64,000 nt of DNA, taken from positions 14,981-78,980 of the forward strand of contig JAISYH010000018.1 of the NCBI GenBank assembly GCA_031270015.1, in the 5' to 3' direction. The DNA is from Burkholderiales bacterium. GTDB taxonomy: Bacteria; Pseudomonadota; Gammaproteobacteria; Burkholderiales; Casimicrobiaceae. A program made the translations under genes and the position numbers. This document shows positions 1 through 64,000 of the stretch, in pieces. Position 1 is the first letter of the stretch. The number at the start of each line of letters is the position of its first letter. A model generated the notes under the pieces. That model did not search any database. It was not told where the DNA came from and was given only the letters and a program-made list of their open reading frames with translations.

Positions 1-1
1 C

Positions 2-1174
2 GCCGTCGCCGAAGGTGATTTCAGCGTTCGCCAGCCCGTCGCGTCGCACGACGAAATGGGAACCCTTACCGAGTCGTTCAATGCGATGACGATGCAGCTT
101 GAACAAGCGCAGGAAGAACGCGAGTGTAGTCATCGGGCGCTGGAAACTGCGCGCGCCTATCTGGAAAACGTGCTTGTCAACCTGTCGTCTGGCGTGATCG
201 TTTTCGACGAGACACAACATGTGCGCACAGTCAATCAAAGCGCGGCGATCATTTTGCAAAAGCCGCTGGCGAATCTAGAAAATATTGCGCTATCGCAATG
301 GCACACCCACGCGCCGGATCTTGCGCCATTCGCCGAAGTGATTTTGCAGCATCTGGAAACTCCCGGACAATGGCATCAAGAACTCAGCGTCCTGATCCAT
401 CAAACCATGCGTTCGTTGTTGATTCGCGGCACGAAGCTGGCTGATCCGCTGGTCGGCCACGTAATCGTTTTTGACGACGTAACCGTCATCGTGCAGGCGC
501 AGCGCGACGCGGCGTGGAGCGAAGTCGCGCGGCGGTTGGCGCACGAAATCAAAAACCCCTTGACCCCGATTCAGTTGTCAGCGGAACGTCTGACGAAAAA
601 ACTCACCGACAAACTCCCCGAAGAGGACCGTATTTTCCTTGAGCGTGGCGTACAAACCATCGTTTCGCAAGTTTCCGCCATGAAGCATATGGTCGATGAT
701 TTCGCCGTTTACGCGAGACAACCTCGTCCCGGACAGTTGGTCGACGTCGATCTTGCCGCGCTGCTCAAAGAAGTGTTGGATTTATACGACCATTTGCGTC
801 CCAATATTCACTTTCACGCGCCGGAAAAACCATTTATCATTCGCGGCGAGCCGGTTCGTCTACGGCAAATTTTCCATAACTTGTTGCAAAATGCGGAAGA
901 CGCGCAAGATGATTGCGCCGATCCTCGGTATGATATTACTTTGGAAGGAAAAGGGCTGGAAGCCATTATTACCTTTTCCGACCATGGCGCGGGTTTTCCC
1001 GACGCCGTTTTACGGCGCGCTTTTGAGCCTTATATCACCACCAAAGCGAAAGGAACGGGATTGGGGTTGGCTATTGTAAAAAAAATCGTTGAGGAACACG
1101 ACGGACAAGTTTTTCTTGCCAATCGCCAACCGCAGGGCGGCGTGATCACATTGATTTTTCCTCTTCCCGTTTGA
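2..1174 (+). CDS. ntrY: NtrY-like sensor histidine kinase, C-terminal part (5' end lies outside the window)
   Basis: The frame is open from the window edge. It has a HAMP-like 'DEMGTLTESFNAMTMQL', H-box 'LAHEIKNPLTPIQLSAERL', N-box 'IFHNLLQNAEDA', and G-boxes 'DHGAGF' and 'GTGLGLAIVKKIV'. It lies directly upstream of an NtrX-like regulator. Confidence 0.8.
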   Translation, partial: AVAEGDFSVRQPVASHDEMGTLTESFNAMTMQLEQAQEERECSHRALETARAYLENVLVNLSSGVIVFDETQHVRTVNQSAAIILQKPLANLENIALSQWHTHAPDLAPFAEVILQHLETPGQWHQELSVLIHQTMRSLLIRGTKLADPLVGHVIVFDDVTVIVQAQRDAAWSEVARRLAHEIKNPLTPIQLSAERLTKKLTDKLPEEDRIFLERGVQTIVSQVSAMKHMVDDFAVYARQPRPGQLVDVDLAALLKEVLDLYDHLRPNIHFHAPEKPFIIRGEPVRLRQIFHNLLQNAEDAQDDCADPRYDITLEGKGLEAIITFSDHGAGFPDAVLRRAFEPYITTKAKGTGLGLAIVKKIVEEHDGQVFLANRQPQGGVITLIFPLPV

Positions 1175-1209
1175 CGCGATAATGTCTATAATTCCGGTTA
1201 ATATTGATT

Positions 1210-2535
1210 ATGATTTCTCCTCTTTCCCACGAAATTTTGATCGTTGACGATGAGGCAGGGATTCGAGAACTGCTCTCGGAAATTCTCGCCGACGAAGGAT
1301 ATCGCGTTGTGCTCGCCGAAAACGCGCGGGAAGCGCGCGCCTACCGGCAACAAAAAGCGCCGGCATTGGTGCTGCTCGATATTTGGATGCCCGATACCGA
1401 CGGTGTGACGTTGTTGCGCGAATGGGTCAGCGCCGAATTGCTGACCATGCCGGTAGTCATGATGTCTGGTCACGCCACGATAGAAACCGCCGTGAGCGCG
1501 ACCCGTATCGGCGCGTTTGATTTTTTGGAAAAGCCGATCGGCTTAGAGAAATTGCTGACTACCGTCCGCCGCGCATTACGCGCCGCCGCCGAAAACAATA
1601 CTGTCTCCGTTTCTTTATCGCAATTAGGCAACAGTTCCGCGATGCGTGCGCTGGAACACGCCATGATCAATTTGGTTCGCGCTTGCGCCCCGATTCTGAT
1701 TCTCGGCGAAAGCGGTTCAGGACACGCAACCGCTGCGCGTGCGCTACAAAACGCGCAACTGCCTTGGGTTACCATCACCCCACAACGCCTTGCCGGTCAT
1801 CCGTTATCGTTGTTGGAAGAGGCGCGTGAAGGCATTTTATATTGTCCCGAAATCGGTCAATTGACCCGCGTCGAACAAAAAGGTTTGCTGTTTCTATTGT
1901 CCCGCTTTGCGAAATACGAAATTACGTTAGTCTGTACCAGCAGCGAGCCGCTGGGCAACATGGCGGCGGAAGGCGAATTCGATCCGACATTGTTGTCGCA
2001 ATTGTCCGCAGGCATCCTGATTTTGCCGCCTTTGCGCGAACACCGCGAAGACATTCCTCTGCTGATCGAGCGAAAATGGAAAGAGCTTACCGAAAAAAGC
2101 GCAGTGGACGGTTCGTTGTTGGCGTCGTTGTCTCCCGAAGCGTTGACCGTTCTCAGCAATGCTTATTGGCCCGGCAACATCGACCAACTTTATTATGTTT
2201 TGGAAAATTTGGCGCTGCTTAAAACCGAAGTCAACGATGTGATGACCCGGGCGGTGCTTGGTGAATCTTTGGTATATCAAAATAAAGGCGTGCCGCCGGA
2301 GATTACCGCGCAATTTCTCGAATTACCGTTGCGCGACGCCAGAGAAGCGTTCGAACGCTATTATTTTGAACGTCTTTTGGCGACCGAGCGCAACAATATG
2401 AGCAAAATCGCCGAACATGCCGGCTTGGAGCGCACGCACTTATACCGAAAATTGAAACAGCTCGATATTCGCTTTACCCGCCGACAGTCGCGTTTTTCAA
2501 GAAAAACGCGCGCCACGACACCGCACAGCGATTGA
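1210..2535 (+). CDS. ntrX: NtrX-like response regulator (REC domain, degenerate sigma54-activator-type AAA+ domain, Fis-type HTH)
   Basis: REC motifs 'ILIVDDEAGIRELL' and 'LLDIWMPDTDG'. The central domain has Walker A 'GESGSGHAT' with the lysine replaced. C-terminal HTH 'NMSKIAEHAGLERTHLYRKLKQL'. ATG at 1210 was chosen; an in-frame TTG at 1204 is also possible. Confidence 0.75.
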   Translation: MISPLSHEILIVDDEAGIRELLSEILADEGYRVVLAENAREARAYRQQKAPALVLLDIWMPDTDGVTLLREWVSAELLTMPVVMMSGHATIETAVSATRIGAFDFLEKPIGLEKLLTTVRRALRAAAENNTVSVSLSQLGNSSAMRALEHAMINLVRACAPILILGESGSGHATAARALQNAQLPWVTITPQRLAGHPLSLLEEAREGILYCPEIGQLTRVEQKGLLFLLSRFAKYEITLVCTSSEPLGNMAAEGEFDPTLLSQLSAGILILPPLREHREDIPLLIERKWKELTEKSAVDGSLLASLSPEALTVLSNAYWPGNIDQLYYVLENLALLKTEVNDVMTRAVLGESLVYQNKGVPPEITAQFLELPLRDAREAFERYYFERLLATERNNMSKIAEHAGLERTHLYRKLKQLDIRFTRRQSRFSRKTRATTPHSD

Positions 2536-2537
2536 CT

Positions 2538-4976
<2,439 letters not shown>

Positions 4977-5045
4977 TCATGCTTGCAATGAACGTCTCTT
5001 GATAAGAGACCGTTCATCATCAATGTAAATCTTGAAAACCGTGCG

Positions 5046-6152
5046 TTAAATTCGCATCGGCATCACGACATATTTATAATCCTTTTGATCAGGGTTAGTA
5101 ATCAACGCGCTATCGTTTACTGAACCAAATGAAAATACGACATGACCACTAGTCAATCTCTGCAAAACATCTAAAAGATACGTAATATTAAAACCTATAT
5201 TCAAATCATCTCCATCGTAAACAACTTCGAGTTGTTCTTCGGCTTCTTCCTGTTCATTATTACTACAAATAATTTTAAGCTCGTTTTTGGTCAAAACCAG
5301 ATGAACACCACGCACTTTTTCATTAGATAAGATCGCCGCGCGTTGTAACGCGGCAAATAATAATAAACGATCAATATTAACGTGGCACGTATAACCAGAA
5401 GGGATTACTCTGTTATAGTCAGGAAATTTACCATCAACAACTTTGGAAATGATTTCTATTGACGCGAAAGAAAAACGAACACAATTACTGAAAATCTCTA
5501 AATGAACTATTTCCTCTTCATTGTCAGTCAATAACTTACTCAGTTCTATCACCGTTTTTCTCGGCAAGATAACTTCTTTATGATTAAACGATCCTTCCAC
5601 AGGTAATTGCGCCCAAGCCAAACGATGTCCATCCGTTGCTACTAATTGTAAAGTACTTCCATCGATCACCCATAACATCCCATTAAGATAATAACGAATA
5701 TCTTGTTGCGCCATCGCAAATTCCACTTGCCTCAACAAAGCGCGAAGATTTTTTTGTGTCAAAGAGATTTTGATTGATTGATCATCACCAGTAGACAATC
5801 TTGGATAATCCGTAGCAGGTAATGTTTGTAAATGGAAACGCGAACGTCCTGCTTGAACATTCATTTTACTGCCTTGCGTATCCAGAGAAATCTGCGCGCC
5901 TTCCGGTAGCGCTCTCAACAAATCCTGAAATTTACGCGCCGAAACGGTAATTGCCTGCTCTTCAGAAACAGGAATATCGCAAAACGCTGAAACTTGGATT
6001 TCCATATCCATCGCTGTCATCCAGAAACGCTGACCGCGCTGTTCAAGTAAAACATTGGAGAGAATGGGTAACGTATGTTTACGTTCCACGATTCCAGAAA
6101 CCGACGATAAAGGCTTAAGGATGTCTTCGCGCGCTATCTTGTTTAATTTCAT
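5046..6152 (-). CDS. dnaN: DNA polymerase III beta sliding clamp
   Basis: 368 aa. N-terminus 'MKLNKIAREDILKPLSSVSGIVERKHTLPILSNVLLE', C-terminus 'YVVMPMRI'. It lies directly upstream of gyrB on the same strand. Confidence 0.95.
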   Translation of the reverse strand: MKLNKIAREDILKPLSSVSGIVERKHTLPILSNVLLEQRGQRFWMTAMDMEIQVSAFCDIPVSEEQAITVSARKFQDLLRALPEGAQISLDTQGSKMNVQAGRSRFHLQTLPATDYPRLSTGDDQSIKISLTQKNLRALLRQVEFAMAQQDIRYYLNGMLWVIDGSTLQLVATDGHRLAWAQLPVEGSFNHKEVILPRKTVIELSKLLTDNEEEIVHLEIFSNCVRFSFASIEIISKVVDGKFPDYNRVIPSGYTCHVNIDRLLLFAALQRAAILSNEKVRGVHLVLTKNELKIICSNNEQEEAEEQLEVVYDGDDLNIGFNITYLLDVLQRLTSGHVVFSFGSVNDSALITNPDQKDYKYVVMPMRI

Positions 6153-6248
6153 GAATTTATATAAATAGTAATAGATAATAAAGGAAGCTTTTTCTGAGGA
6201 TATCCATCAAACAATGTAAAAGAACAAAGGGTTGCAAGATATTTTCCT

Positions 6249-6257
6249 TGTGGATAA
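6249..6257 (-). promoter_or_regulatory. Perfect DnaA box (TGTGGATAA, the reverse complement of TTATCCACA) in the dnaN-mnmG spacer
   Basis: Exact 9-mer read at 6249-6257, about 100 nt upstream of the dnaN start. Two-mismatch relatives lie at about 6317-6325 and 6343-6351. Confidence 0.5.
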
Positions 6258-6579
6258 ATCATGAGTCAAATCGGGAAAATTTCTTCATTGTTTGGAATGT
6301 TTCCGCAAAAGGAGATTAACCCACAGATTATACCGTAATGTCTGTGTATCAGGAGGATATCAGCGCGATTTATCGGGTAATTCGAGTTCAATATAGTGTA
6401 TGTATTTTTTCTAAGAGGGATCAGAAGCAACAAGGAAAAAATACACGATAAAATGATTATTCTGATATTTTTTGATTGATCAAACCAAGTAAAATACTAA
6501 GTGGAAAGAACTTTATTTTGAAACAGAAATATGATAATAAAATATTTTATTAATAGTGAGTACATACTTACTTTTATTT

Positions 6580-6599
6580 AATGTTTCACGTGAAACATT
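6580..6599. repeat. Perfect 20-bp palindrome AATGTTTCACGTGAAACATT
   Basis: Read directly; it is self-complementary over all 20 nt and is followed by T residues on the + strand. It ends 47 nt before the mnmG ATG (6647). Confidence 0.9.
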
Positions 6600-6646
6600 T
6601 TTACTGATCATTAAAAATGGTTGAAAGAAGAATTGATAATTGAATT

Positions 6647-8578
6647 ATGCTGTATCCCGATAGTTTTGATGTTATCGTCGTTGGTGGTGGACACGCTGGA
6701 ACGGAAGCGGCGTTAGCATCTGCAAGAATGGGCGCGAAAACGTTGCTATTGACGCATAATCTCGAAACATTAGGGCAAATGTCTTGTAATCCTTCAATTG
6801 GTGGGATAGGTAAAGGACATTTAGTTAAGGAGGTAGACTCTCTGGGCGGCGCGATGGCGCAAGCGGCAGATGAAGCAGGGATCCAAATTCGAATTTTAAA
6901 CGCGAGTAAAGGCGCGGCAGTACGAGCGACACGCGCGCAAATGGACCGCATTCTATATAAAAAAGCAATTCGCGGGCGCTTGGAAAATCAGAAAAATCTT
7001 CGATTGTTTGCGCACGCAGTAGATAGTTTGCTACTAGAAAACGGCGAGATCAAAGGTGTTGAAACGCAAATCGGCGTTACTTTTCGCGCGCATTCTGTGA
7101 TTTTAACGACTGGAACATTTCTCGCCGGATTGGCGCACATAGGATTGAGTAACTATCAAGCCGGACGCGCCGGCGATCCTGCCGCGTATCCATTAGCGCA
7201 ACAACTACGAATAAGTGGATTACCGATCGGTCGCCTAAAAACGGGAACGCCGCCGCGCCTCGACGGAAAAACGATAGACTTTTCTAAATTGAAAGAACAA
7301 GTTGGCGATAAACCGGCGCCGGTTTTTTCCTTTCTGGGGAACGCTGTGCCGCGCCCGCGCCAAGTTTCTTGCTGGATTACCCACACCAATGAAAAAACGC
7401 ATGACATCATTCGCGGTGGTTTGGATCGTTCGCCGCTATATTCGGGTGTGATTACCAGTGTTGGACCGCGCTACTGTCCGTCGATAGAAGACAAAATCGT
7501 CCGTTTCGCGCAGAGAAAATCACACCAAATTTTTTTAGAACCGGAAGGTCTGGATACGCACGAAATTTATCCGAACGGAATTTCTACGTCATTACCTTTC
7601 GATGTTCAGCTTGACGTCGTGCGCTCCATTACTGGTTGTGAAAACGCGCACATTCTGCGCCCAGGTTATGCGATCGAGTACGATTACGTCGATCCTAGAG
7701 CGTTGAAGTCGTCGCTAGAAAGCAAAATGTTCGCGGGTTTGTTTTTGGCGGGACAAATCAATGGGACAACGGGTTATGAAGAAGCCGCAGCGCTGGGTTT
7801 GCTGGCAGGAATCAATGCTGTTTTGCGACTGCGCGGCGAAACAGCGTGGTCGCCGCGCCGCGCCGAAGCCTATTTGGGCGTGATGATTGATGACCTGATT
7901 ACGCGCGGCGTCACCGAACCGTATCGGATGTTTACCTCGCGTGCCGAGTATAGGCTGCAACTGCGTGAAGACAATGCCGATATGCGGCTTACCGAACAAG
8001 GGCGAAAACTCGGCTTAATCGACGATACGCGCTGGAACGCTTTTTCGCGCAAGCGCGACGCCGTACACACAGAAATCGAACGCCTCAAATCAACATGGAT
8101 CAATCCGCAAATTATCGAAAAGTTGAGCGGCGATGGAAGGAATACAGAAACCATTACCGTCGTTGAAAAACTGCTGGGCAAAATACCCGAAAGAGAATAT
8201 GCTTTCGCTGACTTATTGCGTCGCCCGTCGATAGACTACGCCGCGCTGATGTGCTTGCCAGGCGCCGGAACGGGCGTCGAAAACGCGGAAGTCGCAGAAC
8301 AAGTCGAGATTAGCATCAAATACGAAGGCTATATTGCGCGGCAGAAGGAAGAGATTCAACGTGCCGCGCAGCAAGAAGAAACACTATTGCCTGCGGATCT
8401 TGATTACTGTGATGTCAAAGGATTGTCGAACGAAGTTTGCCAAAAGCTGAATCAGCATAAACCAGAAACCATCGGACAAGCGGCGCGGATTTCCGGTGTC
8501 ACGCCGGCGGCGATTTCACTATTGCTTGTGCACCTGAAAAAATGCAACGCAAAAATGAGCAATGATTTTTTGCCATGA
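6647..8578 (+). CDS. mnmG: tRNA uridine-5-carboxymethylaminomethyl modification enzyme MnmG (GidA)
   Basis: 643 aa with FAD fingerprint '[16 protein letters not shown]', plus '[18 protein letters not shown]' and '[10 protein letters not shown]'. Confidence 0.97.
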
Positions 8579-9237
8579 GTACACAAATCCGTGAAAAGCT
8601 GACATTAGCGGTAGGGAAGTTATCACTCACTTTCGATGAATCGACGAAAAATAAGTTTTTATTGTTTATCGCGTTGTTGCAAAAATGGAATCGCGTTTAT
8701 AACTTAACAGCGATCCGTTCACCCGAAGAAACGCTAACGCATCACATTCTTGACGCGCTCACTGTAGTCTCGCCGCTTGATGCGCTGTTCGCCGCGGAAG
8801 CAAACCAGACGCCGCGCATCCTCGATGTGGGTTCGGGCGGCGGCATTCCGGGCGTCGTGCTGGCAATCGCGCGCCCGCAATGGCAAATCACCATGATCGA
8901 CGCCGTTGCTAAAAAAACGGCGTTTGTCACGCAAGCAATCATCGATCTCGAATTGAAAAACGCGCGCGCTGAAAACGGCAGAATAGAAGCGTACCGTCCG
9001 GCAATGCGCTATGATTTGATCGTTGCGCGTGCTTTTTCCGAAATGTCGACATTGATAGAAAGCAGTGAGATGGCGCTGGCGGAACGAGGTTGCTGGGCGG
9101 CGATGAAAGGGGTGTTTCCCGAAGAAGAAATCGCTCGATTGCCACGCGGCGTGCGTGTGGCGTGTGTGGAAAAATTGATCGTTCCCGAGTTGAGCGCTGA
9201 GCGCCACCTGGTGCTGTTGGAGAGAAATCATGGTTAA
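8575..9237 (+). CDS. rsmG: 16S rRNA m7G527 methyltransferase RsmG (GidB)
   Basis: AdoMet motif '[17 protein letters not shown]'. It overlaps the mnmG stop by 4 nt, in the canonical mnmG-rsmG-parA order. Confidence 0.9.
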
Positions 9238-10072
9238 ACAACGTCCGCGAATTATCGCCATTGCCAATCAGAAAGGCGGCGTCGGCAAGACGACCACCGC
9301 AGTGAATTTGGCGGCGAGTTTTAGCGCGATGAAACAGCGCGTGCTGCTGATCGACCTTGATCCGCAGGGTAACGCCACCACCGGCGCTGGGCTGGACAAA
9401 CGCGCCAACAACGACAATACCGTTTATCAAGTATTGCTCGGCGAAAAAACCATCACTGAAACGCGGCAAACATCGCCGACCGGCGGTTTCGATATCGTGC
9501 CCGCCAATCGTGAGCTTGCCGGCGCGGAAGTGGAATTGGTTGAATTACCCGACCGCGAAACGCGCCTGAAAGACGCGCTTGCCGAAGCATTGGCGCAAAT
9601 GAAAACGGCAATTTCCGAAGTCGCGCACGAATACGATTACGTACTGCTCGATTGTCCGCCGTCGTTGTCGCTGCTGACCTTGAACGGATTATGCGCGGCG
9701 CAATCCGTGCTGATCCCGATGCAATGCGAATATTATGCGCTCGAAGGCTTGTCCGATCTTGTCCAAACCATAAAAAAAGTACGTGCTCACTTAAACCCGA
9801 ATCTCGAAATAGAAGGAATTTTACGAACAATGTATGATCAGCGGAACACACTGGCGCAAAATGTTGTCGCCGAGCTGATCAATCATTTCGGTGACCGAGT
9901 TTACCGCACCATTGTTCCACGCAACGTCCGCTTGGCAGAAGCGCCGTCGCACGGCTTGCCCGTGCTGAAACTCGATCCGTCGTCAAAAGGCGCGCAAGCG
10001 TATTTGGCATTGGCAGGAGAAATGCTACGGCGAGAAGAAAGCAAACAACAAAACCCGGCGCGCCGGAAATGA
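9230..10072 (+). CDS. parA: ParA/Soj chromosome partitioning ATPase
   Basis: Deviant Walker A '[16 protein letters not shown]', plus '[13 protein letters not shown]' and '[13 protein letters not shown]'. Confidence 0.9.
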
Positions 10073-10091
10073 TGCCGTTTCATACGCGGCA

Positions 10092-10775
10092 GGATCTGTA
10101 AATCCAATCGTGTCATTTCAAAGAAATCATAATCAATCATAACACATGGACAGGAACGCTATCCTCGCCCCAAACGATCTGAAAGACCCGCAAGGCGGGA
10201 TTCCAATGGTGAATCATTTTCCACTTGTTCGCACAATGCCGGATCGCCAGATACATCGCCTTGTAAACACCGTCATCGTTGGGAAAGATCCTGTGGTTGC
10301 GGGTGAGTTTTCTCAAACCGGCATTCAATGATTCGATGGCATTGGTGGTGTAAATGATTTTGCGCAGTTCGGGCGGGAACTGAAAGAAAGGAACGATGTT
10401 GTCCCAATTTTCTTTCCACAAGCGGATCACTGTACTGATTTCCCCATGTCACTTCCAGCGCGCCGAGTGCCTGCTCAGCTTCTTCAATGGTCGCGGATTG
10501 AAATTGTCTTTGAGCGCGGCAATCACGCCCTTACTGTCCTTGTAAGTGACGTAGCGCAGGTTGGCTCTGACCAGATGTACGACGCACAACCGAGTGAGCG
10601 TTTGAGGAAAAACGGCGCTCCGCGCCCCCGATAATCTTTTGGGTATCGACATCTCCCAGGGTCTTGCAACCTTCCAGAAGTTGATCCAGTTGTTCTTCGT
10701 TCAGTTCCATGTCATCCTCTCTTTCTCGGCTCACGCCGTCAGTTTAGTAGGGTGACACAGTTCAGATTACAGACC
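10092..10775 (-). mobile_element. Decayed IS256-family (mutator-type) insertion sequence remnant with imperfect terminal inverted repeats
   Basis: The ends GGATCTGTAAATCCAATCGTGTCA (10092-10115) and the reverse complement of 10753-10775 (GGTCTGTAATCTGAACTGTGTCA) share an outer GG(A)TCTGTAA block and an inner GTGTCA block. The element is only 684 bp, whereas my recollection is that intact family members are about twice that. I found no clear target-site duplication. Confidence 0.6.
10137..10734 (-). pseudogene. IS256-family transposase, broken into three frame-shifted, internally deleted fragments
   Basis: The N-terminal piece is 'MELNEEQLDQLLEGCKTLGD', the middle piece is 'CVVHLVRANLRYVTYKD', and the C-terminal piece is 'ELRKIIYTTNAIESLNAGLRKLTRNHRIFPND...YLAIRHCANKW'. 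They occupy ORFs 10531-10734, 10449-10652 and 10137-10430. Confidence 0.75.
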
Positions 10776-10872
10776 CTCCGAATCTTTTGCAGCAGTGTCA
10801 CAAGACAGCGGATTCTGTCCTGTTTCTCTTGCCCCGGGTATTATTGGCATCTCTTGCGTATATCAGTGTGTA

Positions 10873-12903
10873 TCAGTATGGCCTGCGCCTGCGGACAACA
10901 ACGACCAACACAATTCCCAGGCCAGTCAGCAATAGCATCCAGAAGGCGTTTGTCGGGATGGCTTCGATGCTACCCGTGCCACCATTTCCGCTACGGGCAG
11001 ATTTCAGGTACCAATTTTTCTCTGCTGCGGTGTTGCTGGTACCCCGTACCAATGAATATTCCCAGCCGTTGATGTTCAGCGGTGACGCCAGGGTAAAAGT
11101 AGCATTGCTGTTGCCGGTTACACTGAGTACCAGGATGCCGTCACCAGAAACAGTTTCGGCGCCACTGCCGCCCGTGTTGGTAATGCGAATTCTACCTGTA
11201 CCCGAAGTATTGCCATCGATGGTCAGCACATCATTCGAAGCAGTAGAAGTTCCATCATTCAGTTCGGTATCCAATGCAATGGTGCCGCCGTTGGCCACAA
11301 CATTACCTGTGAGAGTGTAGCTTGTCGCATTGGTCACACCGGCGCTGGCATCCAGGGTGCCGCCCGCATTGAGTGTGAGTGTACTCAGAGTCGATGTTTC
11401 GTTATAGCGTGTGGCTGTGGTGCGCCCTTCCAGATTCCAGACCGAGGCTGATCCGGACAGGTTGATATTGACCAAAGAACCGTTGGAACGTGTACTTCCG
11501 GTAACGACAGAAGTATCATAAACGGCTAATGTGAGTTCTGCTGTACCGTCTGAGGTATCAATCAGGTAGGCGTCTGTACTTGCCAGAGTGTTAACCGTTG
11601 TGCTGCTGGCTCCGCGCAATTGCAATTTGCTATCCTTCGCATTGCTATCCAGATGAATGAGTCCACGCGGAACAGAAATGTTGGCATAGCCGCCAGTCAG
11701 GGTATAACTGTTCAGATTGACTAGATTGCCATTGCCTGCGCCAAAACGGATGGAAGGACCGCGCTCCGCAGTCAAAATACCAGAGGATGTCGAATATCCG
11801 GCATTGAACTGGCTCACTGTCGTCCCATTGCCATTTTCTATTCTCAGGGCGGTATCGATCTGGTCCGGGAAAAGGAAAACAATCAAAGCAGGGGCGTTAT
11901 TGATGGCGCTGATTCGGCCTGGCGCATTCACAATACCCGGACCACCTCCAGTTCCGTCGCCCCAGGAAGCGCCGGATTTACCTGCCTGAATGCTGTCAGA
12001 ACGTTCTGTAGCGATGGTGATGGTCGTGCCTGCTGCCTGGTTGATTTGTGGAACGATAGTTAGTGCGTCCCGTTTGGGACCGGAAACATAAAGCCCGCGC
12101 GAACCAACCCCTTGGGTCGTGATATTTGTATCGCCATTGATGTTAATGATGCCAGAACGGATAGCGCGTATGGAAGAGTTGCTTCGCGCGGCATAAGGAG
12201 ATGCGAGTATAAAGGGACTTGTTTCTCGAATCTGTCCGCCACCAATCGTTACTTGCGCCGGCGATCCATAAGTCGAATAGGCGCTGTCAGCCAGCACGCC
12301 ATAGATGAAATCATGTCCAAGCGCGGCGTCGATGTGAATGTCCACTGTCCTGCCGGTAGTCTGGGTAATGATACTGTTGTCAGCGTAGGCGAATATACCG
12401 TTGCCGTTTGATCCTGTGGTATGAATTATAACGTCGCCATTCAACTGGATTTTCCCCTCCGATACAGCATAGATCGCATAGGATATCTGTGAATGTGTTG
12501 TCGCCGAAAGCCGCTCCAGAGAAATTTCACTGCCCGCTCCGGAAGCCTCAACCGCATTGTTGTATGCCAGGGCTGTCGTTGTATCCGTTGTCGTCTCAAC
12601 AGTAGCGGGTGAAATAACAATAATCTTGCTTCCCATTTCGGCAAAAATACCCTTGGCAGAAGCAAATGCGCCTGCATCCGAAGTAACGTTCAGAGATGAC
12701 AGATTGTGGTTGAGTACACTGCCTGTGCCTGAGGCATGAACAGCCGCCATGTTACTGGCGTTGATGTTGTAGGTCGAACTGGTAGCAGAACAGGTGGAAG
12801 AGGTTGTGCTGGCAACAGTATTAGCGTTGTCTAACGTACACACCTGCGAAAAAGAGGGTGTGGCAAGCGTCAGCATGATGACAAGAGCGAGAGTTTTCTT
12901 CAT
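10873..12903 (-). CDS. Secreted beta-helix (autotransporter-passenger-like) repeat protein with an IPTL-CTERM-like C-terminal sorting or anchor signal
   Basis: Signal peptide 'MKKTLALVIMLTLATPSFSQ'. The body is G/T/S/N-rich and repetitive (for example 'GGTLDASAGVTNATSYTLTGNVVANGGTIALDT'), with the pertactin-like 'WEYSLVRGTSNTAAEKNWYLKS'. The C-terminus is 'IPTNAFWMLLLTGLGIVLVVVVRRRRPY'. There is no beta-barrel translocator domain. Confidence 0.65.
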   Translation of the reverse strand: MKKTLALVIMLTLATPSFSQVCTLDNANTVASTTSSTCSATSSTYNINASNMAAVHASGTGSVLNHNLSSLNVTSDAGAFASAKGIFAEMGSKIIVISPATVETTTDTTTALAYNNAVEASGAGSEISLERLSATTHSQISYAIYAVSEGKIQLNGDVIIHTTGSNGNGIFAYADNSIITQTTGRTVDIHIDAALGHDFIYGVLADSAYSTYGSPAQVTIGGGQIRETSPFILASPYAARSNSSIRAIRSGIININGDTNITTQGVGSRGLYVSGPKRDALTIVPQINQAAGTTITIATERSDSIQAGKSGASWGDGTGGGPGIVNAPGRISAINNAPALIVFLFPDQIDTALRIENGNGTTVSQFNAGYSTSSGILTAERGPSIRFGAGNGNLVNLNSYTLTGGYANISVPRGLIHLDSNAKDSKLQLRGASSTTVNTLASTDAYLIDTSDGTAELTLAVYDTSVVTGSTRSNGSLVNINLSGSASVWNLEGRTTATRYNETSTLSTLTLNAGGTLDASAGVTNATSYTLTGNVVANGGTIALDTELNDGTSTASNDVLTIDGNTSGTGRIRITNTGGSGAETVSGDGILVLSVTGNSNATFTLASPLNINGWEYSLVRGTSNTAAEKNWYLKSARSGNGGTGSIEAIPTNAFWMLLLTGLGIVLVVVVRRRRPY

Positions 12904-14140
12904 GATTACAAGATTTTTATATGAATTTATATAAGTGGTAAGATTTTAGATTATAATATTATTACTATTCGGCTATTTGGTCTAGGTTTTAAAAAATTTT
13001 CTAGGCAGCGTCGTTATGAGATTGTGTTTAAGGATGATCGAATCAAACGCAAAGTGCAATAACATAGATTGTCAATGAATGGTCTAACCTTGCTATTCAT
13101 GCAAGGCTTATATGAACTGTCTGAATACTTGATACGAGATCTTTCACTCAAGCTTCTATTCAAGAAGCTTGTTCATCATGAGTTTTTCCTACTGATTCTG
13201 TAAGCTTATCCACAACGGCATGCCGCTTGCCGTCGATAACAGTTGTTACGCAATTGGAAGAATTGATTCGACGAATTTCAATTTATTTTTTGATTTCTGT
13301 CTCATCCGTTTGTAGCTTCGTCATCTTGTATCACCATGACTCAATAGCTACTATGAAATGGCTTTTTGGAAAAGAAATCGAAACCATCTTCTTAGCGCAA
13401 CCCGAGGCGATTATATCTAACCACAACAATCTGAACGAATCCTGTCTACCGGCCGGAGACAAATATTGGTTGATATGATCCGGGGACAGACTTTGATGTC
13501 CTGCAAATCGTTTCAACGGCGATATTTTTGCCGCCCATCACCTGATACGTGGAATTGGTACAAGCATTTCCGGCAAGCGAGAACCGTCATCATGCTTATC
13601 AGAGCGCGCCATCCGAAGATAAAACGCGGCAGACCGAAGCGTGGAGCGCGGACTGCGATAGGCTATTGGCGTTGACGCTTATAATTGGAAAGCATCATGA
13701 TGAATGTGGTTGCTCATGCTGTTTCTGTCATCATCGGTCAAATGGTGACAGGAGGGAGCGGCAGATGGCGGGACCGCTTTTCATTCAGGAGAAAGAAGAA
13801 AATATTTTTTCCTTAGTGGTTACCGAAAAGCAATTGCGTATCTTTCTTGTATGCGAAAAAGTTTTGTCACGCCAGATGATTGGAAGCATCAAACGATAAT
13901 AGGTTATTACCCTGAAGTGATACGTCAAACTATGGAAGAGCGTTTCACATTAATGGAAAAAATGTTGTGTTGTCCCGGCCAAGCGTCCAAAACGAGGGGA
14001 CGGCTGAGTAAACAGTAAATAAACGGCAAAGCTTCGAAACGTCCTGATTAGGAAAGCTTACGCAATGGCGGCAATGCGTACCGTCGTTTTTGTTCAATTC
14101 AAATTTTTGGTCACGACGGGGGTGGTAATTATGTCTATTT

Positions 14141-14169
14141 TTGTACAAACTTAAATTTTGCCTTATAAT
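14141..14169 (+). promoter_or_regulatory. Sigma70-type promoter candidate (TTGTAC, 17-nt spacer, TATAAT) ahead of the yedE-like gene
   Basis: The -35 TTGTAC is at 14141-14146 and a perfect -10 TATAAT is at 14164-14169. This would give a leader of about 210 nt before the ATG at 14386. Confidence 0.4.
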
Positions 14170-14385
14170 CGGCGCGCGGATAAGGCGGCGATTTCGCTCG
14201 CCTGGTTCCCTGTCTTTTTCTCAAACGCCATTATTGTCCGGTATATGTGGCAAGTCGGGTGTTTGCAGCATTTCCTAGTTTAGAGCGCGGCGCAAGCGCC
14301 GGTGTATCTTGTCTTTGTATGTCAAGACGTGAGGTTTGTGCGCGCTCGTTCATTCATAGTTTTTATTTACCGAGTGGAAGGTTTT

Positions 14386-15465
14386 ATGTCGAAAACAATG
14401 ATATTGATTATTGCTGGCGCGATTATCGGTGCGCTGGCGTTGGCGCTCAGCAGTTACGGCAATCCGCCGAACATGGGTGTTTGCGTTGCGTGTTTCATGC
14501 GGGACATCGCTGGCGGCATGAAGTTACATACGGCGGCGCCGGTACAGTATATGCGTCCTGAAATTTTTGGTTTCGTGTTGGGCGCTTTTGCCGCCGCGTT
14601 ACTTGCGCGGGAATTCAAGCCTAGCGCGGGTTCCGCGCCGTTTCTTCGTTTTTCGCTGGGCTTTTTCATGATGGTCGGTTGTTTGGTATTTCTCGGTTGT
14701 CCGTTGCGAATGGTGCTGCGCATTGCCGGCGGCGATTTGAACGCCGTGGTTGGGTTGGCGGGATTCATCACCGGTATCGTAATCGGCGTCGTTTTTCTAA
14801 AGAAGAATTTTGCGTTGACGACGAACAAGCCGCAACTGAAAAACGAAGGCGCATTGTTCCCGATCATTTGCGCGGCGATATTGTTATTGATGTTGGTTCA
14901 GAGCGGACTTTTTTCTGCCAGCGAAAAAGGTCCGGGCTCGCAACACGCGCCAATGATTCTGTCGTTGATTGCCGGACTTGCGATTGGCGCCATCGTGCAA
15001 CGCACACGCCTTTGTTTTATCGGTATGATCAGCCACATCTTCTTGTTTCGCCGCTTTGCGATGTTGTTCGGTGTCATCGCGCTGACGGCGGTAGTGTTCA
15101 TTGGTAATTTGTGGTTGGACAAATTTAATCTCGGTTTTGCCAATCAACCGATTGCCCATAGTGATGGCGTTTGGAATTTTTTATCGTTGATGTTGGTCGG
15201 ACTTTGCGGCGCGTTTATCAGCGGTTGCCCGTTGCGGCAGTTGGTACAAGCCGGACAAGGCAATGCCGATGCGGCGATGACGGCATTGGGGTTATTGCTT
15301 GGCGCGGCGTTTGCGCATAATTTTTCGCTAGCGTCCAGCGCGGCAGGCCCGACAACGGGCGGGAAAATCGTTGTGATCGTTGGTTTGATTTTCGCGTTGG
15401 CGATTGGCGTACTTTATACGTCGGCGTCTACGAAAGGTGGCACAACACAAGCGTCAATCCCCTGA
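14386..15465 (+). CDS. YedE/YeeE-family membrane transporter (sulfur or selenium compound transport family)
   Basis: 'GNPPNMGVCVACFMRDIAGG' near the N-terminus and a second conserved Cys segment 'ISGCPLRQLVQAG'. The protein is hydrophobic and multi-pass throughout. SD-like GGAAGG lies 5 nt before the ATG at 14386; the longer ORF from 14302 is unlikely. Confidence 0.7.
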   Translation: MSKTMILIIAGAIIGALALALSSYGNPPNMGVCVACFMRDIAGGMKLHTAAPVQYMRPEIFGFVLGAFAAALLAREFKPSAGSAPFLRFSLGFFMMVGCLVFLGCPLRMVLRIAGGDLNAVVGLAGFITGIVIGVVFLKKNFALTTNKPQLKNEGALFPIICAAILLLMLVQSGLFSASEKGPGSQHAPMILSLIAGLAIGAIVQRTRLCFIGMISHIFLFRRFAMLFGVIALTAVVFIGNLWLDKFNLGFANQPIAHSDGVWNFLSLMLVGLCGAFISGCPLRQLVQAGQGNADAAMTALGLLLGAAFAHNFSLASSAAGPTTGGKIVVIVGLIFALAIGVLYTSASTKGGTTQASIP

Positions 15466-15485
15466 AAACGGGCAATAAAAAGAAG

Positions 15486-15515
15486 ACGCGGCGGCGGAGA
15501 AACACGCCGTCGCGT
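15486..15515. terminator. Bidirectional hairpin between the convergent yedE-like gene and gatB
   Basis: An 11-bp stem with one G-U pair (ACGCGGCGGCG / CGCCGTCGCGT) and an 8-nt loop. T-rich tracts follow on both strands. Confidence 0.5.
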
Positions 15516-15521
15516 TTATGT

Positions 15522-16961
15522 TTATTGCAATGCTTTTTTGAGCAATTCGTTAACTTGCGCCGGATTGGCTTTGCCGCGCGATGCTTTCATGATTTGACCG
15601 ACTAACGAATTGAACGCTTTTTCTTTGCCGGCGCGGTATTCTTCGACCGCTGCGGGATGCGCCGCCAGCACATCAGCGATGATTTTTTCTAATGCGCCAA
15701 CATCGGAGATCTGTTGCAAACCGAGTTCGGCGATGATCTCGGCGACGCTTGCCGAAGTATTTGCGTTCTCCCAGAGTTTTTGCAATATTTCTTTTGCGCC
15801 TTTGTTGGAAAGCGTTCCGTTTTTGATGTTGATGATTAGCTCGGCTAATTGCGCCGATGAAACGGGAATGTCGGCGATTTCGATTTCTTCGCGGTTCAAC
15901 GCAGCGGATACATCGCCGAGCATCCAATTCGCCGCGATTTTCGCCGCGTCTTTGCCGGTGATGGTGACGACTTCTTCAAAATAACGCGCAAAATCGAGGC
16001 TATACGTCAACTGCGCCGCATCATATTCGGGCAGCGCGTGATCAAGGATCAGTCGCCGCCGCATCGCTTCCGGTAATTCCGGCATTTCATTTTTGACGCG
16101 AGCGATCCACGCATCGTCGATCACCAGCGGCGGCAAATCGGGGTCGGGAAAATAGCGATAATCCTGCGCATCTTCTTTGCTGCGCATCGAGCGCGTTTCG
16201 CCGCGATCGGGATCGAACAACCGCGTTTCTTGTACGACTTTGCCGCCATCTTCGATTAATTCGATCTGTCGTTGCACCTCAAATTCGATGGCTTTTTCGA
16301 GAAAACGGAAGCTGTTCAAATTTTTGATTTCGCAGCGCGTGCCCAAAAGCTCGCCGACGCGCCGCACCGACACATTGGCGTCACAGCGGAAACTGCCTTC
16401 CTGCATGTTGCCATCGCAAATATCGATCCAGCGCACCAGGGCATGCAACGCGCGAGCATACGCTACTGCTTCTTCGGCGCTGCGCATATCCGGCTCGGTG
16501 ACGATTTCGAGCAACGGCGTACCAGCGCGGTTGAGATCGATGCCGGTCATTCCGTGAAAATCTTCGTGCAGACTTTTACCGGCGTCTTCCTCGAGATGCG
16601 CGCGCGTCAAATGCACGGTTTTTTCTCCAGATTTGGTCTGGATCGTCAAGCTGCCGCCCAGGACGATCGGAATTTCGTATTGACTGATCTGATAGCCTTT
16701 TGGCAAATCGGGATAGAAGTAATTTTTACGCGCGAACACGCTGGTGGTATTGATCGTCGCGTCGATTGCCAGCCCAAAACGGATCGCGCACTCGATCGCG
16801 CCGCGATTGGCAACCGGCAATACGCCGGGCAGCGCGAGATCTACCGCGCAGGCTTGAGTGTTGGGTTCGGCGCCGAATGTCGTCGATGCGCCCGAAAATA
16901 TTTTTGACTGTGTGGCAAGCTGCGCGTGCGTTTCCAGTCCGATAACGATTTCCCAGGTCAT
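15522..16961 (-). CDS. gatB: Asp/Glu-tRNA(Asn/Gln) amidotransferase subunit B
   Basis: 479 aa with '[15 protein letters not shown]', 'LPGVLPV', '[15 protein letters not shown]' and a C-terminal YqeY-like tail. Confidence 0.95.
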
Positions 16962-17734
16962 GTATTTTTCCTTGAGGACGTTTTGGTCGTCGCAGGGTTT
17001 TTCTCAGCAGAGTTCAACTTGACAAGTGTTGACCAGTCAATATCTCCATTATCTAGGCAGAACCGATTAAGAAAATCCCGAGTAAAAGAATTGCAGATTC
17101 TCTCGTATGCCAAGAGAAAAGCCTCGTTCTTTTCTTTAGCGCGATGTCCCAATGATTTAATAAGATCAAGATAAAGAGAAGGACGTCCGGAAATCAAAGA
17201 CCAGAAGGGCTCTCCGCAGAGTTTAAGATAACCATCTTTTTCTGGTTTGTTATCTCGACCGTAACAACAACCATTAATAGCAACAATGTGCTTTTTTGAG
17301 CTATTGCCGCCTAAAATTCGGTAAGCTTTTTTGAAATTTTCTTCCATACGACGAATCTGTTGGCTGTTGCCCCAATTGGGTCCGGATTTAATGGAAACAA
17401 GATAATAAATTTTGGCGCGGGAAAACTCGAGATCTATTCCTTCCGCGCTGGATTTTTTCCCGTTAAAGGATTGTGAACAGGTGTAAACAGCGACTTTTTC
17501 CAAAAAATCACCAAACAAAATTTCCTCCCGAGAGGAAAGATATGCGGAAAGCAAACTCTCAATGATTTCCGCGGCGGTGTTTAAATGCTTGGCGCGGAAC
17601 AGGTAGGGGTTTTTTTGCAACAGTATTCTATCAAGCCTGAGCTCATTCAAACTTCTCAGACGGTTTTCATGAAACTCGTGAATATTTTTTTCGATGAAAG
17701 AGCTTAGCTTTTTTTTAAAAGGATCAATTGCCAT
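16958..17734 (-). CDS. Putative type II restriction endonuclease (resembles the Eco47II/PmeII type), uninterrupted ORF
   Basis: 'KNPYLFRAK', '[26 protein letters not shown]' (a D...(S/E)xK arrangement compatible with a PD-(D/E)xK core) and 'INGCCYG'. G+C is low. The stop overlaps the gatB ATG as ATGA (16961-16958). An alternative upstream ATG lies at 17776. The family assignment is from memory and was not searched. Confidence 0.55.
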
Positions 17735-18081
17735 AACTCGCTCGCTTTTCAAAAAGAGCATATTGTTTTTCTTCAAAGAGAGTTTTTGCCTGAGCGCAAT
17801 ATTCCGCCAGTATTTCTATACCAACAGCATTCCTTCCTAGTGTGCTCGCGGCTTTTAACGTTATTCCCGAACCCATAAACGGGTTTAGTACCCAGTCACC
17901 CATTGGCGCCATAACATTTTCCTGGTTCATCTTGAATTTCCGTGATTTTGTGAAATGCAAAAGCCTTTCCCCGTTTTCTGCTTTTTCTTTGATGTTCAAC
18001 ACAAAGGAGCCGGAAGATTTGAGGAAAGCGTTTTAACACGTTTTCGCAATCGCCTTGAAAAATATTTGTTTCAATGCTCAT
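17724..18081 (-). pseudogene. Remnant of a beta-class (N4-C/N6-A) DNA methyltransferase, frameshifted and internally deleted
   Basis: It starts '[20 protein letters not shown]', with its ATG overlapping the gatA TGA as ATGA (18081-18078). A second frame reads 'SGSFVLNIKE...GDWVLNPFMGSGITLKAASTLGRNAVGIEILAEY' (motif I). No (D/S)PPY motif occurs in any frame, and only 358 nt remain. Confidence 0.65.
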
Positions 18082-19550
18082 GAAATTCCTTGTTTGGGCG
18101 CTTTGGTATGCCAATCCGTCGCTTGTTGGAATTGATGGGCGACATTGAGGAGACGCGCTTCGCTGAAATAATTGCCTTGCAACTGCAAACCAATCGGCAA
18201 GCCGTTCGAATTGAAACCACACGGAATCGACATTGCGGGCAATCCCGCCAGATTCGCGCCGATTGTAAAAATATCGTTCAAATACATTTTGATCGGATCG
18301 TCGATTTGCTCGCCGAGACGTGGCGCGGTGGTCGGCACGGTGGGTCCGGCAAGAATATCGCATTGCGTGAAAGCTTTTTGGAAATCGTCGGCAACCAGCC
18401 GTCGCACTTTTTGCGCTTTTAGATAATAAGCATCGTAATAGCCGTGCGAGAGGACATAGGTGCCGATCAGAATGCGGCGTTTTACTTCCGTACCAAAACC
18501 TTCCGCTCGCGTTTTTTTGTACATGTCGAGTAAGTCGGTATATTTTTGGGCGCGGTATCCATAGCGCACACCATCGAAACGCGACAAATTGGACGACGCT
18601 TCCGCCGGCGCCAAGACATAATAAACAGGCACGGAAAAAGCGATGTTCGGCAACGATAACGGCACGGTGATCGCGCCGAGTTTACGCATGTCGTCAAGCG
18701 CGGCTTCGACGGCGGCGCGAACGGATGTTTCCACGCCATCGTCGAAATATTCCTTTGCCAATCCGATACGTAAACCCTTTAATGGAAGAGCGAGGTCGCG
18801 CGCGTAGTTTTCGCGCGGGCGGTTCAGCGATGTCGAATCGCGGGGATCGTGTCCCGAGATTGCGGCAAGCACGAGCGCGCAATCTTCAGCAGTGCGAGCG
18901 AAAACGCCGGCTTGATCCAAGCTGGACGCGAAAGCGACCATACCGTAACGCGAGCAGATGCCATAAGTGGGTTTGATGCCGCAAATGCCAGTGAATGCCG
19001 CCGGTTGTCGAATGGAACCGCCGGTATCTGAGCCAGTAGCGGCGGGAATCAAACGCGCGGCAACCGCTGCCGCCGAGCCGCCGGAACTGCCGCCCGGCAC
19101 ATAATCGGTATGCCAAGGGTTTTTCACCACGCCAAAGTACGACGTTTCGGTGCTGCCGCCCATTGCGAACTCATCCATCGCCGTTTTGCCGACTAATACC
19201 GTCCCGGCGTCTTTGAGCAAAGTGACGATATGAGCATCGTAAGGCGCAACATAATCGAAAAGCATTTTCGATGAACAAGTCGTGCGCAACCCCTCTGTCA
19301 TGAAAATGTCTTTGTGCGCGATTGGCACGCCGGTGAGCGTTCCGGCTTGTCCGTTCTTGCGGAGCGCGTCCATCGTTCGCGCGGTTTGCCGCGCGCCGTC
19401 ACCGTCAATGCTGATAAAAGCGTTGAGCGTAGGCTGCGCCGCTTCGATTTCCGCCAGCGCGTTTTCGGTCAGCTCCAACGAGGTACATTCGTTTTTCGTC
19501 AGCGCCGCAGACAGCTCGACGACCGTTTTTGTGTTCCAGCTACCGCTCAT
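18078..19550 (-). CDS. gatA: Glu-tRNA(Gln) amidotransferase subunit A
   Basis: 490 aa with the amidase signature '[13 protein letters not shown]' and '[25 protein letters not shown]'. Confidence 0.95.
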
Positions 19551-19843
19551 TCGATCACCTTGGGCACGAGAAAAAGACCTTTTTCGACTGCCGGCGCGCC
19601 GCGTTGATAGTGGTTACGATGTTCCACCGTGTTCGGTTCGTTGACCACATCGTCGCGGAGCGGCAGCGTGATCGGCTGCGCGTGCGCCATTGGCGCGATA
19701 TCGTCTGTATTCGGTCGTGATAGGTCGTCGATCATATTGAAAATCGAGGTTAGCGTCCTGTGCAATGCAAGGAGATCGGCGTCGCCAAGCTCCAGTCGCG
19801 CCAAATGAGCGATACGCCTGAGGTCTGCTTCAGAAAGTTCCAT
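19547..19843 (-). CDS. gatC: Glu-tRNA(Gln) amidotransferase subunit C
   Basis: 98 aa starting '[19 protein letters not shown]'. It overlaps gatA by 4 nt. Confidence 0.9.
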
Positions 19844-19959
19844 ACCATGCTCGCAAATCTATCGCACGCGATTCGCGCAAACCCTTTGCGCTTTAGTGAC
19901 AAGATGAAAAAATCGGCGTGCCGAAATGAAGTAGGATAGGTTATCATACGAAACCGTAA

Positions 19960-21090
<1,131 letters not shown>

Positions 21091-21172
21091 TCGCGCGCAG
21101 GATTGGAAGCGGTTTGGGAAGTTTTGGGAAAGGAGGCAAACCTCTTTTTTGACTTGAGATGGATATACTTTG

Positions 21173-22045
21173 ATGTACCCCGGAGAACCACTGCCCTCTC
21201 TTTATCGCGGACCTTCCGTTCTAGCGCGATTCGTTTTTTTTGCTCTGCTCGCGCTCACGCTAATTTTTGTCGATTCCCGCTACCATTATCTCGAAACCGC
21301 GCGCAACAGTATCACCACGGCGCTCTTTCCGTTGCAAAGTGTCGCTCGCTTGCCCTCTTGGGCGTATCGTGAAGTTTCGGTGTATTTCCGCAACAAGGCA
21401 GTATTGAGCGAAGAAAATGAAAACGTGCGGCGGCAATTGCTGGAGTACGAGCATACCGAGCAGATGATCAAAAGCGTCAGCCAAGAAAATGAACAATTAC
21501 GCGCATTGCTTGGCATCCGCGAAGCGGCGCGGCGCCAGGTGTTGTCGGCGGAAATTTTTCATGATGTGCGCGATCCGTTCGTGCAAAAAATTGCGATCAA
21601 CAAAGGTGAGCGACACGGCGTTCGTGAAGGCGCCGCAGTGCTCGATGCGCGCGGCGTCGCCGGGCAGGTAACGCGGGTGTTTCCATGGACGGCGGAAGTT
21701 ACCTTGATCGTGGAAAAAGAGTTCATTACGCCGGTGCAAAATCAACGCAGCGGCGAACGCAACGTATTGTACGGGATGGGCGCGGGACAACCGATGGAAT
21801 TGCGCTTTGTGACGCCAGACAGCAATATTCGCGTCGGTGATAAATTGGTGACGTCGGGGTTGGAAAATATTTATCCTGAAGGATTGCTCGTAGCGATTGT
21901 CAGCGCGATCGAAAACAATCCCGAAGCATCGTTTTTGTACGTGACCGCAACGCCAGTCGCCGATATCGGCAACAGCCGTTATCTGTTGGTCGTCGAACCG
22001 CATCAACCATTACCACTGTCGGAGAAAGATGAGGGTAAGTCATGA
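21173..22045 (+). CDS. mreC: Rod-shape-determining protein MreC
   Basis: It has an N-terminal membrane anchor, the coiled-coil 'ENENVRRQLLEYEHTEQMIKSVSQENEQLRALL', 'GVAGQVTRV' and 'YPEGLLVA'. Its position is between mreB and mreD. Confidence 0.85.
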   Translation: MYPGEPLPSLYRGPSVLARFVFFALLALTLIFVDSRYHYLETARNSITTALFPLQSVARLPSWAYREVSVYFRNKAVLSEENENVRRQLLEYEHTEQMIKSVSQENEQLRALLGIREAARRQVLSAEIFHDVRDPFVQKIAINKGERHGVREGAAVLDARGVAGQVTRVFPWTAEVTLIVEKEFITPVQNQRSGERNVLYGMGAGQPMELRFVTPDSNIRVGDKLVTSGLENIYPEGLLVAIVSAIENNPEASFLYVTATPVADIGNSRYLLVVEPHQPLPLSEKDEGKS

Positions 22046-22596
22046 AAAAAACGGTTGTTTGCGAACGCGCAACACCAACATTACCGCCCGAACCGATTCA
22101 TCAGCACGCGTTTTTGAGGCCGCCGCACCTGCTGTTTATTATTTTTTCGTTGTTGATCGCATTGTTGCTGAATCTTTTGCCGTTACCGCATTCGCTTCAG
22201 ATATGGTGTCCTGATTTCGTCGCGCTGGTACTGCTTTATTGGTGTATATGGTCACCTCGCCATATTGGAATTGTCGCAGGTTTCATGTTGGGCCTGTTGA
22301 TGGATGTCGCCGACGCAACGGTATTCGGACAACACGCGCTGCTTTACACATTGCTGGCGTTTGGCGCTGATTTTTTCCGGCGGCGATTACTGAGCTTCCC
22401 GTTATGGCAACAAACCATTTCTATGGCATTGTTACTGGAATTTTGCGCGGTTTTGATGTTTGTCGTACGGATGATGAGTGGCGGCGCGCCACCGTCATCA
22501 TCGTATTTCATCGTGCCGACATATAGCGCATTATTGTGGATACCCATGCAATATTTTTTACAATTGCCGCAACGCAGACCGTCCGGCAACAATTGA
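22042..22596 (+). CDS. mreD: Rod-shape-determining protein MreD
   Basis: A small multi-pass hydrophobic protein. Its ATG overlaps the mreC stop, in the canonical position. The start is uncertain. Confidence 0.75.
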   Translation: MKKTVVCERATPTLPPEPIHQHAFLRPPHLLFIIFSLLIALLLNLLPLPHSLQIWCPDFVALVLLYWCIWSPRHIGIVAGFMLGLLMDVADATVFGQHALLYTLLAFGADFFRRRLLSFPLWQQTISMALLLEFCAVLMFVVRMMSGGAPPSSSYFIVPTYSALLWIPMQYFLQLPQRRPSGNN

Positions 22597-22610
22597 CATA
22601 GGAGCGTGCG

Positions 22611-24578
22611 GTGGCTTTTTTCAGATGGCGGCAACGTTTTTCCCGCCGCATGTCAGCGAGAGAAACGTCCGACATGCGCGGCGGATTTCGGCAACGTTTA
22701 TGGTTTGCCGGATTATGTATGTTAATAGGTTTCGGTGCGCTGGCGACGCGATTCTATTATTTGCAAATCATTTCTCACCAGAAGTATCAAACACAAGCGG
22801 AAAACAATCGTATCGCCGTTCTGCCGATCGCGCCGTCGCGCGGCACGATCAGCGACCGCAATGGAACATTATTGGTACAAAACTATTCGGCATACACGTT
22901 GGAAATCGCGCCAGCAAAAATCGAAGATATCGAAACGACGCTGGGAAAATTAAATGAGATCATTGAAATCTCGCCGCGCGATTTGCGTCGTTTCCGTCGC
23001 GCGATGGAGGAAACGCGGTTTTCCGAAACGTTGCCGTTGCGCACCAAATTGACGGATGAGGAGGTTGCCCGTTTTGCCGTTTATAAATATCGTTTTCCAG
23101 GCGTCGAAATTCGCGCTCGTCTTTACCGGCAGTATCCGTATCAAAAAACCGCGTCGCATGTGCTCGGTTATATCGGGCGTATCAATGATCAAGATATCGA
23201 GAAATTGAGGCAGCGCGGCGATATTTCGAATTATCGCGGGACGAATCATATTGGCAAAACCGGTATTGAGCTGTCGTACGAAACGGCATTGCACGGCACG
23301 ATTGGATTTGAAGAAGTCGAAGTAGATGCGCTGGGGCGCAACGTGCGAACGCTGTCGAAAATTCCGCCGGTGGTTGGTGACAGTTTACAGCTTACAATCG
23401 ATTTGCCGTTGCAACGACTGGCGGAGACGGTGCTCGGTGGCATGAATGGCGCGGTAGTCGCCATCGTTCCGGCGACCGGAGAAATATTGGCAATGGCGTC
23501 GATGCCCGGTTTTGACCCAAATTTGTTCGTCGAAGGAATCGATGTGAGCAATTGGGATCGCTTGAATACTTCGCCGGACAAGCCTCTGCTCAATCGCGCG
23601 ATTCGTGGCGTATATCCGCCCGGCTCGACCATCAAGCCATTTTTGTCGTTGGCAGCATTGACTTCAGGGAAGCGCACGTCCAAGCAAGCGATAGACGATC
23701 CCGGATATTTTGAAATTTCTGGCGGCGCGGGCGGGCAGAAATACCGGTTCCGCGATGACAAGATTGGCGGGCACGGACGCGTGGATATGCACAAGGCAAT
23801 CGTCGAATCATGCGATACCTATTATTATATTTTGGCGAATGAAACGGATATCGACGATACTTTTCGTTTTCTCGCGCAATTCGGGTTTGGGCAGAAAACA
23901 GACGTGGATATCGACAACGAAAGCAAAGGCGTATTGCCGTCACGGGCGTGGAAACGCGAACGTTTTTCTGGCTCGCGCTATCGTGAGGAACATCGCCGTT
24001 GGTATCTCGGTGATTCGATTTCGGCAGGCATTGGTCAAGGATACAATAGTTTTACGCCGTTGCAGCTTGCTTACGCAACAGCGATCCTCGCCAATCAGGG
24101 CAAGGCGTATCGCCCTCATCTCGTCAAACGTATTGTCGACGGCGGTAGCGGCGAAATTCGTGAAATCGAACCGGAACGGGTTCGGGAGTTATCATTTCGC
24201 AAAGAACATCTCGATGTGATTCGTGACGCGATGATCGACGTCAACTTGAAAGGCACGGGTGCGCGTATTTTCAAGGATGCGCCTTATACCAGCGCCGGAA
24301 AAACCGGGACAGCGCAAGTTTTTTCGCTGCGCGGCGAACGCTATCAGGAGTTGAAAGTCAAAAGGCATTTACGTGATCACGCATTGTTCATTGTTTATGC
24401 GCCAGTGGAAAAACCGGAAATCGCGATTGCCGTGTTAGTGGAAAACGGTGGCTTCGGCGCACGCGCCGCGGCGCCGGTGGCGCGCAAATTGCTCGATTAT
24501 CATTTTACCGGCAAGCAGCCGAAAGACGGCGACGCGTTGAACAATGTGATCAAAGATGAAACGGGATGGGACGAGTAA
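22611..24578 (+). CDS. mrdA: Penicillin-binding protein 2 (elongasome transpeptidase)
   Basis: 'PSRGTISDRNG', SxxK motif 'GSTIKPF' and KTG motif 'GKTGTAQ'. The GTG start at 22611 is uncertain. Confidence 0.9.
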   Translation: MAFFRWRQRFSRRMSARETSDMRGGFRQRLWFAGLCMLIGFGALATRFYYLQIISHQKYQTQAENNRIAVLPIAPSRGTISDRNGTLLVQNYSAYTLEIAPAKIEDIETTLGKLNEIIEISPRDLRRFRRAMEETRFSETLPLRTKLTDEEVARFAVYKYRFPGVEIRARLYRQYPYQKTASHVLGYIGRINDQDIEKLRQRGDISNYRGTNHIGKTGIELSYETALHGTIGFEEVEVDALGRNVRTLSKIPPVVGDSLQLTIDLPLQRLAETVLGGMNGAVVAIVPATGEILAMASMPGFDPNLFVEGIDVSNWDRLNTSPDKPLLNRAIRGVYPPGSTIKPFLSLAALTSGKRTSKQAIDDPGYFEISGGAGGQKYRFRDDKIGGHGRVDMHKAIVESCDTYYYILANETDIDDTFRFLAQFGFGQKTDVDIDNESKGVLPSRAWKRERFSGSRYREEHRRWYLGDSISAGIGQGYNSFTPLQLAYATAILANQGKAYRPHLVKRIVDGGSGEIREIEPERVRELSFRKEHLDVIRDAMIDVNLKGTGARIFKDAPYTSAGKTGTAQVFSLRGERYQELKVKRHLRDHALFIVYAPVEKPEIAIAVLVENGGFGARAAAPVARKLLDYHFTGKQPKDGDALNNVIKDETGWDE

Positions 24579-25678
24579 TGTCGTTGGCGGACAAGGGGAT
24601 TTTATTTTGGAATCGGTTGACGCGGCATATTGATGCGCCGCTGATGGCGATCGTCCTGCTGATTCTTGCAATCGGTTGCGTCACTCTTTTCTCGGCGGTG
24701 GCGCCGGAAACCGGACGCTTTTGGCGGCAATTGAAAAATATCGGTTTGGCGCTGGTCGTGATGTGGGTGGTTGCCAATACGCCGCCACAGCGTATCGCGC
24801 AAGCGGCGATTCCGCTGTACATCATCGGTTTGCTATTATTGATCGCGGTTGAATTTTTCGGCATTACCGTGAACGGCTCTCAACGCTGGCTCAGTATCGC
24901 CGGTTTTCGTTTTCAGCCGTCGGAATTGATCAAACTTGCTGTGCCACTAATGCTGGCTTGGTATTTCCAGCGTTTTGAGGGACGTATTTATTGGTGGAAT
25001 TTTCTCATAGCGATGGCGCTGATTTTGTTGCCGACATGGTTGATTAAACAGCAACCCGATTTGGGGACGGCGTTATTAGTTCTTGCGTCGGGCTGTTATG
25101 TGCTGTATCTGGCGCGTTTGCCGTGGAAAGTGATTTTTCTGATGATTGGCACGTCGTTGCCGCTGATCTGGTATTTCGCGCACGATTATCAAAAACAAAG
25201 GGTATTTGCGTTTCTCGATCCGGCGGGCGATCCGCTGGTGTCCGGTTATCATACGCTGCAAGCGTCGATCGCAATCGGATCGGGCGGACTTTACGGCAAG
25301 GGATGGATGAACGGCACACAAACGCACCTGGAGTTTTTACCCGAACGGCATACCGACTTCATTTTCGCCGTGTATGGTGAAGAATTCGGATTTGTCGGTA
25401 ACGTGGTATTGTTATTACTGTATGCCGCGCTTTTGCTCCGCGCGCTGGCGATTGCTGATCACGCGCCGTCGCTGTTCAGCCGCTTGTTGGCGGGCGCGGT
25501 GGCGCTGATGCTGTTTACTTATACGGCGATCAACATGGGCATGGTCAGCGGTAGTTTGCCGGTGGTCGGTGTGCCGTTACCATTTATTTCTTTTGGCGGA
25601 ACGGCAATACTTTCGTTGTCCATTTGTATTGGTATATTGATGAGTATTCAGACGCACAAAAAATTCGTGTCCGAATGA
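24578..25678 (+). CDS. rodA: SEDS-family peptidoglycan polymerase RodA
   Basis: 'FQPSELIKLAVPLMLAWY', 'PDLGTALL', 'PERHTDFIFAVYGEEFGF' and 'GVPLPFISFGGTA'. There is a TAATG overlap with the mrdA stop. An alternative ATG lies at 24566. Confidence 0.9.
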   Translation: MSLADKGILFWNRLTRHIDAPLMAIVLLILAIGCVTLFSAVAPETGRFWRQLKNIGLALVVMWVVANTPPQRIAQAAIPLYIIGLLLLIAVEFFGITVNGSQRWLSIAGFRFQPSELIKLAVPLMLAWYFQRFEGRIYWWNFLIAMALILLPTWLIKQQPDLGTALLVLASGCYVLYLARLPWKVIFLMIGTSLPLIWYFAHDYQKQRVFAFLDPAGDPLVSGYHTLQASIAIGSGGLYGKGWMNGTQTHLEFLPERHTDFIFAVYGEEFGFVGNVVLLLLYAALLLRALAIADHAPSLFSRLLAGAVALMLFTYTAINMGMVSGSLPVVGVPLPFISFGGTAILSLSICIGILMSIQTHKKFVSE

Positions 25679-25700
25679 TGTTTTGAACAGGTTTGAATTC

Positions 25701-27287
25701 ATGCCCTTCCCGCCTCGCCCTGTGGTATTGATGATTCTCGACGGTTTCGGCGTACGCGATGACGCGCCCGATAACGCGGTGACGCGCGCCAAAATGCCGT
25801 TCTGGCGTTCATTGTGCGCGCGGTATCCGGCGACGACGCTGGACGCGTCGGAATCTTTCGTCGGTTTGCCGGAAGGACAAATGGGTAATTCGGAGGTCGG
25901 GCATCTGAACATCGGCGCGGGGCGCGTCGTTTGGCAGGATTTGACGCGCATCGACGGCGCGCTGGCGGCGGCGGAAAAGGGCGAACCGAACGAGTTGACG
26001 GATTCCATGGCATTCCAGCAAACGATAGCAGAAGCAAAACGGGGGCATGCCGTTTTACATGTTCTCGGTTTATTGTCAGCGGGTGGCGTGCATAGTCATG
26101 AGAAACATATTTTTGGCTTGATCCGCTTGGCTGCCGCGCAAGGTGTTGCGCGCATCCGCGTCCATGCGTTTCTCGATGGGCGCGATACGCCGCCACGCAG
26201 CGCGTCGTCGTCGCTGATGGCATTGCAGCGTGTTTGTGACGCGTTGCCTGCGGGACAAGTGAGGATTGCGTCGATTTGCGGGCGCTACTACGCGATGGAC
26301 CGCGATCGCCGTTGGGACAGGACGGAACGCGCTTATCGGTTGTTGACCGAAGGCGATAGCGAATTTCGTTTCGACGACGCGCAAACGGCGTTGCAGGCGG
26401 CATATGCGCGCGGCGAAAACGACGAATTCGTACAGCCGACTGCGTTGAACGCGCCGGCGGGCGACACATCGCATGGTATCGATGATGGCGACACCGTGAT
26501 GTTCATGAATTTCCGAGCCGACCGCGCGCGGCAATTGGTTCATGCGTTGACCGATATTGAATTCAATGGCTTTGTTCGCCGCCGTTTCCCTGAATTGACG
26601 GCATTTGCCACGCTGACGTTTTACGGCGACGCGTTGGCGTCGTTACCGGTGATGTTTGCTTCGCAAAGCATCGAAAACGGGCTGGGCGAATATTTATCCA
26701 AACGAAGGTTGAAGCAGTTGCGCATCGCCGAAACGGAGAAATACGCGCACGTGACTTATTTTTTCAGCGGTGGCGTTGAAGCGGTTTTGCCTGGTGAAGA
26801 ACGTATTTTGGTGCCGTCTCCGAAGGTTGCCACTTATGATTTGCAGCCGGCAATGAGCGCGCCGGAAGTGACCGACAAGTTAATCGACGCCATCGAAAGC
26901 GGGCGCTTTGATTTTATCGTCGTCAACTACGCGAACGGTGATATGGTCGGGCATAGCGGCAAACTGGAAGCGGCTGTCGCCGCATTGGAAACGGTCGATC
27001 AATGTCTGCGGCGGGTGGTAACCGCGCTACGGAAAGAAGGCGGGGAAGCGCTGATCACGGCGGATCACGGCAATGCGGAGATGATGTTCGATCCTGAAAC
27101 ACAACAGCCACATACCGCACATACATTGAATCCGGTACCGCTGGTGTATGTCGGACGCGCCGCGACGCTGGCGTCAGGCGGCGCATTGCGTGACTTGGCG
27201 CCAAGCGCGCTTACCCTGATGGGCTTGCCCAAACCGCCGGAAATGGACGGGCGGTCTTTGATAACGCTTACGGAAAAAGCATCATAA
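25701..27287 (+). CDS. gpmI: 2,3-bisphosphoglycerate-independent phosphoglycerate mutase
   Basis: 'VVLMILDGFG', 'GNSEVGHLNIGAGR', 'NYANGDMVGHSG' and 'ITADHGNAE'. Confidence 0.9.
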   Translation: MPFPPRPVVLMILDGFGVRDDAPDNAVTRAKMPFWRSLCARYPATTLDASESFVGLPEGQMGNSEVGHLNIGAGRVVWQDLTRIDGALAAAEKGEPNELTDSMAFQQTIAEAKRGHAVLHVLGLLSAGGVHSHEKHIFGLIRLAAAQGVARIRVHAFLDGRDTPPRSASSSLMALQRVCDALPAGQVRIASICGRYYAMDRDRRWDRTERAYRLLTEGDSEFRFDDAQTALQAAYARGENDEFVQPTALNAPAGDTSHGIDDGDTVMFMNFRADRARQLVHALTDIEFNGFVRRRFPELTAFATLTFYGDALASLPVMFASQSIENGLGEYLSKRRLKQLRIAETEKYAHVTYFFSGGVEAVLPGEERILVPSPKVATYDLQPAMSAPEVTDKLIDAIESGRFDFIVVNYANGDMVGHSGKLEAAVAALETVDQCLRRVVTALRKEGGEALITADHGNAEMMFDPETQQPHTAHTLNPVPLVYVGRAATLASGGALRDLAPSALTLMGLPKPPEMDGRSLITLTEKAS

Positions 27288-27374
27288 GCGCGCGAATGAC
27301 GACAAACGGTTGCGTTATACTGTTTAACTTGCGCCAAGTTGGGCGCGTTCCGAGAATTTTGAGTTGATACTGTC

Positions 27375-28808
27375 ATGCGAGATTTTTTGAAAAAAAGTGG
27401 ATTGATTGGATTGAGCGTACTGCTGGGTGTTTTGCTCAGCGTTCATCTTTCGGCGATTGCCAATCAAGAAAGCAAGCAAACGATTCCTTATGAAGATTTG
27501 CAATTGTTGGCGTCGGTTTTCGGGAAGATCAAAAGTAATTACGTCGAGGAAGTGTCCGACGAAAAGCTCATCCGTGAAGCAATCAACGGCATGGTACGAG
27601 GGCTTGACCCGCATTCGGAATTTCTGGTCGGCAAAGAACTGGAAGACCTCAAAATTTCCACGCAGGGCAAATTCGGCGGATTGGGTATCGAAGTAACTAC
27701 CGAAGATGGCGTCGTCAAAGTGGTGTCGCCGATCGAAGATACGCCCGCGTTTCGCGCTGGAATCCAGGCGGGCGATTTGATCATCAAAATCGACGAAACC
27801 GTAACACGAGGGCTACCGTTGACCAAAGCGGTGGAAATGATGCGCGGCAAGCCGGGAACCAGAGTGAAACTGACGGTAGCGCGCAAAGACGAACCCGCGC
27901 CGCTGGAATTCAATATCAAACGCGAGATCATCAACGTCAAAAGTGTGATCGCCAAGATCATCGAACCAAATTACGGTTATATTCGTGTTCGCAACTTTCA
28001 AGAGCGTACCGGCGAAGAAGTCGCCAACGCCGTTCGCGCGTTTTATCAAGAGGCGCCGCTCAAAGGGTTAATATTAGATGTGCGTAGCGACCCGGGCGGA
28101 TTGCTCGAGCAAGCGGTAGCCGTGTCGGCGGTCTTTTTGCCAAGAGAACAACTGATTGTGTATACACAAGGGCGCGTTGCCGACGCGCGCATGGAATTGA
28201 AATCGCGGCGCAGCGACTATATAAGAAATCCGATTGCCAAAGATTATATTGCTGATTTGCCGGAGGCGATCAAAATCGTGCCGATGGTGGTACTGATTGA
28301 CGCGGGATCGGCGTCGGCGGCAGAGATCGTTGCTGGCGCGTTGCAGGATCATAAGCGGGCGACGCTGATGGGCGCGCCGTCGTTTGGCAAAGGGTCAGTG
28401 CAAACCGTGATGAAAGTCGATGATCAACATATGCTTAAGCTGACGACGGCGCATTACTTTACGCCATCCGGACGCTCGATTCAGGCAAAAGGCATCGACC
28501 CCGATATTTTGATCGACGACGGGCGCGATATTCTTCGTGTGCGCGAAGCCAATCTCCAGAGCCATTTGGAAACGCCGAATAATGGTGAAACAACCAAAGC
28601 CGCGCCGACAGAGGAAAACGACAATGAGGAGGAAGGAAAAAGCGAAGAAAAGCCGCGTATCAAACCCGTGCGCTTCGAATTCGGCGGCGAAAAAGATTTC
28701 CAGCTGGAGCAAGCGCTCAATCAGTTAAAAGGCTTGCCCGTTCTTCTTACGCGGGAGAATGCCGAGGAAGACGAAGCTGCGGCGCCAAAAGACACGACGA
28801 AAGAATAA
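27375..28808 (+). CDS. ctpA: S41-family carboxy-terminal processing protease
   Basis: A signal anchor, the PDZ segment 'FGGLGIEV...GDLIIKID', and the catalytic region 'DAGSASAAEIVAGALQDHKRATLMGAPSFGKGSVQ'. Confidence 0.85.
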   Translation: MRDFLKKSGLIGLSVLLGVLLSVHLSAIANQESKQTIPYEDLQLLASVFGKIKSNYVEEVSDEKLIREAINGMVRGLDPHSEFLVGKELEDLKISTQGKFGGLGIEVTTEDGVVKVVSPIEDTPAFRAGIQAGDLIIKIDETVTRGLPLTKAVEMMRGKPGTRVKLTVARKDEPAPLEFNIKREIINVKSVIAKIIEPNYGYIRVRNFQERTGEEVANAVRAFYQEAPLKGLILDVRSDPGGLLEQAVAVSAVFLPREQLIVYTQGRVADARMELKSRRSDYIRNPIAKDYIADLPEAIKIVPMVVLIDAGSASAAEIVAGALQDHKRATLMGAPSFGKGSVQTVMKVDDQHMLKLTTAHYFTPSGRSIQAKGIDPDILIDDGRDILRVREANLQSHLETPNNGETTKAAPTEENDNEEEGKSEEKPRIKPVRFEFGGEKDFQLEQALNQLKGLPVLLTRENAEEDEAAAPKDTTKE

Positions 28809-28857
28809 TTGCTTTCTTGGGGGAAAAGTTAGGGAAGAATTCTTGGCGTAAAGGAAA

Positions 28858-29073
28858 GTGAAGACGGTAATACCAGAAATAATGGGCATTGAGGGAAGAA
28901 TCGAAGGAACAAGATATAAAATCGCTTTCAGCAAAGTTGAAATGTTCTCGTTCGTGTCCTATGAAAAGGATGCAATACACTTGGCGGTCACCAGAGCTAA
29001 AATTACGATTACAAACTATCGCGGCGGGCGGAGCTTTTCCACGAATATCCGTTCTAACAATAAAGCGGTATAG
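28858..29073 (+). CDS. Possible small ORF (71 codons from a GTG; an internal ATG lies at 28882) coupled to the downstream nuclease-like gene
   Basis: It stops 3 nt before the ATG at 29077, and an AGGA lies just upstream of the GTG. I recognise no motif, so coding status is unproven. Confidence 0.25.
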   Translation: MKTVIPEIMGIEGRIEGTRYKIAFSKVEMFSFVSYEKDAIHLAVTRAKITITNYRGGRSFSTNIRSNNKAV

Positions 29074-29076
29074 GTT

Positions 29077-29973
29077 ATGGGAAAAGAATTAGCATACTGC
29101 GTATCTGAAATAGAAAAAATGCTTTCTCGTTCAACAACGAAAGTAATTTTCCCAATAATCACTTTTGGTTTAGTAAAATCTTTTTGTGAAACCCAAAATG
29201 ATTTTTTTACTGATGCCGATGTAAGGTGTTGCTATAAAAATGCAGTACAATACTTTAAAAAATATTTAGGGCATTCTCTTCATATTGGCGGTAAGTATTA
29301 TGATGCTTATCCTTCAAGAAACCTTCCAAAATATGGCGTATTGAAAACGTTAGACAATAAGCAATACAGATTAACGGATGAATATAAAAAGTCCGCGACT
29401 GAATTGGTCGCTTTGATTCCTAAATTGGTAAAAGATTTCATTTCTGCCAAAATGGGACAAATTCCAAATCTCGAAAATATCGATGACAGACTTATAATAG
29501 CCAAAGAGAAAGATGAGTTTTTGCAACTAATTCAACAACAGATAGATATCAATCCTTCTAATTTTGAAATTTTTTCGTTCGCTGTTCTGAAAACCCATTT
29601 GGAAAAATTTGCCTGCAAGCTCTATCGAGATACAAGAACTTCTGCGCACGACAAAGGGGTTGATTTAAGTACCAATTTTGGCGTTGTATATCAAATTAAA
29701 AAACTAAAATTATTAAATCAAAGCAACGTCGATGCCTTATTCAAGGAACTTCAAACCAATTTTTCTGATGAGCGCATAAAAGACGGAAACGTTGTGTTGA
29801 TCATTGACGACATAACAAAAGACGTAAAAAAGTACTTGATAAATATGAAAGTTCAGTCGTTGTCGAAAGAAGATATTTTGAGTATTGCTTCGTTATTTGA
29901 AATAGAAGAACGATTGAAGGTTTTGCGAGTGATTTTTGATGAATTTTCAAGAGAATACAAAAGCGATATTTGA
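29077..29973 (+). CDS. Hypothetical protein with a C-terminal Mrr-like (PD-(D/E)xK) restriction-endonuclease domain and an unknown N-terminal half
   Basis: 'FEIFSFAVLKTHLEKFACKLYRDTRTSAHDKGVDLSTNFGVVYQIKKLK' parallels the Mrr pattern (FE..., DGGIDG, xQxKR). G+C is very low (18 of 60 nt at 29101-29160). It is followed by a hairpin terminator. Confidence 0.5.
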   Translation: MGKELAYCVSEIEKMLSRSTTKVIFPIITFGLVKSFCETQNDFFTDADVRCCYKNAVQYFKKYLGHSLHIGGKYYDAYPSRNLPKYGVLKTLDNKQYRLTDEYKKSATELVALIPKLVKDFISAKMGQIPNLENIDDRLIIAKEKDEFLQLIQQQIDINPSNFEIFSFAVLKTHLEKFACKLYRDTRTSAHDKGVDLSTNFGVVYQIKKLKLLNQSNVDALFKELQTNFSDERIKDGNVVLIIDDITKDVKKYLINMKVQSLSKEDILSIASLFEIEERLKVLRVIFDEFSREYKSDI

Positions 29974-30049
29974 TCTGAAAAGACAAATCGATGGGGGAAA
30001 ATACCGTTATTTCTAATTATTTATTTTCTCAGAAGTTTCAAAAAAAGCA

Positions 30050-30069
30050 TGAACAGCTAAGCCTGTTCA
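30050..30069. terminator. Bidirectional rho-independent terminator hairpin
   Basis: TGAACAG-ctaagc-CTGTTCA is a perfect 7-bp stem. An A/T-rich tail follows on the + strand and TGCTTTTTTT follows on the - strand, downstream of the GspE-like gene. Confidence 0.55.
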
Positions 30070-30103
30070 AATAAAAAATAATTTTTACGTCGGCACATTA
30101 TTA

Positions 30104-31891
30104 TCATACCGGCACGTTCTTCAACACTTCTTCCGCCGTAGTCGTGCCTTCGATAATTTTCAACGCGCCGGAGATACGCAGCGCGCGCATCCCTTCTTTG
30201 TACGCTTGCGAACGCAAAGAGGCGTCGTCGGAATGCTTATAAGTCAATTCGCGGAGACCCGCCGTCATTTCCATGATTTCATATAAGCCGATGCGTCCGA
30301 GATAGCCGGTCATTCGGCAGTCAAGGCAGCCGACGGCGCGATATACTTTTTCGGGACGCTTGATATTGAATGAACGTGTCAACGCCGTCCACGCCGCTTC
30401 ATCGACAACGCCGTCCAATGTTTTGCATTTCGGGCATAGCGTTCGAACGAGGCGTTGCGCCATGACACCGAGTAACGTGGAATTGATCAGATAACCTGGC
30501 ACACCGAGATCGAGCAAACGGGTCAGCGCGCTCGGCGCGTCGTTGGTGTGCAACGTGGATAACACCAAATGTCCCGTCAAAGCCGCTTGTACCGCCATGT
30601 CCGCTGTCGCTTTGTCGCGGATTTCACCGACCATGATAATGTCAGGGTCCTGCCGCAACAAGGTGCGCACGCCGGCGGCGAAATCGACGCCGATGGCGTG
30701 ATGCACCTGCATTTGGTTGATCAGCGGTTCGATCATTTCGATTGGATCTTCGATCGTGCAGACATTAACTTCCGGTTTGGCGAGCAGGCGCAATGTCGAA
30801 TAAAGCGTCGTCGTTTTTCCGGAACCGGTTGGTCCCGTGACCAAAATGATGCCGTTTGCGGCGGTGATAAAGCGATCCCAGAAATCGCGGTCGTCTTCGG
30901 AAAAACCGAGATCGGAAAAACTGCGGACTAGAACCTCCGGTGTAAAAATCCGCATCACGATTTTTTCGCCGAACGCGGTCGGCATGGTTGATACGCGCAA
31001 GTCGATTTCCTTGCCGTTGGACGAAGTTTTGACCCGTCCGTCTTGCGGACGCCGTTTTTCGACGATTTCCATACGAGCCAGAAGTTTGATGCGCGACGTT
31101 GCCGCCAATAATACGGGAATTGGCAGGTTGTATACGGCGTGCAAGATGCCATCGATTCTGAAACGGACGATACCGACATCGCGGCGCGGCTCGATGTGGA
31201 TGTCGGAGGCGCGTTGTTCGAAAGCGTATTGCCACAGCCAGTCAACGATGGTGACGATGTGGCGGTCGTTCGCGTCGAGGTGTCCGGTATTGCCGAGTTC
31301 GACGAGTTGTTCAAAGTTGCTGGTGATCGTAGCGCCGGCATTTTTGTGCTGCGCTTGTTTCATTGAGCGCGCCAGCGAATAGAACTCGCCGATGTAGCGA
31401 CGAATATCGGCAGGATTGGCGAATACGATTTCAATGTCGCGTTTCAAAAAACGGCTCAATTCATCCATCCAATCGCGGACGAACGGTTCGCCCGTGGCGA
31501 CGACGACTTTAGTATCGGTGACGGCGACGGGAAGAATGCGATAACGCTCTGCGTAAGCGTTCGACATGGTTTGGGTCACGGCGTACATGTCGATTTTTAA
31601 GGGATCGATGTGAAAATAAGGAACGCCCAATTTTCCAGCCAGCCATTTCACCAGCGCTTCGACAGTCAATTCTTCATACGGCTCTTTCAAGGATTTCCAT
31701 TGCTGCATGGCAATGCGTTCCAGCGGTTCGCCGAAACGGTGCGCCTTTACTTTGGTCAATCTTTTGGCGGCATCCGCCGAAATGATGCCGTCGGCGATGA
31801 GCAATTTCAAAATATCGTTCAATTGCAAGTGACGACCGATGGAACGTTCTTTTTCAGCGAACGGCTGTGTCGAATGAGTAGTGGTGTTCAT
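30104..31891 (-). CDS. GspE/PilB-family secretion ATPase (T2SS/T4P assembly ATPase family) with no partner genes nearby
   Basis: 595 aa with a T2SSE_N-like N-terminus, Walker A '[10 protein letters not shown]', Asp box 'IEDPIE', Walker B '[10 protein letters not shown]', His box '[13 protein letters not shown]', and the tetracysteine 'CPKC...[12 protein letters not shown]'. Confidence 0.85.
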
Positions 31892-33093
31892 GGAGTATGG
31901 GAATCTTTGTCTTCAGGGAGGTTTTCCGGCGCTTGAAAAACTTCACGCAGATAGTTTACATACATTGGATCGTAAGAAGTCGTTTTTCCGGGCGAATCGC
32001 TGAGTTTGGCGACAGGCTGACCATTGCAACGAACCATTTTGATCACATTTTGCAACGCCAGATGCCCCAGATCGTTGGTGAGATTAGTGCCAATACCAAA
32101 CGAAACGTCAGCGCGTTTATGGAAATATTGAAACAATTGTATAACCAATTCGGGTGACAACGAATCGGAAAAAATCATCGTTTTGCTGGTGGGGTTAATA
32201 CGCATTTTTTCGTAGTGCGCAATCAGTTTCTCTCCCCATTCGAAGGGATTGCCCGAATCATGGCGAACACCATCGAACAGTTTGCAGAAGAAAAGATCGA
32301 AGTCACGTAAAAACGCATCCATGCTATAAACGTCGGACAACGCGATACCGAGATCGCCGCGATATTCGCGCGCCCATGAATTGAGCGCGAACGATTGCGA
32401 GTCGCGCAAGCGAGGACCCACCGCCTGACACGCCTGTAAATATTCGTGCGCCATTGTGCCGAGCGGGGTCAAGCCTAAAATACGGGCGAAATGCACGTTG
32501 CTCGTTCCGACAAAATTTTCCGGTAGACGTTCGCGCAGCGTGTGCAGAACTTCTTTTTGCCAATCGTAAGAAAGACGCCGACGCCCGCCGTAATCGGCGA
32601 ACTTGAAACCAGGCTCCTTAACCGATTCGAATAGCCCAATTTTTTGATCCAACCGCTTCCGTCCTTCGATCAAATTGGGCTGCGGGAAAGCGTGGCGCGA
32701 ATACAGCTCCGCGATAATTTCCAAGATCGGAATTTCAAAAAGAATCGTGTGCAACCAAGGACCCTTGATCGTGATCGACAAGCCGCTTTCAAATTCCGCG
32801 CCGCTCCTGACTCGGACAAAGCGCTCGTTAAGCTGGAACAGTTCGAGCAAGTCGACGAAATCGCTAGTGAGAAAACGCATTTGGCGAAGATAAGCAAGCT
32901 CTTCCTTTGAAAAGCGCAACGAGCACAATGCTTTGATTTCTTCCCGTAGACTTTTGGCGATTGGCGACAGATCGACGTTCGGTGTCCGACACTTGAAACG
33001 ATACTCGACGTGCGCCGCCGGAAACTGATGCAACACGATTTGCATCATCGTGAACTTATAAAGATCGGTATCGAGAAGTGAACGAATGATCAT
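31888..33093 (-). CDS. pncB: Nicotinate phosphoribosyltransferase
   Basis: '[18 protein letters not shown]', '[10 protein letters not shown]' and '[11 protein letters not shown]'. The ATG at 33093 was chosen; the ORF extends to 33150. Confidence 0.9.
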
Positions 33094-33292
33094 GAAACGC
33101 GCGCCAAACAAGGAATGACACATTATCACCGATTCTACGGCATCTGGCATATTAAGGCGTAACAGGCTATTATTCTAGTGTTCTTATGAGTTTTGACGTT
33201 ACCGCGTTGCAACATTGACGGACGCGCGGAACTGAATTGAGGACACAGCTTTCCTTTACCCAACCGCGTACGCGCATCAAGGAATAAAAAAG

Positions 33293-35011
33293 ATGACTTT
33301 CTCACTTGTTACGGCGGTGAAGAATAGACTCAGCCGCTGGATGCCCGGGCTTCCCGAATTGCTGAGCTACAATCGCGCCCCGTTCAAACGTGACTTGATC
33401 GCGGGGCTGTCCGTCGCCGCCGTTGCGTTACCGACCAGCATCGCTTATGCGCAACTTGCCGGTTTTTCGCCAGTCGTCGGCTTGTACAGCACAATTTTGC
33501 CGATGATCGTGTATGCTCTTTTCGGCTCGTCGCGGCAACTGATCGTTGGTCCAGACGCGGCGACTTGCGCGATGATCATGGCGGCGCTGACGCCACTGGT
33601 CGCGGCGACCGATGATCCTGAGTATTATCACGCGCTGGCGGTATCTTTGACGCTGTTCACCGGGTTTTTCTGTTTGTTGGCAGGGAAATTCCGGCTCGGG
33701 TTTCTCGCCGATTTTTTATCGCGCTCCATTCTGATGGGATTGCTGAATGGCGTCGCCATCACGATCATCATCGGGCAAATGGCGAAAATATTTGGCGTTC
33801 CCTCGAGCGGCGGCAACGGTCTCGCGCAGTTGCTCGTTTTTTTCAAGCAAGTGATACATACGCATATCCCCACATTATTGTTGTCCATTGGGTTATGCGT
33901 TTTGTATTTCGTGTTACGGCATTTTTGGAAAAAAGCGCCTTGGGCATTGATTCTCGCCATTGTCGCAACATTGGTCAGCGCGATTTTCGAATTTTCCTCT
34001 CATGGTGTTACTGTCGTAGGCGAAATTTCGTCCGCGTTGCCTACCTTGCGGTTACCGGCGTTTCCGTTGGAAACGTGGGGTACGATCTTGTCCGCGGCGG
34101 CGGCGTTATCGCTCATCAGCTTCAGCAGCGCGACGTTGACCGGACGTGTCTTTGCCGCTAAAAACGGTTATGAAATCGACAGCAACCGTGAATTGGTCGC
34201 GCTTGGCGTTTCCAATATCGCGTCGGCGTTATCTCAGGGGTTTGCGATCAGTGGCGCGGATTCAAGAACCGCCGTCAATGACGCCGCCGGCGGGAAAACG
34301 CGGATGGTGCAAATTTTTGCGGCGTTGGCGATTTTGTTGGCGTTGCTTTTATTGACGCGATTTTTGACGCATATGCCGACTGCCGCCTTGGGCGTAATCC
34401 TGATTTTTAGTGCAATCGGGCTGACCGATTTTTCGATACTGCGCAAGCTATCTTCCGTCAGCCGTTCCGAATTTTATATTGCGTTGATCACATTGTTGTC
34501 GGTCGTGCTGATGGGCATCATGCCAGGCGTTTTGTTGGCGGTTTCCATTGCGATTCTCCGCTTTTTGACGCGTACCGCGCGGCCAGCCGACTATCGTTTA
34601 GGATTGATCGAGGGACAGAAAGGGTTTTACGAAGTCGATCATTATCCCGAAGCCAAAGAAGTACCCGGTTTGCTTTTGTATCGTTTCGAAGCTTCGTTGA
34701 TTTTTTTCAACGCCGGCTATTTCCGGCAACGGGTGATGAGTTTGATTGATCATTCGGCAACGCCTGTGCGTTGGTTGGTCATCGATGGACGTTCGCTCAA
34801 TAATATCGACTTGACCGGAGCGATGATGCTTTACGAGCTTTCCAAAACGTTGTCGGCGCGCGGTATCGTGATTGCGCTTACCGGACGTTCCGAACAAATT
34901 ACCCGGTGGATGCGAATCCACCAAGTCGATGACAAAGAGATGAATGTGCGCTTATTTCCTAATCGTCGCTTGGCATTCAGATCGTTTCGTCGTGAAATGG
35001 GGATGAAATGA
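33293..35011 (+). CDS. SulP-family anion (sulfate) permease with a C-terminal STAS domain
   Basis: 'LIAGLSVAAVALPTSIAYAQLAG', about 10-12 hydrophobic spans, and a STAS-like tail 'LLLYRFEASLIFFNAGYF...WLVIDGRSLNNIDLTGA'. Confidence 0.85.
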   Translation: MTFSLVTAVKNRLSRWMPGLPELLSYNRAPFKRDLIAGLSVAAVALPTSIAYAQLAGFSPVVGLYSTILPMIVYALFGSSRQLIVGPDAATCAMIMAALTPLVAATDDPEYYHALAVSLTLFTGFFCLLAGKFRLGFLADFLSRSILMGLLNGVAITIIIGQMAKIFGVPSSGGNGLAQLLVFFKQVIHTHIPTLLLSIGLCVLYFVLRHFWKKAPWALILAIVATLVSAIFEFSSHGVTVVGEISSALPTLRLPAFPLETWGTILSAAAALSLISFSSATLTGRVFAAKNGYEIDSNRELVALGVSNIASALSQGFAISGADSRTAVNDAAGGKTRMVQIFAALAILLALLLLTRFLTHMPTAALGVILIFSAIGLTDFSILRKLSSVSRSEFYIALITLLSVVLMGIMPGVLLAVSIAILRFLTRTARPADYRLGLIEGQKGFYEVDHYPEAKEVPGLLLYRFEASLIFFNAGYFRQRVMSLIDHSATPVRWLVIDGRSLNNIDLTGAMMLYELSKTLSARGIVIALTGRSEQITRWMRIHQVDDKEMNVRLFPNRRLAFRSFRREMGMK

Positions 35012-35047
35012 ATAACCGAGACAAAGGAACCGGATTACAATGGCGTT

Positions 35048-35941
35048 ATGAAATGGTTGAAAAAAATATTGACGCGAAAAAAACACGGCAATAGCCTTGA
35101 TCGAAAAATAGCAATACCAGTGTTTTGTTATCATTCTGTCAATATTACCGGCACGGCTTATGATCAGAACGATCATGTTGCGTTAGAAGAAGATTTGCGC
35201 ACACTTTGGCGTCTGGGCTTTCGCTTATTATCTCCCGTCAAACTTGCCAGAGTGTTACGTGGTGAAGAAAATTTGCCTCGACATGAAAGATACGCAAGTA
35301 TTACATTTGATGATGGCTCTGATCTGGACTATTTCGATTACGATCATCCCGACGCGGGCATGGTAAAAAGTTTGCAACATATTCTTGAAGAAACGCCGTT
35401 AAGCCGAGACGTGGCGCAACAGGAAGCGCTGACGGCCAGTTTCGTGATCGTTTCTCCAGAGGCGCGCAAAGAATTGACGGTAACTTGTTTTTTGGGGCAG
35501 GATTTGATTCGCGATAATTGGTGGTATGAATGTTCGCAAAAACGATTGATCGGCATCGCCAACCATAGTTGGGATCACGCGCACGAAACATTGATGCGTG
35601 TTTGTCAGAAAGACAATATAAAAGGTTCTTTCTATGATATTACGACGTACGAGGACGCTGACCGGCAAATTCGGATTGCGCAAGATTACCTCGACAAAAT
35701 GACAAAAGACGCTTCAATGCGGGTTTTTGCTTATCCTTATGGACATGCTTCCTCTTATCTCGTCGAAGAATACTTTCCCGTATTTCAAAAGGAACACAGG
35801 CAACTGGCGGCATATGGACTTGATCCGACGCCAGTGACCAAAGAAGCCAATATTTGGAATTTGCCGCGCTATGTTTGCGGAAAACACTGGAAAGCGCGCG
35901 AAGAATTTGAAGATATTCTTAAGGACTGTGTGAAATCATGA
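35048..35941 (+). CDS. Polysaccharide deacetylase (NodB homology domain) family protein
   Basis: NodB motifs 'ITFDDGSDLDY', 'HSWDH' and 'AYPYGH'. Confidence 0.75.
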   Translation: MKWLKKILTRKKHGNSLDRKIAIPVFCYHSVNITGTAYDQNDHVALEEDLRTLWRLGFRLLSPVKLARVLRGEENLPRHERYASITFDDGSDLDYFDYDHPDAGMVKSLQHILEETPLSRDVAQQEALTASFVIVSPEARKELTVTCFLGQDLIRDNWWYECSQKRLIGIANHSWDHAHETLMRVCQKDNIKGSFYDITTYEDADRQIRIAQDYLDKMTKDASMRVFAYPYGHASSYLVEEYFPVFQKEHRQLAAYGLDPTPVTKEANIWNLPRYVCGKHWKAREEFEDILKDCVKS

Positions 35942-36537
35942 TGAATTTTCGAGCGCGTGTTTTAAACGTTCTGGGCAAGGGAAAGGCGTCGAGGACGCAA
36001 CCTACGGAAACGCGCGCAATATCCCCCAAAGATGAAAAGATTTCTTTTGACGAGATTCTTTGCGTTGTGGAAACCAGTCACGCCCAGGTTTTTATCGGCG
36101 ATCTTTTCCGCAGAAGATTCAATGTTGATGATTTTCCGGATTTTCCCAGACATTTCGTTGCGTTTTATCGTGTAGATGCCTACACGTTCGCGCCGGTTGG
36201 TTATGTTCATCACACACCATGGGAAGGGTGCACGCTTTGCGGCGGGCTGGTTATCGATGAGCGGTTTTACCGCCAAATTCCGGCGCAACATCGGAAAGTG
36301 ATTCGTGAAGCGGGAGGTATTGCTGAACAATTACAAAGAAAAAGTTTCGAGATCGTAAAACCGAACGCTAAAGTAATATGGGGATATGTTGGCGACGATC
36401 TGGCGCGTCGAGTCGATTTGCGCGTCGGGTTTGAGCCAACGGAAGACGCTCATATCATGGCAGTTTGGCTACAGCCGTTGACCGACGAAGAAAAAAATGA
36501 ATTATTTGAAAAAGTCAAAGCGCTGGGACCATTTTAA
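35938..36537 (+). CDS. Hypothetical protein (199 aa), translationally coupled to the deacetylase
   Basis: There is an ATGA overlap at 35938-35941. Codon usage is like its neighbours. I cannot confidently recognise a motif; 'CGGLVIDERFY...IREAGGIAEQL' looks only vaguely acyltransferase-like. Confidence 0.5.
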   Translation: MMNFRARVLNVLGKGKASRTQPTETRAISPKDEKISFDEILCVVETSHAQVFIGDLFRRRFNVDDFPDFPRHFVAFYRVDAYTFAPVGYVHHTPWEGCTLCGGLVIDERFYRQIPAQHRKVIREAGGIAEQLQRKSFEIVKPNAKVIWGYVGDDLARRVDLRVGFEPTEDAHIMAVWLQPLTDEEKNELFEKVKALGPF

Positions 36538-36546
36538 GTTTCATAG

Positions 36547-38712
36547 TTAAACGATCATGGGGTCTACGTCGATGATCCATTTGATGGGTCGCGCCCGCAA
36601 CGCATCGAGATGGATTTTCCATTCGCGCAAAAAGCGTTGCAACATACTGCGATTGGCGCTGCGGATAATCATTTGCATACGAAAAAATCCGGCGCGTTTC
36701 GCCAATGTCGATGAAACCGGCGGGAAGATATGGACAGAGTCATTGGCGCAAGCGAGCGCTTTTTCGTGCGCTTGTTGTAAAAACGACAACAATTTTTTTT
36801 CGTCGCGCGCTTCAGCGCTCAACAACGCCAGCGAAACGAACGGTGGCAAGCCGATGGCTTTTCGTTCTTCAAGTAAAACGGCGGCGTAGTCGTTGAACGC
36901 GTGCCGTTGCAGCGCGTCAAAAAGCGGATACTGGGGAAAATCGGTTTGCACGATCACTTCGCCCTTACGTTCAGCGCGTCCGGCGCGTCCGGCGACTTGA
37001 TGCAACAACGCGGAAAGTCGCTCGGTCGCGCGAAAATCGGCGCTGTATAAGGCGTTGTCCGCGCCGAGGACGCCGACCAATGTCACGGCGGGGAAGTCAT
37101 GCCCTTTCGCCAGCATCTGCGTGCCGATCATAATATCAATATTTTGCGCCGCGATTTGCGTTTGCAATGCGTCAAATGCGCCGCGCCGTTGCGTACTATC
37201 ACGGTCGATACGCGCAATGCGCGCGTTCGGGAAAGCGCGGGTCAATGCCGTTTCCAGACGTTGCGTGCCAAAACCGCGCGGCAAAAGATCAATATTGCCG
37301 CACGATGGACAAACATGAAATACGCGCGATGAATAATTGCATTGGTGACAACGCAAGCTGGAAGGATTTTTGTGCAGCACCAAACGAACCGAGCAACGCG
37401 GGCATGTCGCTTCCCAGCCGCAAGCGTGGCATTTCAGGGAAGGCGAAAAACCGCGGCGGTTGATAAATATCAGGGATTGCTCGTTGCGTTCCAGCCGCGC
37501 ATGAATGGCGTCCCACAGTTCCGGCGCAATACCTTCATGCGTTGTTTCTTTGGACAAAGGCACGAAACGGATATTGGGCATCGCTTGCTCGTTGGCGCGG
37601 CGGCTGATACGCAGGAGTTGGTAGCGCCCTTGTTGCGCATGGTAATAGGTTTCAAGCGACGGCGTCGCACTACCGAGCATGATGGGCACATTGCGCTGCC
37701 GCGCTCGCCATATCGCGAGATCGCGCGCATGGTAACGTACGCCGTCTTGTTGCTTGAACGACGCATCGTGTTCTTCATCGATGACGATCAATCCAAGAGC
37801 GGGCAGCGGCGTGAATATCGCAAGTCGCGTACCTAAAATGAGCTGCGCATCACCGGTTGTGGCGCAACGCCAATTGGCGAACCGTTCGCCATCCGGCAGA
37901 CCACTATGCAATACCGCCGTTTTCACATTGGGCAGATGTTTGGCGGCGCGCTGTAAGAATTGCGGCGTCAAATGAATTTCTGGTAAAAGTATGAGCGCCT
38001 GTTTGCCGCGCAAGATCGCTTCACGCGCCAGCGTCAAATAGACTTCGGTTTTACCGCTGCCGGTGACGCCTTGCAGCAAAAATACTTGGAACTTGTCTCG
38101 CGCGGAATCAATGGCGGCGACTGCGGCGCGTTGTTCTTCAAACAAAGGTGTCGTCGCTTCATTGGAGATAGTTTTTTCGACGGATGGGATTAACCAGCCG
38201 TGTTGACGCCATTGTTTGATATAACGTTTTTGTGTCGCGCTCCAGTTTTTTTGTTGTCCGACCGCAATGACGCCGGACAATACCTCGTCGATGAGTGATC
38301 TCAGTTGTGGCGCTTTGCGTTTGCCCAAATTTTCACGCAAAGCAAGCAACTCGTTTTTTCCGAGCTCCTCGAGCGCTAAGCATGTCGGCAAGTCTGAAGG
38401 TCGTACCGAAAGAGGAGGCAACGCCAAAGCGCAGCTCATCCCGATATCCGCGTGATAGTAATCGCTTACAAACGAGAGAAGTTTGAGGATATCGTCGGGC
38501 AACGGCGGCAGATCATAAACTTTTTCGACAGGCAGCAGATTTTCGGGCGCAATCTCGGAATATTCACGGCACGCCATGACAACTCCGTAACGCGGCTTAT
38601 GCGCGAGCCGGACTCGGACGAGATTTCCACAAACGATTTTTTGGTCGGTTGGCGCCAGGTAGTCAAAAAGATGTCCCGCCGCGACAGGTAGGGCAACGCG
38701 CACGATTTTCAT
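36547..38712 (-). CDS. priA: Primosomal replication restart helicase PriA
   Basis: 721 aa with Walker A 'GVTGSGKTEVY', 'VIDEEHD', and the Cys-rich insert 'CHACGWEATCPRCSVRLVLHK...CHQCNY...CPSCG'. Confidence 0.93.
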   Translation of the reverse strand: MKIVRVALPVAAGHLFDYLAPTDQKIVCGNLVRVRLAHKPRYGVVMACREYSEIAPENLLPVEKVYDLPPLPDDILKLLSFVSDYYHADIGMSCALALPPLSVRPSDLPTCLALEELGKNELLALRENLGKRKAPQLRSLIDEVLSGVIAVGQQKNWSATQKRYIKQWRQHGWLIPSVEKTISNEATTPLFEEQRAAVAAIDSARDKFQVFLLQGVTGSGKTEVYLTLAREAILRGKQALILLPEIHLTPQFLQRAAKHLPNVKTAVLHSGLPDGERFANWRCATTGDAQLILGTRLAIFTPLPALGLIVIDEEHDASFKQQDGVRYHARDLAIWRARQRNVPIMLGSATPSLETYYHAQQGRYQLLRISRRANEQAMPNIRFVPLSKETTHEGIAPELWDAIHARLERNEQSLIFINRRGFSPSLKCHACGWEATCPRCSVRLVLHKNPSSLRCHQCNYSSRVFHVCPSCGNIDLLPRGFGTQRLETALTRAFPNARIARIDRDSTQRRGAFDALQTQIAAQNIDIMIGTQMLAKGHDFPAVTLVGVLGADNALYSADFRATERLSALLHQVAGRAGRAERKGEVIVQTDFPQYPLFDALQRHAFNDYAAVLLEERKAIGLPPFVSLALLSAEARDEKKLLSFLQQAHEKALACANDSVHIFPPVSSTLAKRAGFFRMQMIIRSANRSMLQRFLREWKIHLDALRARPIKWIIDVDPMIV

Positions 38713-39016
38713 CTTCTAATCACCGTCTGACGCTGTTTTAGGCGACCTTTTCAAGTCGGAAAATCTGTGGATAGTTTTGTGGAAGACCAAGTGCGCGAAT
38801 ATGATTTCGGCACACATCATTATTTTCATACGAAACAGAATTTTCAAAAAAAGACATATTTCCATTAAAAAACAATGACTTAAATATGAATGTTAAACTG
38901 GATTTCCTAATAGTCGATGTAAGTTCACTTGACAAGCGCAATGTGAATAAGTAGGTCATGCCACGTCGATGATTATGCGAAGCCTTCACTTCACGGCAAA
39001 TCGCCTGTAGGCGCGG

Positions 39017-40075
39017 TTATTCTAAACGCATTTCCCGTGAAACGCGATGAACCGTCTCTACCAACACAGCGACATTTTCCGGTGGCGTTTGCGGTACGAT
39101 ACCATGTCCCAAATTGAAGACATGCCCGGGTTGAACGCCTGCGGCGTGGATAATGGTATCAGCTTCTCGCGCCACTGTTTTTTCATCGGTCAGCAAAACC
39201 AATGGATCGAGATTGCCTTGCAGCGCGACTTTACCGCCAAAACGCTGGCGCGCTTGCGCGATATCGACCGTCCAATCGAGTCCGAGCGCATCAGCGCCGC
39301 TATTCGCCATACCATCCAACCACTGTCCGCCGCCTTTAGTAAAAAGAATAGTCGGTACTTTCTCGCCTGCGGCGTTTGCGTTGAGCCGCGCCAATACTTC
39401 CTTCATCGTGTCAAGCGAAAGATTTTGATAGGCGACGCTCGACAACAGCCCACCCCAAGTATCGAAAATCATTACCGCGTCAACGCCGGCGGCGATTTGT
39501 TCGTTGAGGTATGCGGCGACAGCCTGAGCGTTGATATGGATGAGTTGTTTCATCAAATCCGGTCGAGCGTAAGCGAGCTTGCGGACATTCGGGAAACCTT
39601 CGCTGCTACCGCCTTCGATCATGTAACATGCCAGCGTAAAGGGGCTGCCTGAAAAACCGATTAACGGCACATGTCCATTCAGTGCTTTTTTGATTGTGGT
39701 GACCGCATCGAAAACGTAACGCAGTCGATTCATATCGGGGACGGCGAGCGCGGAAATCGCTTGCTCATTATCGGTTTTGCGGGCAAATTTTGGACCTTCG
39801 CCCGCCGCGAAAGAAAGTCCCAAGCCCATCGCGTCCGGCACGGTCAAAATATCGGAAAAAAGAATCGCCGCGTCCAACGGGAAACGCGCCAATGGTTGCA
39901 AAGTCACCTCAGTCGCCAGTTCCGGCGTCATCGCCAGTTTCATGAAACTGCCCGCCGTCGCTCGGGTTTTATTGTATTCGGGCAAATAGCGCCCCGCTTG
40001 GCGCATCAGCCAAATGGGCGTGTAGTCGGTCGGCTGGCGGCGCAGAGCGCGTAAAAACGCATCGTTTTGGATCAT
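39017..40075 (-). CDS. hemE: Uroporphyrinogen decarboxylase
   Basis: 352 aa with '[15 protein letters not shown]', '[10 protein letters not shown]' and 'VFNLGHGI'. Confidence 0.95.
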
Positions 40076-40374
40076 TGTTGTCCTTTAGAAACAAAAGCGC
40101 GAGAATCTGCGCGAAACCGGCATTGTCGCTCAAGCCAGAAAAGACGGCAAATAGTCCGCGCATAGCGCCTGATGCGCGTAAATATTGCCAAAATATTGCC
40201 GGAAAACCAACACAATGAAATCGGCTGCCCGGAAAAAAGAAAAAAACTTGCCATGAATCATCAAGTTGAGGTTTAATCATAGAAGTGTTTTCTATCCGGC
40301 TGTTCTTTTTATGATTTTATCCTCTGGAACGGGCGGATGCCGATTTAATTGTTTTTATTTTGTGGAAGGTCATC

Positions 40375-41721
40375 ATGTTTTTTACTCGTTTGATATCCCA
40401 ACTTGGCCTGTGCCTGGTGGTATTGGCAACAGCGTTATTAACAGCCTGCGGCGGCGGCAGTAGCGGTAATCCAAGCAATCCGTATGATCCGCCAATCTTA
40501 GCATTACATCACGATCAAATTGCCTTCCCCGGACAGAAATTCGAAATAAGAATTACGGGAGGTACAGGATCCTATCGATTGTTAGAAACCTATCCGCCTA
40601 CCGTTATTTCGTTTAGTGATGTTAACTTTGACGGAGACAAAATTGCCGTAATACCGAACGCGGTAGAGGCGGAGACGGTTGTCACCATCAGAATTCGTGA
40701 TCAGAATAATGGTGTTTTTGGCGAAACGTCATTTACCGTTCGTCCTTCCTATCTGTCCAATTTCATTTGGGTTTCGCCATTCCCCAACGCGCCGGAATCG
40801 TGTTCTTCGAGCGGCGTAACGGATAACGTATCGACGGAAGGTTATGCGTCGATTTGCGTCGGCGCTAGAGGAACCGCGCAAATTGCGTTGCGTACGAATG
40901 AAGGGGGGCTTGGCAATCGTGATGTTCGTTTTGAATGGGTTTCCGGCGAATACTATTTTGATCCTTCGGATGTGGGCAGCAATGGCAGAAGAATCACGAC
41001 GCGAACGGACAGCAGGGGTTATGCTACGGTAGAAATACAAACAAGAGCCAACGTGCCGGCGCATAAAGCGACGATCAGAGCAGTTGAAGTCGCTACCAAT
41101 AACTGGGTACAAACCGACTTTTGGATTGCGACCGAAACATTCAGAGTGTTCCCGACGGACATCAGTATTACGACAACGGCAGATCATTGTTATAGCTCGA
41201 CGAGCGCGATCGTTTCTTTGTTCGGAGGAACGCCGCCTTACACATACGTTCCTACCAGTTATATTTCTGCCACTCCGTCCACTATTGCGGTAAGCGGCGG
41301 CACGACGGTGCTTGCGACAACTCCGGGATGGTGTCTCGAAAAAACAGTCCAATTCAGAGACGCGACGGGCGCGACGGCTAATGTCAGTTTCTCATATTCG
41401 GCTTCGGGCAGCAGTGAGCCAGAACCCGAACCAGAAGAGCCACCTGCGTTTACCGCGGCTGCGCCATGGGCGGGCGCTACCGTTTCCTGCGCAAACGGAA
41501 GCAGCTATCAGGTTGTCGCAACCGGCGGCGTACCCCCGTATAAATTTGCGGTTTCCGGTTTGCCCGTAGCGATGACGCCGCCGTTGAATTCGTATGCAAC
41601 CATGTCTGGTTCCACCGGCACCTTTACGTTCAATGCGCCGGGGAATCCGGGAGACATCTATACGGTTTCAGTCATCGACAGCGCGCTTAGTGAGAAAGTA
41701 TTCTCGTTGACGTGCCAATGA
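40375..41721 (+). CDS. Lipoprotein of unknown function with probable Ig-like repeat domains
   Basis: Lipobox 'LLTACGG' after a hydrophobic signal. SD-like GGAAGG lies before the ATG at 40375. It has repeated 'GGTxxY' segments ('ITGGTGSYRL', 'LFGGTPPYTYV', 'ATGGVPPYKFA') and the acidic linker 'SEPEPEPEEPP'. Confidence 0.6.
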   Translation: MFFTRLISQLGLCLVVLATALLTACGGGSSGNPSNPYDPPILALHHDQIAFPGQKFEIRITGGTGSYRLLETYPPTVISFSDVNFDGDKIAVIPNAVEAETVVTIRIRDQNNGVFGETSFTVRPSYLSNFIWVSPFPNAPESCSSSGVTDNVSTEGYASICVGARGTAQIALRTNEGGLGNRDVRFEWVSGEYYFDPSDVGSNGRRITTRTDSRGYATVEIQTRANVPAHKATIRAVEVATNNWVQTDFWIATETFRVFPTDISITTTADHCYSSTSAIVSLFGGTPPYTYVPTSYISATPSTIAVSGGTTVLATTPGWCLEKTVQFRDATGATANVSFSYSASGSSEPEPEPEEPPAFTAAAPWAGATVSCANGSSYQVVATGGVPPYKFAVSGLPVAMTPPLNSYATMSGSTGTFTFNAPGNPGDIYTVSVIDSALSEKVFSLTCQ

Positions 41722-41750
41722 TGAAGCGCGGTAGATAAAAAAGCGGAAAA

Positions 41751-41775
41751 ACAGCGCCTTCGGGCGCTGTTTTTT
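41751..41775. terminator. Bidirectional rho-independent terminator
   Basis: ACAGCGCC-ttcg-GGCGCTGT is a perfect 8-bp stem. TTTTT follows on the + strand and a T-rich run follows on the - strand. It lies between the lipoprotein gene and the convergent apaH. Confidence 0.75.
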
Positions 41776-41811
41776 ATGTGCGAAAAACAATATGGACAAG
41801 CAAAGAAATCA

Positions 41812-42636
41812 TCATATCTCGGTCTGAATTTTTTGTCCGGGCGTTTGAAAAACCGCCCGATCTTCCAGACGAACCGCTGTCAGCATACCGCCCCATAAAC
41901 ATCCGGAATCGATCATCAGTACGTTGGGCATCAACGATAAACCCAGTGTCGACCAGTGACCGCAAACGAGCGTGACGTCGGCGGTTTGCCGTCGCTCATG
42001 CATGAACCACGGACGCATTCCGGCAGGCGCGTAGGCAGGTCCGCGTTTCTCGGAAAAATCGAGTTTGCCGTCGGCGCTACAAAAACGAATGCGCGCCATG
42101 ATATTGACGATGGTGCGTGTTCGGTCGATGCCGCGCAAGCTATCGTGCCAACGCGCGGGTTTGTTGCCGTATAGATGTTTAAGAAAAGCACGTACGGTTT
42201 TTTCGTTGTCGCTATGCAGCAGATGTTCCACTTCACGCGCATGACGCATCACGTCATCGGCGCGCCATGAGGGGGCGACACCGGCATGCACGAGCAAACA
42301 GTCATGCATCGGTCGCGCTGCCAACGGGCGATGTCGCAACCAATACAATAGATCGTCGCGGTCACGCGCGGTCAACACATCATCCAAACCGTCAATTTTT
42401 TTGGCTTTTTGAAATCCCGCAGCGATCATCAACAAGTGGAAATCGTGATTGCCGAGAACAGAATTGGCGCCGAGCGCGATGATTTCGCGCAAAACTGCGG
42501 CGGACTCCGGTCCGCGATTGACCAGATCGCCGACAAACCACAACTTGTCGCGTTTCGTAGAAAAAGGCAGCAATTCCAACAAACGGCAAAGTTCTTTATG
42601 ACAACCTTGCACGTCACCGATTACATAAGTCGCCAT
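41812..42636 (-). CDS. apaH: Bis(5'-nucleosyl)-tetraphosphatase, symmetrical
   Basis: Metallophosphatase motifs 'YVIGDVQGC', 'GDLVNRGP' and 'GNHD', plus 'VCGHW'. Confidence 0.9.
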   Translation of the reverse strand: MATYVIGDVQGCHKELCRLLELLPFSTKRDKLWFVGDLVNRGPESAAVLREIIALGANSVLGNHDFHLLMIAAGFQKAKKIDGLDDVLTARDRDDLLYWLRHRPLAARPMHDCLLVHAGVAPSWRADDVMRHAREVEHLLHSDNEKTVRAFLKHLYGNKPARWHDSLRGIDRTRTIVNIMARIRFCSADGKLDFSEKRGPAYAPAGMRPWFMHERRQTADVTLVCGHWSTLGLSLMPNVLMIDSGCLWGGMLTAVRLEDRAVFQTPGQKIQTEI

Positions 42637-42718
42637 GTGTCGTTCTTAACGTTTTTTCGAAAATAACGACGATACAGTAAAATACGCCGTTTTTACAGAG
42701 CGCGGCGCGATCAAATTT

Positions 42719-44695
42719 ATGGAAGGCATGCTCAATCCGGCGCAACGCGAAGCCGTGCGCCATGTCGAAAGTCCATTATTGGTACTTGCCGGCGCCGGTA
42801 GTGGTAAAACGCGCGTAATCACTGAAAAAATCGCGCATCTTGTCAAACTTGGTGTGTTACCAGAGAAAATCCTGGCGATTACGTTCACCAACAAAGCAGC
42901 GCGGGAAATGCGCGAACGCGTACACGCTTTGCTCGATCAACAAACGGCGTTCGATAAAATCACGATAGGAACATTTCACGCGCTCGGGCTTTCCATCATC
43001 CGCCAGGAAGCCAAACACCTGTCGCTCAAACCGCGCTTTTCCGTTCTCAATCCGCAAGATTTGGAGACGATGGTTGCCGAATTGGCAGGTAGCGTCGGTA
43101 ACGCGCGCGCGTTGCAATGGAAAATCAGCCAGTGGAAAAACGCGATGATTTCGCCGAAAGAAGCGTTGAGCGAGGCGAATGACGATGAAACACTGCTGGC
43201 GGCGCGTGCGTATGCGCAGTATGGTGACGCTTTGCAAGCGTATCAGGCGGTCGATTTCGATGATTTGATCGTGCGCCCGGCGCAACTATTTGCCACGAAC
43301 GACGAAGCGCGCGCGCGGTGGTGCGCGCGCTTCACGCATGTGCTGATCGATGAATATCAAGACACCAATCCGGTGCAATATCTGCTGCTGCGCACGTTGG
43401 TGGGCGAACAACCCTTCACGGCGGTTGGCGACGACGATCAGGCGATTTATAGTTGGCGCGGCGCGACGTTGGAAAATCTGGCGAAACTTCCCAAAGATTA
43501 TCCGTCGTTGAAAATCATCAAGCTCGAACAAAATTACCGTTCGACGATTCGCATACTGCGTTCAGCCAATGCGCTGATTGCCAATAATCCCAAGCTATTC
43601 GAAAAAAAGTTATGGAGCGAACACGGTTTGGGCGATCCGTTACGGGTCACGACGGCGGCGAACGAAGAAGCGGAGGCGGAAATGATCGCGTATCGTTTGC
43701 TGGCGCACAAGTTCGAACATCGCGCGCGCTTTTCCGATTATGCGATTTTGTATCGAGGAAATTTTCAATCGCGTCCTTTTGAGAACGCGCTGCGCGCCAA
43801 CCAGATTCCTTATCTTTTATCGGGAGGGCAGTCTTTTTTCGAGCGTGCCGAGATCAAGGATATTATGGCTTATTTGCGTTTGATCGCGAATGAAGACGAC
43901 GATCCTTCGTTCATCCGCGCGATCGTCACGCCGAAGCGCGGCGTCGGCGCAACGACGCTGGCGCGTCTCAGCGAAATTGCGACGGTACGGCATGAAAGTC
44001 TGTTTGCGGCAGTATTTTCGCCGGAGTTTGCCGCCACGCCGCGCGTTTATGCCGCTGTTCAAGCGTTTTGTAATGAGATCAATCATTTTCGCTATCGCGC
44101 GGAACGCGAACCCGCTTCTCGTTTGCTCGACGAATTGATACGCGAGATCGGTTACGAAGATTGGCTGCTTGCGTCATTTGACAAACGCGATGCGCAGAGA
44201 CGGATCGACAATGTGCGCGATTTCATTCGTTGGTTGGGACAAAAAGGCGAAGAGGACAATAAATCGTTATTGGATTTGACGCAGATGTTGGCATTGATGA
44301 GCATGCTTGGAGAAAAAGGAGAAGACATCGACGCTGTGCGCTTATCGACATTGCACGCCGCGAAAGGTTTGGAGTTTCCGCATGTTTTTCTCACGGGCGT
44401 CGAAGAGGGTATTTTGCCGCACCGTGAAGCAATCGAGCGGGAGACTATTGATGAAGAACGGCGACTGATGTACGTCGGTGTCACGCGCGCGCAAAGAAGC
44501 TTGTCGTTGTTTTATTGCGCGCAACGCAAACGCGCTGGAACGCGCGTTGATTGTACGCCGTCGCGTTTCATCGGAGAATTGGCGCAGGAGGATTTACGTT
44601 ATAGTGATAAACCGCTAACGGACGATGAGGCAGCAGAGGAAAAAGCGGCGGGCGGCGAACGACTGAAAAGCTTGCGCGCAATGTTAGCGCGGTAG
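42719..44695 (+). CDS. rep: UvrD/Rep-family ATP-dependent DNA helicase (Rep-like by length and N-terminus)
   Basis: 658 aa with 'LNPAQREAVRHVESPLLVLAGAGSGKTRVITEKIAHL', 'VLIDEYQDTN', 'QNYRS', 'LSTLHAAKGLEF' and 'YVGVTRA'. Confidence 0.8.
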   Translation: MEGMLNPAQREAVRHVESPLLVLAGAGSGKTRVITEKIAHLVKLGVLPEKILAITFTNKAAREMRERVHALLDQQTAFDKITIGTFHALGLSIIRQEAKHLSLKPRFSVLNPQDLETMVAELAGSVGNARALQWKISQWKNAMISPKEALSEANDDETLLAARAYAQYGDALQAYQAVDFDDLIVRPAQLFATNDEARARWCARFTHVLIDEYQDTNPVQYLLLRTLVGEQPFTAVGDDDQAIYSWRGATLENLAKLPKDYPSLKIIKLEQNYRSTIRILRSANALIANNPKLFEKKLWSEHGLGDPLRVTTAANEEAEAEMIAYRLLAHKFEHRARFSDYAILYRGNFQSRPFENALRANQIPYLLSGGQSFFERAEIKDIMAYLRLIANEDDDPSFIRAIVTPKRGVGATTLARLSEIATVRHESLFAAVFSPEFAATPRVYAAVQAFCNEINHFRYRAEREPASRLLDELIREIGYEDWLLASFDKRDAQRRIDNVRDFIRWLGQKGEEDNKSLLDLTQMLALMSMLGEKGEDIDAVRLSTLHAAKGLEFPHVFLTGVEEGILPHREAIERETIDEERRLMYVGVTRAQRSLSLFYCAQRKRAGTRVDCTPSRFIGELAQEDLRYSDKPLTDDEAAEEKAAGGERLKSLRAMLAR

Positions 44696-44894
44696 CGGAA
44701 TCAAAAAACAGCACGCGCAGCATTATTTTACTGCCCGTTATTTCTTGATAAATAAAATCTATAAGAACGATTTTTATAATTAATTTGCTATAAGACGCCA
44801 TAAAGGATAGTCTTTGTATAAAATAATCGCGTTGGTTTAGCAGAACGAATATGCCGACGTAACGCATTCATTTAATTCAGTAAAGGAAACGCAT

Positions 44895-45458
44895 ATGTCT
44901 CAAATTAACAGCGAAGTCAAACCTTTCAAGGCGACAGCTTTTCACAACGGAAATTTCGTCACGGTCACTGATCGGGATTTGAGGGGGAAATGGTCGGTCG
45001 TTTTTTTCTATCCCGCCGATTTTACTTTTGTTTGTCCCACCGAATTAGAGGACCTTGCCGATAATTATGGCGAATTCAAGAAACTGGGTATCGAGATTTA
45101 CTCGGTGTCGCGCGATACGCACTTCACGCACAAAGCTTGGCACGATACATCCAAAGCGATCAATAAAATCAAGTATCCGATGATTGGTGACCCGACCGGC
45201 ACCATTTGCCGCAACTTCGACGTGTTAATCGAAGAAGAGGGCATTGCCAATCGCGGCACTTTCGTTGTCGATCCCGATGGAAAAATTCAAATCATCGAAA
45301 TCAGCGCTGGCGGCGTGGGGCGCGACGCGAAAGAATTATTGCGGAAAGTCAGGGCGGCGCAATACGTGGCGTCGCATCCGGGCGAGGTTTGCCCCGCCAA
45401 ATGGAAAGAAGGCGACAAAACATTGAAACCGTCGCTGGATTTGGTTGGCAAGATCTGA
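44895..45458 (+). CDS. ahpC: Alkyl hydroperoxide reductase subunit C (2-Cys peroxiredoxin)
   Basis: 187 aa with peroxidatic Cys '[14 protein letters not shown]' and resolving Cys 'GEVCPAKW'. Confidence 0.95.
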
Positions 45459-45487
45459 TTCGCAAACGAGAAGAGAAACAGGAAGAA

Positions 45488-45518
45488 GCTCGGATGCTTG
45501 CCGTATCCGGGCTTTTTT
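45488..45518 (+). terminator. Intra-operon hairpin with a T-run (attenuator) between ahpC and ahpF
   Basis: GCTCGGAT-gcttgccgt-ATCCGGGC is an 8-bp stem with one G-U pair, followed by TTTTTT. Confidence 0.55.
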
Positions 45519-45547
45519 ATTTAAATAAAGACAATCGAGAAAAAATC

Positions 45548-47101
45548 ATGCTGGATGAGGACATTAAAAGCCAATTAAAAAGTTATTTGGGGCATCTGAC
45601 CAGCCCCGTCGAGTTGGTGGCGACGTTGGACGATAGTGAAAGTGCGCGCGAAATGAAAGATCTGTTGGATGCCATTGTTACCTTGAGCGACCAGATCACG
45701 GTAGTTGAACGAGCAAACGACAATGTCCGCAAACCTTCATTTTTAATTACTAATCAGGGCGTGGACAGCGGATTGCGTTTTGCCGGTGTGCCGCTTGGTC
45801 AAGAGTTTACCTCTTTGGCGTTGGCGCTTTTGCAAGTGGGCGGCTATCCACCCAAAGAGTCTCAGGAAATCCAAGAGCGGGTGCGTTGCTTCGAAGGTAA
45901 ACTGCATTTCGAAACTTATTATTCGATTACCTGCCATAATTGCCCCGGCGTCGTACAAGCATTGAACTTGATGACAGCGCTCAATTCTAATATTACGCAC
46001 ACCGCCATTGATGGCGCGCTATTTCATGAAGAAGTCGAAAAACGCAAGATCATGGGCGTGCCCGCTGTTTTTCTCAATGGTGTATTTTTCGGTCAGGGAC
46101 GAATGACGCTGGAGGAGATTATCAATCGTCTCGACAAAAACGCCACGACGCAGACGATCAAAAACATCAACCAAAAAAAGCCGTTTGATGTTTTGGTCGT
46201 CGGCGGCGGACCGGCGGGCGCGACAGCGGCGATTTACGCGGCGCGTAAAGGCATTCGTACCGGCATCGTCGCCGAGCGGTTTGGAGGTCAAGTTCTCGAT
46301 ACGGTGGATATAGAAAACTTTATTTCCATACCGAGAACCGAAGGGCAACAACTGGCGGCTGAGATGGAGCGCCATGTTAAACACTATGGAATTGATATCG
46401 TCGATTCACAAAGAGCCAAAGCATTGATTCCTGGTGGCGATTTGATCGAAATTCGGCTAGAAAGCGGCGCGGCGCTTCTATCGAAAACCGTTATTTTGGC
46501 GACTGGCGCGCGCTGGCGTTTGATGAATGTGCCTGGTGAGGAAATGTACCGCACCAAAGGGGTAACTTTTTGTCCACATTGCGATGGACCGCTATTCAAG
46601 GGCAAGCGCGTCGCGGTGATCGGCGGCGGCAATTCCGGCGTGGAAGCGGCGATCGATCTTGCCGGCGTGGTCGATCATGTTTCGTTGTTGGAATTTTTAC
46701 CAGCGATGCGCGCCGACGAAGTATTACAACGCAAGCTACGCAGTTTGTTGAACGTCGATATCATCGTTAATGCGCAAACGACGGAAGTACTCGGCAAAGA
46801 CGGCAAAGTCTGCGGACTGAATTATAAGAACCGTGAAACCGAAGAAATCGTATACTTGCCGCTAGAAGGTATTTTTGTGCAGATTGGACTTCTGCCCAAT
46901 ACCGACTGGCTCAAAGAAACGGTGGCGCTTAACTCAATGGGGGAAATCATCATCGACACACATGGGAAAACCAATATCGCGGGCGTTTTTGCTGCTGGCG
47001 ATTGTTCTTGCGTCCCCTATAAACAAATCGTAATCGCCGCGGGAGAGGGCGCCAAAGCCGCGTTGAGCGCGTTCGATTACTTGGTCCGCGCGTCGGCGTA
47101 A
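45548..47101 (+). CDS. ahpF: Alkyl hydroperoxide reductase subunit F
   Basis: It starts at '[14 protein letters not shown]'. It has 'CHNCP', '[19 protein letters not shown]', the redox centre 'CPHCDGP' and '[10 protein letters not shown]'. The ORF-track extension back to 45206 overlaps ahpC and is spurious. Confidence 0.92.
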
Positions 47102-47120
47102 ATTTTCCTTGAATGACAAT

Positions 47121-47159
47121 CGGGCTTTCAAAGTAAAGGAAGCCCGGTTACTGTTTTTT
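47121..47159 (+). terminator. Rho-independent terminator after ahpF
   Basis: CGGGCTT-(12 nt)-AAGCCCG is a perfect 7-bp stem, with TTTTTT at 47154-47159. Confidence 0.6.
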
Positions 47160-47363
47160 CTCGCGCGTATCGTCGAGAATCGATGCCGAAACTCCAGAGC
47201 AAGAATTGTCTCGCAGCGGAACAGTGATCGTGCGAGAAGGAAAGGTACGAAAAAACAGTCCTTTTTTACCAAAAATCGCCGAAATGTTCCACCATTTCTT
47301 GTTTTATAGTTTATTAATAAGTCACGCTGAGTTAAACTAATTTATTGCAAAACAGGCAATCTT

Positions 47364-49463
47364 ATGAATGCTTCTCCCCCAACGCGAAAAGTACCTTCGA
47401 TCAATCGGAATCTTTCGCTGCTGGCGTTTAACCGGCGTGTTCTGGCGCTCGCCCAAGACCCGTCGATGCCTTTACTCGAACGGCTGCGCTATCTGTGCAT
47501 TTTGGGCAGTAACCTTGACGAAATGTTTGAGTTGCGTTTGGGCGCGCTCAAAGACGCGGTGTTGTCACGCAAGCCGCTGACGGGGAATACGCTCGCGCAA
47601 ATGCGCGATATTTTGGAACAGATCGATAAGCGCGCGCACGAATTGGTGCGCGACCAATACGTAACGCTCAACCGCGAAGTTTTGCCCTCGCTTGCCGAGC
47701 GCGGGATTCGCGTTTTGTTCAGAAACGAACTGAGCAAACGCGAGCAGGAATGGGCGACGACGTATTTTCAGAAAGAAGTGCGCCCGCTTTTATCGCCCAT
47801 CGGGCTTGATCCCGCGCATCCTTTCCCGCAAGTCGCCACGAAATCGTTGCATTTCATCGTCGAGCTTTCCGGCAAGAATGCGTTTGGTCAGGAATCGTCC
47901 ATTGCGATCATCAAAGCGCCGCGTGTGTTACCGCGCGTGATTCAGATTCCACCCGAAGTCAGCGGGCGGCAATATCATTTTTTGTTGCTGTCGTCGATCA
48001 TTCATATTCATTTTCATACGCTGTTTCCCGGGCGCGACGTACTCGCTTATTCACAATTCCGTGTCACCCGCGATGCCGAGTTGGCGATGGATGAAGAGGA
48101 AGTCAAGAATTTGCGTCAAGCGTTAAAGGGCGAGTTGACGCAGCGTCCTTACGGCGTGCCAAGGCGTGTGGAAGTGGTTGATACTTGCCCCGATCATCTT
48201 GCGCATTTGTTGTTGAAACAGTTTGATCTTTCCGAAAGCGATTTATATCGTTGCGACGGTCCAGTCAATATTTCTCGCTTTAATTGGCTGATCGATCAGG
48301 TGGATGACGACACTCTGAAATTCCCATCGTTTAATCCCAGTCGTTCGACCCGATTGGCGCGATCAAATAATATTTTTGAGACCTTAAAGCAAGGCGATGT
48401 GTTGTTGCATCACCCCTATCAATCATTCGAGCCGGTCATCGAATTCTTGCGGCAAGCCACTAGTGATCCGAACGTCGTCGCCATCCGGCAAACCGTTTAT
48501 CGTACGGGCGCTATTTCCGGCATTATGGAAGCGTTGATCGAGGCGGCGCAGCGTGGGAAAGAGGTAACCGTCGTCGTCGAACTGATGGCGCGGTTTGACG
48601 AAGAAGCTAATATTAGTTGGGCGGATCGTCTCGAACGCGCCGGCGCGCAAGTGATTTACGGTGTATTGGGTTTGAAAACACATGCCAAGATGGCGCTCTT
48701 GATTCGGCGCGAAATCAACGAAAAAACCAAGAAAGAGGAATTGATTTACTACACGCATTTAAGTACGGGAAATTATCATCCAAGAACGACGCGCCTTTAT
48801 TCCGATTTCGGTTTGTTGACCGCCAATCAAGAAATCGGGCGCGACGTCAACGAAGTATTCATGCACATCAGCAGCTTGTCGCCCGCCGCCAAAATGCAGA
48901 GGTTGATTCTCGCGCCGTTTACGATGCATCGCCGGATATTGAGTTTGATCCGCCGCGAAGAAATGAATGCGCTTTCTGGCAAGCCGGCGCGCATCATCGC
49001 CAAAATGAACGCGCTACTGGAGGAGCGCATCATTAGCGGGCTTTACCGCGCGTCGCAAGCGGGCGTCAAAATCGATTTGATCGTGCGCGGCGTATGCGCG
49101 TTGCGTCCTGGCGTTCCAGGCGCTTCCGAAAATATTTGTGTGCGCTCGATACTCGGGCGTTTTCTCGAACATCACCGCGTTTGGTATTTTGAGAACGATC
49201 ATCAACCGGAGGTTTGGTTATCGTCGGCGGATTGGATGGGGCGCAATTTGTTTCGCCGGATTGAAATCGCTTTTCCAGTGCTCGATCCAGAGATCCGCGC
49301 TCGCGTGATCGAAGAAGGGTTGCTGGGATACCTCGAAGATAATTGCAATGCCTGGCATTTATATGCTGACGAACGGTATGAGAAAATTTCGCCCAAAAAC
49401 GGTGAACAAGCGGTTTCGGCGCAACAAAGATTGTTAAAACGCTGGGGTGAAGAAAGTTTTTAA
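47364..49463 (+). CDS. ppk: Polyphosphate kinase 1
   Basis: 699 aa with 'INRNLSLLAFNRRVLALAQDPSMPLLERLRYL', 'LKTHAKMALLIRRE' and 'STGNYH'. Confidence 0.95.
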   Translation: MNASPPTRKVPSINRNLSLLAFNRRVLALAQDPSMPLLERLRYLCILGSNLDEMFELRLGALKDAVLSRKPLTGNTLAQMRDILEQIDKRAHELVRDQYVTLNREVLPSLAERGIRVLFRNELSKREQEWATTYFQKEVRPLLSPIGLDPAHPFPQVATKSLHFIVELSGKNAFGQESSIAIIKAPRVLPRVIQIPPEVSGRQYHFLLLSSIIHIHFHTLFPGRDVLAYSQFRVTRDAELAMDEEEVKNLRQALKGELTQRPYGVPRRVEVVDTCPDHLAHLLLKQFDLSESDLYRCDGPVNISRFNWLIDQVDDDTLKFPSFNPSRSTRLARSNNIFETLKQGDVLLHHPYQSFEPVIEFLRQATSDPNVVAIRQTVYRTGAISGIMEALIEAAQRGKEVTVVVELMARFDEEANISWADRLERAGAQVIYGVLGLKTHAKMALLIRREINEKTKKEELIYYTHLSTGNYHPRTTRLYSDFGLLTANQEIGRDVNEVFMHISSLSPAAKMQRLILAPFTMHRRILSLIRREEMNALSGKPARIIAKMNALLEERIISGLYRASQAGVKIDLIVRGVCALRPGVPGASENICVRSILGRFLEHHRVWYFENDHQPEVWLSSADWMGRNLFRRIEIAFPVLDPEIRARVIEEGLLGYLEDNCNAWHLYADERYEKISPKNGEQAVSAQQRLLKRWGEESF

Positions 49464-49481
49464 TTTCTTCAGATAAAGATA

Positions 49482-49922
49482 ATGGATCTCATTTTATGGC
49501 GTCACGCCGAAGCGTTATCCGGCGACAACGATCTGGAAAGAGTGTTGAGCGCGCGCGGTGAAAAACAAGCGCGCTCGACCGCGGCGTGGTTGAATCAACG
49601 CTTGCCTGAAAATTGCCGCATCTTGGTTTCGCCGGCGCGCCGCGCGCAACAAACCGCTGCCGCGCTGGGTCACGCTTATACGACGATCCAGGCGTTGTTG
49701 CCGAACGCGCAGGTCAGCGATGTGCTTTCCGTGTCTGGCTGGCCGGATGCGTCGGGCGTCGTTTTGATCGTCGGTCACCAACCGGCGCTTGGCGAAGTCG
49801 CTATGTTTTTGCTTGATGATGATTTTGATGGATTGAGTTGGACGCCGTCGTGCGCGTCGTTATGTTGGATGAGGAAAGAAGAACAAGGCGCGTCGTTGGT
49901 CACGATATTCACGCCCGAGTAA
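49482..49922 (+). CDS. sixA: Phosphohistidine phosphatase SixA
   Basis: 146 aa with 'LILWRHAEA' (RHG-type motif), 'LSARGEKQA' and 'IVGHQP'. Confidence 0.8.
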   Translation: MDLILWRHAEALSGDNDLERVLSARGEKQARSTAAWLNQRLPENCRILVSPARRAQQTAAALGHAYTTIQALLPNAQVSDVLSVSGWPDASGVVLIVGHQPALGEVAMFLLDDDFDGLSWTPSCASLCWMRKEEQGASLVTIFTPE

Positions 49923-49948
49923 CGCGGCAAAAATCATCGGCTATTTTG

Positions 49949-50884
49949 CTATTCCGTGAATAAACTGCTCACGGATTCTTCATTCGCCATGCGCGTCACG
50001 GTTTCGGCTATCAGTTGCGCGCAGGAAAGCTGGCGGATGCGTTCGCTACGCTCGGCTTCGGGCGACAACGGGATGGTGTCGATCACGACGACTTCGTCGA
50101 TATCCGATTGATCGATACGCGCCACGGCGCCGCCCGACAACACGGGATGCGTACAATAAGCCGCAACGATTTTTGCGCCCTCTTGCTTGAGCGCGGAGGC
50201 GGCTTTGCACAGGGTATTCGCCGTATCGATGATGTCGTCGATGATGATGCATGCGCGCCCTTCTACTTCGCCGATGATGTTCATCACTTCGGCGACATTG
50301 GCTTTCGGACGGCGCTTGTCGATGATCGCCAGATCACAATCTAGGCGTTTGGCGATTGCTCGCGAGCGCGCTACGCCGCCGACATCCGGCGACACAACGA
50401 TCATTTCTTCGTAATTCTGTTTCCACAATTCGCCGAGCAAAATCGGTGTCGCATAAATATTATCTACCGGAATATTGAAAAAGCCCTGAATTTGATCCGC
50501 GTGCAAATCCATGACGACGGCGCGAGAAACGCCTGCTGCCGTCAGCATGTCCGCAATCAATCGCGCGGTGATTGGTACTCGCGCCGAACGGGAACGACGA
50601 TCTTGGCGCGCATAACCGTAGTAAGGGATCACTGCGGTGATTGACGCCGCCGACGCGCGCTTCAACGCATCGACGATGACCAAAATTTCCATGAGATTAT
50701 CGTTGGTCGGCGCGCAGGTAGATTGCAGCACGAAAACATGACGACCGCGAACATTTTCAAGAATTTCGACGAATACTTCGCCATCGGAAAAGCGGTTGAC
50801 TATCGCTCTGCCCATGGAAACATTGAGATGCCGGCAAACGGCTTCCGCGAGTTTGGGATTGGCGTTACCGGTAAAAATACGCAT
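49949..50884 (-). CDS. prs: Ribose-phosphate pyrophosphokinase
   Basis: 311 aa with '[13 protein letters not shown]', '[11 protein letters not shown]' and the PRPP loop '[11 protein letters not shown]'. Confidence 0.95.
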
Positions 50885-50969
50885 CCATGTTTCCTCGTCA
50901 ACGCGCCGATACAGCGCAACCGCGCTTGATACTCAAGAATTTCGCGCGATTGGTCAGCGTACAATAAAA

Positions 50970-51046
50970 TGGCTGGGGAGGAAGGATTCGAACCCTCGAA
51001 TGCCGGAATCAAAATCCGGTGCCTTAACCAGCTTGGCGACTCCCCA
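50970..51046 (-). tRNA. tRNA-Gln (anticodon UUG), with CCA encoded
   Basis: The reverse complement reads TGGGGAG TC GCCA AGCTGGTTA AGGC A CCGGA TTTTGAT TCCGG CATTC GAGGG TTCGAAT CCTTC CTCCCCA G CCA. This gives a cloverleaf with a 7-bp acceptor stem and anticodon loop TT-TTG-AT. Confidence 0.95.
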
Positions 51047-51056
51047 ACGGGTTGAT

Positions 51057-51926
51057 TCAGTCTTTACGAAAACCCCATTTTAACAGCGGATGATACGTCC
51101 GTGTGCGGGTCACAACGCCCGAAATATCCGCCGGCAATGCCTGAATCACGTTTTTGGCGGCATTTTCACTCTCAACGATAGCAAAAACGCTGCTTCCCGA
51201 TCCGCTCATTCTGGCATTTCCTGCATATTGGCGCAAACAAGCCAATGCTTGGGCAACGGGTGGATAACGTCCTATAACGACACGTTCTAAATCGTTGCGA
51301 CCATGATCTTTCGTAAAGGCGGCTATTTTCTCTGAGCGCGTGTTTCGTGTCAATTCCGGCGCGTTGAAAATCTCCGCCGTCGAGATGGCAATCGGCGGCA
51401 GCGCCAACGCCAACCACATCGGCGGCAACGAAATCGGTTCTAATCGTTCTCCGATTCCGCTAACCCAAGCCGCATGACCGCCGATGAAAAAAGGAACATC
51501 GGCGCCGAGCGCCAATGCCATCGTTTGCAATGTCGATTGCGGTAAATGAAGTTCCCATAAGCGATTGAGCGCGATCAATACTGTCGCGGCGTCCGAGCTG
51601 CCGCCGCCCAATCCGCCGCCTTGCGGGATGTGTTTTTCCACAGCGATGCGAACACCGTAACGCGCGCCTGTTTCGCGCCGCAAAAGACGGGCGGCGCGAA
51701 TGGTCAAATCGTCGTCTTCGGCGATGTTGGCAAGTGGGCGTGTTCGCGCAATCATGCCGTCTTTGGTGACCGTTAGTGTAACGGTATCGGCAAGATCGAT
51801 GAACGCAAGGACGCTTTCCAGAAGATGATAGCCATCTTCACGTCTGCCGACGACATGCAGAAAAAAATTGATTTTCGCCGGCGCCGGGAAGACGTTCATC
51901 GGCGATTTCATGTCAATCGTTGTCAT
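51057..51926 (-). CDS. ispE: 4-diphosphocytidyl-2-C-methyl-D-erythritol kinase
   Basis: 'PAPAKINFFLHVVGRREDGYH' and the GHMP kinase motif 'GGGLGGGSSDAA'. Confidence 0.9.
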   Translation of the reverse strand: MTTIDMKSPMNVFPAPAKINFFLHVVGRREDGYHLLESVLAFIDLADTVTLTVTKDGMIARTRPLANIAEDDDLTIRAARLLRRETGARYGVRIAVEKHIPQGGGLGGGSSDAATVLIALNRLWELHLPQSTLQTMALALGADVPFFIGGHAAWVSGIGERLEPISLPPMWLALALPPIAISTAEIFNAPELTRNTRSEKIAAFTKDHGRNDLERVVIGRYPPVAQALACLRQYAGNARMSGSGSSVFAIVESENAAKNVIQALPADISGVVTRTRTYHPLLKWGFRKD

Positions 51927-52506
51927 CGTTCAGCCATGCGTCGATTCGTATCCGCAGAGAAATCGTCTCGCCGTAACGCGCGTCGATTTGCAGCGGTAAA
52001 GCGGCATCCGTTCGTGCGTATTGATAATCGATCACCCAGCCTTCTTGTTTCAACTGAGCGAGACGCCCTTGCGCGTCGAGCGCGATTCCGTTGGTTTTTC
52101 GCGGTGTTGGAATGCCGCGAATCCAGAAAATCAAACCGTCTACCGGCAACGGGAAGCCCAACGTTTCTTGAGTCAGTGTCTGTAGGTCTGACCCTTGCCA
52201 GACGCCGCGATTGTCGTTGCCTCGCATGATGACGATTTCTTTTTCGTCGCGCGTCAGCGACGCGATGCGATTGCCTAATGGCGAAACGAAATCAATGGCG
52301 TCACGCGGCGGCGCATGCCGCCAATCAAACGCCGCGACATATACGTCGTCACCGGCTTGCGCCGAAAAACGACCTTGCATCGCAAACGGCGCGTCTTTGA
52401 TTTTATTTTCCGGGAAGGAGGACGCATCATGGATCACGAGCGAACCGCCGCAGCTGCTCAATAAAAACGTGGCGCAGACGATCCAGAAAAGCGCGGCGCG
52501 TATCAC
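51913..52506 (-). CDS. lolB: Outer-membrane lipoprotein LolB
   Basis: Lipobox 'LLSSCGG'. It is about 200 aa and sits in the canonical position between the TPR protein and ispE. Confidence 0.75.
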   Translation of the reverse strand: MIRAALFWIVCATFLLSSCGGSLVIHDASSFPENKIKDAPFAMQGRFSAQAGDDVYVAAFDWRHAPPRDAIDFVSPLGNRIASLTRDEKEIVIMRGNDNRGVWQGSDLQTLTQETLGFPLPVDGLIFWIRGIPTPRKTNGIALDAQGRLAQLKQEGWVIDYQYARTDAALPLQIDARYGETISLRIRIDAWLNDDND

Positions 52507-54371
52507 GGTGCAGTAGGCGTCAGCGGCTCATCGATGTTGAGCCGCCTCATCGTTTCATGGATCAATGAATCTTTCGACACGCCTTGCAAACCATGTTTCC
52601 ATACTTGTCGCGCTTCTTCGAGCTTGCCTAATTGCCACAATACTTCGCCCAAATGCGCGGCGACTTCGGAGTCGGGAAGCGTTTCCATTGCTTTACGCAA
52701 GTACGGTAACGCTTCTTCGAGCTTTCCTTGACGGTAAAGCGCCCAACCCATGCTGTCGAGAATCGCACCGTCTTCCGGTTTGGCTTGCAACGCTTTTTCG
52801 ATGAGCGCCGCGCCTTCCTCGATATTGATTTGATGATCGACCAGCGTATAACCAAGCCCGTTTTGGATATAAGGTTCGTTTGGACTCAGTGCCAGCGCTT
52901 GACGGAGACGCGCAACCGCCGCCTTGATCTTTCCTTGTTTTTCTTCGACCAACGCTAGGTCCATATGCAGTTCCGCAGATTGTGGAAGCTGCGAGACGGC
53001 TTCTTCGAGTGTCACTCTTGCTTTTTCCCATTCTTCGGTATGACGATAAATCATCGCGCGCATTTGAGCTACCGAGATACGTTCTTCCAATGTAATTGCG
53101 GGCAGGTCGGCGAGCCACGTCATCGCTTCGTTGCTTTGATCGGCGCGAAGCAATAATTGCGCGATATGGATTTGAATACTCCACCAATGCTCGTCTTTGG
53201 TGATTTGTTTGTACCAGTAAATCGCTTCGTCAAGTCGCCTTTCGTCTTCGGCAATGCGCGCGTAAGTTTTAATCAACTCGTTGGCTTTTTGCGGCGCGCC
53301 CGATTGGCGTACATCCTCAAGCAAATCCAACACCGCGCGATGATCGCGCATTTCCATCGACAGCGCGGCGGCGGCGACCAATGCGTCATCCGAACCGTCG
53401 TCACGCCAGATTTTCAAGAACCATTCTCGCGCTTCGCCGAAATTTTTTTGCTTGACATACACGCGAGCGACAAACGACCATAATATTTTTTTGTCAGGAT
53501 ATTCTTCGATGGTTTTCAAAAGCCAAGGCAACAGTTCTTCCGAATCAGCGCGATCGAGCAGCAACGCCTTCAATTGCAGCGCTTCATCCCACTCTGGCTC
53601 GAGGCGTAGCGCGTCGTCAATGGCTTCTTCACCTTCGCGCAGAATCGCCATTATTTCTTCAGGCGGTTCTCCAGTGAATTCTTCGGGCGTTGCCAAAAAC
53701 GCCGCCAACGCCAGCGCGTAATGCGCTTCCGGCTGGTACGGATAGGGCAGTGATACGTCGCGGACGATATCGAAAGCGACTCTTTTGTCGGACAACTGGC
53801 GCAGCGCCGAATTGATTTGCAAAAAAACCGCGCCGAGCGTATCGGTAGAGGAAGCGTCTCGTAAAAGACCGGCGAGCGATTCACGAATATGCCATTCGTC
53901 AGCTTGTTCTTTCAACGGCGACAACGCAAAACGCGCTAATTGCTGGCGCAATCTTTGCGGACGTTCCGCCTTCGGAGCCAGCGTTTGCCAAAGCTCCAAA
54001 GAATCTTTCAGTAAAACGTTATCGCGCGCCGCCAACGCGCTTTCCGTAGCGCGTTGCGCGAACCACGGTGCTTTCGTTTCTTCGGCGATGCGTAAAAACG
54101 TGCGCGTCGCCAAAACCGGATCATTGCGTTGCAGCGCGACATTGGCAAGCAAAATATCGTAGAAACGCTCTTCAGTCAGCGGCGGTGTTTGGACGTCGGC
54201 GCTTTGCGTTTGCGGATTCTTCAAGTCACCGTTTTGCGTCTCCGCGTGCCCAGCGGCAACGGGCTGAATCACCGGTTGCATACATGCGGTCAATGCGCTG
54301 ACTGACACGATCACAAAAACGGCAACGAACCATAATCGCCAGCGAGGATTCAAGACATGGAAAAACGCCAT
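52503..54371 (-). CDS. Tetratricopeptide-repeat protein with an N-terminal signal anchor
   Basis: 622 aa with repeated 34-residue TPR-like units, for example 'AELHMDLALVEEKQGKIKAAVARLRQALALSPN' and 'ILDSMGWALYRQGKLEEALPYLRKAME'. It is upstream of lolB-ispE. Confidence 0.7.
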   Translation of the reverse strand: MAFFHVLNPRWRLWFVAVFVIVSVSALTACMQPVIQPVAAGHAETQNGDLKNPQTQSADVQTPPLTEERFYDILLANVALQRNDPVLATRTFLRIAEETKAPWFAQRATESALAARDNVLLKDSLELWQTLAPKAERPQRLRQQLARFALSPLKEQADEWHIRESLAGLLRDASSTDTLGAVFLQINSALRQLSDKRVAFDIVRDVSLPYPYQPEAHYALALAAFLATPEEFTGEPPEEIMAILREGEEAIDDALRLEPEWDEALQLKALLLDRADSEELLPWLLKTIEEYPDKKILWSFVARVYVKQKNFGEAREWFLKIWRDDGSDDALVAAAALSMEMRDHRAVLDLLEDVRQSGAPQKANELIKTYARIAEDERRLDEAIYWYKQITKDEHWWSIQIHIAQLLLRADQSNEAMTWLADLPAITLEERISVAQMRAMIYRHTEEWEKARVTLEEAVSQLPQSAELHMDLALVEEKQGKIKAAVARLRQALALSPNEPYIQNGLGYTLVDHQINIEEGAALIEKALQAKPEDGAILDSMGWALYRQGKLEEALPYLRKAMETLPDSEVAAHLGEVLWQLGKLEEARQVWKHGLQGVSKDSLIHETMRRLNIDEPLTPTAP

Positions 54372-54502
54372 GATATTTTTACGATGCTACGAAAAATCAA
54401 AGCATAAACGATTGCGGCGGCATCTACCAAATGTATCGTAAAATCAGGTATGCTTACATGCTTCTAAAACACGCCAGTTACCCGTTTTCACCGTTTGCGC
54501 GT

Positions 54503-55330
54503 ATGCCAGAACTTCCCGAAGTCGAAATTACCGTACGCAGTATCGCGCCTATCATTTCCGGTCAGACGGTCGTGGATTTTCGCAGCCATCATCGCAAGTT
54601 GCGACGACCGATCCCGGCGAATCTGGCAACGCAGCTCATCGGGCAAACCGTGCGCCATGTTTTTCGGCGCGCCAAATATATCATTATTGATTTCGATCAT
54701 GGTTCGTTGATCGTACATTTGGGAATGAGTGGCAGCTTGCGACTCATCGCTGGCGCGACCAGTGACATACCGCCGCGCAAAAAACACGATCATTTAGAAT
54801 GGTTTTTCAGCAATGGCATATTACTTCGTTACCATGATCCGCGTCGTTTTGGGCTTTGCGTGTGGACGACTTCGCCGCCGTTGACGCACGCGCTGTTCGC
54901 GCGATTAGGTCCTGAGCCGTTCGACGAAAGGCTGACCGCGGAACAACTGCAAATCTCTTTTTCGCGGCGCAGCATCGCGATCAAAAATGCCTTGATGGAC
55001 GCGGCGATCATCGTCGGCGTCGGTAACATTTATGCCAATGAAGCATTATTTCGCGCCGGAATTCATCCCGAAACGCCCGCTTGCCAATTGAGGCGAGCGC
55101 GGGTGTCGCGCTTGCTTGCCGCTATCCGCGCCACATTGAACGACGCGCTCGCTGCAGGCGGCAGCAGTTTGCGCGACTATGTGCATACGGACGGTGAAGA
55201 AGGTTGGTTTCAATTACAAACCTTCGTTTACGGGCGCAGTGGCGAGTCTTGTCGAAAATGCGGCACGCTTATTCGTACCATACGACAAAGCGGGCGGGCA
55301 ACATATTATTGCGCGCGCTGTCAAAAATAA
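54503..55330 (+). CDS. mutM: Formamidopyrimidine-DNA glycosylase
   Basis: It starts 'MPELPEVE' with the catalytic Pro2. It has the H2TH segment 'GVGNIYANEALFRAGIHP' and the zinc finger 'CRKCGTLIRTIRQSGRATYYCARCQ'. Confidence 0.92.
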   Translation: MPELPEVEITVRSIAPIISGQTVVDFRSHHRKLRRPIPANLATQLIGQTVRHVFRRAKYIIIDFDHGSLIVHLGMSGSLRLIAGATSDIPPRKKHDHLEWFFSNGILLRYHDPRRFGLCVWTTSPPLTHALFARLGPEPFDERLTAEQLQISFSRRSIAIKNALMDAAIIVGVGNIYANEALFRAGIHPETPACQLRRARVSRLLAAIRATLNDALAAGGSSLRDYVHTDGEEGWFQLQTFVYGRSGESCRKCGTLIRTIRQSGRATYYCARCQK

Positions 55331-55451
55331 TGCGACAATTTTACAAATTCACAGGAAAAAGATCGCTTTCCTCGATGGTTAGAGCGCTGAAACAAAGCGA
55401 GCATGTCATCGCTGTGATACATTGATACATATTAACTACGATGATTTGTGT

Positions 55452-57446
55452 ATGGATCGGCAATTGCAAAATCTGGCAGCCCGTTTTGAAGCCTACAGTC
55501 AATGGCGGCGTCAACTATCGTCGCGTATCGAAAAATTGGAGCAATGGCTTACGGCGCAAACGCTTACCAATCCGCAAACACAAAAAGCTTTCGAACAGAT
55601 TCGCGCGCGCCTCAACGAAGATAAATTGGTGCTTGCTTTCGTCGCTGAATTTTCACGAGGCAAGTCCGAACTGATCAACGCGCTGTTTTTTTCGGGATTC
55701 GGACAGCGTCTTTTGCCTTCTTCCGCCGGAAGGACTACGATGTGTCCGACGGAACTTTTGTACGATCCGAAAGAACCGCCGCATTTGCTTTTGTTGCCGG
55801 TAGAAACGCGCAAAGACAAAACGTCGGTAACCGATCTGAAACGCAATCCGTCGGTTTGGGAAAGTTTTCCGCTAGACCTTTCGACGCCAGAAGCGATGAG
55901 TGAAACGCTGCAAAGAGTTTCTCAGATCAAACAAGTGCCGCTCAATGTTGCGCATCAGTACGGTTTTTTTGATACCGACGAAGAAGCAACGAAGATTTTA
56001 GAGCGCGGTGATGACAAAGTGGATATTCCATGTTGGCGGCACGCGATCATCAATTTTCCGCATCCGATGTTGGAACAGGGGTTGGTGATTCTTGATACGC
56101 CCGGTCTGAACGCGATCGGCACCGAGCCAGAACTGACTTTTTCGTTGTTGCCCAGCGCGCATAGCGTGCTTTATATCCTTGCCGCCGATGCCGGTGTGAC
56201 CAAAACCGATCTCGATGTTTGGGAGCAGCATCTCGTTTCCAGCGACCCCGCGTCCAAACACGGGCATGTGATCGTGTTGAACAAAATCGACGGTCTTTGG
56301 GACGAGTTGAAAACAGCGGAGGCGATACAAGGAGAAATCGACAAACAGGTGGAATCTACCGCTAAAATTCTCGATATCCCGCCGGAGCAAATTTATCCGT
56401 TGTCGGCGCAAAAAGGGTTGTTGGCAAAAATCAGTGGCGACGATAAATTGCTGGAGAGAAGCCGCGTGCCCGAATTGGAACAGGCGTTGACCAGCCGCAT
56501 TCTTCCGGCGCGCCGTCAGATCGTCAGTGGGACGACGCAAGCCGATTTGTATGCGCTGATTCGCGGCATTCGTGGTTTACTCGATATGCGCGAAGATGGG
56601 ATGCATGAGCAGCTCGATCAGTTGTTCATTATGCGCAACAAGAATAAAGATGTCGTGTTGGGTTTGCTCGACCAAACCAAAACGGAGAAACAAGCATTTG
56701 AGCAAGGACTGGCGCGCTATACCGCGATGCGCCGTATTTTCACCCACCACACCAACGCTTTGCTCGATGCTACCGATATGGACGCGTTGCGCGCCAATGC
56801 TAACCGCACTCATCTTGCTCTGGAAGCAGCGTCGCAGACCAAAAATGTGCGGCGCGCCATCGACATGTTTTTTACGACGCTTGTGGAAGATTTATCTGAA
56901 GCTGAAAAACAAGCCGAAGAGATTTATGAGATGGTCAAAGGAATGTCTTCTCGTTTTTCCAAAGAACTCAAGATGCGACCATTCGAACCACGTCGGTATT
57001 CGTTTGAAAAATGCTGTCGGGAAATTGACCGGCTTCATCATGCTTATGTAAGCCGTTTTGACACGTTGTGGGGGCGTACCGCAAGAGTGAAATTACAGCC
57101 GATGCAGCGGTTTTTCGAAGCCATCGTCACCCGCGCCAAACATGTTTATCATGTCGCCAACCGTGACGCTGAAAGCTGGCTGAAAAACATCATGGTGCCG
57201 TTGGAAACGCAGATACGCGAACGCCATCAGCAACTGCGGAAGCATCAGGAAAACGCGCGGCAGATTGCTGTCGCCAGCAACGAAGCGGAAGAACATGTTC
57301 GTGAATTCAAAGAACAGCTTACGTTGATCAAGGCGCAGCAGAAAGTGCTGGAGGCGCATCTCGAAAAAATTGACGTTTTACTGGCGCAGACCGAGTCGGA
57401 TACTCCTGCTGAAACGAAATCTAAGGAATTAGTAATATCGCAATAA
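55452..57446 (+). CDS. Bacterial dynamin-like GTPase
   Basis: G1 'AEFSRGKSELINALF', G3 'ILDTPGLNAIG', G4 'VLNKIDGLWD', and a long predicted helical stalk in the C-terminal half. ATG at 55452 was chosen; an in-frame TTG lies at 55422. Confidence 0.75.
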   Translation: MDRQLQNLAARFEAYSQWRRQLSSRIEKLEQWLTAQTLTNPQTQKAFEQIRARLNEDKLVLAFVAEFSRGKSELINALFFSGFGQRLLPSSAGRTTMCPTELLYDPKEPPHLLLLPVETRKDKTSVTDLKRNPSVWESFPLDLSTPEAMSETLQRVSQIKQVPLNVAHQYGFFDTDEEATKILERGDDKVDIPCWRHAIINFPHPMLEQGLVILDTPGLNAIGTEPELTFSLLPSAHSVLYILAADAGVTKTDLDVWEQHLVSSDPASKHGHVIVLNKIDGLWDELKTAEAIQGEIDKQVESTAKILDIPPEQIYPLSAQKGLLAKISGDDKLLERSRVPELEQALTSRILPARRQIVSGTTQADLYALIRGIRGLLDMREDGMHEQLDQLFIMRNKNKDVVLGLLDQTKTEKQAFEQGLARYTAMRRIFTHHTNALLDATDMDALRANANRTHLALEAASQTKNVRRAIDMFFTTLVEDLSEAEKQAEEIYEMVKGMSSRFSKELKMRPFEPRRYSFEKCCREIDRLHHAYVSRFDTLWGRTARVKLQPMQRFFEAIVTRAKHVYHVANRDAESWLKNIMVPLETQIRERHQQLRKHQENARQIAVASNEAEEHVREFKEQLTLIKAQQKVLEAHLEKIDVLLAQTESDTPAETKSKELVISQ

Positions 57447-57528
57447 GGCGGGCGATTATGTTTGCCATTTTTTTCGCAAGGTTTCGCAAACAAGCGGGCA
57501 ATCAAGTGAATAAACAAGGGGCGGCGCA

Positions 57529-57557
57529 TTGTTCCGACTTGAAATCACGCTTACAAT
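57529..57557 (+). promoter_or_regulatory. Sigma70-type promoter candidate (TTGTTC, 17-nt spacer, TACAAT) upstream of tRNA-Gly
   Basis: The hexamers were read at 57529-57534 and 57552-57557. The tRNA 5' end is about 60 nt downstream. Confidence 0.35.
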
Positions 57558-57617
57558 ACCCTTGGTCGAAGTGTTTGCGTATTCGGCGGTTGCCGATATG
57601 CCGACGTAACAGTGTTT

Positions 57618-57691
57618 GCGGGCGTAGTTCAATGGTAGAACGGCGGCTTCCCAAGCCTCAAGCGTGGGTTCGATTCCCATCGCCCGCTCCA
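57618..57691 (+). tRNA. tRNA-Gly (anticodon CCC), with CCA encoded
   Basis: GCGGGCG TA GTTC AATGGTA GAAC G GCGGC TTCCCAA GCCTC AAGC GTGGG TTCGATT CCCAT CGCCCGC T CCA. It is 74 nt with a canonical cloverleaf. Confidence 0.95.
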
Positions 57692-57695
57692 ATTC

Positions 57696-57732
57696 GGCGG
57701 CGTCTGTACTATGTCGCCGCTTTTCGTTTTTT
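57696..57732 (+). terminator. Hairpin with a T-rich tail between tRNA-Gly and glyQ
   Basis: GGCGGC-(11 nt)-GTCGCC is a 6-bp stem with one G-U pair, followed by GCTTTTCGTTTTTT. Confidence 0.45.
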
Positions 57733-57780
57733 CAGCGCGTTCAGGCGAGAAAGATGGCGGTTTCTAAGATCAGGAAGGCA

Positions 57781-58698
57781 ATGCTTACTTTTCAACAATT
57801 GATTTTAAATTTGCAAAATTACTGGAATCGGCAGGGCTGCGCGTTGTTGCAGCCTTACGATATGGAGGTCGGTGCCGGTACTTCGCACACCGCGACGTTT
57901 TTGCGCGCGCTGGGTCCCGAACCGTGGCGCGCCGGTTATGTGCAGCCGTCGCGTCGTCCCAAAGACGGGCGTTACGGCGAAAACCCGAATCGTTTGCAAC
58001 ACTATTACCAATATCAGGTGGTATTGAAACCCGCGCCCGCTAATATTCTTGATCTTTATTTCGGTTCGCTCGAAGATTTGGGATTCAATTTGGCGACCAA
58101 CGATATCCGATTGGTCGAGGACGACTGGGAAAATCCAACGCTCGGCGCGTGGGGTTTGGGCTGGGAAGTTTGGCTCAACGGTATGGAGGTTACACAATTC
58201 ACGTATTTCCAGCAAGTCGGCGGACTGGATTGTAATCCGGTGACTGGCGAAATCACTTACGGACTGGAACGTCTGGCAATGTATTTGCAAGGCAAGGAAA
58301 ACGTTTACGATTTGATTTGGACAGAGTACGAAGAAAACGGCGAAACGCGCGCGCTCACCTACGGCGATGTGTATCATCAGAACGAAGTCGAACAATCCCG
58401 CTACAATTTTGAATTGTCCAATGCGCAAAAACTGTTTGAACTGTTTACTTTTTTTGAGAGCGAAGCCAAGCGTTTGCTCGAAGAAAAGCTGCCGCTGCCC
58501 GGTTACGAAATGATTTTGAAGGCGGCGCATACATTCAATTTGCTTGACGCGCGCGGCGCGATTTCGGTCACCGAGCGTGCGGCGTATATCGGACGCATTC
58601 GCGCGTTGAGTCGGCTGGTCGCGCAAACGTATATCGCTTCGCGTGAAGCGTTGCAATTTCCGATGTTGCCGGATGAATTCCGGCAACCGACGGTCTGA
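57781..58698 (+). CDS. glyQ: Glycine-tRNA ligase alpha subunit
   Basis: It starts '[27 protein letters not shown]' and has '[26 protein letters not shown]'. The ORF-track extension back to 57664 runs through the tRNA and is spurious. Confidence 0.96.
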
Positions 58699-58708
58699 AG
58701 GATTGATC

Positions 58709-60850
58709 ATGACCGATACTTTACTCATCGAATTGCTGACGGAAGAATTGCCGCCAAAAGCGTTGAAGCAATTGAGCGCGTCGTTTGCCGCGCTGATCAC
58801 GGGTTCATTGCGTAATCAAAACTTTCTTTCGGCGTCTTCCGAAATGATCGCTTGGGGAACGCCTCGTCGGTTGGCGGTCACGATCAAGCATGTGGCGAAT
58901 CGTTCGCCGGATCGCACGCAAACACAAAAGATTCTGCCGGTAAACATTGCGTTTGATGCGGCGGGTAAACCGACAATGCCGCTGATGCGCAAATTGGCGT
59001 CTCTCGGCTTGACCGATGACGATATTTCTCGTTTGAAACGTGCCGATGACGGCAAAACCGAAGCGTTGTTTTTCGACAGCGTGATCGTAGGTAAAACACT
59101 GGTTGCGGGGGTGCAGGAAGCGTTGGATGCGGCGATCGCGCAACTGCCCATTCCGAAAGTGATGCGTTATCCGCGTCGCGGCGGTTACTACAGCGATGTC
59201 AGTTTTGTGCGTCCCGCGCATCGCCTATTGGTATTGTACGGAAGCGATGTGCTGTCCGTGCGGGCATTGGGGCTTGACGCCAATCGGATCACGCAGGGGC
59301 ATCGTTTTCTTAGCGCGACCGCCGAGATCGAGATTGATCACGCGGAAAACTACGCAGCTTTGCTGGAGCGACAAGGGAAAGTCATTGCGTCGTTTGAAGC
59401 GCGGCGCGAGCGTATCAAACGGTCATTGCGGGAAGCATCGGGAAATAATCATGTCGTCGTGCCGGATGCGTTGCTCGATGAAGTGACTTCTTTGGTGGAG
59501 CTGCCCATCGTTTATCGCGGCGCATTCGATCAGGCGTTTCTCGAAGTGCCCCAGGAATGTTTGATTCTGACGATGCAACAGAATCAGAAATATTTTGCGT
59601 TGACTGACGCCGACGACAAACTGGTCGAATATTTTTTGATGGTATCCAATATCGACGCCGATCAACCCGACGCAATCATCAAAGGAAACGAACGTGTATT
59701 GCGCGCGAGACTTGCCGACGCGCGTTTCTTCTATCAACAGGATGCCCAAACGCCATTGATCGACCGTTTGGACAAATTGTCGCACATCGTTTATTTCAAG
59801 GGCTTGGGCAGCCAGCGCGACCGCGTCGAACGCATACGCTTGATCACGAATACGTTGGCGGAAATACTCGGCGCTGACGCGCGGAACGCCGAGCGCATTG
59901 CGCTGTTGAGCAAAGCGGATTTGACCACCGATATGGTCGGCGAATTTCCCGAACTGCAAGGAATCATGGGACGTTATTACGCGCTGCGCGACGGCGAGTC
60001 GGATATCGTCGCCGCTGGTGTGGAACAACATTATCGCCCCCGTTTTTCCGGTGATGCGTTGCCGACATTGATGGATGCGATGAGCGTTGCCATCGCCGAT
60101 AAAATCGAAGCGATTTTCGGCATGTTTGCGATGGGTAATGTACCGACCGGCGACAAAGACCCGTTCGGTTTGCGGCGCGCCGCTATTGGTATTTTGCGGA
60201 TGATGATGGAACGTTCTTTGTCGTTGTCGATGCATGACTTGATCGCGGCGGCGCGCGCGGCGTTTGCGCCGTTGTCGCTGGCGGTCGCCGACCGTAAGGG
60301 AGAAACGAAAGCGGCGGACTTATCTTCGGCGAGCGTTGCCATTGAAGATTTTTTCTATGACCGATTGCGCGGTCTTTTGAAAGACGAGGGTTATCCGGTT
60401 TCAATAATTGAGGCGGTGCTCGCGCAACGCCCACAAGATATTGCTTCCGTGCCTAAACGATTGTATGCCGTGCGCGCGTTCAATACGTTGCCGGAATCCG
60501 AAGCGCTGGCGGCTGCCAACAAACGCATCGTCAATATCCTTAAAAAAGCGGATGAGGCGGCGCAACAAACAACGGTACAGCCCGCGTTGTTCCGCGCCGC
60601 CGCTGAAAAAATGTTGCATGATGTTTTTGCCGCCAAACTCAACGATGAAGTCGATGCGGCAATGAATCACGGCGATTTCACGAAAGCCTTGCAAGTATTG
60701 GCGAGCGCGCGTGGCGCGATTGACCAATTTTTCGACGAGGTGATGGTGATGGTTGACGATCCGGCGGTACGTAATAATCGTCTTGCGTTATTGAGCGCGA
60801 TTCGGCGGACGATGAATCGTGTCGCCGAAATCGCGATGTTGGCGAGGTAA
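58709..60850 (+). CDS. glyS: Glycine-tRNA ligase beta subunit
   Basis: It starts 'MTDTLLIELLTEELPPKAL' and has 'GTPRRLAV', 'EFPELQGIMGRYYA' and 'KDPFGLRRAAIGILR'. Confidence 0.95.
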   Translation: MTDTLLIELLTEELPPKALKQLSASFAALITGSLRNQNFLSASSEMIAWGTPRRLAVTIKHVANRSPDRTQTQKILPVNIAFDAAGKPTMPLMRKLASLGLTDDDISRLKRADDGKTEALFFDSVIVGKTLVAGVQEALDAAIAQLPIPKVMRYPRRGGYYSDVSFVRPAHRLLVLYGSDVLSVRALGLDANRITQGHRFLSATAEIEIDHAENYAALLERQGKVIASFEARRERIKRSLREASGNNHVVVPDALLDEVTSLVELPIVYRGAFDQAFLEVPQECLILTMQQNQKYFALTDADDKLVEYFLMVSNIDADQPDAIIKGNERVLRARLADARFFYQQDAQTPLIDRLDKLSHIVYFKGLGSQRDRVERIRLITNTLAEILGADARNAERIALLSKADLTTDMVGEFPELQGIMGRYYALRDGESDIVAAGVEQHYRPRFSGDALPTLMDAMSVAIADKIEAIFGMFAMGNVPTGDKDPFGLRRAAIGILRMMMERSLSLSMHDLIAAARAAFAPLSLAVADRKGETKAADLSSASVAIEDFFYDRLRGLLKDEGYPVSIIEAVLAQRPQDIASVPKRLYAVRAFNTLPESEALAAANKRIVNILKKADEAAQQTTVQPALFRAAAEKMLHDVFAAKLNDEVDAAMNHGDFTKALQVLASARGAIDQFFDEVMVMVDDPAVRNNRLALLSAIRRTMNRVAEIAMLAR

Positions 60851-61443
60851 TGATGAACGTTGATCTTGCCGCGCCGAGCCGCCGTCTCAAGCTGATCGTG
60901 CTTGACCGCGACGGCGTTATCAATTTCGACAACGAAGAATACGTTAAATCGCCGGAAGAATGGGTGCCATTGCCCGGAAGCTTGGAGGCAATCGCGCAAC
61001 TGAATTCGGGCGGTTATCACGTAGTCATCGCCACCAATCAATCGGGCATCGGGCGCGGGTTGTTCGACGCGCAAATATTGATCGCGATTCATGCCAAAAT
61101 GCATCAAATGCTCGGTCGTGTCGGCGGGCGCATCGATGCGGTTTTCTTTTGCCCGCATACGGAACGTTCCGCTTGCGATTGCCGAAAACCGAAGCCCGGG
61201 ATGTTGCGAGAAATCGCGCAGCGGTTTCGCATCGAGCTTGACGATGTGCCTTGTATCGGTGATTCATTGCGCGATTTACAAGCGGCAAGCGCGGTGAACG
61301 CGTTACCGATTTTGGTACGTACCGGTAAGGGCGAGGAAACTCTGAAAAACGGAACGTTGCCGCCACGTACGCAAGTTTTCGATAGCCTGGCTGATTTTGC
61401 CAACGCGCTACTGGCAGAATTGCCGATCAAACAAAAAACATAA
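60850..61443 (+). CDS. gmhB: D-glycero-beta-D-manno-heptose-1,7-bisphosphate 7-phosphatase
   Basis: HAD motif 'LIVLDRDGVIN', 'IATNQSGIGRG', the Zn-binding region 'FFCPHTERSACDCRKPKPGM', and 'IGDSLRD'. There is a TAATG overlap with the glyS stop. Confidence 0.88.
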   Translation: MMNVDLAAPSRRLKLIVLDRDGVINFDNEEYVKSPEEWVPLPGSLEAIAQLNSGGYHVVIATNQSGIGRGLFDAQILIAIHAKMHQMLGRVGGRIDAVFFCPHTERSACDCRKPKPGMLREIAQRFRIELDDVPCIGDSLRDLQAASAVNALPILVRTGKGEETLKNGTLPPRTQVFDSLADFANALLAELPIKQKT

Positions 61444-61449
61444 TCTTCG

Positions 61450-62190
61450 ATGATACGCTCGTGGTTGGGTTCGATTCTTTTCGCGCTGTTTCAAGCCGTT
61501 TTGACCTTTTTCTTTGTGCCGTTCGCACAGTGTTTTTTCTGGATGCCGCCACTCAAACGTTATCGGTTGTTGCTGATCTGGCCTCGCTTGAATTTATGGG
61601 CGGCGCGTTGGTTTTGCGGCATTCGTCATCGTGTCATCGGTCTTGAAAATTTGCCAGACCTTGTCATGCCGCACATTGTATTATCGAAACACAGCTCGAC
61701 ATGGGAAGTATTATGTGTTCCGTTGGTGATGCCGCGTCCATTGTGTTTTGTTGCCAAAAAAGAATTATTGTCGATTCCGTTTTTCGGTTGGGGCTTGGCA
61801 TTGGCGAAACCAATTACGATCGACCGCAGCGCGGGCGGCGCGGCGATGGGACAGATTTATACGCAAGGCGAAGCACGGATGCAAGAAGGTTTCTGGGTCA
61901 TTTTGTTTCCAGAGGGAACGCGCGTTTCGCCGGAGCAAAAATCGCGCTATAAGACTGGTGGCGCGCGTTTGGCGGCGACATTGCGCGTACCGGTAATTCC
62001 TGTAGCGCACAATGCGGGTTATCTCTGGCCGCGCGGCATTTTTGGCAAACGCGCCGGACTCATTACATTGTCGATAGGCAAACCGATTTCGCCTGACGGT
62101 AAAGAACCGCAACAGTTGATGAACGAAGTCGAAACATGGATCGAGGCGGAAGTCAAACGGCTCGGCTCTGGTTTGAGTGATCATGTTTAA
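61450..62190 (+). CDS. plsC: 1-acyl-sn-glycerol-3-phosphate acyltransferase family protein
   Basis: Acyltransferase blocks 'SKHSSTWEV', 'FPEGTR' and 'VPVIPVAHN', with an N-terminal membrane anchor. Confidence 0.8.
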   Translation: MIRSWLGSILFALFQAVLTFFFVPFAQCFFWMPPLKRYRLLLIWPRLNLWAARWFCGIRHRVIGLENLPDLVMPHIVLSKHSSTWEVLCVPLVMPRPLCFVAKKELLSIPFFGWGLALAKPITIDRSAGGAAMGQIYTQGEARMQEGFWVILFPEGTRVSPEQKSRYKTGGARLAATLRVPVIPVAHNAGYLWPRGIFGKRAGLITLSIGKPISPDGKEPQQLMNEVETWIEAEVKRLGSGLSDHV

Positions 62191-62899
62191 CACCGAAATC
62201 GTTCGCGCCACAGACGTGAACGGTACTCCGTTCACGTATCGTTTATGCCGCTCTCGCCGCCGCTCGTTGTCGATCAGCATCGATGGTCAAGGTGTACTGG
62301 TGCGTGTGCCGCAACGTCTTGCGTTGTATGAGATCGAAACGGCGTTGCGCGAACGAGCGCAGTGGATTTTTCATTCGCTCGATTGGTGGCAACGTCATCA
62401 TCGTGACCTCGCCGATCCAGGATGGTGTGACGGAGCAACAATTTTTTATCGCGGCAATCCGTTGGCGCTTTGCGTTAGAATGGCGCGTCGAGAAAAAATC
62501 ACGCACGATTTATTGGGTTTGTCGATCATGATGGCACATGCTTCGGAAGCCGCCGTAGCGTATGCAGTGCATCGTTGGTGGTGGCGCGAAGCGGAACGGA
62601 TTTTATTTCCACAAGTGTATCTCGAGGCGGCAAAGCTCGACCGTCATCCGGCGAAAGTGGCGTTGTCTGACGCGCGCACGCAATGGGGAAGCTGCAACGC
62701 GCGCGGAGTGATTCGCATCAACTGGCGACTCATTCTGTTACCGCCACAACTCGCTGTTGATGTGATTGCGCACGAAGTCGCGCATCTTTGCGAACTCAAC
62801 CATTCTCGCCGTTTCTGGACGCTGGTGGAAAAATTACGACCCGATATCCGGCAACGTAATACACAATTGGCGGAATGGAGCGGTCTGCTTGCCTCATAG
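62177..62899 (+). CDS. YgjP-like (DUF45 / M48-type) zinc metallohydrolase
   Basis: The C-terminal motif is 'HEVAHLCELNHSRRFW' (HExxH). Confidence 0.75.
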   Translation: MIMFNTEIVRATDVNGTPFTYRLCRSRRRSLSISIDGQGVLVRVPQRLALYEIETALRERAQWIFHSLDWWQRHHRDLADPGWCDGATIFYRGNPLALCVRMARREKITHDLLGLSIMMAHASEAAVAYAVHRWWWREAERILFPQVYLEAAKLDRHPAKVALSDARTQWGSCNARGVIRINWRLILLPPQLAVDVIAHEVAHLCELNHSRRFWTLVEKLRPDIRQRNTQLAEWSGLLAS

Positions 62900-62998
62900 A
62901 AAACGATGCCGTGCGTGATTTTCTCCACGAAACCAGAAAACGGATGCATTGTGCGGCAAGAATGGGTAAAGTATGGCTTTCTCATCGGGAATGGGTTC

Positions 62999-63181
62999 AT
63001 GACGATCATCAGCTTTTTGCGTTTGTCGCGTATTATTGTATTGTCGCTTTGTGCCGTGGTGATGCTTGGCGCCTGTGGTATCAAGGGCGCGCTTTATCTT
63101 CCTGAAGAAACGATATCGCCGGACTCCGCCGCGCGCAATGCCGGCGTGCCGGAAACATCGGAGAAATCGGAGACGCGATGA
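62999..63181 (+). CDS. Small lipoprotein (LptM/YifL-like), overlapping the lysA start
   Basis: 60 aa with lipobox 'VMLGACG' followed by 'IKGALYLPEE'. Its stop overlaps the lysA ATG as ATGA (63178-63181). This is the typical position for a small lipoprotein ahead of lysA. Confidence 0.5.
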   Translation: MTIISFLRLSRIIVLSLCAVVMLGACGIKGALYLPEETISPDSAARNAGVPETSEKSETR

Positions 63182-64000
63182 AATATTTTGAAATACGACA
63201 CGGCGTGATGCATATCGAGGATATTCCGTTGCCCGATATCGCGCAACGCTTCGGTACACCCTGCTACGTGTATTCGCGCGCCGCGTTGCTCGCAGCCGCC
63301 AACGAATATTTACAAGTGTTCGCCGGACAAAACGCGCTGATTTGTTATGCGGTGAAAGCCAACAGCAATCTCGCGGTGTTGAATCAATTTGCCAAGCTCG
63401 GTCTTGGCTTCGATATTGTTTCCGGCGGCGAACTCGCGCGCGTATTGGTCGCGGGCGGCGACCCGACGAAAATCGTTTTTTCCGGTGTCGGTAAAACCGA
63501 GGCGGAAATAGAAGCGGCATTGCGCGCTGGAATCAAATGTTTTAACGTAGAATCGGCGGCGGAACTCGAAACATTAGCTGCCGTTGCCGCGCGTTTGGAG
63601 AAAGTCGCGCCGATAAGTTTTCGCGTCAATCCCGATGTGGACGCCAAAACACACCCTTATATCTCCACCGGACTCAAAGAAAATAAATTTGGAATTCCGT
63701 TGCAAGACGCGCGCGCTATTTACCAGCGCGCGCAGCGGCTGTCATCGTTGCGTATTGTCGGTATTGACATGCATATCGGTTCGCAAATCACTGAAATTAC
63801 GCCGTTCCGCGAAGCAGCGCAAAAGTTGTTACAACTAGTTGATGCGTTATACAAAGACGGAATCAATTTGGAGCATATCGATATCGGCGGCGGTCTTGGA
63901 GTTCGTTATCGTGATGAAAACGAACCTTCCGTTGCCGAATTTGCGGCAATGTGCCGCGAAATTTTCGCGGCGCGGCGGACACAATTGTTATTAGAGCCCG
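63178..64000 (+). CDS. lysA: Diaminopimelate decarboxylase (3' end lies outside the window)
   Basis: My own translation from the ATG at 63178 reads 'MKYFEIRHGVMHIEDIPLPDIAQRFGTPCYVYSRAALLAAANEYLQVFAGQNALICYAVKANSNLAVL...GFDIVSGGEL', which includes the PLP-lysine motif AVKAN. The frame is open to the window end. Confidence 0.9.
   Translation, partial: MKYFEIRHGVMHIEDIPLPDIAQRFGTPCYVYSRAALLAAANEYLQVFAGQNALICYAVKANSNLAVLNQFAKLGLGFDIVSGGELARVLVAGGDPTKIVFSGVGKTEAEIEAALRAGIKCFNVESAAELETLAAVAARLEKVAPISFRVNPDVDAKTHPYISTGLKENKFGIPLQDARAIYQRAQRLSSLRIVGIDMHIGSQITEITPFREAAQKLLQLVDALYKDGINLEHIDIGGGLGVRYRDENEPSVAEFAAMCREIFAARRTQLLLEP

Follow-up and report, generated by a model that had tools for sequence, protein, structure and literature searches.

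Between gatA and gatB of the gatCAB operon in the DNA analysed here (a stretch of 64,000 nt, hereafter the window) lies what is, with a probability of roughly 60%, a Type IIP restriction-modification (R-M) cassette that lacks its own promoter and is in a late stage of decay. Such cassettes are a known kind of selfish element, and the endonuclease (R) of this one has most likely been silenced. A sequence-only reading of the window had placed a horizontally acquired R-M unit at this position; the analysis supported a unit of Type II whose composition is foreign. A silenced enzyme in a decaying cassette is the favoured explanation; the main rival is protection of the genome by another methylase.

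Organization of the Locus

The minus-strand order gatC, gatA, a 358-nt methyltransferase stub, a nuclease ORF and gatB, as proposed in that reading, was borne out by the ORF coordinates. The first gene of the operon, gatC (19547..19843, minus strand), was assigned from the ORF list and from the PF02686 (GatC) match in syntenic loci; its product is 59–72% identical to the GatC of relatives. It is divergent from mreB (20044..21090, plus strand), which marks the mreBCD/gatCAB synteny common to the closest related loci. The gatA gene (18078..19550, minus strand) encodes 490 aa with 73–78% identity to the GatA of the relatives L001, L005, L169 and L170, and its TGA is shared with the ATG of the M.PvuII-like, beta-class methyltransferase remnant (17724..18081, minus strand). 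The remnant contains two open frames on the same strand. Frame 1 (61 aa, 17896..18081) starts at the ATG that overlaps the gatA stop and ends at the TGA at 17898-17896. Frame 2 (59 aa, 17724..17903) starts at the ATG at 17903-17901, which is 5 nt ahead of the frame-1 stop, as read directly in ATGGGTGA at 17903-17896, and its TGA (17726-17724) overlaps the nuclease ATG. The endonuclease ORF of the EcoO109I/PmeII family (16958..17734, minus strand) comprises 258 uninterrupted codons, and its TGA overlaps the ATG of gatB (15522..16961, minus strand), which encodes 479 aa, 100% identical to P0121, a protein annotated as GatB.

The nuclease ORF had been given as 258–272 codons. The ORF list offers TTG 17776 as an alternative start and ATG 17734 as the shorter option. 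The latter was taken as the real start, since the database protein identical to it (P0001/MDR1529264.1) is likewise 258 aa long, and orthologues begin at the equivalent position; the 272-aa start was not upheld.

Stop and start codons overlap at all junctions from gatA to gatB, namely at 18081-18078, 17903-17896, 17734-17724 (the sequence ATGGCAATTGA, where the remnant ends and the nuclease starts) and 16961-16958; the ATGA at the first and last of these had been noticed earlier and can be read in the sequence. Re-initiation at the frame-2 ATG might preserve the chain of translational coupling. No promoter-like sites were found on the minus strand from gatC to gatB, and terminator-like hairpins were not above background (8 found, 9.6 expected from shuffles). 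The anatomy suggests that the cassette would rely on the promoter of the operon for its transcription and on coupling to the adjacent genes for its translation. The G+C content of the insert is 0.39–0.44 in 300-nt windows, compared with 0.51–0.60 in gatA and gatB (overall about 40% in the cassette and about 55% in the flanks), and the reported local dip was confirmed (20 of 60 nt at 17221-17280 versus 31 of 60 at 18601-18660).

The Methyltransferase Remnant

Alignment of the DNA with intact 849-nt orthologues resolved the remnant into four kept blocks (18081-18026, 18025-17963, 17962-17900 and 17899-17724), separated by three deletions of the microhomology type. The first, at 18026|18025, took 131 nt, shifted the frame and removed motif IV (DLVITSPPY); two further segments of 132 nt and 228 nt were lost at 17963|17962 and 17900|17899, respectively. 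The ends of the deletions coincide with short direct repeats in the sister sequences (CGTT, GAGCG and GATTGGG). In total, 491 of the 849 nt are gone, the frame is broken and 115 of the 282 codons are left. The claim that the methylase is dead therefore held, and its cause was found to be real internal deletions, not one assembly frameshift.

It was also confirmed that the catalytic motif is missing, as no [D/N/S]PP[Y/F/W/H] occurs in the six frames of 17700-18100, and that the peptides quoted earlier are all present in the translations. The remnant retains an N-terminal 'QGDC' block and 'NPFMGSGIT' without SPPY, its C-terminal block matches PF01555 (E 1.7e-12), and translation in the frame of the orthologue shows the substitutions D230N and T237I in the AdoMet motif. 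The beta-class arrangement, with motif IV N-terminal of the AdoMet FxGxG motif, is accordingly absent from the remnant, and the window has no adjacent methylase with both motif IV and AdoMet motif I. Such an intact adjacent methylase is present in the orthologous loci (L001, L005, L008–L087), where the two motifs stand in beta order. Since an intact orthologue matches the structure of M.PvuII (PDB 1boo; E 2e-27), the original product was probably an N4-cytosine DNA methyltransferase.

Identity of the Endonuclease

The ORF matches PF14511 with an E-value of 1e-75 and 254 bits (cut-off 22.5), its residues 23–217 covering positions 2–198 of the 198 in the profile. It has 6849 homologues, some of which are named 'PmeII family type II restriction endonuclease' in their source, and NCBIfam and PADLOC contain no model for it. 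With this match and that of the C-terminal block of the remnant to PF01555, the features cannot be put down to chance. A phmmer search of the ORF against the PDB gave no match, and a 37-sequence profile reached EcoO109I (E 0.002) over the flanking helices only, too little for a sequence-based mapping of the active-site residues. For the AF2 model of the ORF (pLDDT 87.2, pTM 0.80), the top three Foldseek matches in the PDB were EcoO109I chains (best 1wtd), with E-values of 8e-9 to 2e-8 and TM-scores of 0.55–0.62, and the next match had an E-value of 4e-3.

In the 37-sequence alignment, the ORF keeps 52 of the 52 invariant columns, including E70, E71 and D101, and it also retains the nearly invariant K116 and S114, the residue of the family majority. 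The view that the ORF is uninterrupted and retains the invariant residues of its family was thus upheld. A putative active site consists of E70/E71 (on a long helix), D101 and S114-x-K116; it was assigned by spacing and secondary structure, without residue-level superposition, by analogy with E123/D147/Q161-x-K163 of AvaII (PMC7337904).

Occupied and Empty Junctions in Relatives

The comparison of the gatA-gatB junction with relatives revealed both intact-M cassettes and empty junctions. The arrangement gatA-M-R-gatB with an intact M was found in L001/L005, L008, L012, L022, L023, L041, L048 and L079, and intact M-R pairs occupy gatA|gatB in at least nine other betaproteobacterial lineages; in L030, the pair adjoins gatB only. 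The gat-linked cassettes (the nine plus L030) form one clade of the M+R tree. The main groupings are the same in the R, M and GatA+GatB trees, which indicates rough tracking. The divergence of the host loci spanned at gatA|gatB is at the family or order level (GatA 60–87% identical). Related cassettes were also found at nusB|thiL, at leuS|lptE and after a topoisomerase gene. The lineage resides in essential operons of Betaproteobacteria, most frequently right at the gatA|gatB stop/start junction, and the insert, which had been treated as a one-off, recurs here and at other essential-operon junctions. The intact cassette consists of an M.PvuII-like amino-methyltransferase gene followed by an EcoO109I/PmeII-family PD-(D/E)XK endonuclease gene, with an 11-nt overlap.

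That the insert is a conserved non-R-M component of gatCAB was ruled out: both genes belong to well-characterised R-M families, M lies directly upstream of R in 80 of 80 genome loci whatever the genomic context, and outside the Betaproteobacteria the majority of the family is not embedded in operons. In L148, L162 and L164, this endonuclease family is paired with m5C methylases. Only two of about 150 related loci (L103 and L165) have a possibly broken M beside an intact R.

In six of the closest relatives of the window (L169–L174; GatB 76–84% identical), nothing separates gatA from gatB and the junction is clean, which contradicts the earlier suggestion that the insert is fixed in the operon. 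In a tree of occupied and empty lineages, empty junctions were also found in sisters of occupied ones. The cassette of the window is bounded by ATGA at both ends and the empty sites have a single ATGA; the junctions are similarly tight in the cassettes of relatives, and the R stop overlaps the gatB start in most of the gat-embedded ones. The identity of the flanks is uniform right up to the junction. The insert lies on the same strand as the conserved operon around it, and relatives have the site empty, as is characteristic of an operon-embedded system. It had been argued that the insert cannot easily be lost, but sister lineages with about 93% identity in the flanking DNA include both occupied and empty alleles. 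The cassette is a presence/absence polymorphism that is cleanly lost or gained, and its gain and loss among close relatives probably proceed by homologous recombination through the conserved flanks. A 665-aa 'GatB' (P0123) was considered as a fusion of cassette and gatB and ruled out, being a GatB with a duplicated C-terminal part.

State of the Endonuclease and Alternative Explanations

In the absence of methylation, an active endonuclease would kill its host, and R is therefore most likely to have been disabled or strongly down-regulated before the methylase was lost. The candidate causes are missense substitutions in conserved columns (R40Q, Q69R, G167D, E193K and P194S) and the loss of the Shine-Dalgarno sequence. 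Upstream of the nuclease start (17735..17755, minus strand), the Shine-Dalgarno-like GAGGAG of the sisters is GAAAAG, and AGGAGG is matched at no more than 3/6 positions in the window, compared with 5/6 in L001, L005, L008 and L041 and 6/6 in L022. At columns that are at least 80% conserved, R deviates 14 times, beyond any of 79 relatives (mean 4.8, maximum 13). At columns that are at least 90% conserved, it deviates at 6 of 94, similar to the dead methylase remnant (4 of 41). Most of the deviations are conservative or common to sisters, and the retention of every invariant column together with the putative active-site residues speaks against inactivation. At the rate of the methylase (3 indels in 849 nt), about 2.7 indels would be expected in R, and its lack of any (P about 0.07) may reflect some protection of its frame. 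Faster evolution of R in the lineage of the window was dropped as evidence, because Tajima-type relative-rate tests were significant with some outgroups only. With an amino-acid identity of 63%, saturation of the synonymous sites precludes a dN/dS estimate.

Two observations on GGWCC, the recognition sequence of PmeII, also favour decay. One GGACC lies inside the nuclease gene (17379..17383, plus strand), in the codons of an invariant S-G-P motif, whereas this gene is free of GGWCC in all ten relatives of the gat-linked clade (nine with the cassette at gatA|gatB, and L030 with it beside gatB). The observed/expected ratio (O/E) of GGWCC is 0.62 in the window (P = 0.003), 0.18 in the M+R sisters and 0.07–0.32 in the empty relatives; it is about 0.4 in betaproteobacterial loci and 0.64 in pooled loci. 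This is suggestive of a relaxed GGWCC avoidance in the genome, as far as a 64-kb window can represent it. Avoidance of GGWCC as proof of specificity was rejected: GGCC, GATC and CTAG are depleted equally or more strongly (palindrome avoidance), and the argument is soft since GGW is not avoided family-wide at the invariant Gly-Pro codons.

R might still be active, with the genome protected in trans by a methyltransferase that is encoded outside the window and acts on the same site, which appears improbable. Such a protector could belong to another class (e.g., m5C) or recognise a broader set of sites, such as GGNCC. In that case M would have become redundant at this locus and decayed, and R would persist as a functional gene for defence, with its expression driven by the gat operon. 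The intact frame of R with all its invariant and putative catalytic residues, its confident EcoO109I-like model and the three deletions in M against no indel in R are consistent with this, as is the fact that GGWCC is still under-represented. The natural pairing of the family with m5C methylases, in the three loci mentioned above and in PmeII, indicates that protection against this family can come from a methylase of another class. However, no other methyltransferase motif was found in the ORFs of at least 80 aa within the window, R departs from conserved columns about as often as the dead M and has a degraded Shine-Dalgarno sequence, and the avoidance of GGWCC is weaker than in every related group, with one site inside the R gene itself.

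It is quite unlikely that the ORF was co-opted, either as a translated spacer, selected only for an open frame that delivers ribosomes to the gatB start through the ATGA overlap, or as a nuclease with a new, methylase-independent role. The stop/start overlaps preserved at each junction, in the window and at the R/gatB boundary of most gat-embedded relatives, would fit a spacer, as would an R frame free of indels next to an M with three. However, gatA directly overlaps gatB in close relatives, so that a spacer is unnecessary and the insert can evidently be lost cleanly. If only an open frame were selected for, the 52 invariant residues would not all have been kept, and there is no evidence for an alternative activity. 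A mis-assembled or minority haplotype of the metagenome-assembled genome (MAG), with an intact M-R pair in the dominant population, is very unlikely: the protein has one record, from a single 113.5-kb contig of a MAG, and the split M beside an intact R in L103 and L165 could equally be sequencing errors, but losses of 131, 132 and 228 nt at short direct repeats follow the pattern of replication slippage, whereas short-read errors collapse long repeats, and the kept blocks have their own substitutions (D230N and T237I), which fit an already non-functional gene.

Taken together, the evidence leans, weakly, towards an endonuclease that is inactive rather than protected against in trans or repurposed. 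In a decaying cassette, the R frame may still be open either because little time has elapsed or because the frames link the translation of gatA to that of gatB via the overlaps.

Significance and Comparison with Known Systems

R-M systems are usually pictured as transient modules that are carried on islands and bring their own promoters. In the present case, a single lineage of cassettes seems to have diverged in step with an essential tRNA-amidotransferase operon over much of the Betaproteobacteria and is nonetheless a clean presence/absence polymorphism between near relatives, with cousins in other essential operons. A doubtful idea is that this M-R lineage is a distinct kind of selfish element that has become adapted to stop/start junctions within essential operons. 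It would borrow the operon promoter and translational coupling for M-before-R expression (at gatA|gatB, nusB|thiL and leuS|lptE). The conserved flanks, which are lethal to delete, would protect the element from imprecise deletion and at the same time serve as homology arms when it spreads from one species to another. The endonuclease of the window would outlive its methylase, as a coupling frame that feeds gatB or as an enzyme working under trans-protection. If the pattern is a targeting or persistence strategy, it would extend the 'selfish R-M' picture and provide a defined, repeatedly sampled locus for measuring rates of R-M gain, loss and decay. The window captures a rare decay intermediate, which bears on the order of events: R inactivation before M loss, or the reverse under trans-protection. 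For annotation, it is a warning that genes for a 'cytosolic protein' between gatA and gatB encode restriction enzymes.

The predicted structure of the endonuclease aligns over its full length with EcoO109I (RG^GNCCY; PDB 1wtd/1wte; E 8e-9, TM about 0.6), although the sequences are just 14–16% identical. With AvaII and EcoO109I it shares the alpha-beta-beta-beta core and the long helix bearing Glu residues (PMC7337904), but the third metal-ligand position is Ser in the window (S114-x-K116), Q in AvaII and D/E otherwise. PmeII (GGWCC) belongs to the same Pfam family, PF14511; however, M.PmeII is an m5C enzyme and the partner in the present cassette is of the N4/N6 beta class. The intact orthologue of that partner aligns with M.PvuII (N4-cytosine, PF01555) over residues 9–267 and shares its beta order, with SPPY (SPPF in M.PvuII) N-terminal and the AdoMet motif DPFMGSGTT C-terminal, whereas the copy in the window is without motif IV, is reduced to 115 codons and carries the two AdoMet-motif substitutions.

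When R-M systems decay, R is usually expected to be lost first, or M to persist as an orphan. The window resembles other cases of degenerate or solitary R-M genes in that one of the partners has become a pseudogene, but here it is M that is destroyed and the R frame that is intact. Operon-embedded R-M systems are already known, as R-M systems insert into operon-like gene clusters (PMC2993543), and no paper describing one at gatA|gatB was found in the literature. The closest precedent in setting is NmeDI, a Type II system between pheS and pheT, two genes of an essential translation-related operon (PMC7973814). The cassette described here also sits within such an operon, but the host operon is gatCAB and the enzyme families are different. 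Furthermore, its lineage recurs at one junction with stop/start overlaps instead of intergenic spacers, and has sister cassettes at nusB|thiL, leuS|lptE and a topoisomerase gene.

The methylase remnant and the overlap chain

On the minus strand, gatC (19843-19547) and gatA (19550-18078) are followed by a 358-nt segment (18081-17724), an endonuclease ORF (start ATG 17734, end 16958) and gatB (16961-15522), with mreB (20044-21090) divergent from gatC. ATGA at 18081-18078 combines the gatA TGA with the first ATG of the segment, and ATGA at 16961-16958 combines the TGA of the endonuclease ORF with the gatB ATG. This gene order and both overlaps had been described correctly by the sequence-only reading, and its two 60-nt G+C counts are exact on recount; the G+C of the insert is 0.39-0.44 against 0.51-0.60 in the gat genes.

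The segment aligns base for base with the 849-nt methyltransferase gene (M) that precedes the endonuclease gene (R) in the nearest relatives. The intact M orthologue is closest to the N4-cytosine methylase M.PvuII (E 2e-27, residues 9-267). Three stretches have been lost: 131 nt at 18026|18025 (codons 19-63), which shifts the frame and removes DLVITSPPY; 132 nt at 17963|17962 (codons 84-128); and 228 nt at 17900|17899 (codons 149-225). Short direct repeats flank all three lost stretches in the sisters (L001 and L005, the nearest loci with intact M and R): CGTT, GAGCG and GATTGGG, respectively. Judged from these repeats, the deletions appear to be products of replication slippage, unlike assembly errors. 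As three mapped deletions, and not just a single dubious frameshift, have broken the gene, the methylase is truly dead, as had been proposed, and no (D/N/S)PP(Y/F/W/H) motif occurs in any frame of 17700-18100, in agreement with the catalytic PPY motif noted as missing. In two other loci (L103:567-1404 and L165:50-857), the M match is split over two frames beside an intact R; these short contigs could contain sequencing errors or be additional examples of M decaying first.

A stop/start overlap is kept at all junctions from gatA to gatB. In ATGGGTGA at 17903-17896, a stop made by the frameshift lies 5 nt past an ATG in the original M reading frame, and ATGGCAATTGA at 17734-17724 is an overlapping stop/start from the M remnant to the endonuclease ORF. 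Such a chain would let ribosomes that finish gatA reach gatB even though M is broken, and it could be due to chance. A terminator-like hairpin with a T-run lies within the endonuclease ORF (17523-17540, minus strand); terminator-like sites across the region show no excess (8 vs 9.6 in shuffled sequence).

Identity of the endonuclease

The earlier claim of an uninterrupted, nuclease-like frame is borne out by 258 intact codons that match the entire PF14511 (RE_EcoO109I) Pfam domain at E 1e-75. The start is placed at ATG 17734 because an identical protein from a Burkholderiales MAG (MDR1529264.1) has 258 aa. More than 6,800 homologues were found, several of which are named at source as PmeII family type II restriction endonucleases. 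PmeII targets GGWCC (10.1101/2021.02.10.430591) and EcoO109I targets RGGNCCY (PMC7337904). AlphaFold2, given 37 homologues, produced a confident model (pLDDT 87), and the only strong PDB matches of this predicted structure were EcoO109I chains (E 8e-9, TM about 0.6). All 52 invariant alignment columns are kept, among them E70/E71 on a long helix and D101 just ahead of a strand; the S114-x-K116 motif closes the next strand and retains the nearly invariant K116, and its S114 is the family-majority residue rather than an invariant one. By analogy, these residues may parallel E123, D147 and Q161-x-K163 of AvaII.

A recurrent cassette at the gatA|gatB junction

An intact 282-aa M is present in both loci that carry the nearest R homologues (63-64% identical), and both have the mreBCD / gatC-gatA-M-R-gatB arrangement. 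When genomes were scanned, one for each species, 80 loci emerged; M was immediately upstream of R in every one, and in seven the pair lay between gatA and gatB (L008, L012, L022, L023 in Gallionella, L041 in Accumulibacter, L048 in Burkholderiales and L079). The Ca. Glomeribacter cassette (L030) is flanked by ftsZ and gatB. The order in this fungal endosymbiont (Ca. Glomeribacter gigasporarum BEG1, LXRJ01000003.1, L030:1593-7369) is ftsA, ftsZ, M, R, gatB; as gatA is not adjacent, the cassette stayed linked to gatB through rearrangement.

A concatenated M+R tree places all gat-embedded cassettes in one betaproteobacterial clade. The main groups agree among the R, M and GatA+GatB trees, in which L001/L005 form the sister group of the window. 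Across the gat-embedded lineages, M is more conserved (71-90% identical) than GatA or GatB (55-88%). In all lineages, the cassette has a lower GC3 than the gat genes, by 12-42 points (mostly 20-30), but its GC3 follows that of the host up and down. This pattern suggests that the cassette has been with its hosts for a long time and was not imported anew, again and again, from a single distant donor. Membership of this recurrent operon-junction lineage goes beyond the sequence-only reading.

A second advance is the clean presence/absence polymorphism among relatives. All six of the closest GatB relatives (76-84% identical) lack an insert, and their gatA and gatB overlap by 4 or 8 nt. In the GatA+GatB tree, L005 (occupied) has L174 (empty) as its sister, L001 (occupied) has L172 (empty), and the window is sister to three empty lineages. 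Comparison of L005 with L174 in 150-nt windows gives 87-98% identity (about 93% on average) on either side, right up to the junction, and the cassette edges in the window read ATGA...ATGA against a single ATGA in empty alleles. Empty sister lineages and clean junctions indicate that the cassette is gained or lost cleanly over short time scales, so the earlier view that it became fixed and cannot easily be lost is not supported. The simplest mechanism would be homologous recombination in the conserved flanks, through which an occupied allele could replace an empty one or the reverse.

Is the solitary endonuclease active?

The reading that we favor, with a probability of about 0.6, is that the window endonuclease is silenced and the cassette is decaying. 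Among columns at least 80% conserved in 80 sequences, it deviates 14 times (others: mean 4.8, SD 2.6, maximum 13). A second cut at 90% leaves six deviations in 94 columns (R40Q, Q69R, L81V, G167D, E193K and P194S), a rate resembling the 4/41 in the dead M remnant, and Q69R adjoins the helix glutamates. Upstream of the R start, the window has GAAAAG where the sisters have GAGGAG.

The main alternative, an active enzyme with the genome protected in trans by another methylase, is rather unlikely. It is favored by the intact frame, the presence of all invariant and putative active-site residues, and zero indels in R against three in M (about 2.7 expected at the rate of M, P about 0.07). In three relatives (L148, L162 and L164), an m5C methyltransferase with PCQ and ENV motifs, not PvuII-like, lies upstream of R at 5001; the endonuclease family therefore swaps methylase class, and protection by an unrelated methylase is realistic. 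However, no methyltransferase motif was found elsewhere in the 64-kb window, and the GGWCC O/E of the window is 0.62 vs 0.18 in the M+R sisters, 0.36 in other gat-embedded loci and 0.07-0.32 in empty relatives, an argument that is weak because GGWCC is only the putative target. The window R also contains one GGACC, whereas none of ten gat-linked relatives (nine gatA|gatB loci and L030) has one. Across the family, however, GGW is used for the Gly of the invariant SGP motif in 55% of genes, no different from the background, which likewise weakens the GGWCC argument.

Co-option of the endonuclease ORF is less probable still; insert-free relatives exist, and therefore no coupling spacer is needed between gatA and gatB. 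An assembly or population artefact is very improbable, given the repeat-bounded deletions.

A separate observation is that GGCC occurs 17 times in window positions 1-64000 against 246 expected under a maximal-order Markov model (ratio 0.07; 0.5-0.6 in the closest relatives). This scarcity points to strong HaeIII-type restriction pressure in the window lineage, yet the 64 kb carry no methyltransferase motif.

Other junctions and known systems

Nested in the gat-embedded clade are insertions between nusB and thiL in Rhodocyclales MAGs (L009, L011 and L039; M-R at about 2500-4096, 1631-3224 and 4157-5747), where the host cluster is ribBA-ribH-nusB-thiL-pgpA and junctions are 0-10 nt, and cassettes directly 3' of a topoisomerase gene (L013 and L075). 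Another betaproteobacterial clade from this M-R family lies between leuS and lptE (L056, L060 and L068; about 4139-5729, 2739-4320 and 4133-5714) in MAGs assigned to Betaproteobacteria (one MAG), Hydrogenophilales and Sulfuricella, with the R stop at most 4 nt from the lptE start. Cassette junctions are tight (0-18 nt), frequently with ATGA or TAATG overlaps. Both sides are tight in 16 of 97 evaluable loci, mostly Betaproteobacteria; elsewhere, the pair is mostly free-standing with ordinary spacers.

The gatA|gatB junction also takes other cargo. In L008 (JBFMCR010000041.1, Pseudomonadota MAG198), a second R-M of overlapping PF01555 and RE_XcyI genes (L008:5990-7830) is stacked behind the first M-R, which makes this junction a hotspot for R-M systems; L022 carries a LysE transporter and L079 a DUF3050 gene. 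Unrelated to the cassette is a 665-aa 'GatB' (L168:5001-6998) in which about 200 C-terminal residues are repeated; the second copy shares 57% identity with window GatB 280-478, and either a partial tandem duplication or an assembly artefact accounts for it.

A full-text literature search found no paper on gatCAB and an R-M in such an arrangement. Both the pattern across relatives and this example of decay starting with M merit an experiment, but neither overturns current views. In Neisseria, the NmeDI R-M separates pheS from pheT (PMC7973814), and R-M systems can insert in operon-like clusters according to a review (PMC2993543); the enzyme families of the window R-M cassette, like its type of location, are already known.
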